A stretch of DNA of 59,825 nucleotides, the filler included, from Sphacelaria rigidula (lineage: Eukaryota): NCBI GenBank assembly GCA_964200075.2. It is 5 parts of 5 records of this genome, joined end to end, with 100 filler letters (N's around TTAATTAATTAA, not from the genome) between each part and the next. Parts side by side here need not be neighbours in the genome. Positions count along the whole stretch, not along the records: positions 23,973 to 35,857 come from CAXNAA020004377.1; 4 more parts are not named here. One strand, written 5' to 3'. The notes below the pieces were generated by a model, which saw nothing but the letters and a program-made list of their open reading frames with translations, was not told where the DNA came from and did not search any database. Shown here piece by piece: positions 1-59,825 of this stretch; the stretch's first letter is position 1; the number at the start of each line of letters is the position of its first letter. The position numbers and the translations under genes are program-made.

Positions 1-119
1 AATAAGCTCTAAAATTAGGATTTATTATATTAAAATATTTGTGCCAGAGCACGGGGTTGTGTTGTAACGGGGGCAATGCATAGGATCGGGGCGAGTGAAG
101 TTTAGATGTCTTCTACCTT

Positions 120-330
120 CTCTCCTTTTCATTTTGCTTTGTATGTTTTCGTTTTTTCCTTCTTCGCATCTTCCCTTTTCTGCAAGGTTCCCTTTTCAGC
201 GGTTATTTTCCCAGTGTATGCACCCTTCGGACGTCTTATAGTACGTGACCGCGGCTGGCTTCCCAACGGGCCAGTCCATGATAGGCGACAACCAAATCAT
301 CCAAATCATCCAAATCATCCACACCAATCA
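120..330 (+). mobile_element. 3' end fragment of a non-LTR (RTE-like) retrotransposon with (CCAAATCAT)3 tail
   Basis: A T-rich tract is followed by GTGACCGCGGCTGG...CCAGT...GCGACAA and a short tandem tail. The same terminal motif occurs at 21227-21290 (-), 53670-53750 and 58790-58885. Confidence 0.55.
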
Positions 331-1761
331 ACCCTTCTACAACGTTTTGCGGCACTGTGACTGAACGTCACAATCTGCGAAAAAAACGATTTTTCAAAAC
401 TACCCATACTTGCGAGTATAACGACTCATAGTTCCCCATTTTCTTTGAATCCCTTCGGCGACTGTTTTCCGCTCTTTTACATTGGGTACATAGGGTCAAT
501 ATTCGCATCTAATGACCACGGTTTGGTGCACAGCGGATTACTGAACTCGTGTGCGACAATTTATATGGAGTAATCCATTAGCCCACTAAGCCTCACGGAG
601 GGTCCGAATCGTCTTCAACTCGAACACTTGTATGTTCTCACGGGAACCTCGCTACATCGAGCGCTGTCTTTTGATTTGCTCAAGTTGTACAGAGATCACG
701 TTCGTAGATGTAGTGCGGAGCACATACAGGTTACTAACTCGACAGAGAATACGTCATCTCTCGTGGGGACCAGTTGAGCTGACAAAACCTGACTCGTGCT
801 GGGAGAAAACCTTCGTGCAACCGTTTCAGGGGGGGGGGGGGGAAAGGAAGTGGCGGAACCTAAAAAATATGAGGACCGCGGCCAAGAACAAAACCTCTTT
901 TTTTTNNNNNNNNNNGGAGAACGTGTGGACGGGACACACCCGGCCGGGGGGGGGAGACAACCTTGGCCGCGCGGGTTGGGGGGGGGGGGGGGGGAAGCGA
1001 AGTTGCGGAACCTCAAGAATATCAGGAACGTACTCTACACATGAACCACTTTTTTTCTGAACATCCTCTAGTCTCGGACACTTGACGGTAACCGCAATCG
1101 AAATGACGTTTCATTTTTGTTCTTAAAAGTGCGGGACCATCGCGCCCCGGTGGTCTAAATTAAAACAGTACAGCACCAGCGGGCAGTTACGGCGGAAGGT
1201 CGTGGGTGCAGATCTCGACAGATATGGAGTTTTCGAGCGGAACCCATCTTTAGTCGTTGAACGCAAATGCTTTTGACGGTGGTCGTTGGGGGTCGGCGGA
1301 GTGCTGATTCAAGCTTCGACAACGAAATGTCAGGCACAGAACTGTACCGCGGGGAATATGATGGGTTGATGATCCCTTGAGACTAAGCATACGGCGAAAT
1401 AAAAAAAAACACAGAACATTTTGTCTTGTTGTCTGTCTGAGCACTTCCTCGTCGTCTCACCTGTGCCCGCCCGGAGCTGAGAAACAGGTCGACTGCTAAT
1501 TGGCCAACATTTCCTGTGCTCACCACTGGAATCTGTAACAAGAACAAACATCCGCACACACGACAAAGACAGGGAAAAAACAGGCGAGAATCACCTCTCA
1601 CAGTGTTACTGTAGTGCTGTAATACGTGTATGCGCATGAACACAGTATGGTATCGCCCAATGATCGCGACGAGAGGTGCTCATGTGTAAGAATGCACTCA
1701 GACCCTTACTCAAAAAATTTAGAGTTTACCCCACAAACTACCACGCCCGTTCGGAATATTG

Positions 1762-1931
1762 CACACCCTGGACAATATATGGTCAATAGATGCAATAGGC
1801 GAGAAGTGTACTCCATAAAGGATAGGCTTATTGCAACTACTGCCGGCCCACATTAGTCGCGATAGGCCTACACTTTATGAAGTACGTTTCTTGTCTGTTG
1901 CAACGATTGACCATATATTGTCCAAGGTGTG
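1762..1931. mobile_element. 170-bp foldback MITE (family A, CACAC...GTGTG ends)
   Basis: Near-complete imperfect palindrome cacaccctggacaatatatggtcaat...attgaccatatattgtccaaggtgtg. Flanks are gaatattg / aaatattg (7/8 direct repeat). Confidence 0.8.
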
Positions 1932-2348
1932 AAATATTGACAGTCACGAGGGCCACGTATTGGTAGGAATATTGTAAACGAGATAGATCATACCCAAGTG
2001 ACCCAAATTTTGGGCAGCGTAGGACGTGTATAATGAGATTGTACCCAGATCTCCCCAATTTTGGGTAGAGTAAATATCCGCGTAAAATACCCACGTACTC
2101 AAAGGTCACCACGGCGGCTCGGTTAGTAACCTCGGAAAATTTTGATGGTTGGGACGTGGGTACGAATTTCGGTGAAGTCACACGATTTGGGATTGTTTGC
2201 TCATATTATACCTACTGTAACACTACAGTGGAGAACAACTGTGTCGTGAGTACACAAAGTTCGACCTCACGGTTGACGAGGGAAAGGGCAGCTGAACCCT
2301 TTCGTGATAAAAATAAAAGCCAAGCATCACAAAAGGAAGGATATTGAA

Positions 2349-2389
<41 letters not shown>

Positions 2390-3031
2390 CCCCCCACTAT
2401 TGCCCCCCCTAACCCAACAAGAGCAAAAGCACACAGACAACTATTTTTTTGTGTTGACCTTCCTCCTGTATGATCCCGACTGATGCGCCCACATATACGT
2501 AAAGGTGTAAACCGGCATCTAGAATATTTGGGATGGCAACACATGAACTCATAAGTACATACCCGAATTTCCACACCTGCAATGATTATTAGCACAGCCG
2601 TAGAGGCGGGCGCACCCTATTGCGGCGCTCTGAATCAATCGTCGAATCACGCTTCCTTTTCGTCAAAGCATAAGACTAATAATCCCTGACCCTACCCGCA
2701 TTTCACGGCAGACCAAGAACCCTCCGTCAAGGGGGGTGCATGCAGACAGGCAGTATGTGCTTTGCTTTGCTGTGCTGCGCACGCCGCGCGCATGCCGGGC
2801 GGCGCGTGGGACGGTGAGCCCTGTCGATACCCGGATATTGGGGCCTCCGCTGAAACTAAGTAGAAAATCAACGATCCCTTCATGGCGCCGGACTGGGATG
2901 ATCTCAATTGCGGTCGTGACCACAGTATCATCGGTAACGGAAGATACCACCCGCAGGTGATCGGCAGAGACGGCGGAAAGCCCCCCGACCAGTTCACCGG
3001 ATAAACGCCGATCGCTTCGAAGGAAAAAGTT

Positions 3032-3201
3032 CACACCTTGGGCAATATATGGTCAATAGTTGCAATAGACAAGAAACGTACTGCATAAAGTATAGACCTA
3101 TTGCGGCTATTGTCGGCCGGCAATAGTTGCAATAGGCCTATACTTTATGCAGTACACTTCTCGTCGATTGAATCTATTGACCACATGTTGTCCAGGGTGT
3201 G
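3032..3201. mobile_element. 170-bp foldback MITE (family A), opposite orientation to 1762-1931
   Basis: cacaccttgggcaatatatggtcaatag...ctattgaccacatgttgtccagggtgtg. It has the same length as the first copy and is flanked by aaaagtt on both sides. Confidence 0.8.
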
Positions 3202-4345
3202 AAAAGTTTCACAAGAATTTCACTGCTCTGAGAAAGTGGGGCAGAGCGTTGAAATATACCTTTAGATCAATATGTATATATAAAAAATGTGGAAGCAAAA
3301 CGATCGCGGAAATCTATTGGGTTCATAGGGGTGATATCCCGCGTGACACACACACAATTTGAATACGGGTGGGTGTTCGGTGCTGGGTGCTGGGGTTTTA
3401 TGGCAGTACACACGTCGGCGCGGAGATCGTCGTGATCGCCGCATAAGCATATAGACACTGCAAGAGTCGCTGGAAGGCACCGCGTTATTAGCTGCCAGGG
3501 AACGACACTAGCGAACCGTGGAAACAAAAATACAGGTGGAAATCCACAGAGCGGTTGCTGTTATACAGACAGTTCAACAGCAGTGAACAATAATTACACC
3601 GCAGAGCGAAGACAACCTCCACTGGCCTTCTAACTCACGATCAATGTATCTTGGTGAAACTTTGCGCCTTCCGCAGAATCTTCGGCGTTTGTGTTGCTTC
3701 CTTTTGAACTAACGAAGCGCATCCTTCAGGTGATCCTCCACAGCAGGGATCTGTGCACAACCGTACAGTAGCACAGCAAAGCACAGTACAGACTGTAACG
3801 TACAGCGTCGCAGAATACCCAGAGTGGAAAGGCACAAAATATATATGTTCCGAAATGAATATTTCCAAGGAATTTCATGCATGCTGAATAGCTCTACATT
3901 TCCCCCTGAAATATGTCATTTCAAAACGCCTTTTAGAACTGGTTTTCAGTCGTGCAGCACTGGCGCAACAGTGTGGACTAGCGCTCTACTCAAACATGGG
4001 CTACCAAAAGGTGTAAAATTTTACTGGAACTGCAAAAATGAAGTGTTGCGGCGGCGACGACATCGATGATTTTCAGACTTGAGACACCTCGGACAATACC
4101 CACTCACTGACACTACTGATTGTCATTGCTATCGTCGTACTGATTTAATGTCTGCATAACCGTGTGTCATACTAGAATGACCCAAGTTGCACTCGGGATC
4201 CTACACTATATCACATATAATAAAAAACGCTCCGAGCACAGGAGATACTGTAGATACCACACACAGAGCAGAGCGGAGTACCGTACCGCAAAGGTGGATA
4301 CTACACAGCAACAAACATAGCACACACCAAGCATCTAATCTCCTA

Positions 4346-7300
4346 ATGTCTTCCACCACTACACCGAATGTCGCCGGGCGGCTGATGCTGATGAGGAGTG
4401 CGGTGGTTTGCCTGGCCTGTCTCGCAAACACCAGCTTCGCTTTCGTGGGGCCTCTATCAGCTGTGCGCACAACTCCCACATCGAACAAGGCATCCACCAC
4501 TTCTACCACAGCAGCGCGTCCTAGCCGTGGGAGCTTTGTAGGCGTCCCTGCCCTGACTGGACAGCAGCAGCAGCAGCATGGCGCCGACCTGGGGACTGGA
4601 TTTGGTGTCGGTGCCGTGTCTATGATGGGTGGAGATGGAAAGAAGACGTGTATCATCACAGGCGCCTCCTCTGGTGAGCGAGACACTTGACAAGTTCGGG
4701 CGGCGGGCAGGGTTGTGCACGTTGACAAAGAGGCATGGGAGTAACCTAGATGTTTTGGAAGTATTATGGTGATGGGATTGGTTGTGGCGGAGTACGGCCG
4801 GGTGTCAGCGTGTGGCTGCTCCAATCACTCAGCATGAAACGGCCCGCTGCAAACCTGTCGGTATCACATGTACAGTATCATGTGTTCGAGAAATATGAGC
4901 TCCTGTTGTTGTTGTTGTTGTTGTCTTCACATTAAAAGCCGTTCCGATATCTGCGCGGTACATTGGTACTGGGCATCTNNNNNNNNNNAATAAAATAGAT
5001 CCAGAGTGAAAAACTCACAAAACGCGATACAAGCAAACAGAAATAAAGAAGAAATTCCTGTACTCTCTGTTTTTCGACGCGTGTCGTCTGGTGGTGCGTT
5101 CGTTTCTCAGTATCGCCAGCCCACACGGTACAGCCAGTACACACAACGGTAGGTTTGTTTTGGAGGAATATGATTTCAAAACTGAACATCAGCTACGATA
5201 GTGCACTGCAGTGTACACAGCACCATCGTGTACACGGCGTTACTGTGTAAGTCGCATATGCCCGCCTTATCTCGAGATACTTTTTTCCCTCTCGAAGGAC
5301 CGCATCACAAGAGAAAAATGACCATCGCACACTGGAGTGCAGGATCGGGTTCAGCGTGCGGCGGGCCAATTCGGCGAAGAGATCAAAGGCTCGGCCGGGC
5401 GGCCTATTTTCGCAAATGGGTCGATCTGGCGCCGTACAACTAAACCTGTACTACTGTGCTGCACTACAGTATACTACACACTGTACTGTATTGCCTGACT
5501 GCGCAATACAACGTGGTCGGGCTTTCTCGCCTGTGCGCTACCTGTATCTGCTTACTATGTCCACTCTCAAGTACTACAGTACGGGAAACCGGCGGGCGTC
5601 GGGCGTCCTGATATTTTTTCAAATGATATTTTATCGAGCGGGGGTACGAGTAGCCTGCATTGGCGAACCGGCGGCGAGACCTACCGACAAATGCCGATGG
5701 CTTGGCGGCGATACAGCTGTGGGATTCATGAGCACCGTCGTTGTTGAGCAAACTGTGTTTCATACGTGATTTCGTCTCGGACATTCTCATGGCCTTTTCT
5801 TTGACATCGTTCTTGTTGCTCTCGGCGATGCAAACATTTGTACGACCGGAAATGTCGGTACGGAATCTGCAGTCCCCTTGTTACGCCTGCGAATACTCGA
5901 AGGAGGGAACCTCCAATACTCAGCTCCGGACCTATTAATGCAAACATTTGTACGACCGGAAATGTCGGTACGGAATCTGCAGTCCCCTTGTTACGCCTGC
6001 GAATATTCGAAGGAGGGAACTCCCAATACTCAGCTCTGGACCCATTAAAGTCAAAAATGTAAAACGTAGAAATGAGGGAGGAAGGACTCCGGCAAGTTGC
6101 CGTTCAAAGGGGAAGGTGCTGATTGGCCAGGATCCCCTGACCCCATACCCAACAGTGGCCAGCGCCGGGGGAACATGGAGAAATGTCTCTGGGCCAACAC
6201 GTATCCGCGTGGATAGATGGTCGTCCTCGCATTCAGTTCAGTGAAATATATGATTTATGACCAGCATGACGTGAACCTCATCGCGGTCGATACTTTGATG
6301 GCTGGGTTCGATGGTACACGTGTTGATGCTCTTTGAACGCGCTGCTCCTCAGATTCTGATGGAACACTAGCAGTCGCCAGGTCAAAAAAGTTTTGTGTAA
6401 GACGATGGTTCGCTGCGTGGACACAACGACGGCATTCCCCGTTGCCCCGACAAAATGTTTCGGTCCCTTGGGCAATTTTCAAGTTTCGGCTATGTGGCAT
6501 GAAACTCGGGGCGGGAGATGTGTCATGTTGCTCTGGTTCGATAGGGTGATCGAACACTGCATGCCATTCGTGGAAAAGTCCGCACGCAACACGTCTATTC
6601 AACTATACCCACTCACGTCGCACTCCTCTCCCCGCCCTGCGTGCCGCCCGCCCCATGAAGGTATCGGTCTCGAGGCCGCCAAGACACTGGCATCTTCTGG
6701 AGAATGGCATGTGATCATGGCTGTGCGCTCGTTCGCCAAGGCGGAACTGGCCGCTAAATCGGCGGGGATGGACCCATCGGCCTACACGGTTATGGACCTC
6801 GACCTGGCCAGCCTCAACAGTGTGAGGATGTTCGCCAAGGCCGTGAAGGCTGCTAAAGTTAAGCCGGACGCGCTCGTATGCAACGCTGCGGTCTGGTACC
6901 CCAAGGTGAGGTGGATAAGATGTACAAGTACGGTGGGATCGACGTCCCCACAATCTCGAGTTTCCAGCGATTATTGTGGATATGGTGTGTATGCTGTGCT
7001 GTGGCACGTGAGGATTCCGTCGCCGTATGACTGAAGGGGGGCGAACATACTTACAAAAACGTTTGGCTGGAAGATAACCAAAGAGAATGGTGGGCAGCGA
7101 GAATAATGAAGTCTCGTTGTGCCGCCGAGTGAAGCCGGCACAAGAGTAGAGACTTGCAGGACGTGCGTGCACTATGGTACAATGGCGCACAGAAGCCAAA
7201 TCATTTTGCTCCATGTTGGCTCGAATATATATATATCGACGGTGGAAAAGCGAGTTTTATGCACATATCGCACGGAGAATCCGCGTAGAAATTTGGTCGG

Positions 7301-10300
7301 CATCAAATATATACAAGAGCTCGGCCAACCGTATATCGTACAAGCGCACACCATACAGCAACTTCTGAAGTTACCCAAATCAGCCCGATTCAAGCATATC
7401 GCTATGAACTGCACACCCACCTTATCATGCACGCCCTGCTGCTACAAAAAAAAAGAAGAAAGATGTACAGCATCATATTTGACCTTCACGACGGAATGAA
7501 GAAAAGAAAAAAAATGTCGGGATTCGAACTCGTGACCTCCATGACCGGAGTTTCCTGTGTCACTTGGATTACAGGGGCGCAGCGGTGTCACACAACGAGT
7601 GCCAGGCTGGGCCGATTTTGAGATTTTTCAGTCGAATTTCTCCAAGGATATCCTGCACGGAAGTACGTACAAAATTTTCTGGGGATGCCTCCGGTTTTCG
7701 TTTTGTGCACGGGGTCACGACATTTGTGTAGTTTTTGTAAAATTTCAAATCGTTCCAACCTCGTGCTTTTTTCCCTTCTTTTTGACATCCCGAGACATGT
7801 TGCGCGTGTTAATGATGATGAAAATGTCGTGTCAAAGTTTGGAGCCCAACTCCTCAACATTTGCACCGCTGGACGCGAGAACATTCAAGAATCACTGTCA
7901 GCTGGCCCAGCTTGCATGTTGCTCATACCGCGTCATGATCCATCCACGATCTTCGGGATAAACTCGTTGCTGTCAAGAGATTCATAACCCATCCTCTCCC
8001 TCGGTACCCCGCCCGAGTATCAACTGACGAGGCTTGGGCTGGTTGACACTCGCGCATGTCCGTCGTCACCTGGCGCAATAGCAAACCGTTCTCTCGTTCG
8101 TATCGTGTTATCGTGTCTGTGTACGCATGGCCCACGATAGGACAAGCAGCCGCGGAGGACCGCGGATGGGTTCGAGGAAGCCGTCGGGGTGAACCACTTG
8201 GGCCACTTCTTGCTGTGCAATCTCCTCATCGACGACTTGAAGCAATCGCGCGTCGTGTTCATCGGCACGGAAACGCACAATCCGGGCAGCATCGCTGGAA
8301 AGATTCCCCCGCAGGTACCCTAGGTCGCGCAGTACCCGTACCGCACAGTTGATCCTTGTCCGGACCGCATACTCTGGGGTACAAGGTAAACACCCGTACC
8401 TTGTATGCTACCCCCTCTCTCCAGTGATGAAATTCCGGCTGTTTTTGGCAGTAGAACTTATGCGTTTGTCGTAAAGGACGTTCCCGGGATGTTACTTCTT
8501 GACTTAAGAGTGAACACCGATAGTAGGATCCTGACCCCTAGACAGCGAATCTCCGTCAGGTGGACTGAGATGGACTGTGCCATATTTTGAGTTCACAACA
8601 GTTGTTTTCCCGGTACACAAAACGCCTTTTTTCGTTTATGTGTGGATGTTGGGCATCTATATGGAAGAAGGTTTTCGGAGAACCCCTGACCGGTTTTGAC
8701 CCTGCAGTCAATTGCGTGCAGGGTTAGTAAGTATGTGTGCTGTTTGTCTTGGCTGGATATAGGGCAAAACACAGTCAGCGTGCCATCGCTCTACACTGCA
8801 GCTGCTGATCTCTCTGCTTGGTGCTCCACGACAATACTTCAGATAGGGTGAAGCTATCTTGGTAACACGCGGGGGGTCAAGAAGAAACATCACGAGCAGA
8901 GTGAAAAGCATGTTTGTGCCCTCGTAGTCTCTGGTTGAATTGTCATGACCAAAATGAGAAATACGTATGGACAGCGAGGTAGTCCACCTGTACCCATCTG
9001 TAGAGGAACAAAGTAAAAACTTGGGTAGTCGTGATTGGTCAGAGCGGGCACTCCGCTCTTCCAGGGCCTCGACGCTGGCTCATGTTTTTCCGTGGGAAAC
9101 TTCCAAACACACATGATTATCTTGGTAAGCTTTTCGGCTGTTCTGCGAGCATTCTCTCACCCCTTGTCAAAACCACTCCTCGCTCTCCGGAGCTCGTCTC
9201 TAAAGGGGTGCGTGGTCAATGGTGAAACTACGAAGGCAAGCAACAAATGAGCACGCCCCCTCCACCACGCCCCCCGGATTGCCCTGGACTGTCAGCCGGT
9301 GAAACTGTTCCGAGGCGACACTCGCGGTCTAGGGGTAGGCGTAAGCACGACTCATTCTCAATATCATGTCGTTGTGTAACTTTGTGCTGTGTCGGTGTAC
9401 GTTCCGTATCACCCCCGCTAGCCCCCCCCCCCTCCCCCCCCTTGTGCAAGAGAAGCTCAATTTGTTTTTTCCCCATGGTACCAGGAGCCATACCTCCCAC
9501 CCGCATGCAATTTTTTCATGCGAAATACGGCGTTCTCACAGCGTAGGCAACTGCTCCGAGGAAAATAACAGAAATATGTATAGCACCCCGCGCCCCCACC
9601 GCACACCCTGTTCTCAGCGGACTTGCAGCGTTCCGGGTGCGCCTGAGATCTTTGGCTACGTGCCCCTTTGCTGTGTGATGAGTTTCCGTAGCCTGTAAAT
9701 TATTCCAACATCCGGAGATGCAGCCTATTGTGTGTAGTCACCCGTCCATGTGTTGAAGGAATCTGTCCCGCACCTGCTGAATGATTTTCTGTTTCATATG
9801 TTTTCAATACTTTTCTAGCGAGTATCTCGCGTGGTATTTCAATCTTATTCGCAAGGACTAATACGCACACAAATTGAGTTATATCTACATCTGTTCCGAA
9901 TGTGATTTTTTTTTTTTTTCCATGCTGAGGTACAGTGAGCAGTACCCTTACAGATGTGCTTGCTTGCCGGACGCCCGTGATTTTTCGGCGCCTATCTCCC
10001 CTCTTCCGTAGACGGCTTTCTGTACGGTACCTACGATCTCCAGATTATGTCGTTTTGGATCATGAAACTATCGCCGGGGGGGAAGGGGGGGGTATTTAGG
10101 GCTAGCGAAAGATTTCCCACGTGCCCATGTACAGGGCTGCAGGTACCCGCACGGTGTTGAAAGTATGCGGAAATGGATCACCCACGGGCATTATCCTGTG
10201 GAAGTGATTTATTACATATCGGTGATACACACACTGTCACCTACACTCGTGGTTGGTGCCTTCTTCCTGATATGCACCCTGTGAACCGCGGCAAACGTGT

Positions 10301-10630
10301 GTCGAGAGAAACAAACGAACATTAAAAGTTTTATTTTTTAGCATTGCAAGCGTCACATCTTGTATCCGTTTGTGCTGTATCAATTGTCTTCATTCGTACT
10401 TGTGACCCCGTGTTCATCTCTTTCACCCTCGACGACGGTACCGTAGGTATATTTTATCAGACGGTTTCCTCAAGCCGCAATCGTTACCCCCCACCCTCCC
10501 TTATCTGTTGAAATTCGATCTCGTGGGTGTCGGTATCGTCTGTTATTTATTTAAGGCACACCTCGGAGATTTGTCTGGCCTGGCAAACAACGAAGACATG
10601 ATCGACGGCGTCAAATACGAACCCACCAAG
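4346..10630 (+). CDS. POR: Light-dependent NADPH:protochlorophyllide oxidoreductase (POR)-family SDR, plastid-targeted; 5' partial gene (4 exons, remainder beyond contig end)
   Basis: GT-AG exons 4346-4673, 6661-6905, 8141-8314 and 10556-10630 join in phase. They give a signal peptide plus SFA-F motif, a transit peptide, then KTCIITGASSGIGLEAAK, WHVIMAVR, DLASLNSVR, DALVCNAAV, RTADGFEEAVGVNHLGHFLL and AGKIPPQAHLGDLSGL...MIDG...YEPTK, stopping just before the expected catalytic AYKDSK exon. The start could be the ATG at 4346 or a later Met in MLMRS. Confidence 0.9.
5828..6047. repeat. Tandem duplication, 2 x 110 bp, in POR intron 1
   Basis: atgcaaacatttgtacgaccggaaatg... starts at 5828 and again at 5938, with only a few mismatches. 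Confidence 0.9.
7515..7607 (-). repeat. tRNA-derived (SINE-head-like) fragment
   Basis: The minus strand has B-box GAGTTCGAATCC and a degenerate A-box, with a T-rich tract after it. It shares ctggcacYcgttg with 23494-23561. No clean cloverleaf. Confidence 0.45.
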
Positions 10631-11886
10631 GTGAGAGGAATGCAAGTATTCTGGTAAATAGCCCGCTCGTCTGGGGCAAGGGGAGTCGGGAGGGTCAGGG
10701 AGGGAGCACCGGCACTACGGGATCACCAACAAATCCTGTCCGTACATGGCGTCTTGTTCCAAAATCTCCCCTCTCGCACTTTTTTGTCACCCGCAACATC
10801 GTGGGTAGCCTTGTTCGTTCGACACCTGTGATCACGAGTGCGGCGTACGTATCAGCTTGTGCGCGAGTAGATTGGGGTACAGGTTTTGGAGGCCTGCCCG
10901 CCTTGTAGGATCTGAAATTGTAGAAGAATCCAGAAGGCACGAAAGCGCACGGGCGGGGGTGGACCGGAGGGGGAATGGTATCTACATCCACTCTGTCTAC
11001 AGACGAGTACCTCAGACAGAAAAAAAATCGAATGACTTCTTTTCGAGCACTAGTATCGATTTTCGGAATGTAGGCTGATGTAAGCACACACATAAGCTTT
11101 TTGGTGACTCTTGGGACCGGATGTTGACAGCCATCACTCGGAAAGAGGAAGGGGGAGAGTCGGTGATCTGTGTCGGCATCCCTTGTACACGGTTGTGCAC
11201 TGCGTCGGTGTGTTCCAGAGGAGATGCCCAGCTGCAAGTTGTGCAATGTATAGTTTGACCTGCTTCGGTGTGGTCAGCGGGCGTTGGTTCATGCAAGCTG
11301 TGTGTATCTCCCACCATACTTTTTGCAAGCTGCCATGTTTTCATCGGCATATGTTTTTGTTGTCGTGGGATTACTGCTATGGGTGGGACCGGAGGGCCTA
11401 ACGACCAAGCATCAGCGGCAAACAAAAAAAACATAAGTGCGGAGGAATAATGAACACGTCAGTAGGTGGCTGCGAGTCTGAGCTCTCAGTCCAATAGTGT
11501 TAACAAAGAAGGCAATTGAAAAATCTGATGACGGGGTGAATGAATGGGTAGGTGTGGTTATGTAGGAGAAAGGTGAAGGGAATCAGGGTCATTCATGATC
11601 CAAGCATAGTCTAGTCGTCTCGTGGGAAAGAGGGCTGTTGACGTGACGTGGCTGTTGCAATGAAGCCAATGGTTCCATACGAACACATGGTTTCATGACT
11701 CAACAATTTGTAACCAACGCAAACAAGACGCGTCAGTGGCTCCCCACAAACACTTTCCGTCGTTGAGGTGGGGTGTCGTGGCTTTATTTTTTATTCCACG
11801 CACCCAAGAAAGTGAGGTTAAATTTCTACCTTTAATCCCTCCCCCGAGGTCAACGGTCTTTTGACTATGGCATGCATGATCATGAG

Positions 11887-11986
11887 NNNNNNNNNNNNNN
11901 NNNNNNNNNNNNNNNNNNNNNNNNNNNNNNTTAATTAATTAANNNNNNNNNNNNNNNNNNNNNNNNNNNNNNNNNNNNNNNNNNNN
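11887..11986. other. Artificial contig linker (N44-TTAATTAATTAA-N44)
   Basis: A six-frame-stop spacer between N runs, identical at four places. Confidence 0.97.
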
Positions 11987-12096
11987 TGTTTCTTGCGGCC
12001 AGTATGTCGATTTAAAAAAAATACCGCGGTATCACGGGAATATTCCCGAGAGGAGCCTTGAAAAAAACCCTTTCTCGGTTTGTAAAATACCGTGTT

Positions 12097-12132
12097 TGTT
12101 GTTGCTGTTGTTGTTGTTGTTGTTGTTGTTGT
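12097..12132. repeat. (GTT)n microsatellite
   Basis: Directly visible. Confidence 0.9.
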
Positions 12133-13280
12133 CTTTGTTCACTGATCGTGTCCTATTTCGATGCACCCTTTTCATACGAGACCGTGTAATACACCCTCGT
12201 GTACTCACCATACTCATCGACCACAAGGCGTTTTCCGCGGCATCTCTCCGGATAGCTACCCGTATCCTTGTCAATTCGACATGTTGCTGTGAACGTACAG
12301 CACCACCATGCTGTGGCCACAAGCGGCAGGGGGTGCCGGCTTCGCCCTAGACCCGCCGGTATCGCGAAACGAGAGCGACCAGTGAAGAAAATGATCGAGA
12401 GAGGACAGTAGTCTCGGACGCCACGAATGTTTCAAAACAGAAACCGCATCCGCCCAAGTGAAGAATAGTGAACCTGATATCGGATTGTTGGTCGATGGGT
12501 CTGCTTTCGCTTTTTGTAGCCGAATCTGAAACCGAGGGGTTAATGTTCTCGGACAGAGTCTCTGTGACGATGAACAGCCGTAACACATACAGGATGGTGT
12601 ACAGACAACACCAGGCAGTACAGCCAGTGACCGTACAGCCAGCGCTCGCCCCGTCATTGTATGTATCGTTCCTAAACTTTCAAGGGTGCATGCTCTGTTG
12701 TGGTCAATGTGCTGTAATGTGTAGAGGCGATGTTTCTCCCAGCGTGTGCCACCGCGGAAACACGTTTTACATGAGCTGCAGTAGTCTTGAAAGGTTAATT
12801 TCGGATCATACTCGGTATCTGTCTTGTTTTGAGCGTAGTACAGAATGTGGGGACGTTGCCACGGAGCGCAGGTCCTGTTCGTTGTTAAGTAAACGATTGT
12901 TTGTAGGGCGCTCTTGATGACTGAAATCAAATGCGTATTTGAAACGAGCACAAGTGAAGAAGATGGCACCATAATCACGCAATTGTTTTGTGGCCATTCT
13001 ACATGCACGCCTATTCTTTTCTCGCAAGCGGACTTGCTGTGCAGAGTAGCGAAAAATGTAAGTAGAGGAATGGGCCTGCGTTGAAGCAGCCGATGAGTGA
13101 AAGTGGACCCGTGTAGCACTCGTTCGCAAAACCAATAAGCAGACAAGTAACAGCGTTTTCATTCCTTCATCAGCATAATTCTACTCAACATTTGACGACC
13201 TGCAGGCACTTCGATCTTGTCGGCCTAGTACACAGAGTTACTGCGATGGCGCCGCAAGCATCCCACACACTGCGTATCTT

Positions 13281-13431
13281 CCACGGTTAGGACGAATCAT
13301 CACGGCTAAGAATCACCAAATCCACGATTTCTTCGACCTGATTGCCCTAAAGGGAGAAAAAAGTTGACCGCTGATCCAAGGGGTATCCACGCAACCTTTG
13401 CGCCATTCCACGTGTCTGGGCTGCGTGTACC
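13281..13431. repeat. Dispersed repeat, reverse-complement homologue of 35958-36102 (empty site for the TTAA MITE)
   Basis: ccacggttaggacgaatcatcacggcta...cacgtgtctgggctgcgtgtacc aligns to the reverse complement of the start of contig 4. Confidence 0.85.
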
Positions 13432-14310
13432 TGGATTGCAACGCTGAAAACAAAGCCTAGGGATTGATTGGCACGAGTCCAATCATTTTTACTAGAACCA
13501 AGTAACTTCCAGACGAATCATTATCTGTCCGACCCTTGGTATCTTCAGAAACACTACAAGTATAGCTATGCAACCTTACATGCTCACCGTATTGTCTACT
13601 ATTGCCCATGGACCCGCTCCCCTTCCCCGTGTTCTTTGGTGTTGCTCCGTGAAGTTCCCTGCAGGAACGAGAGAACAAGCGGCGACGAATGTCCGGAGAA
13701 CCGCTCGTATTGCGACCAGGTGGGTACTTTTCCTCTCTACATGACCAACATACCACATACCGTACACCACGTACGCCTGCATGATTGCATAGTCTTCTCC
13801 AGGAACTGCTCTTGATTTCAATGCCCCGGAAAAGGCACAGTCGACCAAACACCGTTTCCTGTGGCGCGCATCATCCTCCGTTCGTTCCTCAGAGAAGTGA
13901 CGCTGAACGTGATCGCTCAGTACGTGCTGTATACTCGAGCGATGGCAGATCACGTTATTTTCGGTTCCTGCAGCAGATCGCCAGCCGTTCCGCGCCGTAC
14001 CTATTTTGCTTCCACTATTGTCCAAAATTGTCTTGCACACGATGTGTCAATGTGTCTATGTGTCCTATACTGTAGCTATGTTTAGCTGCAATGCTTCGGG
14101 TTCCGTCGAATAGAGGTGGCCCGTGCTGCATTTTCCACTGGGGATCGGGTCCTAACCCATGCAGCGGTGCTCCACCAACCTAGTGCGCTCGACCCCTCAT
14201 GCCCATTTTGTCGCGGTCTCTCTCGTTTTTTTCTCTCACCTGTCCCGTTTCTATTCGCGATGTTGTCGGGTGGCCTTCGCGGGTGGCATTTTTTGGTCGC
14301 AGATCTGAAA

Positions 14311-15369
14311 ATGGAGATCGATGGCATAGAGTGTGAGATCGATCCCGATGACACTATCGATGATGTTCTCAAGTGTGCCGGGGATGGTGACGACCAACAG
14401 GTGAGCGATTAAACTGCACGTTGCATACGGCTGTGGAACTGCGATCGATCACAAAGCCTTTTGGTGTTGTCAGTGCGGCCCCATATTCCTTTTGTCTTGT
14501 AATGAGAACCAACTTTCGTTTCACCGTGACACAAGCGAGTCCTTGTAGGTTATCTCAAGGACTATTTCCTCATTTTGCATGGTGCCGAACGATCATATTC
14601 TCAGGGCGCCGCATTTTTCACCGTATTCCCGGAACAAGAAGAGGATCTTGGAGCTTCACGCTTGAAAACAAACGCAACTTCCCCCCCAGCTGCTTGCGGG
14701 GCACTGCCTGGCCCGGTGCTTGGGGCAGACCCGTTCTGGTCAGCCGCGACGGCCCCACATCAGAACTCGGTGTTCATCGGTGGTCCTATAATGTCAGCTA
14801 CAATGGAGATGCCACAATCGCAGATTTTCCCGCAAGATGGTGCCGGCTGGGAGGCCACGTCAGCGGCGCCACAGCGGGCGCCAGCCGAGGGTTGTGCGTC
14901 TCTTTCGGCGGGAATCGTATTTCCCGCGCACCAGCTTTTCCGAACGCCCGAGTCAGCTTTCAGATCAGGTGCAATCGAGTCATACTGTCCACCATTTTCT
15001 GCTGCAGCGCAAGTTCTCCCACCGATATCACCACACGCGGAGATGGTGGTGCTGCAGCGTGACGTATTTTGTGGGAAGGAAATTTCGCAGGGAGACTTTG
15101 GCGGCGATGGAATTCCCGATGCGTTTTCTACTCAAGAGCGGAACGGCGTCTTGAGCCACAGTCTCTTCATGTATGAAGCCGCTGAAAATTTGATCGTGCA
15201 TGCGATTTTCTTGCGGACAGAATCGGCGTTTGCCCTAGCCCGACGGCTTCGCGCCGAGTTGTTTTTCACTGAGCTAGCCCTGGCGACGGGAGAAGCGCCG
15301 GCCGAGGTTCTAGATGGAGTGCGCAACGCCGTCGAAAGCGTCTCTACTGAACGACCTCACAAGTCGCAG
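14311..15369 (+). CDS. Hypothetical protein A (orphan; carries domain shared with 18859-20223); 3' structure uncertain
   Basis: Exon 14311-14400 (MEIDGIECEIDPDDTIDDVLK...QQ|gtgag) splices in phase to exon 14605-15369 (ctcag|GAAFF...HKSQ|gtgat). Downstream exons are not resolved. Confidence 0.55.
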
Positions 15370-16193
15370 GTGATACATAACGTGTATATATATATATATT
15401 GCAGTGATACAAAACGCTTCTCCAAGTGCTGTGCTGCTAGTCGTATACCCTCCTTGGTTCTGAAGTGCAGGTATCGGCGCATGTGCAAGCTCCGGTGTAT
15501 GTGACAGCGCAGGATTGCCATGCTGTTTGGCTGTGTTACAACTGAGCGTCTTACCCAGTCTATCAGGTACCACTGTTGCACAGATCCCCTCTGTCGCGGT
15601 GAAATGAAGGCTTTTGCGTTGATGATTCAAAGCGTTGTGGCGGCCATCTGTCCGCAAAGCACTAGACTCGACCTCTACATACGAGGTCAAGGAAGGTGCT
15701 GGCGATTACCGCTTGGCTTGTGTCGCAGAAGGGCGCAGTTCCTGCAGTGAAAGTTGACGGCAAAGCGTCGGTTAAGCGTGGCAAGCACACACATTGGGAG
15801 ATCGAGATGAGTTGCATGACGGCCCGTGCGAGCAAGCGCGAGGGTATTACTGCTTCTCAGAGCGTCCAGATACGTTTAAAAAATTGCACGACCATGTGTC
15901 ATTGTTGAGGCGATGATACGGCACGGTAGCATACAGACTGGGTACTAGATTCCTGCTGATCCAAGTTGGTGCACGTACTCAGGGTGTGGTGTTTTTTGTC
16001 GCTCGGGCAACTCGCACCGTGTTTCTTGAGCTACGCGTACCCCGAGCTTGCCCTGCTTCATCAGCGTCCCAGACGTACGGCAGCACCTCCCCATTTTGAT
16101 TGTTCCCAGTGCACTTGATGTTACACGTCACAAAAGTTGTTACACGCGGAGTCCTGTTTAAAGTCAAGCCGAATCAAATTAAGCGTCGGGCCC

Positions 16194-16235
16194 GGCTAGT
16201 ACTACAGCGTGGTGGACCACGCTGTAGTACTAGCC
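16194..16235. repeat. Perfect 20-bp inverted repeat with 2-nt loop
   Basis: ggctagtactacagcgtggt-gg-accacgctgtagtactagcc. Confidence 0.95.
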
Positions 16236-17462
16236 TGGCTTAGCTTATAACGTACCGAAATTTCTGACGTGTAACGTTGAGTGCCTTGATTATCACGACC
16301 AGGCGTCGCCACTGACACCGTTCGTACCTGTGAGAACCGGTCGGTACACATTTGCTATTCGTTCGTACAATTTCACTGGCGAGTATTTTGTGATCTACGC
16401 CCGGCACAGCAACACATCGTTGTTCCAGTGAAATATGGCGCCGCCAGCACTTGTCAGGGCATTGATGCCTCGGCATGCACCCTAGCGCAAGCATGTCTTT
16501 CGGCGGTGAACGAAACCTTGGCACAGGCGCGATGTGGAAAATGACGATGATAGCAACGACAGTAGCGCTTTCCTTCCCCGTCTTCCTCTCCCCCTTTGCC
16601 TCGCGGCCCCGCGCGCACTGTTTTTCGGTGAAACCAGGGCTTTCGAGATGCGGCGCCAAACCCACAAGACGCAAGCCCGTTTGGCCTATATGTGAGTGTA
16701 CAGCGAGATTTCCACCAGGCGTTACATGCTGTCCAGTATTTCCAGTATTACGGTAGTTCGGTAGTGGAAGTAAGCAACACCGGCAAGTGCGAAGCGGCAC
16801 TGCTAATGTGGAAAATGAGACCGCGAAGTCTCAGGTTGCGCTTGACAGCAGCTCAACTTATGCTCCTGAATGCGCACGAGCTGAAATTCCTCCCATTAAG
16901 GCAAACTGTGTTATTGTACCTCCATGCTCCGGCTTCGTTGTCTTCCTTCTCGGTGCTTTGTTTCGTTTAGATGTCCATCTCTGGGGTGACGAGTCTATGT
17001 TTGACTCACGGCAACCTGGATGGCTTCGAATGCGTCTCACGCTATCTAAGGGGGGAGCCAAAGGGGACACGTCCTTCTCATACAGCCGGAGCTGGCGAAA
17101 GTTCGCCGGAGGCAGGCGGGGACTGTCCACAATTTTCTGAGCTTGAAGCTGCGACCAGCTTGTACGTTTTGGGCGGCAAATCACAACCATGTGACATCGA
17201 CAGCCCTCTGTCGTTCGTCGAGGGTCAAGGGGTAAATATTTTTTGTCTCCGCAGCTCGGTGAGTACGATTGGAATCCCTTGGTTGTACGTGGTGACTTTG
17301 AGTATGAGTGCTTACATTTGTTGCTCTTAGATTGTCTTGTCGGTTCGCCGACTAGTTTTCAGTGGCGCCGCTCGCGCAGTGAGCGCACCTTGTAACAAAC
17401 CTGCGGTGCAGGCGAGGTACTCTAGTTTGAGTGCCCTGCTACGAGCGGATTTTTAGTTTGCA

Positions 17463-17739
17463 GGCCCATTTTCCCTTCATTTTAAAAAGTCGGCCCCTGA
17501 AATTTGGTATGGACAGTGAGTAGGGCATAATAATAAAAAAAACAGATATGGACTAGAAGATTTTTTTTTCGTGATTCAACGGCATTTTACTTAGACCTGA
17601 AAAGTGATTGTGGCCTCTAACTCATGAAAAAAATGAAAAATCTTGGGTCGATAAATATATTCATATATTTATTATGCCCTGTTTTTTGTCCGTACCAAAT
17701 TTCAGGGGCGAACCGTAAAAATTGAAGCGAAAATGGGCC
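17463..17739. mobile_element. Foldback/MITE-like element, ~277 bp
   Basis: ggcccattttc...gcccctgaaatttggtatggaca...agggcataataa pairs with ttattatgccct...tgtccgtaccaaatttcaggggc...gaaaatgggcc. Confidence 0.75.
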
Positions 17740-17953
17740 GTTTAGTAACCGGGTTGGCAGAAGTTCGGAACAGTATTTTGCAGGCCACTTACCGGCCCAC
17801 GTTTGGTGTTTGTGTATCGAAATTTTGCATGGGACCTCGGTGCGGCATATTGAACCAAAAAAGGTCAGTTTGGTGTTTATTCATTTTTTCACTAGTTTAG
17901 GGCGTTTTATTATGGGAACGCCAATTTTTTACGAGATCACCCGAACCTCTCCT

Positions 17954-17986
<33 letters not shown>

Positions 17987-18102
17987 TCCTTTTTTTTTTC
18001 TTTCCCTCTTTTTTGTTCGTTTGCGTGGTGTTTCGGTGTGTTGGNNNNNNNNNNTTTTTATTTTTTTGTTGTTTGATACTACTTTTTTGATAATTCCACC
18101 CC

Positions 18103-18138
<36 letters not shown>

Positions 18139-18673
18139 AATTGAAGGCCTTTTTTATTTTATTCAACATACCTATGTGGTTCTCCATCCTGAGTTTCTTA
18201 TCACAATTCTACACGTTGAGCTGGAAAATGGAGGTCAAGCCCAAGTGCAGTGTTCATCTCTCCTCATAACTCCCTTAAAGGAATGAAAAACATGTTTGTT
18301 TGTTTTTTCATTTTATTATGCACTGGCGATTCTACATATGAAATGTCAAAGCACAAACTCTCAAAAACTGAGACGCGATATCTTTATTTAGTGCATCTGG
18401 TGCTTCTGCTCGTAATATATTGATTTCAGTATAGAAACTTATGTGCGCCATATCTCGAGATAAATAACGAATTAGGTGAAGTTGAGGGTATCTCTCGTCT
18501 GCCCGTGCTCCAGAAAATGTCCACACCAAAAGTCGTCGTCATCCGCTGAATGTATCGTTTGAATTTTCATATAGAGTTTTGTATGGACATTATGTTAGTA
18601 CGGTGTAAGAATTCCGAGACATGGGGTTCAAGCAACGATAAATTATTGGCGTAGACTTTCGAGCAGATGAGCC

Positions 18674-18786
18674 CCTTCCCCTTGTTCAGACGATTAATAC
18701 GATATGCGGATCACGGCCCAACTCGCCTGTGTCGATGAGATATTGCTTTGAGAGCTTGAACCCGTTCCTAGGCTGGCCCAGCTCGT
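18674..18786 (+). repeat. Dispersed repeat also at 47942-48055
   Basis: cttccccttg...atacgatatgcggatcacggcccaactcg...ggcccagctcgta is present in both contigs. Confidence 0.85.
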
Positions 18787-18858
18787 ACGCCGTTTGATTT
18801 ACCTGCTACCCTGCTACTCGTCACGCTGACGTGTGCTGACTAGGAATGCGACGTCAGG

Positions 18859-20223
18859 ATGCATTCGGCTTCTGGAGATGGTAGCGCCAAAGAGCCACCA
18901 AGACTCGCGGACAAGAGCAGGCGTACAGGCACCGGATTTACGGAGTGCGAGACTCTTGGATTCACTGTGAAGAGCAGATCTGAGGAAAACAGCGTGTCCT
19001 TGGATGAAACTAGATTTATGGAGAATGATGGGCCTAAGGAGAGCACCACGTCTGCGGAGAAGGGCCGATTCATGGGGACGGACAGACCTCTGCAAATGGT
19101 CGAACCTGCGGAAAACGGTAGGTCCGCGCGGAAGATCAACCTCGGGAACGCAACGCGCTGCAATACTGTTGCCCCTACGTGCAGTATGATCGCCGATGCG
19201 GTGGCGACAAGGATGCGCTTGCAACGGCAGGCTGAGTTGGCGAAGGATAACCCTGCAGGTACCGGGAAGCGACAGGCCAAATTGACGAAGGGATCCGCAG
19301 GTAACGGTATAGTGGCAGCGACCGGCGTACGTTTAACAAAGGCCACACATACGGAAAGGAAGAAAAGTCCTGGGCAACGTAGATGTATTCCTGGGGACAA
19401 GCCGATGTTCACGTCGGTGGTCAACGATGCGTGGAAAAGCAAGGCCATTTGGGCTGATCGCAAAACGACGCAGGCGACATGTCCCAAGATACGAATATAT
19501 CAAAATCCGCAAGTACAGGCGGCATCTCCCAAGATACGAATATCTCAAAATCCGGTAGTACGGGCGGCATCTCCCAAGATACGAATATCTCCAAACCCAA
19601 AAGTAAGGGCGATATCTGCCAAACTACGAGTATCGCAACAGCCGGGAGTGCAGACGACATCTGTCAAGAAACGGAAATCGCAGAAGTCGGAGATACAGGT
19701 GACATTCGCCAAAAAACAGAAATCGCAACAACCGGAACTGCAGGCGACATCTGGCCGAAAATCGCAAAAGTCCAAGGCACAGCCGAAAATCGCCTCTCCA
19801 CGGTTATCGCCACAACCGAAGCTTCAGGCGGCATCTGCCCGGAAATCGCTAAAGAGCAAGCTACAGCCGATGTTCGCCACACTTCGGAGATCACAGAAGC
19901 CGATGATATGTGACGAATCATGGGCACCCCAGCCGGCGGTCGAGATGATCCTCATCAATATGATCATGCTCCGCACCACGTCAGGCGAGGCTTTCAGGCT
20001 GAGGACCGCAGCGGAAACGTATTTCACTCTTTTGGCGAACGAGACTGGGGAAGATGCTGAAGTGCTCACTTCGAGTATCAAGGCTGCTGTGGAAACTCGG
20101 GGCTCCGTCGTTCGCCTCGCCAACAACAAGCTGGTGATCGAGCAGCGATTCGTGGTGAGACCTCACCGACTCATCGAGTTTGACGAGCGAATTCGCTGTG
20201 CTTACGCGAACGTGCAGGGATAA
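18859..20223 (+). CDS. Hypothetical protein B, 454-aa ORF: low-complexity N-terminus, basic 15-aa tandem repeats, C-terminal domain paralogous to protein A
   Basis: Long open frame. There is a possible donor near 20154 and a further candidate exon at about 20619-20855 (ttgcag|VSFKRAF...ILADQ|gtaag). Confidence 0.6.
   Translation: MHSASGDGSAKEPPRLADKSRRTGTGFTECETLGFTVKSRSEENSVSLDETRFMENDGPKESTTSAEKGRFMGTDRPLQMVEPAENGRSARKINLGNATRCNTVAPTCSMIADAVATRMRLQRQAELAKDNPAGTGKRQAKLTKGSAGNGIVAATGVRLTKATHTERKKSPGQRRCIPGDKPMFTSVVNDAWKSKAIWADRKTTQATCPKIRIYQNPQVQAASPKIRISQNPVVRAASPKIRISPNPKVRAISAKLRVSQQPGVQTTSVKKRKSQKSEIQVTFAKKQKSQQPELQATSGRKSQKSKAQPKIASPRLSPQPKLQAASARKSLKSKLQPMFATLRRSQKPMICDESWAPQPAVEMILINMIMLRTTSGEAFRLRTAAETYFTLLANETGEDAEVLTSSIKAAVETRGSVVRLANNKLVIEQRFVVRPHRLIEFDERIRCAYANVQG
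19471..19908 (+). repeat. Coding minisatellite, ~10 x 45 bp (some 39 bp)
   Basis: Units resemble caggcggcatctcccaagatacgaatatctcaaaatccggtagta = QAASPKIRISQNPVV and diverge progressively along the array. Confidence 0.9.
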
Positions 20224-21226
20224 CTAGGTGCTTGCAGGACGTGGGTGGCGCTGATTGTGGCACCGCATAGCGAAGTCTGTAGAAGCACAGGAAAGTTGGT
20301 GATATGTGATGTTTGTCGTACTGTCCAGAGAGCACGCTGGAGCACTCATGATGTCTGCTTTGTCCCGTTGAGTCTTGAATCTTGACTCGATAAAGCTACG
20401 GGTGTGCGCGAGCGCATGTGTACAAAACAAGATCACGTAACACCCTGGAAAACGACTGCCTGCTGGTGCGTTCAAACGCCTTTCGCAGCATATCAGGCCA
20501 GTGTTTGCTCACATTGATGCTTATCAAAGCTCACATTACACCCCGCTACGATGATGCCTCCCACTCGCTCTTCATTTCGTGTTCATTTTCGGGCCCATCT
20601 CATCCGACGTCATTGCAGGTGTCGTTCAAGCGCGCTTTCAAGCTGTTCAAAACGCGCGAGAATCAGGACGGGTTCTTATGCCTTACCCGTCGGCTCCTCA
20701 GCCACCGAATAATCCCACGCGCAGCATCTGCGACCCCTTCGTCCGTGGAGGTGATGAAAAGCTGGCGCACTCGCCCCTATGAATTCGGAAAAGTCCCCGG
20801 GAAGATTAGACGCTGCCTGGTCAATGGCATGGTGTTTTTCATCCTGGCCGATCAGGTAAGCCGGGTAAAGGCTATACTGCCGTGGCGAACATTTTGGGGT
20901 GTGTAGTGTTGTCCGTGCGAACATGGAGAGTCGTCGATTACATGTCCAAACATCTGTTGAAAGGAAATGTGTTCGTCCAACTGACGTTTCCTTTTGCTTA
21001 GCTCATGGCGGCGGAACATGTTTATAAAACCTCGGCCCCTGGCACATTCGGTTTGTTTGTCACTCTGAACTCCTTCCTTTCGTTGGGACGATCAACCCAT
21101 CTCTCCCCGGTACATGAACAGCAGTACTTGTCAAGCCACTCGATACTTCATCTCCGTGTGAGGAAAAACCTCCGAGATATTCAGACCTTGGCCAAACTGA
21201 CAGTACCTCTCTGTTCAGCTACCCCT

Positions 21227-21290
21227 TGATTGTCTCACTTCAACTGACCCCCAGGGATCCAGCCGTGGCCGCATGATAGATATACCCGAG
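21227..21290 (-). mobile_element. Extreme 3' end of RTE-like LINE
   Basis: The reverse complement ctatcatgcggccacggctggatccctgggggtcagttgaagtgagacaatcaa nearly matches 53678-53733. Confidence 0.75.
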
Positions 21291-23493
21291 GCAAAACCCA
21301 TACAACGATTGTATAAGTCTAGGCCGCAGATGGGCTCACATCAACTATGAATGGGCAAGAAAGCACGATATTTGTAGGCATTGCATGTTAACCGCACATT
21401 GTTCACAGAGGCTTATGGCGACATATACCGATTGTAGTAACATACCCATCGAACGGTAGAGGTAGATTTTGACTCGGGCAGGCAGACATTTAGACAAAAG
21501 GACTACCCGCGGATGTGGGCAGTTGGGGTCGATTCACCACACAGTCGACTAACACGTGAAGAATCGAACCCCACGGCAAAGAGATACTTTTTTCGTACTC
21601 GGAAAAGCCTGATATATTCAACAAATCAAACTCCTGAAGCGGAACTCCTGTTGTTTCATAGCGCAGTGGACATATTACAGTAAGCGCCGGGAATACAAAA
21701 CTCCGTTCGGATCACCCATTACAGGATCACACGAAAAGAGGAATACCTCAACATTCAACGCTTCCGATGGTTGTTATTTTGCAAGAGCTGCCCAGTGGTT
21801 TTCTCACCCCCAATTCACGAGGGAGTGTGGAACGAGGAAGTGTACGGTTGCCACAGGCACTCGAATCTAGAATGCAGCAGACAAAACTCTGCACGCGTTC
21901 CACTCTCTCCAACGAAGCTCCTGCCCGACGTACATACGCCGCAACTTGCAATCCCTCAAGAACAAGCACGCTATAGCCGTCATTCATCCAGATCAATCCT
22001 CCGAGTCACTCATTACTGTGGCAGTCAATGGCAAGTATGTAAGTTGTATCATTTCCATAGAAGACGGCACACATGCTTCGAAAATGTTAATTTTACTGCA
22101 GCACGAAAGCTCCATCATTACATAAGCTTGAGTAGTCAACACCGTACCAGAAAGTTGGAAACACCCACGCACCACTTGCTGTGATGGACGATGGCGTGTA
22201 CCACGGACAACACAGCCAACAAAGCACAAATCACTTCACCTCATGTCTTACTATTCGCACCACAAAGTAAACATGGCAAGCACTCGAGTTCAGGTTCCAA
22301 TCGCAAATCATGCATTTCGACGACAGGGAACAAAGCACTCGGGCTATAATGCCAAGCCCAAGCTTCGCACGCCTTCTTGATCCGAAAGATAGTGCTTGGA
22401 GCCCTTCACCGCTCGGACCCGAACAGTGTTTGATTATGCAAAATACATCACATGCCACGCGCTATCAAAGATAACGGCAGATAAAACCGAAGCTGACACT
22501 GTGCATAAACCACCACCCCTTCGAGTAACTATCCGTTCAGGAGGCATACGCTGTTGGAGAGTCTCCCCGGCACATTTCGAGGTCGAAAAACCTCAAACCT
22601 AAAAACCTGAAACATCATTTTGCGGGTTGTCCAGGTTTTCGCCCCGGTTTTCGTAGAATGGGCACTAGCAACTGGAGATTTGCCGGCTTTAGACGGTAAT
22701 CCACCATCTCTCTATCCAAGTCCGTATCCTACTCGAGGTGTCTTCGAACAGTTCGCCGCTATTTTGCGATCCAATCTATGTCAAACATGGCTCAACTTCT
22801 AAAGCCAAATATTTTCAAATGACCACTCCAATATACTTTACCTAAAACTCCGGCTGAGCGATCCATTACTCTAAAGTAATTCGATTAATCTCAGACAAGA
22901 ACTCGAGCCTGTAACCGAGGATCAATTAAATCTCAGAAATCAGCAATCGAAAATCTCAGAATTACTACAGGCTGGGCCAGCAAAGGGTGCCGCATTTGCA
23001 TCTCCAACCATAAGTCGTCAAGTTTACCAAATCAGCTCGACTTGAGCATATCGCTGTGAACTGCGAACCAACCTCGTAATGCACGGCACCGCCGCTGGTC
23101 GATTGGCGAAGTTTTGGCGATGATGTTATTGTACTGCATTGAGTACCAGGAACGTGTCTTGTCGCGTGATGGCGTGTCTGATGACGTTTGTTTCACGAAA
23201 TGCGGTGGAATTACGGTAAGGAATTTCGCCGCACAGGCACGCGTACCGTAGACTGGTACTGGTACGAGTACTGTAGTGCTGCAAGATCGCATCAAGGTTG
23301 TCAACAGCTCCATCATGGGAGAGAACCTCCCAGCCGATGGCCATTTACCACCGTAAGAGGGAGAAGCACTACATCAAACTGTACTATACACTCCCAAGGT
23401 GCAAGACCGTTACCAAAATGCAGAAACTCTTCGCAACACGTGATGAATGACGCACAAAAAAATGCCAGATTATGCGCAAAAACAAAGTGGTCG

Positions 23494-23561
23494 TGTCGGA
23501 ATTTGAACTCGCGACCTCTGTAATAAGGGGCGGTTCTACCAGTTTGACCAACGGGTGCCAG
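23494..23561 (-). repeat. tRNA-derived (SINE-head-like) fragment
   Basis: The minus strand has A-box-like TGGTCAAACTGG and B-box-like GAGTTCAAATTCC. It is too short and degenerate to be a tRNA gene. Confidence 0.45.
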
Positions 23562-23572
23562 ACGAAAAAGTG

Positions 23573-23846
23573 GATGCTGTGAGTAATTCGAAGAGTTAGG
23601 CGCTAAAATTTTGACACAGCAGTTTGTTATCACTGCGAACAATGTTTCTCGAGGTGCATCCGTATTTCTTCTCTTCTTTTTTTTCACGGTGTTATAGCCT
23701 ATTTCTACTTTTTACACAAACTTCGAATCGCTCTAACTTCCCGGGTTTTTTTTTGCGAATGCACCTCCAGAAATGTTGTGCGTAGTGATGATACAAATGT
23801 TGTGTCAAAATTTCAGTGCCTGACTCTTTAAATTACCCACAGCATC
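23573..23846. mobile_element. Foldback element with ~100-bp imperfect arms
   Basis: gatgctgtgagtaattcgaagagttaggcgctaaaattttgacaca...gaggtgcat is the reverse complement of atgcacctc...tgtgtcaaaatttcagtgcctgactctttaaattacccacagcatc. Confidence 0.8.
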
Positions 23847-23872
23847 GCCACAATACATTTAAAAGTCACTCT

Positions 23873-23972
23873 NNNNNNNNNNNNNNNNNNNNNNNNNNNN
23901 NNNNNNNNNNNNNNNNTTAATTAATTAANNNNNNNNNNNNNNNNNNNNNNNNNNNNNNNNNNNNNNNNNNNN
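23873..23972. other. Artificial contig linker
   Basis: N44-TTAATTAATTAA-N44. Confidence 0.97.
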
Positions 23973-26267
23973 AATGGACACAATCCCGGGGAGCGGTGGA
24001 TTCTCATTTCAAAATACCTTCTCATTTTTCTGGCAACCCTGTTACATGTTCTTCTCCATTTGATGAACAAAAACTTCTCTTTCCAACTATCTCTCTTTCC
24101 CGGCGCGTTGCCGCCCACGTCGAAGACAAAGATGGCTCCCCCCAAATCTTCCTGTGTTTTCGGCAGTCACAGCCTCTCACTCAACATGACCCGACCGATC
24201 GCATTTTTCAGATCCTCTCACTTTCATAAATGAATATTTCTCCGTCCATGTAATGAAGAATAATTTATCTTTCAATTGATATCTCTTTTCCGGCGCGCTG
24301 CAGCCCACTCCTCATCACTCTCCCATCCACTGAACTGCGACAAAACAGAGGGAGAGGTTGCAAAGGGAAATGTTGTGGACATGGTGTGGCCAAAAGGAAT
24401 ATCCAACATTGAGGTAGTGGCAGTTCCCAAAGGAAATCCACATGAAGCGGTACTGTTTGGTTGTATTCAACATTCAGGCAGTACAGACAGTACAGACAGT
24501 ACAGACGGTGCAGTGCTGGCCTGTACTGTCTGTACAATATGTGTGTTGGGCCCGTTCGTTGCCGACAAATTGCAAAGCCATATCTGCCAACAAATGTGTT
24601 GTACCGGGAAAGATCACCTGATTCGCCGCCTCGCTTGTTCGCCACTCCTTGCCTCTATGGACATGCTCTTCTCTCTACTTGCTTTGACGTGTTCCTACCA
24701 CCTACCATTTCGATATACCCTGCGCAGGCGAACGCTGCAGACATGCACGTGCGGTGCAGTACAGCAACACTATCACCATCATCCATCGATCAGGGGGGTA
24801 CCCCGCCTCCTCATATTGAGTAGCCCCCCTCCTACAGCCAGCCCCAGAGTGAGGCTTTAGCGACCTGGGGGATGGTGGTGCCGTTATTTTCCGACATGAG
24901 ACCCCTCATCCTAGCGTTCAGCTGCTTGACGCTTGACGCTGTCTCTTGTCTGCCCGAGAAGCAACAGTTTGCAACTTATCGTCTATGGCATACCGGGAAG
25001 CAAGCCCTGTACGTGTGCTTGAAAACAGGCATGGTGGTGGCTGGGAGTAGTGCGGGACGACCTGGCGGGAATTTGCGGGGAAACGGTCCGCGTCTTAGCG
25101 CCGGCTCGCTGCGGGCCCTTGCGAATGTAGAGCAAGGACGATCACACGAACACGATTTATGCTTCAGTAAAACTTCACGCAACCGTGTGATGACACATCA
25201 CCATACCCCGGGTGCGTGCGACAGACCTTCATTTTAGAGACATTACACGTGGACAGCTAGAACCCTGTGGAGCGCACTGTGCAGGGTCCGTACAGGGTCC
25301 TCCACAGTCTTTGTGAAAAACCCTGGCAGTGAAAACGCAAATCTGTACCTGTCGTGGCGTTTTTGTCAAACCCCTGCAAGCAACCCCGTGGAGGGCCGTC
25401 CCAATTTTGAAATTGTTTTTTCGGAAATTTCAAATTATTTTGGTATAAAACATGTAAATTTACATATTTCAAATCGCTTGCCCTGTTGTCCGAGATAAAT
25501 CCCTTTTTGCCAGATTCAAAACGTGCAAAAAGGAGTTTGTCTCGGACAGCAGGACAAGCTATTCAAAACAGATCTTTTTCTCGCCCAATTTATTTGGGCA
25601 AAAAAAGGATTTACTTCGAACAGCAGAAGAACCTATTCGAAATAGATCCTTTTTTCGCCCATTTATGTTGACCTATTGAAAATGGATTATTTTTTCGCCC
25701 ATTTACATTGGGCGAAAAAAGGATCCATTTTCAATAGGTTCTTCTGCTGCACAAATCCCATGCACACCGGTAAATTTGTTATTCGAACAGCAGAAGAAGC
25801 TCGAAATAATTCTTCACTTCGCCCACCAATTCATCCGGAAATTAGTCAAGAAGATATTCATGGCAAACAGCGTCAGCTGGGCATATCCCGCATACTGCAC
25901 CGTTATCAGCGTATGGGATCCGACACGCAAAACCAATTATTGAAAGTAATTCATCCTTCTGCCCCCCAGTTCATGTATACATATGGGCTAAAGGATGAAT
26001 AGTTCTCAACAGCTTTTGCTGAATGGAACTCCAACTCACCGATTACGAGTGTATGTCCACACGCCTACGAGCTTTTAGATACGACGCTTCGGCTCAAGAC
26101 ATGGTGGGATGACGGTATATATTTCGCATATGAGTCCACATAGCGGATGAAAACCCCGTGGTCCGTAGTCTACCAAAAATCTCTCAATCGAGCATGCTTT
26201 TGTTTATGGATGTTTTTGCTCGATAGTTATTGAAAGCACAAAATAATGGCCTTGACAGTAACAAATC

Positions 26268-26335
26268 GGGTAGCTCAATATGTAACTCATCGCACGCCCA
26301 AGCACGGAATCGTGAGTTTAATCCTCACCACTGCA
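26268..26335 (+). repeat. tRNA-derived fragment
   Basis: gggtagctcaatatgtaa (A-box-like) followed by gtgagtttaatcctcac (T-arm/B-box-like); degenerate. Confidence 0.35.
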
Positions 26336-26450
26336 ATTTCTCGACCGTTTTTTTCTGCCAGTACCATGCCCCTGCTGTATGGAGTATATTGTATGTGCGC
26401 TATAAAGGTTGTACAGCATATTCACAACAATGAACAGTACTCGGGGTGAC

Positions 26451-26617
26451 GAAACCCTGTGAAGCGTACTGTGCGGCGCGAAAGAAAAACCTACAGCCAA
26501 ACCCCCGCGATAAACACTGCACAGTTTCCCTGAAGCCCTGTGAAGCGTACCGTGTGGCGCAAAAGAACACCCTACAGCTAAATCCCCGCGAAAAACACTG
26601 TACAGTTTCCATGAACC
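26451..26617. repeat. Tandem duplication, 2 x 81 bp
   Basis: gaaaccctgtgaagcgtac... at 26451 and gaagccctgtgaagcgtac... at 26532. Confidence 0.9.
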
Positions 26618-27010
26618 CCGGAGACGTGCCCCGTAGGGTGCGATCTGTCCACGTGTGCACTTTGAAGATTTTAGAGACACTTCTAACAAGGGTCCAGCTG
26701 AGACCACTCCGGTCTCACCGCCGCAATCCAAGACCAACGTCACAAAAACCGAAATAAATTGAAATTGGTAGCGCCGTGGGCACAGGGTAGTATATATACA
26801 GATATACGAGCATGCGCATATTCGTGTGTCGTGCATATGCCGTTCGTGAGTGTGCAAAGTAAAAAAAGGTCCTGGAAATGGGAAAAAAACGTTTCGCATG
26901 GAAGCTAACGGACGTTGAAACTGCTTATTGTAGATAACATGACCTTTCGCCCTCTCTGAGCGTAGAACGGCCGACTTCAGACGCCAGCTACATATATGCA
27001 TATATACATA

Positions 27011-30000
27011 TCTCCCCGACCGCCACCCGTCTGGGGTTGGTTGCGTCGGGGTAGGCTGTCCCCCTCGACAACAAAACCAGTAGGTAAGGGAGGGTAAGTT
27101 GACCTACTGGCATGTCTGCGTATCGTGTCAGTGGTAAGGCAACATACAGTCTCGGTAGTGGGTCATGTCGACGGTGCTAATGCCCAGGCTCAACCCTACA
27201 GCTTCGGAGTTCCACCCCAGAATGCGAACCAAACTGAACCCCGCAGCTGTAGCGTTTTACCCGGCGATGAGACACTGTCACGGAAAGCACGTTGATGGAG
27301 ATGAGGCATGTGTGATCAAATATCAGATTTGGCGGACTGGAGACAGCGGCCGACGCGGGGTGGGAAGGCTGCACCCTTCCCGCGAGACCAACAAACAAGG
27401 CAAGTACCGTGATAGACGTGCCCAAGAAAAATCGGAACAGAAACAACAGCTCGCCCGTACAACTAGGGGGCGGAACAGACGAAGGAGAGCAGAACGAAGA
27501 GAATACGCGTGAATAAAAAAAAGACCCCAGCTAGGACGCGTAGTGGGGAGCTCAAAGTGGCTACCTATAACGTCCGCCCTCACGGGAAAGGACGAAGCTG
27601 GCCATGCTGAGGTGGTCCTGAGAAAATGTCAGGCAGTCGGATGTGATGTGATCAGGCTACAGGAAACGAGGAGACCACGTCGATCCGAGTTTTGTGCGGT
27701 GGGATACCGCGTCTTTTGTTGCGGGGCAGAGGAGGTCAAGGGAGGGGCTGGTCAACATGGGGTTGGGTCGGCGGTCAAGAAGTCGATCATCAGCACGGCG
27801 ACGTGGACTCAGGCACTCATCAACGAACGCCTCATGTCGATGACGTTCAACCTAGCGGGAAAATCAAATGCTGCTATGTTTGTTGTTGTATACGCCCCGA
27901 TAAACACTCCACAGTCGAAAGAAGAAAGAGATGTATTCTGGACTGAGTTAGACGCCATTGTGAAGCGTATCCCCCACAAGCATCACCTGTTTATTTTGGT
28001 GGACGCTAAGGCGAGGACTAGACTACGAACAGGCGAGGAGAAACTCCCGATCCAACGACAGAAACGGCACATCTCTAATGCAATTTTCAGGCGACAGCGG
28101 GCTTTCCCTGGTCAACACGTTCTTTTCCACTCCCAAGGGAAACACCTCGCGTACGTTCAACGGTGTTGGAAATCACCCCGCGGACAGAAAACGCATTGAC
28201 TACATCATCACACGGCAAGATCGCCCCTGGCTTGTTCGCAATGTCACCGTCCACCTCCAACCCCCCACCTCGCCGGACTCTGAACACAACATCGTGTGCG
28301 CCTCAGTGCGGCTCCTTGGTCGCTTCGCACACAACAGACCAAGACGAATCCCAGTTGGGCGTACACCGATCGACAGACGGGCTAAAGTATCTGACCCCGT
28401 CAGACGTGAGCAGCCAACTAGCTCATTATCACGAGCTCGAACAGAGTATACCTGGTGATACAGTTAGTTCACTGGCTACGAACTTTGCCGACGTACTCTC
28501 GAGTGCCGCTGAAAAGGTGGTACCCCGTTCGACCCGAAAGCCACGTATACCGGGGTGGTTCGAGGGTGCTGAAATCTGAACGTAATTCGAAGAGGCCTGG
28601 ATGGAGAGAGAAAGGGCGAGATCAACGGTGAGACTGGGGTCATCTCGAGATGAACTCGCATGGCGCATATTGCGAGCAGCATGTAAAAACTTGAAAAAAG
28701 TGATCGAAGTTGGGGTTGACAAATATATGAATGTGTATGCTAGAGACCTAGAGGAGTATACTCGAGCGGGGGACATGAGAGGATGGTACAGGCATCTCAA
28801 CGGAGGTTGGAGACTATCTGGACGACCAATCGAGAGTGAGCAGTACATTCGAGATGAGGACGGCAATTTACTGCGGGACGGAGGTGTGATCAGTGGGAGA
28901 TGGAAGCGGTAGTTCATTGCATTGCTGGACGCCATATCGGCAACTATCGACTGCACCATTATCGAGAAGATTGCTCAACGACTAATAGCGTTGTCAATAC
29001 GAGACCCACCAAGCCCAAGTGAAACTGAAGAGGCTCTGAGGGCGATGTCGAATGGCAAAGCAACCGGTCCGGATGATATTCCTGCTGAAATCCTTAAGCT
29101 TGGAGTCAACGGGGAGGCGTCGGACATTCTGTACCACTTCCACGACATCGTCTCTGCGGTTTGGACATCTGGCGAGGTGCCGCAAGAATGGAAAGGTGTC
29201 ACCATCATAATGCTACACAACAAACAAGCTAGGACCCAGTGTAGCAACTTCAGAGGCATTTCACTTGTGGCATATACTGCTAAAGTTCTCCTTAAAGTCG
29301 TAGCCAACAGGCTCGGTGAGTTTTGTGAGGAAATAGATGTCTTCCCGAAAGAGCAGTGTGGATTTAGACGCCAAAGATCGACCATAGACATGATGTTCGT
29401 AGTACGGCGACTCCAGGAGTTGGGACGGGCAAGTAACATCCCAATAAGCATGTGCTTTATTAATCTGCATAAAATCTGCATTCTGTAGACCGCACGCTCC
29501 TGTGGGAAGTGGTGGCTCGGTTCGGAGTCCCGTCGCGAATGATCACGATTATCCGTATGTTTCACGACGGCAAACGAGCTCGAGTACAGCTAGATAGTGG
29601 CGAACTATCAGCGTGGTTCGACGTCTGCCAGCCCTCCAGTTTCTGGCTGCGCGGACCCCTGTGGCAGATGAAAAAATAGGGGTGAAGCGTAGATATTCTG
29701 CGGCAAATACTGCACGATTTCGACCCCTGATCCAAGCACTCTTGGGCTTGAACGACGGCTAGTAGTTAGTTTTACCACCCTGCAGAGTTTTAGCTTGCGG
29801 ACATTCGCACGGCATCAGTAATCTTCGATTGCGTGTACGAAAGATATGTTGGAGAATGACTTTTTCGCTTGTAAGGTACTCAGATAAGGTTGCGTTTTGT
29901 CTCCGCTGCTGTTCAACATCTTCGGAGCAGGCTTGATGGAAGTGATCGTCCAGCGGTTTACGGTGGACCCAGTCATTATCTCAGACTTGGTATTTCTACA

Positions 30001-31320
30001 TGATGCGCCACAAGGTGCCCATGGTGAACCCGTGGGAGAGACGCCGCTTGAAAAAGCGCGACGCGCGGTGTGGGCGATGCTTTATGCGGACGACGCCGGT
30101 ATAGCCTCGAAGACCTCAGAAGACCTCACTCGAATGATGGCCGTGATAATGATGACCTGCCAGGAATTCGGCCTGATGGTGTCCGAGAGCAAGACAGAGT
30201 CCATGCGCCTTTGATCAGTACCCAGTTCCACGGAGGCCACCCTGGATATCAACGCTGCCGGTCAACGGCATAAGCAGACGGGGAAGTTCATCTACCTTGG
30301 TGGAGCAATCAGCACGGATGCGAAAACGTCCATCGAAACCAACCGCCGTATCAGCGCGGCGTTGGCGCGTATCCGCAAATATAGTTCCCAACGCTGCGAC
30401 CGACCCCACGCCGAGCTACCCTTGAAAGTTCGACTGCTTAAAGCGGAGGTGGTAGAAGCTCCGTTGTATGTATGGGTGTGCCACATGGACGCTACGTTCT
30501 GAGGATTCGACGGTCTGCGCACTGCCCATCACAAGCTCTTGCTGCGAGTGGTTGGATTCCGCGGGAACAATCGAAATGGCTACAAGACTCTTTCGTGCAG
30601 AGCGGTGCTCGAGATGACCAACTGCGAACGTATCGAGACGACTATCCGCTAACGTCAACTCTTGTTCGCGGGATCCCTTACCCGGCAGAAGGACACACGC
30701 CTTCCTAAGCGTGTCATGAGCGGTCGGCTTTCCACATGAGGACCCAAGGAGGTCGGCCGCCCCCGAGCTATGGGAGGATACCCTAAAGGATAACCTACGT
30801 GCGCTAGGGGCTGTTCCCCACAAAGGAGCCCGACGAAAGGGGTTCGTCTACGGTGTAGAGGTTAACGATGCATACGATTGGGTCACTGCGGCGAAGAACA
30901 TGGGCAAATAATGGTATATTGGAGTCGAAAAGGGAGCGCAAGAGTTTGAGGACACGTGGCGACGCGCAGAAAAGCGAGAATCAGACTGCCGTCACAAGGG
31001 AGAGGCTGCTGTGTCGAGGACTGCCAATCGGAGAATCCTGTCTGCTCATATCGGTTGTTGTTCATGTCCTTAGTTGGTGGCTCTGCGGTGCCCACTGGTG
31101 GGTACCTGTATCTACTCTGCTGTTTGAGATTTTGGCCTTTTCCTTCTCTTTTGTTTCAATCGTTTTATTGTATTTCATTTCATTTACTCCTTACTGTCCT
31201 CTTCTTCTCCTTTTTTTGTTTTTTAGGTCTGCCATTTCTTTTTGTGCTTTGCTTGTATTGACGTTTTTATGGTTATTTTGGTTCTGTTACGACTTACAGT
31301 AGTTATTTGCAGGATCCGTA
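27011..31320 (+). mobile_element. Near full-length, inactivated non-LTR retrotransposon (RTE clade): 5' UTR, single PAM2-APE-RT ORF, 3' UTR
   Basis: APE motifs: LKVATYNVR, LQETR, VVYAP, IDYI, DSEH. RT motifs: GPDDIPAE, NFRGISL, EQCGFRRQRSTIDMMF, LR*GCVLSPLLFNI, YADD (30083-30094), FIYLG. RTE-type C-terminus RLPKRVM...GRP. The ORF has many stops and frameshifts, and the 3' UTR matches 53371-53580. Confidence 0.93.
27165..31000 (+). pseudogene. Endonuclease-reverse transcriptase pseudogene with N-terminal tandem PAM2 motifs
   Basis: Fragmented across ORFs 27165-27512, 27543-28199, 28078-28458, 28601-28912, 28922-29488 and 29897-30214, plus unlisted frames. Confidence 0.9.
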
Positions 31321-33361
31321 GTTTTGAATTTTATACTGAAAATAGACCGAACGCGTGATTCCGCCGCTTTTTTTCATCATGCTTCAGCCAACATCGCGGG
31401 CATGCCAGCAAGGATATCTGGGGGTACAGTGCTCCCCCCGCGTGAACAAAGATATCGTGATAACCGCCGTCAAGTGGAGAAGCCGAATATTCGCGTATTA
31501 CAGGGTCAACTGCCGCGTCTGGTGAACACGGTGGGTGGGAAGAACCCCCACAAATCAGGTGGTACGCTGCGAACTTGAAGATTGGGGCTGTCAGGAAACA
31601 CACTGAAAGCCTTGCATGTAACGGCCACAACAGTAGAGAATAACACTCGCACAGGGTCCGTAGAGAGCACATAAAGGCTGTAAAAAAAACAGTTTTGAAA
31701 ACAGAGCCCTATCGGCGCCAAACGACCGAGGTGAGCATCACCGCTGCATGGCGGGTTTTGGGCCGTTACGGGCCGTCCTCTTGGGGTCCTGCAAAGTTAA
31801 CGTGGACGAATCTCGACACCCACATCTTCCACAGGCCCTCCTGGGGCCACCACAGCGCCTTGACAGCTGCTTTCACTGGCAGTGGAACGTTCACCACGGT
31901 AGGTGAACCGAATTTGACAAAAAGAACAGCTTGATTGGTGTTTTGACTACTTCCGCGCAGGTTCGGCACGTTGACAACAAGGTCTGCAGAAGATCTACTC
32001 GAAGCTGAGCCCCTATAAGGTGAGGCCCACGTACTACACGGTCTGTACAGCCTGCGTACCTGCGTGTACAACTCCATCACGGAGCCCCCCTCAACACAAA
32101 ATGGCGCCAAGGCGACGACCTCATATCATAGAGAGACAAAAACACCCGTTGGCACGGGCGAAGAAGTGCCTTTGACCGCTGACAACCGCTCGCTCGCGAT
32201 GGCCCTCGAGCTGGGCAGAGGGGCTGAAATGCTGGAAGCGGACTCGCACTGGCTCTAAAAATCGGTGAAGCAGTACAGGCTGCACAGGCAAAGAACGTAC
32301 GCACAGATCGCTATCCAATCACTACAATCAACGCCAACCTCGACTGTTTTGTGTCATGTGCCCTCCCCACGTGCAGGAAAGCCCAGGACAACGCGGAGGG
32401 AGCTGCTTGCACTGTCTGTACAGTAGCGCAGCCTGGACACACACCCGCAGCCAAAACCAGGTGAGGCCAAGCACACAGCGATGTTCACAGTCGCGCACAA
32501 AACTATTGAAAACAGCATACGCTTACCCCAATAACAGCGCGAGGATGTAATGCAGCACTGTCACGCTCGCCTCCAGTCCAGTCCTCTCCCTTTCTCCCAC
32601 TCGTGTGCACCGCTACCTGTCTGTGTGAGAGGGGTCATTTCACACCCAAATACTGTCACGGTATAAACCACCCCCGTGATAGAAAGACACCAAATTGCAC
32701 CCGTCTGGAAGCGCCATAAGCCAGCCAGCCGCTTGTGCCTTCATGGTGCGCGCTCACCTTACAATACGCTTGTGCTTTCACGGTCAACCCCTATGCAAAC
32801 GCCAGTGCCTTACCGTGGTCGAAACCACAGCGGCAATCACGCCCACCTGTTTCCTGTACACACCCCATGCCGCGCGCAACTGTCGTACCGTCACCAACAC
32901 CATTCACTCCACCATGCCGCTGTAATCACACGCGAGTATCGCGCCGACAGCCCTCAAGCAGTATCACCAGGGACTATTCGATTGTGCATGCCTGTGGCGT
33001 CGCACCAACGCAGCATAATGCATGGGGGTTACCCGCTCATATATCATGCTGTTTACCATCCCCCCTCGCCGCTTATTTCCATGGGCCGCACGCGGCCTAC
33101 GACGCGCCGCCATCACTCTGTCCACCGCACCCGCCGTTTACCCCTTGCGCCATGAGGTTCTCCCCGCAAGAGGGCGCCGAAATACAGGGATCTGCGGCAG
33201 AACCTTGGGGCTAGAGTACCCGTGTTGCCTCCCCCTTGCGCGGTATAGTACTGTAGGACACAGTACTGTCCGGTATCGGGCACACACAACTTCATTTCAG
33301 CTTGGCGGTGATCACGAAACCGACCCTGCCTCCCGCTACTATCCATACAACAGGCCCCGGT

Positions 33362-34854
33362 ATGTCGACCCCTAAGCAAAGAAAACCCATGAAGGTGATG
33401 CAACAGCTTAGAGCTTCGGCGGCGAAAAAGATTAGGCACGAGAAGCGACATCAGAGACTGGTGCGTGATTTTTTGGACGACAGGATGCAGGATAAGAAGA
33501 CGTGGAAGCGATGTATGGAATTTTTGAAGAGGAAGCAAGGGCAGCGTGTGGGCGCAGAGACGGTGAGTGCACATCACTGGAACATGTACAGAATGATTTG
33601 TTGCTAATTATGTGAATAGGAAACATGTGATCACGCGGGGCGATCAGTGCCGCTAGCATTCCCATTTGTTCGCCATGGTAACTCTGCATGCTGTGGGCAC
33701 AGAGCTGACACCCCTGCCGTCATAGATAACATCGAACGGCTGCGTTGACTCATCACATCAATCAACAACATGAACGAGGATACTTTTCCGCATTGCAAGC
33801 AATACCGCCGAAGTATACTCCTGTGAGGCAATCATCGCATCACGAAAAACGTACTGCAGTACCCTAGAGCCCCCGCGCCCCGGCCGCATCGCGACTCAAA
33901 CCCTCTCTGTCCAAAGGCGGGACAGGCTTTTCATGAATACTACACGCATCGTTCCGCCGATGTTGAGAAGTCGCAGGCCCTGACGACGGTGTACTCCAAC
34001 CTCGGGATATCACGGTCCACCATGCAATCACTCATCGACCGCTTCGAGAGTAGGAGGCAGCTTGGCTCCACTGTTGAACGTACGGGCATAGAGAGCACCG
34101 TCTTCACCCCCGAGGTACAGTCAAGGATGGCGAAGAAAACCGATCATACCAAGACCATTGGGCAGGCAGTGACAGTGCGTCTTCTGCAGCGCTGGCTTGC
34201 CAGTAGCCCCGATGCAAGCGACCCCCACGACGAAGACCGCGAACCGCTCAACGTTGCGGAAAGTGCCGTGGCGCGATGGCTGGGGCAAATGGGCTACCGC
34301 TCGCAGGAGGCGAAGGCGGGATATCGCGTGACGGAGGAACGAAAAGCGCGTCTAAGATAATTCCTCATCGATTTTTCGGAGGCGAAGGAGAACGAAATGT
34401 CCGGAGAGAATGTGATCACGTTTATGGACGTGATACCTTCATGTAGGTCGCCGAATGAAGAAATCAATTTTCCCCGAAGGGGGAAACAGGTCGTTCAATA
34501 CTGCCCGGGCTGAAAAAGCGCATGATCCTTGTCCACGCCATCACCGAGTATGGACCTCTTGTCGCCAAGGAATACTGCGACCCAGATACGGGCATCCCGA
34601 AACCCGAAGGGTGGTTTCATGCCTGCAGTTCGACGGCATGTCCGCGTCTCCGTGGCGGCGCTGGTGTTGTCGGTGGACGGGGGGCGCGAAGGAAACGGAA
34701 CAGTACCGGGCGGAGCGATGGCGATGTCGGCGACGGAGGCGGGGATGCTGACGACAGGAAACGACACGCCACCAGTGGGCAGGGGGGGGGGGGGGGGGGG
34801 GCCACAAAACCGGGGAGGGGGGGGGGCCCCCGGGGGGGGCCCAANNNNNNNNNN

Positions 34855-34892
<38 letters not shown>

Positions 34893-34913
34893 CGAGGGAA
34901 GGAAGGAAGGGGG

Positions 34914-34950
<37 letters not shown>

Positions 34951-35812
34951 GGCATTCAATCACGGATAGTGAGGCGGCCCCCAGGCGGGGACCAAAAAGT
35001 CGTCATGTCGCCCGTGCTCGTGCGAACACGGAAGATAAAAAAAAGGAAATCGTAGCGCCCAGGGACGCGCCGGAGGCGACGGGACGGCCGCCGCCCGAAA
35101 TGCACGGCGGCCTCCTTGTAATGGCAACGATCGTTGGGGCCGCATCCTCAGGAGAAACACCATGGCTACGAACGGCAAGAGGGCGACCTCGGGCGGAGAC
35201 GAGGGTGTTGGCCGTATCGGGAGCGGCGCCGCGGGTGCCGGCAATGGCCGCATTGCAGACATGAAGGAGAAGGCAGCCGACGAGGGTGGGGCCGGCGCAC
35301 GGGTCCAGCGGAGGGGGGGGGGGGCAACGCCTGTGCGGTCTGCGGCTGCGGGTGACGGCGGCGTCAAGGGTGAGGCGAAAGGGAGGCGGCAGCACGCTAA
35401 CACCAATTCTGGCTCTGATAAAGACAAATGTGCGGCGAATCGTCGACCTGCACCGGCGGGCGATGCAAGCGGCCGCGAGGTGCCTCCTCACGACGAGAAT
35501 TTCTCTGCCGCAAGTGAGGCGATGCATGCGGGGAGTCACAAACGTGACGACGACGCGACCACTGGTTCCCGCGTGAACATCGATGAGTTGTTCACTGCCG
35601 AGATGCTGTTCGAAGCGGGGGAGAATTCGGCGAAGTCCGATTACCACAAAAACATGGACGCCGACATGTTCGAGCAGTTGGACGCCGACATGTTCGAGCA
35701 GTGGTTGGAGAAGCAATTTCTCCCCACTTTCCAGAAGAAGCATCCGGGAAAGCGGGTCATCTTAGTGCTCGACAATGCAGCATATCACCACGGCAGACAC
35801 TTTCTACGATAG
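33362..35812 (+). pseudogene. IS630/Tc1/mariner-type DDE transposase pseudogene, one intron, 3' truncated by contig end
   Basis: Exon 1 33362-33562 (|gtgagt) joins in phase to 33917 (ccaaag|). Motifs: HTH-like LGISRSTMQ, RWLGQMGY, first Asp motif VITFMD (34427), KRMILVHAITEYG, DYHKNMD..MFEQWL..QFLP and ILVLDNAAYHH (second Asp 35771). There is a stop at 34358 and frameshifts near 34430-34520. Confidence 0.82.
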
Positions 35813-35857
35813 CCCCCCCCCCAAAAGTGCATGGTTTTGGGAGGCAAAATGTTCACG

Positions 35858-35957
35858 NNNNNNNNNNNNNNNNNNNNNNNNNNNNNNNNNNNNNNNNNNN
35901 NTTAATTAATTAANNNNNNNNNNNNNNNNNNNNNNNNNNNNNNNNNNNNNNNNNNNN
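35858..35957. other. Artificial contig linker
   Basis: N44-TTAATTAATTAA-N44. Confidence 0.97.
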
Positions 35958-36102
35958 GGTACACGCAGCCCAGACACGTGGAATGGCGCGAAAGTCGCGT
36001 GGATACCCCTTGGACCAGCAGTCAACTTATTTCTCCCTCTCGGGCAATCAGGCCGAAGATATGGTGGATTTGATGGTTAGTAGCCGTGATGATTCGTCTT
36101 AA

Positions 36103-36201
36103 CCCTTAGACCGCGAGGTTAGTCTTCTGTTGAATCGGCATCAATTTCAAGTTAAAAAAGAATATGCATGATCCAGAGAGACTAATCTCGCGGTCTAAGG
36201 G
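36103..36201. mobile_element. 99-bp piggyBac-type MITE with TTAA target-site duplication
   Basis: TTAA-cccttagaccgcgaggttagtct...agactaatctcgcggtctaaggg-TTAA (23-bp TIR, 1 mismatch). A degenerate copy lies at 37251-37357. Confidence 0.9.
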
Positions 36202-36269
36202 TTAACCGAGGATTTTTTCGTAATCGACCATTTTCTTGGGCTCTTTTCGCTTGCACCGCTAATCACAGT

Positions 36270-36575
36270 GAACAATTTTTTCGTGAGATTGAGAGTTGGG
36301 TGCGGATTAAGAGTGACTTTGATCATTCGCTTTAACTTGGCCTTTTTTTCATTCCGTGTGTGCTTTTCGTCGTCTCATCACTGTCATATGCTTACAGCTA
36401 CACGTTGATAATATCCTAATCAGGGGTATCGAGGGCCTCAGTGGCAAGTTACTACAGACAGCATATTGGGCCTGGTCGAGGTGCATTTCGGAACTGAAAC
36501 GGCTTATTCTCTAATTGACCGCTTTTCACTCTCAACTGTACCTTCAACTCTCAATTTCACGAAAACGTTTTTAGT
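36270..36575. mobile_element. Foldback/MITE-like element
   Basis: ttttcgtgagattgagagttg...aagagtga pairs with cactctc...caactctcaatttcacgaaaa. Boundaries are approximate. Confidence 0.55.
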
Positions 36576-37359
36576 GGGGATCCGAAGATTTTTGTACCCG
36601 CTCCACATTCCGAGAAAAAAATCTGTATTCAACACTCGTACTTAGTTACTTACGGGCTGACCGGTCATCGGGGGCCCTGCCACGTTTCAGTCCAGATTCT
36701 TACTTTTCGGTATTCTCGGTCGATCGAGCCTGTCCCGATCATATTTGAGAAGAACTGCAAAGTTTTGTTTTTCTGAAAGTTTACCCACTCATTGCACTAG
36801 AGCCAAAAAACTGTGTTTCACGGTCAATAGCACCCTCCTGATAAACGGGGTAATTACTCGTATCGTCCGATAACACCAACTAGCACTGACTTGGGTACTG
36901 TGTTTCGAGGATGATCTGTTTATGTTACCAAAATCTACGGACGCTAGCAATTTCCAGTTCAATCGAAAAGTAGTACGCGAGGAAACCCCCAAAACACCTC
37001 TGAATAGTTGGACCGCCCACTACTGTACATCGGGTTGATTCGGGAGACTGAACACGTCATTTATATGTGCCGACGAATTGCGGTATCTTTGGCTGGCCAA
37101 GCTCGTATCGTGATGTGAATAATATAACCATGAGGTTCAATGTTATGTGACAGAATACTCAGCTTTAGTCAGTGCCACACCAATGACTACTCAGTTCAAG
37201 CGTAATATACATACATACACATGCATTTTTCTCGACTCGATTTCCAAAATCCCCTTAGACCGCGAGGGTAGGTCACCTGCTGAACCGGCATCAATTTTCA
37301 CTTGAAAAAATCATGAGTGGTCCAGATGGACTACCCGCACCGCGATCCAAGTGTCAACG

Positions 37360-37749
37360 TCTTGGGCAATCTATATATATATATATATATATATGGTCAA
37401 TAGTTGCAGTAGGTCATACTTTACGCAGCATATTTCTTGTCTATTGCAATTATTTACCATAATAATATTTTCACACGTCGGACAGCTCATGAGATACCGA
37501 AAATAACAAATCGAAGGGGACTCTCAGATTGCTCATCCAAAAACACGAATTACGTGACAGCAGGGGCACGAGAAGCCAAAGCGCTACCTCTACGCTTCTC
37601 CGCGTGCTCGGTGTCCAGCGCTGTAGGCAGAAAATATGGAAAAAGCGATCACATGAGCTAGCTCGTGATCCAGATTAGTACACTAATAAGAAGTAATATT
37701 TACGTAGCTCATGAGCTGTCCGACGTGTGAATATTTTGTCCAAGGTGTG
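37360..37749. mobile_element. Family A MITE copy interrupted by a family B MITE
   Basis: cttgggcaat...atatggtcaatagttgca at the left and ttgtccaaggtgtg at the right match 3032-3201. Confidence 0.75.
37472..37729. mobile_element. 258-bp MITE (family B), TIR CACACGTCGGACAGCTCATGAG, exact 8-bp TSD AATATTTT
   Basis: The 22-bp perfect TIR and the TSD are both visible. Further copies are at 46287-46531 (reverse) and, partially, about 42120-42230. Confidence 0.9.
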
Positions 37750-38951
37750 AAATATAGTCGTACAAACTACATCCGGGGCCGGGGAAAGGGGGGTGCAGGG
37801 GCATCCGAATGGCAAATTCAATCCACGAGTAGCCTCACCCAAATGACCATAAAAGTTGTGTTACTTCGACAGCCAGGTTGGGCCATCCATCTTTCTCAAA
37901 CTATGTTAAAATGACGTTTATTCCATACATGAACCACCCTGGCGACCAAAGGGTCAACTGTTGATGCACCGCATTCAACACCCGGGGCGCGGCATGTGGC
38001 TCGAAAAAAAATATCCAACAGCACGAGTGCTGTTTTGGCATGTAGGATGTACTGTAAAAAAACGTTCCGGTACGACTGTTGCGCGCCGATAGTTCGAAAT
38101 TTCAAGAATCGGACGTGGCCAACCCGGTTGTTACGGAAATAAATATTGTTTACTCTACATATGGGTGCCCATCTTTGACAGGAGTACGCTACAATAGAAC
38201 TGTCACGTGATGACCCTCTTTAAACCCGAGCGCAAGGTGTGAAATCATGAGGTGATCTTCAAGCCGACGCAGGGACACGTGACGGGTGAAACAAATACCG
38301 TTCGGGTGAAAAGCCCCGAAAAACTCGCCAACCGACACCATCACACCGGCAAGCGGCCAATCAATGATCAATGTCGATCTTATGGATCATCCTCTACACT
38401 GCCTTCGTGATTACCAGGGGTTTTCAACCAATTAGAACTTTACTTTGAAAAATTGGCCAATCAGAAAAATGCGGGAACATTTCATCTATCTGTGTGTCTT
38501 CGTGAGAGCACAAGTGTACTACAAACACGACTCGCAGAATGCCGGTGTTGACAGCACACACAGAATAGATGTACGAAACATCCCTCACAAAAAGTTCAAT
38601 TGTTTGGTCGCTTGACGGGTAGCTCGAGATACGTCATTTGGGTTCTAACGCTGGCCTCGCCCCACGGCTTGAGTTGAGGCAAACGGACATTTTAGTTCCA
38701 AGAAAGAATACACATAACAAAAAAAGAAGAATGGCCAAACGATTCTCGACATGTACGTCATGACCTTAATTGCAACATCGTCAGTACACAATGGGTTTGA
38801 TTACAAAACACCCACAAACGATTGATCCGGGTAACGATGCTAGATAAGTACACCCCAAATAACAACGTCATGACCAGAAAGCGTCACAAGCGCACACGCG
38901 ACACGACCGGGGAAATCAATACTACCGCCCCAACACCATCATCCGATCGCT

Positions 38952-41900
38952 TCACTCACGAAGCTGCACGTCCGTGACCATATCTCCTGCCACAGCTCTC
39001 ATCTCCGCTAAAATCTCAACCTTACTCGGCGCACACATCACGCCTCCCCCCCCCCCCCCCCCCCCCCCCCCGACGAGCATCATGTGTCTCGAGCGATTAA
39101 CAATATACGGCCGAGACTCAAACGCCGAGGGTCGCCATACAATTCCAATTAGCCCGGAACTGCCCGCTGATCCCGGCGAGAAGAACACCGCTAGATGGCC
39201 GAAAATACGTCTCAATTCTTGGACCAATTCTCCGATAGGGTCAAAGCCTATGACGAGGTTGTCTGGTACTGTATTCCTTTCCGACGGTTGCGCGTTCCCT
39301 AGGGGGTTCGTTGGGTACAAAGTTTATACAAGAAGGAGGTGGGGAGAGGTGGTCAGTATTTTCCTACGAATAGGTTCCAGGCTTGAGGCGAGTGTAGATA
39401 GCCTGAAACTTGTCTCAACATACACAGAAGGCAATTCGTTGCGGCTATTCCATCCTACGTCGGAGATGATCGCTCGATACAATATGCAGACCAAGACAGC
39501 CGGGAAGGGGGTGACGGACGTGTTGTCTGTGCGTGTGCTGACGCTTTCGTTCAAGTCGCCTCTTGGAGAGGATGGCGCGTTACTCCTACTGAGCGAAGGG
39601 GCCGATCTCCAATCGCTCCCCCTTACTTTGCCAAATACCCTCGTCGGGCAGGGATAGAGGTGGAGACGACGTGTGAGAAGCATCATGAAAGCATACCTGA
39701 GGTGAGCAAGTTTTTGTACGCCTTGACTCGCAGCGCAGCGCAGCCCTTCACACGCCGACGTTCAAACGTTTCGCTTCCGAGAAAAGATTCCACGCCCAAG
39801 TTCGATATTACGGCGGGACTGAGACTGAGGCGAACGTCAAACGTCTGCTCTTCCTCGATGGACATTCTGAAAAACCGCAAAACGGAAAAATGCAGCGCCA
39901 GCAAGGGGAGGGGGGGGGGGTGATTTTAGGATTGCAATCAGGAGCATCAGCTCATCACTGACAGTGGGTGGACCACATGTGGCCAGCCTGAAGCAGTGCT
40001 GGGTCCACACACCGTGTGCTGATGCTGTAGTCATCTTCCATCATCGTAGCATCTCTTTGAACCAACACAATGGCACACAGAGATACACAAACCTGAAAGC
40101 ATTTTGCCAGCCATTAGGGTCCACCCCAAGCTCCCCTTTCCCGGAGAGCCAATCCACCATAAAGGCAGCTGAAGCTTTAGCCAAGGCGACAAGTCTGCCC
40201 AAGACCGGTCGTTCTGGGCGCGGTGACGTCCAACAGGATGCCCAGCCGCTATCGCGAGCATAAGAAGCTACCAGGAACATCGCATCGCCTCCGCTCGGAT
40301 CTGCAGCATTTTTTTACATGACAGATACAAAATATGAACGCACCCAGGTGGGATTTCGATTGTGACGACAGCTGATGCAGAGGGAAATTCCCCCATGGAA
40401 TGGTGACGCTTTGGTTTGATGTAGTGCCATGGAATTCCCTCCCCCTCCCCCATCCACGAATATGGTACGAATCAAGCACTTTCCTCATGGTGAGCGCTGG
40501 ACGGTAACACGTAGTCATTTTTAGACGTCACGAATACATGAACCCACTGCTCACTACTCAGAACGGTGGTGAGAAACTACACGTTTCCACAGAACAAGAC
40601 GCGAACTGGTACTTCACGACTGACACTGTCAGACTGCAAAGCACGAACACACTTTGTTTCCTGGTGGGCAGAATAGAACCAAACCCATAGAACCATGAAC
40701 GCACAACGAAAGGCTCTTCGTCAACTGCGCCATCCCAGGGTGGTTGGTGCCGTATCGACCCAGTTCTCGTCGGAAGGAGCGAGTTCAAGACGTTACTTGA
40801 AGGCAGAATGGAGTGCTTGGAATACTCTTGAAGTGAATAGTGTCCGAAGTATTAGTACGTGAAGATGTGTCGTCGCACACCAATTACATCATCACCCCTA
40901 TCACCCCCAAAAGTTTCGGCCAATAACCACTCCCCCCGTCCTTCCAGGAAACTGAAAAAAAACGAAAATCAATGCGAAAAAAAAAAACACGCACCTCTGT
41001 CTCTCGAGAACGTGAAGGCCTCCACCGCTGCCTCCCTGTCCGCAGCCGTCAGCACCGACTGTGGATCAACCAGTAGAGGTGCCGTTGCCCAATCGTGACC
41101 GGCCAGCAGCAGCAAGAACCGCAGGAATCCAGCCAGTCCAGTGGCGGGTGGGGCAAGCGGCGCTTCGTCGGAGAACAGGCTTGCCACCAATAACTCCACC
41201 GCCTCGATCCTGTGTCTCGTAGGGAAACACGGGACGACAAAATGAGAAAAAATATAAATGAGAAGAAAAAAACACGACGGTTCGCCGTGGATAATACGCG
41301 TAGATGTTTCAAGAATATGGCACATCGTTACCCTTCAACTGAGCCAAGTGCAAGCAAATGGATTGAAAACTAACCGTCCGTCTCTAGGAACAGGATTTCT
41401 CTTCGCTTTCAAGAATCGGGCATCGACATTCCGAACTCGACCCGACTGAAATACAGCATTCGGGTCCATTTAGCTTTCGAAACGCCAGTCTCTGCCTTCA
41501 TCTCTCGCGCTCAAGAAATGTTTTTTAAAACAGACAAGAGGACAATCGAGATCACCCAATGCCTCAAGAACCATATTGGTGCAGTGATGTGCTTATAGAA
41601 AACAGGAAACGCCATCGTCCCTCGACACGCGAAGCGCGCCTATGAGCTGCGATATGCATAGTGCTGCCCTGACCTGAGATGTTCCGACACCATATGTTCT
41701 TCTAGCCAGCGTGTCACTGCGCGCACCGTCAGCCCGAACGCAGGCTTCTGTAGATGCAACCCATGCATGCTGGAGTGGTGGGGAGCAGCAAGCAGTACCC
41801 TTTCCTTCAACACCGTGGCCTCCGCCTTCATGTCCTGAGGACACATGACGAGATTCACGTGGGCTGTCGGCATCTGGAACAGGGTATTCCCTTTCCCCGT

Positions 41901-44900
41901 AACTCGTGCGTTAAACCATAGTGGGGTCCTTAGCTATTAGCTATCAAGAGCTGTTCATGATACCCACGCCGTGACACGTACCGTTTTACTTGCTGTGCAG
42001 AAGTGCGCGAGTGCCCATGTATTGAACTACTGACCTGAGGGGGTTAAGCGAGCTACCAGGACAAAGACGCTCTCGCTTCACCCAATTGTTGGGAAAGGTA
42101 AAAAAATCAATATCTACGACCAGATATTACTTCTTGTTAGTGCACTGATCCAGATCATGATAATGATGCCGACGATTTGGTTGCTTTTTTTCATATTTGT
42201 TCCCTGCAGCGTGGGACACCGAGCACCAGTGTCTGGTGAATCGTGAATTCGGTGATTTTGAGTCGTGATGATTTGTCCTAACCGTGAAATCATTCTACAC
42301 CTGGAGCCGCAGGGTGAGGTCGCAGGAATTCGGCTGCATTTTTATGTACACATATTTTATTGGAATTTCCCCCCCCGAAAAATTCAGGGTAGGGATTCGT
42401 GACCAAAAAGCGTCAATATCGAACTGGGAAGATACCACAAGCACATCATATCTCTTACGATATATTGTTCGAGCTGACCTTTTGGTGCTGGAGACAAGCG
42501 AGCTCCTTGTCGCCGCCGACCCGAAGCCGGAAGCAATAGCCAGACATTGTCACGTCCAGACATTGCCTGCCCACTCTACACCTTAGCTTGAACTGAGCCG
42601 ACGAATTGATACATTTTGTTTTTCGTGTGTGTGTGTGTTTGTGTGCGCGCGCGCGTGTGTTTTCGTTCAAGCATTCCGCAGCAACAATAAACGACAAGGC
42701 AGCAACAGCGCGGAAGAGAGGCAACCGAAAGACGCGGAACAGACACACGGTTATACGACACCAATGGACAAGACACGCCAAGGTAGGGTAACGTTAGGGG
42801 GTAAGGGGATGTAAGAACGGACAACATGCACAACAACATCGGCAGCGTGCATCGTCTGTGCCGCCCCAGACACTCGGCAAGGCAAGTTAGCAGGTCAGCA
42901 TCAAACGGTACATGGTCCGTCGTGTTCCTCGTGACATGGTATGCCTTCTTTTTCGGTCGCTATTGTCACCACCACCTCCAAACATGAAACATCAAACACC
43001 TCACCAGCAGCTAGGATAAAACCAATGAAGGAGGAACAAACCTCATCATTCGTTGGGTTCATTCACACCCGTATTCAAATGACTCTCGCTCCTTCGCCCT
43101 CAGATATTGTTCATACGATCCATGTACCCACCACCGCGTCCCGGTGATCCATAGTAGCAGGTGATACTGATACATTTCAAATCGGTCTGGGCGTGAGAGT
43201 TCAACACCAGCAAATTCGTTCGTTTTTTTGTCAGGCAACCCTAGCTTTGTTCAAAACGTGAGGTGAGGAGAGGAGTAACAAATAAAAATCGACTACCGCC
43301 GGTGCGGTGCGGGAGGGCCGATAGTCATCATCCAACTCGCGAAATCAACAAGTTGGGCAAGTGCCGGGGGGGAGATACGTTGATACCTTGAGACCAGCGA
43401 CACGCCCCACGTAAGAGGAGGGGCTGAAGGCATGACGAGTATATGTCAACATATACTGCACATGTTACTTTGTGCTTTGCTGTGTGCGTATGGTCAACTG
43501 CCTCATAATGATTGGCAGCAACCGTATTTTCGAGATGTTCTTCCACACGACATGTGGACAAGGCCCTAACCATGGTTGTTGCACCACGAGCACCCATCGC
43601 TCCCTATTCTCTTGTACCGCGGATACCTCCACCGTGGGATGAAGAGTACCACAGCTAGCTCTAGGCAGCTCACTACGAAAGCAGGTACGACGAAGAAGGC
43701 ATGTACTAACATGACAAATCACCATCTCGTGCGAAAGGGCGTTCGTTGGTGACAGTCATAGTTCACAACATGATTCGCGAGGTAAATTTTCATCCAGATG
43801 ATTGTTTGTTGTTGTTGAAATTGACCTCTCACTCCTAGTGCTACCCGTGGCCCTACTTTGCGCCGTCATCACCTGCTTCTCCAGACATTGCGCGAGGCGG
43901 ATGAGAAATGCCGTCGCGGTACTTCGAACCGCGTCTAGCTCGTCAGGCCACTTGCCCGAGCTCTCAAGCCGAAGCAGCACCTCTAGCGGCTCCACCTTTT
44001 TCACAGATATTCGCCATGATAAATAAAAAATAAAACGAAAATACGACCGGAAGACCAGCAGCAGCGAGGCATTCTGGTCTGAAACATGGCCACGCACGGC
44101 ACAAGACACCACAATGTTCGTCCTTGCTTTCTCTACCGGTAACAATAGACGAAGATAACATTTTGGACGTGATCGAAAACAACCTGCAACACAACACAAC
44201 ATAACATAACACAACACGGCACAAAACAATACAAGCCAACTCAACACGGACACCCGTTCCTTCATACATAGTCCTACAAAAGCAAACAAAGGAGACTCAA
44301 GCGACACGTCAAACACTTGAATACGGACAGGTGAAAAATCAAGATTATAACAAGAAGAAAAAATGTCCGGTCCCGTCCTGTTCTAAATCAATAATTTTGC
44401 GTTACAACGGAGGACGGCGTCAATAACACCAACTGTACATGTTCAGCCACGCCAAGGCAGTCACTATTTCTCCGGCATTTCGGGCGAGATTTTTCTTTTG
44501 TCAAGGGATCACGAGCAATGACCCCTTTACCCCCAACACGGTTCGCTGGTTTGGTCCGCACTGGATCAGATCAGACTGGGGAAAAGCAAAGAAACGCACC
44601 TGGGACGTCAGCTTGGAGGATTTGCGGGGAAGAGAAATCACCGTGTCCCCGTTGCAGCGGGGGCTTGTGGCCATGGGGTGTGGTGCCGGCGGTAGGAGAG
44701 ACGTGTAGCGGAGGAGCGGTGAAGTTGCTTGCAGTGCTTCCACCCTCAAGTACCAAGGAACAAGAAGACATGCAATGAGCAAAATATCAGTACAGTAGGT
44801 CGACCTATACGGAGTCTGCTCGTGGCTAGCAACCTCTACGCATGCTTTATGTACGCCACTACGTTGTATTTGAGAGATATTTCCGGTACGAAAGCTAAAA

Positions 44901-46821
44901 AAACACAAAACCGATACATGAAAAAAAAAAAGTACTTGATGCTTGGCACAATACAGGTACACTCCGTACACCCTAAATTGATGTACCCAATGTGCCAGAA
45001 GTCAGGGAAAAAACACGCCGAAAATGACACCGTTCGGTTGTAAAAAGCGAAAACACATACAGGTGCGGAGGCAGGCACATAGACACTCCATGCATCTTGT
45101 TAACGTCAAATGATGCCTTCGAACGGGGTTTCCGGGTAGAGCAAAATATTGCTTTGCGTTTCCACAAGCAAAACCCAGAGGAACAGGCACACACCACCGG
45201 AAAACAATACTCCTACGTACCACACGACAGATGCTGCCGACTATCTGCTGTGGTGTGACGACAGTGTAACGCATCAAATGAGCCAACAAAGCGGCATGAA
45301 CGTTAGAAAATACTGCAGTTCACATGGACAGCAGGGCTAAAATGACACTGCATCATCCGGACTACAGTCCAGTACACACCTCAAAGGCATGCCCCCCACA
45401 GCCTTGGCCTTTCCCTGCAGGCTCTCGAACGCCCTCACAGCAGATCGCGTCAAGTCGTCATCCTCCAATCGCCCCTGGGGCAACACATGAAGAATACACA
45501 CACACACACACGTAAACACCCCAGCGTACACCAAGCGCATATAGTAATGCAGAACACCATCGCATCCTTGTCGAAAGCCAAGCATGGCGAACAAACCCAG
45601 CAAAGCAAAGTTCAAGCATACCATGGGACAAGCAACACCTCTAGAGGTAAAACAACATCCCGTAGACACGCCAATAGTCACCGAGGCAACCAATGCAAGC
45701 AGTCGCCCTCCAACTCACGAGCGCCCTTCGAGTATGTAGCAAAGCAAGAACGGACCCAACACCCAAGATGACCACATTTTGCCCAACATGTTGCAAAAGT
45801 GGAGTACCGCATCTCGTGTTACCTGCGTGTCCTCCGCAGAAAGGGACACTGTGACCATGCCTAGCAGCTCGTTGCCCCTGAATTGGACCCTTTCCACCAT
45901 CTGCTGCTGCTGCTGTTGCTGTGCTTGTTTCTGTGCCTCAACCTCTCTGCATCTGAAGGGATCGTGGCGTGCCAGCACATGCCGAACGACCTGGCAACGA
46001 GCACATCGAGAAACAGAAGTGAGGCATGCAAAAAAAGCGACACCACCCCCGGAGTTCACTAGCGTCTCCCCCACGCCTACGGGAGTGACCGAACAACACC
46101 CGCACAGGCATGGATTTCACATGGTTTCATGTCGAGAAGGAGTGAGGGATGCGTCTCGGAAGCCTCGGACAACGCCTTGCTCATCAAACGCCTGCTGACA
46201 TCGTCCTCGTGTCCTCATCTGCGGCACCCACACATGACAATACGATCACCCGCCAACCTCTCCCCGGAATAAATGACAAAAAAGTGCACAAGCCGAACAG
46301 TTCACGAGCCACTTGACTATTACTTCTTATTAGTGTGCTGATCTAGATCATTTGACCCCTTTTTCCATATCTGCTCTCTGCAGCGCTGGACGCCGAGCGC
46401 GCGGAGTATCGCTAAGGGAGCGTTTTGGCTTCTCGGACCCTGCGATCACAAATTGTGTGTCTTCGGACAACTGATCTGAAAGTTCTCTTTGATTCATGAT
46501 ATTTGGTAGCTCATGAGCTCTCCGACGTGTGGAAAAGTGCCAAAAAGCACTCAAGAGTTTCAAGAAGAGTGTTTGGCTTGGCGATGCAAATCCGAAATTC
46601 CTCAAGCCCCTCATGTTTACCGGCTACTCCCTAGCTCGGACTACGACTCAAGGATTAAATGACGACTAGTCTTGCGCTGCTTTCAACGCAACCCCGACAA
46701 CAACACTGCCGATAAGAAAAAAAAAAGGGAATGAGGGGTGGTCACCTGCTCCACCACCCGATGCCTCTGGGCACCCTTTCCTTTCCAAACCACCGCTTCC
46801 ACGATGCTGCCATCTTTGAAC
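38952..46821 (-). CDS. NOL6: Nucleolar protein 6 / U3 snoRNP Utp22 (Nrap family), 3' partial gene, 10 exons
   Basis: Phase-compatible GT-AG exons (minus strand): 46821-46746, 45990-45823, 45474-45380, 44744-44600, 43995-43873, 42592-42479, 41834-41674, 41209-40995, 40300-40093, 39866-39697 and 39298-38952 (the last plus ten upstream segments). Motifs: RFKDGSIVEAVVW, MPLRV...LLRYTS, LESSGKWPDELDA, WLEEHM, EAVELLVASLF, GFLRFLLLLAGHDWATAPLLVD, GFDPI, IGIVWRP. Confidence 0.92.
46287..46531. mobile_element. Family B MITE copy in NOL6 intron
   Basis: Reverse complement of 37472-37729. Flanks are aaaaagtg / gaaaagtg. Confidence 0.8.
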
Positions 46822-47841
46822 CTACGTTCATCGGAAGCACGAACGGCCAACAACAACAAAAAAAGGTAAAGCAAAAGGAGTCGAAGCGGCGTGAGCAGGG
46901 CCAAGACACAGAGATTGGAAACTTAGAGCGATTGCCAGTATGCAAGCATCCGATCCTTCATCCGCTGCAGTACAAAGGACCCGAACTCCTGAAAGCGCTG
47001 GTGCGGCAATAACAATCAAGACGCGAAATGGAAAATAGCCGTCCGTGAACAACTTGCCAAGTAAATTCAATTCAAATCGATGATACGATAAAAAGCACTA
47101 CTAAACAGTATCACGGAAGCACTCGTTCTGGGCTGCAACGTATCGTACACCTGTAATATTCAAAAGTACAGACGCCACAACCAAGATACTACAGCGAGTT
47201 ATATCTTGTCTGCCATTGGATATTCAAGACGATCGCGGTGCCAGATATACGAGTTCAGCTCTAGTGAACGTCGATGCATTATTCACTGGTAGGCAGATGC
47301 CGCGATGTAACTCAAAATGACAACGGACAAGCATACCGAGCAACTGGGAACTCTCACGAGTGGGATTGTTTTCGCCAATGTCGCCCATATGAGGGGCTTC
47401 ACGCAGTCTGAAGCCAGCTACAGCATGTGCTGGATGGCTATTTTCTCCGTGACAGTTTTGGACCTGGCTTGGTGTGGTGTGGTTTGGTTTGGTTTGGGGG
47501 GGGGCTATCGCAGCATCACTCAGCAACAGCTTGCTACACTGTGCTACTTTACTACTATAAATACGTTAGCCCTGTATCTGTCCTCAGGTTTAGATATAAT
47601 TCTTCCCGTACCCTACTCACTCTTCACTAACATCAAAGTCCCCAACAGCCCATAAAGGTACGCGGCCCAACTGGATGGCCCAATTCCGACTCGTGACAGT
47701 ACGTCCCGCTAAATCTAGAATCCCATGTGCAAGATTTCAAGGGTCGGACAAATATTGATTCGTCTGGAAATTACTTGGCTTTAGTATGATGAGTCGACTC
47801 GTGAAGAATCAATCCCTAGGCTTTATTTCAGCGTTGCAACC

Positions 47842-47941
47842 NNNNNNNNNNNNNNNNNNNNNNNNNNNNNNNNNNNNNNNNNNNNTTAATTAATTAANNN
47901 NNNNNNNNNNNNNNNNNNNNNNNNNNNNNNNNNNNNNNNNN
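47842..47941. other. Artificial contig linker
   Basis: N44-TTAATTAATTAA-N44. Confidence 0.97.
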
Positions 47942-48553
47942 CTTCCCCTTGATTAGACAATTCATACGATATGCGGATCACGGCCCAACTCGTCTGCGTC
48001 GAAGATATATTGATTTTAGAGCTTAAATCCGTTTTTAGGTTGGCCCAGCTCGTAGCGATATATGGAAAAATGGGGGGTATATGAACATGACTACAAATAT
48101 ATCAACTTTTATGACATATTATCACCTTTTTTTTCGGGAGGGGTATATATATATAGATACAATATATTATCTCGAAAAGTTGGTATGATACCAGGCTCTA
48201 CTGTTGTAGGCGACCATGATGACTTGTGGAGATGAAGGCTATCGCTCACACGCGACACGCGAAGCCAAAGCAAAGATGAAACCGACATGAAAAAACCCAA
48301 TATATCCAAGCCATTATCTCAGTTCTTGTTGATATATTTGTACCGTTTCGGGGACGGAAGTGTCCAAAGTTAACCCGCAGTTCCGTTTCGATTCCTTGTT
48401 GTGCCGCACATCCGCTTATGAAATTGCAATGTTGCACACGAGACCTTAGCGATGGCAAGAAGGTACGAGTGTAGGGGACCATACCCATGCTTTACCATTC
48501 CTCAAGTATAGTGCTGTCATCAACATATATCCACTCCATGTAGGTTTATTCCG

Positions 48554-51500
48554 GTGGTGTGGGCGGTGATGAATACTGCTGCTATGCAGCATCTCTCTGC
48601 GACGCCCACACCGCTGGGTGCCGATATGCGTAGCGAGGCCGGGGTTCATCATGATGTTTCGCTGCCCGGTTTTGCCGCGAGTGTGGGTGGTAGAAATAGC
48701 AGCTGTATATCATCCGGATGTTTCCTGAGCACACCCCAAGTCCCCGGGGCTATGCCAATCTTGGGACGAACAAATGCAGTGCAATGCCCAGTCGGTGATG
48801 ATCCAAACCCATCGTCGTCGAGAAATCAAGGACGACGCAAGGGGGGTGTTACTGTCCGTACGAAGCAGCAGCAGCAGCAACAGCAGCATACGGCAACATT
48901 GAAATCTTCGCCGCTCGCTTATACTGGAGGAGCTGGGCGCCTCACTCTAGTAATGACAAAGCCGGCCCATGACGATGCACGAACCTCGAGAAACCGAGCA
49001 GAAGATAGTCACCCAGGAAGAGGGGGCGAATCAAGCAAGTCTCCTCCAACACGAACAGCTCGCCATATTTCCAAGCAAACAGCTCGTGCCATCATTGGAG
49101 CTGGGGGGCATGCGATGCTGAGAGGTTGGAACGGGTTCGAAGAAGAACTCAAACAAAATTGCGTCGGACGGGAGGGCCGGGATACGATGCACTACGCCGG
49201 TGCCCCTTCTCTTGTCGGAGAGGACAACGAAAATGTCCCAAGCCACAATGATGGCGGCGGGTCCAATGCTGGCCATCAGACTTGTGCTGCTGCGGCTGCT
49301 ATGGCAAGATCCTTAACCTTGGGCTCCACCCGCGACTCACTGCTAGTTGTAGGAGACAAAACCCCTGACTACCCCCTCGGTGAGCAGGAAGGGGGGGGTA
49401 CGAGCTCGAGAAAAAGTCGTGATCTCAACGATAACCGGCTGTGGCAGCACGATGACAATCAGGCGAGCAACAAGCACTGTGCTGCTTATGACCCCGTCAC
49501 TTTATCCAAGGAAGAACCCGCCGCCTTCTCTGATCGATTGGTGATATCCTTGCCCAAGCCGACGGTCCCTTCATACTCTCTCAATGTCGGCAGCGGCGGG
49601 GGTGACGATGACGACAACAACGACGATGGCGGCACCAAGTTTTGCACCAACTCCTTCAAGAATGATCCTAAACCCGACAGCCTGACCAAACGAAGCCGGG
49701 GCGGCAGCGGGGGAGAAGGGAGGGGGGACGCCAAGCACTCCCCTGTGGCCAGAGGCAATAGCAAGCGTGTCAAAACAGCGGCATCTCGGCGCCTGCAAGG
49801 TATCATTGCAGCTTACACTGAGCCAGCGTGGGCGGGCGCTCCGGAAGGCGCCGTCAAATCCGCAGCAGCAGCAGCAGCAGCAGCAGCAACGGCAGCGTCA
49901 ACGACAACAACGATATTACCATCTGCATCTGTAACGACGGATGCTGGGGCGGAAGTGAAGTTGTCAGCGGGTGAGGCAAGCAAAAGGCTCGGTGAAAAAC
50001 GAGGTCGTAGTGGAGCCAATACATCAGCAGGTGAGGGAGGTTGTGGGCCGAGTGAATGTCGGGGAGGCGGCAGCAGTGGCATGGCGTGGCGGTACGGGAC
50101 AAGGGTGGGATTGAGCGGGGCGCGTTTGAAAAAGCTGGAGACTGCCATGGAGGCGGCCATGGAGCACCTGCCGGTGACGTATGAGGAGCATGCGCGGCAG
50201 GAAAGACTGGCCCATTTTCGCATGATGTATATGGTGAGAGCTATGGGCATCGTGCATTTGGGCTTTGGGTGGACCACAAGCACGGCTATGTTGCAGGCGC
50301 GGTAAATTATATGATTTTCGTTGTAATTTTAACCGCCCCCCTCCCTCGGGACGAGCTCGTGATCGTAAGTTGTCATCCATCTCTCCATCGATACACGCCT
50401 TGCACTTTTGCCTGATAATTTTGCGAGTCGTGCCTCATGAGCATTTTCCTGTCCCGGTGGCGTCCCCTTTCCCAGCAACCCAACACGGTTTTAGCAAAAC
50501 GTTTTCTAGCCAAACCCTCGTAGGTGCATTATTTGTGGAGTATCAAATAGACGTAGATGGACAGTACGACATGCATGTCATGTGGGAATCACAAAAATGA
50601 AAATTCACGGCAAATGTGAAACGACTGGTTTCCTTATTAACACGGCCGAGCTCGCGTTCTATAATACGGCGTCTACTTGACGTTTTGTGCGTATGTATAA
50701 TGTACATGAACAGTTCACGTGTTTCACCCACCCGACACCAGTCCTTTGATAAAACAAGTATAATTCCCCACGTGATACTCCCTGCTCATCAATCGGAAAA
50801 ATATACCAGGTGGAAAAGGAAATGGCCGAACTGCCCATAGAATTTCTTCGAGGAATTGGTTGCGAGGGGAGCGGGATGTGAGTCACTTGAACATCCCTCG
50901 TCTCCTAAATCACTGCTACTGCACCCCATGACATAAAGCAGTGCTGATTCGTTGGGGCGTCGTCTGATATTGATACAGGAAGCGTTGAGTTCCCAATCGG
51001 TATCAAAGAATATTCGAAGAGGTACTTGTCATTCTTCATCTCCATTGCTTACAAGCTGTTCTTTTCGAATGTTTTTATCACCAGTGAAGGAACACCATGC
51101 AACAAAGGTGTATCTTCTCAATTAGCGCTCAACGGCACTAGCGTTTTTGGAGCTGCTCACGCTCCTTGTTTCACGTGTGCAATGAAACCGTTTCGGCACT
51201 AGACACCTCAAGGGTGTCGCTTTCGAAACGCGTTTTTTCCATGCGAGTATGGCTAGTATTTCGGGGGTGGTGTACCTTTCACTTCCGACCCTCCCTCCCC
51301 ATACTTTGGCGTTGTAGAAGCATTAGTGTCCCAAAAACATTTTGAAAGCAGTATAAAGGCCCCCGTAAGCTGCTTATAAGCTGCAGGAGTATTCCAACGC
51401 GCACAAACAGCTGATGAGGAGAGCTCATATTTTCCTTCGCCCCCCTGTACGGTGCGCTGCTGTCTTTAGAATCTACAATTCTACTTCACTCGGATGTTGA

Positions 51501-54500
51501 CGTTTGTTCTTGTTGCACTTTCGACTAAATTCAGGGTTTTAAGACCTGAGCACCCCTGAAAAATTCGAAAATGACATGTACAGTTGACGAGTCCGTTGTC
51601 CGTTGTCTATATGCACTAACAATGCCAACGAACGTCAGTACAGACAGCTACGAACATGTACAAGTGAGCCGCACACCCTCTCTCACTCGTGTCATCCGGG
51701 CGGACACCCACAGTCGTCAGCACCCAGCAAAAGCGTATTTCACACTCTGTGTAGCAAATAGCGACGAGCACAATCTACGGGTAGTGACGCTGTTTTTGTC
51801 GTACTAATAGTGGTGGTGCTTTGGGGCCTTGTGGTACCCTCACATACGCCGCCTCTGGGCCAGAAACGATTTCATCTTGAAACGTGCCCTTTTTTCCAAT
51901 GCGTTCCCGAGAGAAATTGTTTGTTTTGGACTAGGAGAACCTGGTCGGTGGCTCCTCTATCTCTGTGCGGGCGCATGTGTGTGCACCGTGTGCTGTGGGA
52001 TTTTACAAAGTTGTGTTTCCGTGAATTCTGTAAGCCTCCCATACCCGTACTCGATAGTGCTGCGAGTTCTGCACAGAATGTTTACCCTTACCCGGGGCAC
52101 GGGTATGCCCTTGAAAAAATACCCGGTTGCGGGTACGACTCTCTGTCAGCCGCCCATTTCCTACACGACGAGTTCTGTAATGTCCGTTACACTTTCATAC
52201 CGGTACCCGATAGTCTTGTAAATTCTATACGACTTTCATACCCCTACCCGACAGTTCTGTAAGCTCTGGAAGCCTCCCACACCCGTACCCAGGGTTGGGG
52301 TATACTGTTGTAGTCATATCGTCCGATGCAAGTACGAGCACAGGTATATAGCCTGGGGAGGTATGGGTGTAGGTTCAATCCAAACAAAACCTCATGACTT
52401 GAACGTGTACCCCAACCTCCCATCAATCAACCCACCCTCGTTCACCCAACACCACATACCCACAAAAAACTGTAAGCTGACGGGTTACGAAGTACTGCTG
52501 AGTGAAAACACGAAACACGAGCAGCGCTGCAGACCGTGAGGATGGATCATCCCAAGACTCGAGCGGTGGCTCGAGCGGGGGTGGTTCATCTGCGCCACCA
52601 GGGGCATCAAATAGCGAGGAGCAGGTTCTCGACGTTGATGGTGATTGCCTCCACCTCACCAAAACCAAGGGCGTTTGCGACACGAACGATAACGTTATAA
52701 GCTGGGACCAGAAGTCTTCAACGCTGTCGACAATTTCATGGTGCCCCGAAGGGCTTCCCGAGAGCGGGCAACCGTGAAAGCCCCTTCATGTACTCTCTGG
52801 GATTGTATGTAAATCCAATAGAAGTTGACAAATCTCAGTCACATGTACTACTGCATGGCAACCCCATCCTGCCGCAGACGAAAACGGTTGTTCCTTGTAG
52901 AAAATACCACCCTAGCAACGTGAACACCCACCACAAGAGCAAGTACCTAGGCTACATGGGGTAATCTTAGTGCTGCATTTCGTTTGTGTCCCCGGTTTCG
53001 TGCTGCATGCGTACTCCACCAAGGCCGAACGGTGTAATTTCAGTGTGGCGCTTCATTTGTATACCCCGGGTATTTGTCCGGGTATTACCCGTATGCCCGA
53101 CGGGTCTGTGATATCTGTGAGCATACCATACCCGTACCCGGTAGTTCTGTATGCTCTGGAAGCCTCCCTTATCCATACCCTTACCCGACAGTCCTGCACT
53201 TTCTGTAAGACTTTCATATCCTTACCCGATCGTTCTGTAAGTTCTGTAAGCCTCCCGTACCGTTACCGGGGGCACCGATATGCTCTTGATAAGATATCCG
53301 GTTGCAGGTACGTTTTTCTGTTCAACGTCTATCCTCTACCCGATATATGGAGTGACATCCAGGATTATACCCTGAGTCGGTGGCTTTGCGGTGCCCACTA
53401 GTGTGTGTGTGTGTATCTACTCTGCTGCCCTGAATCCCTTGGGCTTTTTCCTTTTTTTGTGTTATTTTATTCCATTTGTTTTGCTCGTTTCTTTCCTCTT
53501 ATTCTCCTTTTTTTTGTTTTAGGTCGGCCATTTCTTTCTGCGCTTTGCTTTTGTTGACTTTTTTATTTATACATATTTTTTGCTTCACGTCTTAGTCTAC
53601 TATATCGTTCTGTTCGACTTCTTTCTGTTCCTTCTTTTCTTCCGCGAGTGTTTCAGTTTTACTCTTGTTGGGTACGTCTATCATGCGACCACGGCTGGAC
53701 CCCTGGGGGGTCAGTTGAAGTGCGACAATCAACCAATCAAATCAATCAATTACCCATGGGGCAGTGTGGAACCCGTGGCTGTGTATGGAAGTGGCGATAC
53801 CAGATAATGAAGCAACTCGTTGGAGGTTGTCATCCAAATGCAAGATAATCAGTACGCTCCGAGCCGAACAATCTTAGCAGGATGCAGCTCACCCTTCATG
53901 CGACTCGCCATACACATCACGGCGCTTCGCCATTGGTGTGATTGCGGGCCTGGCCCGGCAAAAACCCGGCTTGCTCCGACCTGGTTTTGTAGGGATGCGA
54001 GGTCGATGGTCATATGACTATGGCATCCAACATCATGAGCACACCATCATCCCCTACCCCAAAAAATATGTGAATTCTGTAGGCCTCCCATACCCTTACC
54101 CGACGGTTCTGTGAGTTCTGTACTGAATTTACCCTTACCTAGGGCGCGGGTATATCCTCGAAGAATAACCGGTTGCGGGTACAGGTTTCTGTAAAATCTC
54201 TATACCCCACCCGACAGGTGTTTGTGAGTTCTGCAAGCCTCTCATACCTTACCCGACACGTTCTGTAACTTGTATACTTTCATACCAGTGCCCGATATTC
54301 CTGTAAGCTCTATATGGGATCTCATACCCTACAGAACATACCCGTACCCCACAGAACATAACCTTGGGATGTTGCATGGCCTGGTACAACCGCACTCGCC
54401 GTTCAAACCCAAGATCGCCTTCAGAACAGCAGAGAATATCGATTTGCAAAGAACCACATCACTCGCAACAGGAGCAGCAGTCACTTGATACAACGAGAGA

Positions 54501-57500
54501 AATACGTCCGGCCTAGATGAAGATTGGCTGTTGGCCTGGGCCACGATAATGCTGCGAGTGGAGACAGATCGCACCACAGCCCCTCCGCGACTCATGCATA
54601 CGTAACAAGAAGGCCTCAACATGAGCGTACAAAAGAGCGTGATTGGGGTACTTTGGAAGCTCAGAAACTGGGGTGCCTGCTTACATCATCGTTGTTACCA
54701 TGAATGGTGTACAGTACAGTACAGTACAGTACAGTACAGTACAGTACAGTACAGCACGGGAGTTGTGCTACGGTTATTATTTATTCATTTATTTGTCGCA
54801 CTTTGAAGTCCTCTCCTTCCTCGGGATGAGCCCGTGGTCTCAAGGGATCAACCCATCTCTCCCCCTGCACACGCCTTGTATTTTGGTCTCGCGGATTGGG
54901 TCGGCACTCCCGCACCGCGTCCATTCACGTCAAACAAGAACTCAGTCGACTACTTTGTTCACAAACCTAAACCGACCACACCGGAGTGACATTGTGCATC
55001 CCATGCGCATAGAAAACGATTGTACGTTTCGTTCTGCTCTTCCTCGGTAACCATGGGATACCCCTGGTATCCTCCCTGACCACCTCTTTTCTCTTTTTTC
55101 AAGCGTTTTACTCTTCGGGCTTTTAACCCGAGGATGGGAGGAGAGGCTTCCAAAAGGGTTATAGCCTGTGGAGCACTCCATGCACAGGTGGACATGTGAG
55201 GTTCAAATACATTCTGCAAGTACAAAATAGCGCTGACTTTACAGATAGACATCCTTGGGCGGTCAGCGAGATAAACACGACTAGGAGACTTGCGTTATTT
55301 TCCAATCCAGCTTTCGTATATGTGTTATTCTCTGAGCCGTGCGTTCTGTACAGTAGTGCCGAAAACGTTGCAAACCCCTTGATTCGATTCCACTCACCTA
55401 CACCACAAAGAATGCGTGTGTACTTCCGAATGTCCTCTGTTTAGTCCTCCACCCTTCGTTGTTCTCCGCCTTCGTGGGGCGGGGGACGAGGGGGAAATCG
55501 TGTCCAGATCCAAGAACAAAATTTCGAAGAGGGCTACCATACGTGTTGTGACAGCTGCTCAGAGTGATGAAACAATATTTGACATCTGGGCGGCCGGCGA
55601 TATCGCAACTTGGTTGAAAATAATAGCGAGTAAGAACTGGCATCGATGCGTAAACGAATCAAGAGCGAATGTGGGGCTAACACGTACACCCGCATGCACT
55701 TTCCGGGTACGGTCATAGTTATCTTCACAAAAGGAGAGCGGCTCGCGATGGATCAAAAGCGGCATTACTCCGAAAACGCGCAACAGGCCCTTGTCTGATT
55801 CGGCTGTGTGTATCCTTCTTCGGTACCTCTCATCTTTGTTTCTTCTTATTTGTTGCTGCTTCTTGTATGTGATTTCGGGGCCGGGCCGACGATGATGCTC
55901 AAGAAACGTGAGGCTGACCCGTATGTGTTCATTGTTGACCAAGTCCCACCGGACAATCAAGAGGTTGGCGTTGTCGAGGTGGGGAATGGCGCTAGAGCGA
56001 CTGCTTGCCGATAAGTTCGCCGAGGATATGCTGCGCTACGAGCATTCCCGGTTGGCTGGCACTCTGTCGGCGGCGAAGCAACGCTGGGAGGAGAAAATCG
56101 TGCGGAGGCGGTTCTCGCTATGGAGGCGCTCCGTAAGGCTGGCTCGGACAGCCGAGCGCGAGGTATGTCACTCGCTCCCACGAAAATCGATCTGCTTTCG
56201 ATTTTTGTGTCGCCCTTTTTCTTGAGTGGCAGCAGAAGCTTGCGCACAACTGGAATCACTATCGTTTTCCTCGTCGTGGTTATCTGCTGCGATTGAGCTG
56301 AGGATGGCATCAAACTACTCCCGCTGAAACTGTTTCGATATGCAGCAAAATAACATCCCTCCGCCACACCCCATGCATGTAGAGGGCCTTCAGGATAAGG
56401 TTACGGTGTCAGAATGCAGTAGTGCACTCTCTGTATTTCTCCCCTTTTCGTGCCTAGCGTGAAAGTGAGCCTCTCTTTTTTCGAAGGCATACCTGTTGCT
56501 GTCAGCTACCCAGTGAAGGGAATATCTGCTGGATCACACCTGTCATCTAAAATTGTGTCATCAGCAAATGCCTTGCGAAAATACCCAACCGATGGTCGCA
56601 TACATGATATCATACTGACCATCATGGACATCTGAAGAGGGTGACATAGCCGGGTTCGTGTTTAATGCCATAATGGTGGAGCCAAGGGCGAAAATGTACC
56701 TCGACCAATCAGCGCCCTTCAAATTGTTCTGAAGTCGAAAATACGAACTCCAAGCACAATTTTCACCCAATCTTCACGTGCTCCAAATCATGGTACTGTA
56801 GCCATCATCAGGTCAGGAACCTAACGGGAAAAAAACGGATTTGAGAGTGGTTACTACGACATCGATTTACATATTCCACACCCTGGTGTTGCGGTGATGC
56901 AGGATTTTGGCGTCGTCAAATTTCCGCTGATGAAACGCGCGAAAGGCCCAGGTAGCCTCGTGACGGTTTCCCTTATATCTGTCGTAGAAAAGCGCAGATC
57001 GCCCTCAAACGAGGAAGCTCCGCAGGTATCCGTGCTCAAAATGGAAGAAGACCTATTGGTGACATCATTTCAAAATTTATCCTTTTCTTCACAGGCTTCC
57101 GTCGGTCCCGGTGTGAAGACCCCTGGGAGGGAAGCAGTGCGGAATGCCTCAAAAGGAAAAAGAACATACACACACACACATAAATTCTGCGTCCCGGGAG
57201 AGTCTCAGGAACATATTTGCGAAATTTGGTTGAGAAACTCGAAAATCTGATACAGTTTTCCTCGGCTTAGCGTTGAATATACCTGGAGAAGACCTTTTCA
57301 ATCTAAAACCAAGTGGCTAAGAGTTTGCAGGTTTGAAGCTCACGTTACCGAATAAACGCGCAAAACTTCACGCCGTTTTTAGGAGTTAGACCCTGGAAAA
57401 TGGCACAAATGTGCTATATGCAACTTCCCAAGAACGATTTTCTTCTTTACTCGCGATTTGTTGCCGTTTTTCGAGGGCCCGACGGGATCCAATATTCCCG

Positions 57501-59475
57501 AAAACCCTGGGACCCTCCAAAAACAATGAGAAACGTCAGAGATGAAAAAAAAAAAGTTCTTCGACATTTGCGAAAAAACCTTTCTTTTGTGCAGAATATC
57601 AGGTCTAATTCCTGATAACGGCGTGAAGTTTTGCAGATGACTGTTTTTTGGTTAATACACGTGAACAAGCCTGCATTAGAATCTGAGTATACCGCCCGAA
57701 GCTTCGTGTCGTACATGCGCCAAACTTACCGGAAATTTTCGTGCTCGGCTTACGTGTGGTTACTTCTTTGTACCCTACCATGCACGTCGGACATATGCTA
57801 CTCCCTGTATTGATGTGTTCCTGGCCATTAATGTATGTCCATGACTGTGTTTAGCGTGGAGCGGGTGGTGACTCAGCCCTCCCCCCATTTCCCCCGACCC
57901 CGACCCACTATTTTCCTGTGGTGTTCAGTTTGTACCGACACGCACGAACACGTCTAGGGTTTTTTTAACAGCACCCCTCTACTCACTTTATCCCCTTCCC
58001 CTTCAGCCCTCTGAAAACCATAGAGCTCCTCTACCATTTGGCACCGTGACTGTCGCTCTGATCATCGACTTTGCGTGCCGCGAAAAGAGCCTAGCCAGCG
58101 ATGCAGCCGATACGATCCAGAGATGGGCGAGGAGGCGGTTGGCGGTGCATCGCCGTGACAGAATGCGGAGACGGAGAGAGCAAAGGTTGAAAGAAGAAGC
58201 GCGCGAAAAATCGCAGGCAGTGCTAGGGGTATTCGCCTTCGAGGACGACCGCAGGTAAAGTAGGTGAGGAGGGAGGAAAGGCACTAGGGAGGCAGTCGGG
58301 GCGGGGGTGACAGCTGCGCTGTAAAAATTGTGTTATTTCTCCTGTTTTTTTCATTTCTGGAATCAGTTACTGTATTACGTAATCCGCAGCGAGTTCGCTG
58401 TCCCTTCTTGCTGACGTGATTGGCTGCATACGGCAAAGGGTTTCGTGATCCGAGCTGGTTATGGAGCGTGTGCGTTGTCGATTGGCTAGACAATCGTCGA
58501 AATATCTCTTTCGCTGGTCGGTTTATATAAGCTACTCACAAGTGGGCGCGATTTTTCTGTTTGTCCTGTTGTCGACTTTCTCCGGTGCGCCCCCCGCCTC
58601 CGCTCCTCCGTATGTGTATCGCAATGCTGCGATTATGGTGTTTTACATTATTTTATTTTTCCATTCTTGATTTTGCTTCTGTTTTTTTTCTTCTTTTTTT
58701 CAGGTGACTCCGTTTGTTTTTTCTATCCTTTTTTGCTTGTTTTCCACTTCTCCCCTTCTTTTGTGGACACTTTCATTTTGTTTACCTCGCGTACGTCTAA
58801 ATATCTTGTGTATAATGACCAGGATTGGATCCCTCGGGGATTAGTTAAAGTAGTGCGACAATCAATCAATCAATCAATCAATCAAAATTTGAAGAATGCA
58901 TGTGTCATATGAAGTCCATGTTGACTTTTGTAGACTACTCAATTTACAACTCAAACGTGAGCTGATAGCGTGTTCGTTTTTTCTTGTCAACCATTACACA
59001 TTTTATGTCAGGTTTTCCTGACAGTGCTACAGTAGTAGCAGCAGTGGTAGTGGTAGTAGTAGTAGATATATGACAAAAAAAATCGACTTCAGGGTCGACG
59101 AGGGAAAGGGGCTGCCGGACCCATCTCGCGATAAAAAATGAGGGCAAGCACCGCAGGAGGAAGGTGTAGTATTAAAAAAAAAAAAGGTCCTGTGTTGGCC
59201 TTCCTCCTGTGTGACCCCGGCTGATTCGCTCACATATACCGAAAGGGGTAGACTGACGTCCAGAATAGAAGGGATTACAACACATATGACGGTTTTGAAT
59301 GAGAGTTGGTGCTTTTGCCTACGCAACGCAACCCTTGTAAACGTCAAGATCGAGCGTGTGGCGAACGCTTCGCCTGCTGGAGACCAAGAGGGGATACGAC
59401 AACATCCACCGACGCGCGACCAAGCTGCAGCTCACCTGGCGAAGATATCGTGTCAGGCAAGAATACGTGACGTGA
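48554..59475 (+). CDS. Multi-exon protein with long disordered N-terminal exon and IQ (calmodulin-binding)-like motifs
   Basis: Tentative model: large exon ~48554-50233, then 51387-51451, 55964-56162, 58007-58254 and 59349-~59475. The last three junctions are phase-compatible and give IVRRRFSLWRR, AADTIQRWARRRLAVHRR and ATKLQLTWRRYRVRQEY. The first two junctions have alternatives (donor 50301, acceptor 55962). Confidence 0.62.
52020..52295. repeat. Interspersed repeat built of gttctgtaag / catacccgtacc motifs (copy 1)
   Basis: The same motif array recurs at 53060-53370 and 54070-54370. Confidence 0.8.
53060..53370. repeat. gttctgtaag / catacccgtacc repeat (copy 2)
   Basis: Aligns with copies 1 and 3, including ccggttgcRggtac. 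Confidence 0.8.
53371..53750 (+). mobile_element. 5'-truncated RTE LINE (3' UTR with CAAT-type tail)
   Basis: ggtggctttgcggtgcccact...tatctactctgctg...ttttaggtcggccatttct matches 31076-31260. It ends gaagtgcgacaatcaaccaatcaaatcaatcaat. Confidence 0.85.
54070..54370. repeat. gttctgtaag / catacccgtacc repeat (copy 3)
   Basis: Same motif array as copies 1 and 2. Confidence 0.8.
54709..54754. repeat. (ACAGT)n microsatellite
   Basis: Directly visible, about 9 units. Confidence 0.95.
57325..57675. mobile_element. Intronic foldback element
   Basis: gcaaaacttcacgccgtttttaggagttagacc pairs with ggtctaattcctgataacggcgtgaagttttgc. Outer arms are gcaggttt...tcacgt / acgtgaacaagcctgc. Confidence 0.7.
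58620..58885 (+). mobile_element. LINE 3' end with (CAAT)n tail
   Basis: T-rich UTR, then gtacgtcta...gaccaggattggatccctcggggattagttaaagtagtgcgacaatcaatcaatc. Confidence 0.7.
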
Positions 59476-59825
59476 TGGAACACGAATGACCGTAGGGATG
59501 CGTTACGAGCACACGGTGCAAATTACCGTTGAACAACATGAAAAAATCGTGAAGAGTCATGCTACACGATAGGGGGAGAGTATTTTGGGTAATTCCTTCC
59601 ACGAAATTTCCGCTTCAAATCGGCGTCGAAGCAGCAAGGGTTGTTCGAACGTGGTTGTTACGATAAATACCACTAATTTATTTTGCTTGACACGTTTTTA
59701 ACCTAAATACAAGCGCACCCGGAGTGTGTTAGATTGCCTGACACATCTATGAGCCCGTCTCTCGCGGGACCCCTCCCCCCTCACCTCTGGACTCTTGGGT
59801 TGGTGTCGAGTGGCAACGGCGCTGT

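Follow-up and report, generated by a model that had tools for sequence, protein, structure and literature searches.

A PAM2-type motif at the N-terminus of the endonuclease-reverse transcriptase protein in RTE-like LINEs related to a decayed copy from the brown alga Sphacelaria rigidula

The window analyzed here, a stretch of 59,825 nucleotides (filler included) from Sphacelaria rigidula (assembly GCA_964200075.2), contained one copy of a highly repeated LINE of ~4.4 kb, located at ~27.0–31.4 kb. The copy was full-length but decayed and belonged to a single-ORF, APE-type, RTE-like element; it lay on the plus strand, as did all of its parts, at positions 27012–31380, with both ends approximate. 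The mean contig depth was 24.5 at 26800–26956 vs. 3983 at 26957–27113, and depths of 1,350–52,000 were maintained until ~31352. In the tblastn comparison, residues 7–1160 of the relative P0050 (1163 aa) were covered by 27285–30992, in the frame order 3>1>2>1>2>3. The window LINE is a dead copy of an abundant RTE-like element whose single ORF encoded endonuclease (EN) and reverse transcriptase (RT). A 5′ untranslated leader within the repeated part (27012–27164) was followed by an ORF of 115 aa (27165–27509; ATG at 27165, TGA at 27510), and a shift of frame in the window copy separates this ORF from the EN. Because the repeat depth rises ~160-fold directly 5′ of this ORF, the ORF belongs to the element, as the sequence-only reading had assumed. 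By eye, the leader translation resembled the residues preceding the motif in P0022, a member of another lineage. The 5′ part of the element was also covered by contigs of one sequencing run that is presumed, by presumption only, to be RNA.

The 115-aa ORF began with two PAM2-type motifs, both at exactly the positions claimed before: motif 1, PRLNPTASEFHP (27183–27218), was found by Pfam and has the family consensus SRLNPAAAEFYP, and motif 2, TKLNPAAVAFYP (27228–27263), is the homologue of the one motif found in each of the other lineages. Alignments placed a conserved module, ..HCHGKHVDGDE..V.KYQI.RTG.SGRRGVGRLHP.RE.., at 27264–27377. Its pieces GK, VSK, and GRRG.GRL(H/N)P were present in most lineages, and the module was variable in lineage D (GCRSWLGRLHP in locus L001; HHSRE and VGTH in P0080). 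The Arg-rich tract reported behind the motifs was present (...RGRNRRRRAERRE), as part of an Arg/Lys-rich stretch at 27378–27545 that aligned with a predicted long helix in the relative P0006. The AP-type EN domain (27545–28340; Exo_endo_phos and tblastn) was distributed over frames 2, 3, and 1. The RT domain (29228–30214) was fragmented, with RVT_1 matches in the ORFs at 28913–29488 and 29888–30214 and tblastn matches, and it was interrupted by a ~244-base stretch (29630–29873) that was absent from other copies, according to the tblastn gap and to a joint of 29629 with 29874 seen in 5, 6, 7, and 1 contigs. The element ended with a T/C-rich 3′ untranslated region (31011–31380; end uncertain). 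The 3′ UTR of L001 was likewise T/C-rich.

Two frame breaks separated the motifs from the EN. At the first (27498–27512), the reading frame left frame 3 at ~27503 for frame 2, and the TGA at 27510–27512 is in frame because of this shift. A point nonsense mutation at 27510 was rejected, as the HSPs of P0026 and P0020 switched frame there. Frame 2 then carried ...RVNKKKTPARTRSGELKVATYNVR as far as 27577. At the second break (27576–27577), frame 3 resumes because of an 8-base gap in the window copy. A minority of the other copies carry these 8 letters, which were found behind 27576 in 2, 1, 2, and 1 contigs of four runs. When they were restored, the translation read ...NVRTLSLTGK and matched the family. 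A three-point repair proposed earlier was only partly right, and its three changes were not exact.

PAM2 (PF07145) was the only Pfam family matched by the 115-aa ORF (E = 5.3e-4, 19.9 bits, two stretches). The first 40 aa alone scored 24.5 bits (E = 1.8e-5, two stretches), and the 40-aa N-termini of L001 and P0001 scored 23.7 and 24.6 bits, with no other family in any of the three. These scores are marginal. The gathering cut-off of the model is 20 bits, and the 115-aa ORF, the full L001 ORF (17.5 bits), and P0044 of lineage C (16.3 bits) remained below it; lineage B (LNPQVRPFVP) and locus L003 had no PAM2 match, and 8 of 53 family members were matched at E ≤ 0.1. A PDB sequence search with the ORF returned four weak unrelated matches (E = 0.22–1.3) and no PAM2 peptide. 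The pattern [LF][NS]xx[AV]xx[FYW]xP occurred 44 times in 41 of the 83 family proteins (30,839 residues). Each of the 44 occurrences started no later than residue 60, the remaining ~30,000 residues contained none, and shuffled sequences gave 0.15 matches per round. Since the 83 proteins are kin, the 44 matches represent positional specificity and not 44 independent events.

Relatives of the 115-aa ORF comprised 35 representatives at E ≤ 1e-3, 12 of them at E ≤ 1e-10. A 692-aa tandem-repeat ORF, P0017, was excluded from every alignment and count. The ORF alone retrieved no longer homologous protein. The family alignment as query retrieved 35 long ORFs, and a smaller family alignment retrieved three metagenome loci, with none in genome contigs and none in viral contigs. 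The nearest named proteins came from the brown algae S. rigidula and Ascophyllum nodosum. Locus L001 contained an intact ORF of 1244 aa with PAM2 (17.5 bits), Exo_endo_phos at residues 130–389, and RVT_1 at 700–975. Eight ORFs of 1180–1244 aa from metagenome records, in three sequence clusters, shared one N-terminal motif followed by Exo_endo_phos and RVT_1. The motif-first ORFs included P0079, P0082, P0083, and P0084 (1205 aa), P0087 (1180 aa), and P0080 and P0095 (1223 aa). Read-through from the motif into the EN was also found in P0006, P0028, P0003, P0026, P0044, P0097, and ~20 lineage B ORFs of 451–810 aa. At the DNA level, L001 and L002 each had one open frame from ATG through the motif to the EN without a stop, and in L001 it continued through the RT. 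The motif likewise ran on into the EN in >25 ORFs, spread over four lineages. The proposal that the motifs formed the N-terminus of a single EN-RT protein was thus borne out.

Several of the longest ORF calls started downstream of the motif, namely P0050 (a cluster of 2648 members), P0096, P0106, and P0108 in lineage C and P0140 (1094 aa) in lineage B. The M of "MSKQQ", as read from the protein only, is taken as a GTG start picked by a prokaryote-type gene caller. In lineage B, a conserved Met was observed immediately after the motif.

AlphaFold2 modeling of P0006 with 20 aligned sequences gave no secondary structure for residues 1–70 (pLDDT ~50) and a basic helix at residues 72–132 (pLDDT 81–96). 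The motif is thus predicted to lie outside the folded domains, in a disordered stretch, as a linear motif would.

The four lineages were 33–47% identical to P0006 (BLASTP) and retained the same key columns: L/F3, N4, A7, F10, and P12 were found at fixed spacing, except that lineage B had V instead of A7. Only L-N-P-x-[A/V]-x-x-F-x-P survived across the lineages. Six of 15 residues (L, N, P, A, F, and P) were all that the two window motifs and the L001 motif shared, and 22–24 of their 45 nucleotides were identical. Three to four of the six key residues were retained through synonymous codons, and the other nine positions were all nonsynonymous. As judged from these sequences, protein-level constraint falls on exactly the key positions of PAM2, and the alignments and codon comparison agreed with the earlier expectation that L, N, A, F, and P would be conserved in other copies and lineages. 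P0080 retained every key position in its core FNPNAKEFIP, with F replacing L at the first. The usual A and E of PAM2 were V and P in lineage B, and L003 had no clean motif. In subfamily A, conservation was nearly uniform across the entire N-terminal 85 aa, and within-subfamily conservation therefore says little. The tandem arrangement described before held for the subfamily of the window and not for the other lineages, which had one motif each. Working relatives of the window copy carried a short, probably disordered N-terminal tail with one PAM2-type motif, [LF]NPxAxxFxP. The tail was followed by the conserved basic module, the long Arg/Lys-rich helix, the EN, and the RT, in this order. The PAM2-type N-terminus is real and conserved, and it is probably undescribed.

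L001 had a single ORF with the AP-type EN N-terminal to the RT and without ORF1, as in RTE/RTE-X elements. Its upstream region contained one same-strand frame of at least 80 aa, a frame of 92 aa at 2–280 that was open at the 5′ end of the contig and had no ATG. The look-alikes of the L001 ORF in the Atlas were generic EN-RT clusters without a clade name or informative taxa. The L001 contig terminated in an (ATACA)n-type repeat, and the 3′ end of the window copy had no A-tail, no A-run, and no clear repeat tail. As the genomic copies lack an A-tail, priming on poly(A) is improbable for the RT of this family.

How a LINE protein recognizes the RNA that encodes it is a long-standing question. PAM2 proteins, such as ataxin-2, PAIP, eRF3, and LARP4, dock on the MLLE domain of the poly(A)-binding protein (PABP). 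We propose, with a probability of roughly 0.55, that the N-terminal motif docks on this domain and holds the nascent EN-RT protein on its own mRNA, giving cis-preference. According to this proposal, the docking site of the motif would be MLLE on the cytoplasmic PABP of the host. Because the motif leaves the ribosome first, it would catch the PABP bound to the poly(A) tail of the very mRNA under translation. This would tether the nascent protein to the 3′ end of the RNA that encodes it, the required starting point of reverse transcription, and the outcome in an element without ORF1 would be cis-preference and RNP assembly. Tandem motifs could give avidity for PABP multimers. The marginal Pfam scores, the long ORF calls that begin after the motif, the missing genomic A-tail, and the uniform conservation within subfamily A weigh against this proposal. 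No PABP gene was found among ten window ORFs scanned, which were picked by eye from 30 of at least 170 aa.

The strongest competitor, which we consider clearly less probable, is that MLLE of PABP is indeed the target of the motif but that the contact serves translation or RNA stability instead of cis-preference. Other PAM2 adaptors, such as those of the deadenylases, compete for the same domain; the LINE protein might displace deadenylase adaptors by occupying MLLE, boost translation of the element mRNA, or be transported with shuttling PABP. The sequence evidence for this is identical to that for co-translational docking, and protection from deadenylation was also discussed for the L1 ORF2p-PABPC1 contact in the available text of Ghanim et al. 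(2025; PMC7617806). However, a low-copy protein would be a poor global competitor, and the extreme N-terminal placement in 8/8 motif-bearing ORFs of 1180–1244 aa better fits an early, co-translational action.

It is rather improbable that the motif targets a protein other than PABP, either one that also bears MLLE or an unrelated one that reads LNP..F.P. The MLLE domain is also present in a HECT-type ubiquitin ligase, and both the unscored V/P variant of lineage B and the lack of a clean motif in L003 would suit such a partner. Against this, Pfam PAM2 was the only family matched in three of the four lineages, and P0080 retained the key positions with F for L. The P-for-E variant also occurs in PAM2 cores of protist ataxin-2, as given in the available part of the ataxin-2 survey (PMC12898128).

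A chance resemblance is improbable to a still greater degree. Here a role of the DNA or RNA itself, for example as an internal promoter or in the folding of the 5′ RNA, would have preserved the stretch, or the dead copies would simply have inherited it from a common ancestor. Internal promoters are frequent at the 5′ ends of LINEs, and the marginal Pfam scores and the uniform conservation of subfamily A are compatible with this view. However, key residues were preserved through synonymous codons while every other residue was replaced, at only 22–24 of 45 identical nucleotides; the pattern also recurred in lineages of 33–47% identity and in intact ORFs, and the 44 observed matches stood against 0.15 in shuffled sequences. 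Least of all do we expect the motif ORF to be a separate small upstream ORF (ORF0/ORF1) that is unfused to EN-RT in active elements: it stands alone in the window, several long ORF calls begin downstream, and lineage B has a Met just after the motif, but the open frames of L001 and L002 and the >25 read-through ORFs in four lineages argue against it.

If docking on PABP is true, a distant LINE family without ORF1 would be a convergent case that independently supports PABP capture as a strategy of LINEs in general, and a mobile element would have copied a short linear motif of its host. Within the literature matches listed, a full-text search seen as titles and abstract starts, no PAM2 motif was found in a transposon protein, and this would be the first one reported. 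One "PAM2" match there was the PAM250 matrix and was unrelated. The hypothesis is easily testable, as the peptide has 12 residues, its key Phe and Leu are known and can be mutated, and the domain is small and well studied.

Compared with the host PAM2 proteins, the LINE motif has the same core of 10–12 residues, in which L/F, N, A, F, and P are evenly placed from copy to copy, and it likewise falls in a predicted disordered region. Unlike them, it is a predicted ligand placed on a retrotransposon EN-RT protein at the extreme N-terminus (residues 3–22), and it differs in that one LINE lineage carries V/P variants unscored by the Pfam model. The available part of PMC12898128 reports tandem PAM2 duplicates in plant relatives of ataxin-2, describes typical ataxin-2 orthologs in Ectocarpus, and shows protist ataxin-2 PAM2 cores whose natural range includes the LINE variants. 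Among transposons, the RTE/RTE-X elements of the Ectocarpus TE library (PMC12477816), compared by description in the available text, are alike in being abundant, often 5′-truncated, single-ORF elements with EN and RT. Short non-autonomous partners with a common 3′ end are a further likeness. The LINEs of that library are shown with EN and RT only, and PAM2 and PABP do not occur in its main text.

The closest precedent comes from human L1, where the PIE of ORF2p contacts PABPC1 and a co-translational cis-preference was proposed (Ghanim et al., 2025; PMC7617806). The sequence-only reading did not mention this contact. The idea of PABP capture is thus not new, as it had been put forward for L1 in 2025, but the PAM2 route appears to be; PAM2 and MLLE are nowhere mentioned in the available text on the L1 PIE. 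Both systems have a LINE EN-RT protein with a PABP-contact element toward the N-terminus, predicted from sequence in the algal case, and in both the proposed outcome is cis-preference and placement of the protein at the 3′ end of the mRNA. However, as described in the same text, PIE comprises ORF2p residues 272–297, lies after the EN, and is predicted to bind RRM1 of PABPC1, whereas the algal motif lies before the EN, is of the MLLE-ligand type, and is not a PIE. L1 also has ORF1p and an A-tail, whereas the algal family has a single ORF and lacks a genomic A-tail. It is a tentative and, in our view, doubtful extension that the ORF1-less brown-algal RTE-type LINEs and their relatives solved cis-preference with an N-terminal PAM2 motif convergently with PIE, with doubling of the motif for avidity and with the Met after the motif in lineage B yielding a PAM2-less isoform. 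Any function common to PIE and the algal motif would be convergent.

The motif ORF of the element (27165–27509, + strand) encoded 115 aa from an ATG start to a TGA stop at 27510. It began with two PAM2-type motifs, the short peptide that binds poly(A)-binding protein (PABP) at its MLLE domain: PRLNPTASEFHP at 27183–27218 (+; ORF residues 7–18) and TKLNPAAVAFYP at 27228–27263 (+; residues 22–33). An Arg-rich tract followed both motifs, and the arrangement described by the sequence-only reading was thus borne out by reading the window at 27165–27509. The sole Pfam family on this ORF was PAM2 (PF07145; 19.9 bits, E 5.3e-4, two stretches), for which the gathering score is 20 bits; residues 1–40 alone gave 24.5 bits (E 1.8e-5). 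Other 40-aa N-termini over the cut-off were those of the metagenome locus L001 (23.7 bits) and the related ORF P0001 (24.6 bits); P0044 reached 16.3 bits, lineage B had no Pfam PAM2 match, and 8 of 53 members matched at E ≤ 0.1. For a model this short, such PAM2 scores are borderline.

Downstream of the motif ORF, ORF pieces carried Exo_endo_phos and RVT_1 domains (Pfam). In tblastn, residues 7–1160 of P0050, a related protein of 1163 aa, were covered over 27285–30992 in frames 3>1>2>1>2>3. The window copy is therefore a full-length yet dead LINE with a single ORF and an AP-endonuclease. The element was present once in the window. Contigs from four public runs were mapped on 26800–31500 at a likeness of at least 80%. 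In run X1 the contig depth was 24.5 at 26800–26956 vs. 3,983 at 26957–27113, reached 5,017 and 9,661 across the motif region, peaked at ~52,000 near the 3′ end and dropped after ~31352. The motif ORF therefore lay inside the repeated part, and the profile is that of a LINE repeated many times over, often 5′-truncated. The stretch 29630–29873 was missing from other copies in the contigs of the four runs. Over the last ~900 bases (30400–31350) the depth was 5–10 times that of the element body, up to ~52,000–62,000 (X1, X3), which fits many 5′-truncated copies or non-autonomous elements sharing the 3′ end.

The surroundings of the element showed several other features. A run of (TACATATA)n at 26989–27011 lay directly on its 5′ edge, and an 81-base unit was repeated 2.1 times (86% matches) at 26451–26619, ~400 bases upstream. 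The stretch 53371–53566 was 76.9% identical to the element 3′ UTR (31068–31270) and lacked the adjoining coding part; it may be a 5′-truncated copy or a short non-autonomous element sharing the LINE 3′ end, resembling the one that PMC12477816 describes for Ectocarpus RTE-X. A DDE transposase domain (DDE_1; 35039–35812, +, Pfam E 3.2e-5), a short-chain dehydrogenase (adh_short; 6360–7034, +, E 1.9e-6) and Nrap domain 4 (43756–44382, −, E 3.8e-14) were carried by ORF pieces that probably belong to a further transposon and to two exons of host genes. The window held twelve N runs (392 letters in total, 10 or 44 letters each, the 44-letter runs paired 12 bases apart) at 906–915, 4979–4988, 11887–11986, 18045–18054, 23873–23972, 34845–34854, 35858–35957 and 47842–47941. 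They are gaps or masked stretches, and none of the twelve lay inside the element.

A HMMER search of the 115-aa ORF against 1.84 billion representatives returned 35 proteins at E ≤ 1e-3, 12 of them at E ≤ 1e-10. One of these, the 692-aa tandem-repeat ORF P0017, was left out of all counts. Eight of its stretches matched window ORF residues 23–86 (E 3.3e-8, 28% identity), and it may have arisen as a satellite array from the element's 5′ coding region. The remaining 34 relatives followed one plan in the alignment: M-x-x-V-L-x-S-R-LNPAAAEFYP, then V-L-G-x-K-LNPAAAEFYP, next a module of conserved sequence ..HCHGKHVDGDETRVSKYQIRRTG.SGRRGLGRLHP.RETK.., a stretch rich in Arg and Lys, and finally ..GELKVATYNVRTLSLTGK.., the start of the endonuclease (EN). 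P0006 (256 aa), P0028 (254 aa), P0003 and P0026 were open from the motif or the linker through to EN.

When longer proteins were sought with a profile, 35 matches of 451–1163 aa were obtained. About 20 of them (P0045–P0065, up to 810 aa) began with MASAVHCQLNPQVRPFVP... and continued into EN, including the reverse transcriptase (RT) in P0048, and P0044 (663 aa) began with MMGFKLNPDALEFFP.... In the metagenome scan, the 4579-base contig L001 carried an intact 1244-aa ORF beginning with MASVGLVAIQSVLNPDAEVFVP..., on which Pfam placed PAM2 (17.5 bits), Exo_endo_phos (130–389) and RVT_1 (700–975); L002 was a second such copy, cut. Residues 1–140 of the L001 ORF retrieved P0079 (1205 aa, MGSVLNPNAMVFVP...) and P0080 (1223 aa, MPFIFNPNAKEFIP...), whose clusters added P0082, P0083, P0084 (1205 aa), P0087 (1180 aa) and P0095 (1223 aa), every one of which began with the motif. 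Eight ORFs of 1180–1244 aa, in three clusters mutually 63–69% identical, hence opened with the motif, which is very probably a conserved part of the EN–RT protein. Against this, the more distantly related L003 had no clean motif.

Also against this reading, the longest calls in lineage C (P0050, with a cluster of 2648 members, P0096, P0106 and P0108) started ~30 residues downstream of the motif, as did, likewise downstream, P0140 of lineage B (1094 aa). P0028, which matched P0050 at 96.3% identity across 187 aa, had the motif in frame, as did P0097. The 'MSKQQ' start of the lineage C calls read 'VSKQQ' in relatives, and is presumed to be a GTG picked by the gene caller. Lineage B (P0045–P0068, P0140) had a conserved Met 2–3 residues past the motif (...FVPT[AV]M[AT][PS]KLAY), at which the calls P0066–P0068, P0076 and P0140 started; initiation there would yield a protein without the motif. 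The two named relatives were P0003 (Sphacelaria rigidula) and P0076 (Ascophyllum nodosum, 526 aa). Some public runs containing the window DNA bore the label 'algae metagenome', and a brown-algal or closely related host is therefore probable. In P0076, ~45 N-terminal residues corresponding to the module downstream of the motif were followed by an ammonium transporter (PF00909); the gene model is probably chimeric, or else contains a piece of the element that was exonised.

In the window copy, tblastn of P0003, P0026 and P0020 ran in frame 3 to ...AERRE (~27503), then in frame 2 and again in frame 3. The frame 2 segment carried RVNKKKTPARTRSGELKVATYNVR and ended at 27577, and LTGKDEAGHAEVVL was back in frame 3. 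The TGA at 27510 results from the first shift (~27503), and the second is the site where a minority of other copies in the contigs has 8 extra bases after 27576. The earlier proposal of one continuous protein was upheld, but its three point repairs were not.

The alignment of four lineages, A (window type), B (MASAVHC...), C (MGFK...) and D (L001, P0079, P0080), which were 33–47% identical to P0006 (BLASTP), showed a single block of homology, [LF]NPx[AV]xxFxP, which lined up with window motif 2. The second copy, 15 residues upstream, was confined to lineage A and is therefore a tandem duplicate; tandem duplicates of the PAM2 core are reported from plants (PMC12898128). At the DNA level, units 1 and 2 of the window and L001 had 22–24 of 45 bases in common. 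Their identical residues were L, N, P, A, F and P alone, three to four of these six being kept by synonymous codons (CTC/CTG/CTT, CCT/CCC/CCA, TTC/TTT, CCC/CCG), and the other positions (9/9) were amino-acid replacements. Because the key residues were kept by synonymous codons and all else was replaced, the comparison argues that the peptide, rather than the DNA, is under constraint. Among 83 family proteins (30,839 residues), [LF][NS]xx[AV]xx[FYW]xP matched 44 times, in 41 of them, with all matches beginning in the first 60 residues and none elsewhere, and shuffles gave 0.15 per round; an ELM-like pattern matched 15 proteins, again at the N-terminus only. The variants V for E, P for E and F for L were within the printed range of PAM2 cores of protist ataxin-2, a PAM2-bearing host protein, which include LNPNATAFLP, PNPAAAPFVP and FNPAATPYTP (PMC12898128).

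A conserved PAM2-type peptide stood at the first residues of this LINE EN–RT protein. AlphaFold2 (P0006 with 20 aligned sequences) modelled residues 1–70 without secondary structure (pLDDT ~50), a helix at 72–132 (pLDDT 81–96) and, poorly, the EN part; the peptide accordingly lies in a tail for which disorder is predicted, ahead of a conserved basic module and then a basic helix. The motif would probably dock on PABP at its MLLE domain. Since it leaves the ribosome first, it would catch PABP bound to the tail of the mRNA under translation, and this docking would keep the EN–RT protein at its own RNA's 3′ end. Binding to MLLE, whatever its purpose, is likely, and is common to the tethering explanation and to its first rival, in which binding acts on RNA stability or translation; binding that also holds the protein to the mRNA encoding it has a probability of roughly 55%. 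A fuller convergent reading, with avidity derived from the duplicate and a PAM2-less isoform, is doubtful. The only hint on the host PABP came from Ectocarpus, for which ataxin-2 orthologs of the typical kind are on record (PMC12898128).

The L001 contig ended (4530–4579) in an (ATACA)n-type pentanucleotide repeat, probably the element tail repeat, after a T/C-rich 3′ UTR which that of the window copy resembled. Neither the window copy nor L001 had an A-tail, and because the genomic copies lack one, PABP would serve tethering and not priming. A single ORF, an AP-type EN and a repeat tail fit RTE-type elements, and 'RTE' is used here as a provisional label. The Ectocarpus transposable element paper listed LINE/CRE, RTE, RTE-X and Unknown, and drew LINEs with EN and RT only; its main text contained neither PAM2 nor PABP (0 occurrences; PMC12477816).

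Both the capture of PABP by a LINE protein and proteins that bear PAM2 are already known kinds. Among the full-text matches listed, by titles and abstract openings and with few subscription journals covered, no paper described a PAM2 motif in a transposon protein. In human L1, the 'PIE' of ORF2p (residues 272–297), published in 2025, is a predicted binder of PABPC1 RRM1; its mutants lost activity and co-localisation, and its authors proposed co-translational cis-preference and possibly shielding from deadenylation (PMC7617806). That paper mentioned neither PAM2 nor MLLE. The algal LINE motif would follow the same logic as the human PIE, but the algal family would reach PABP through another interface.
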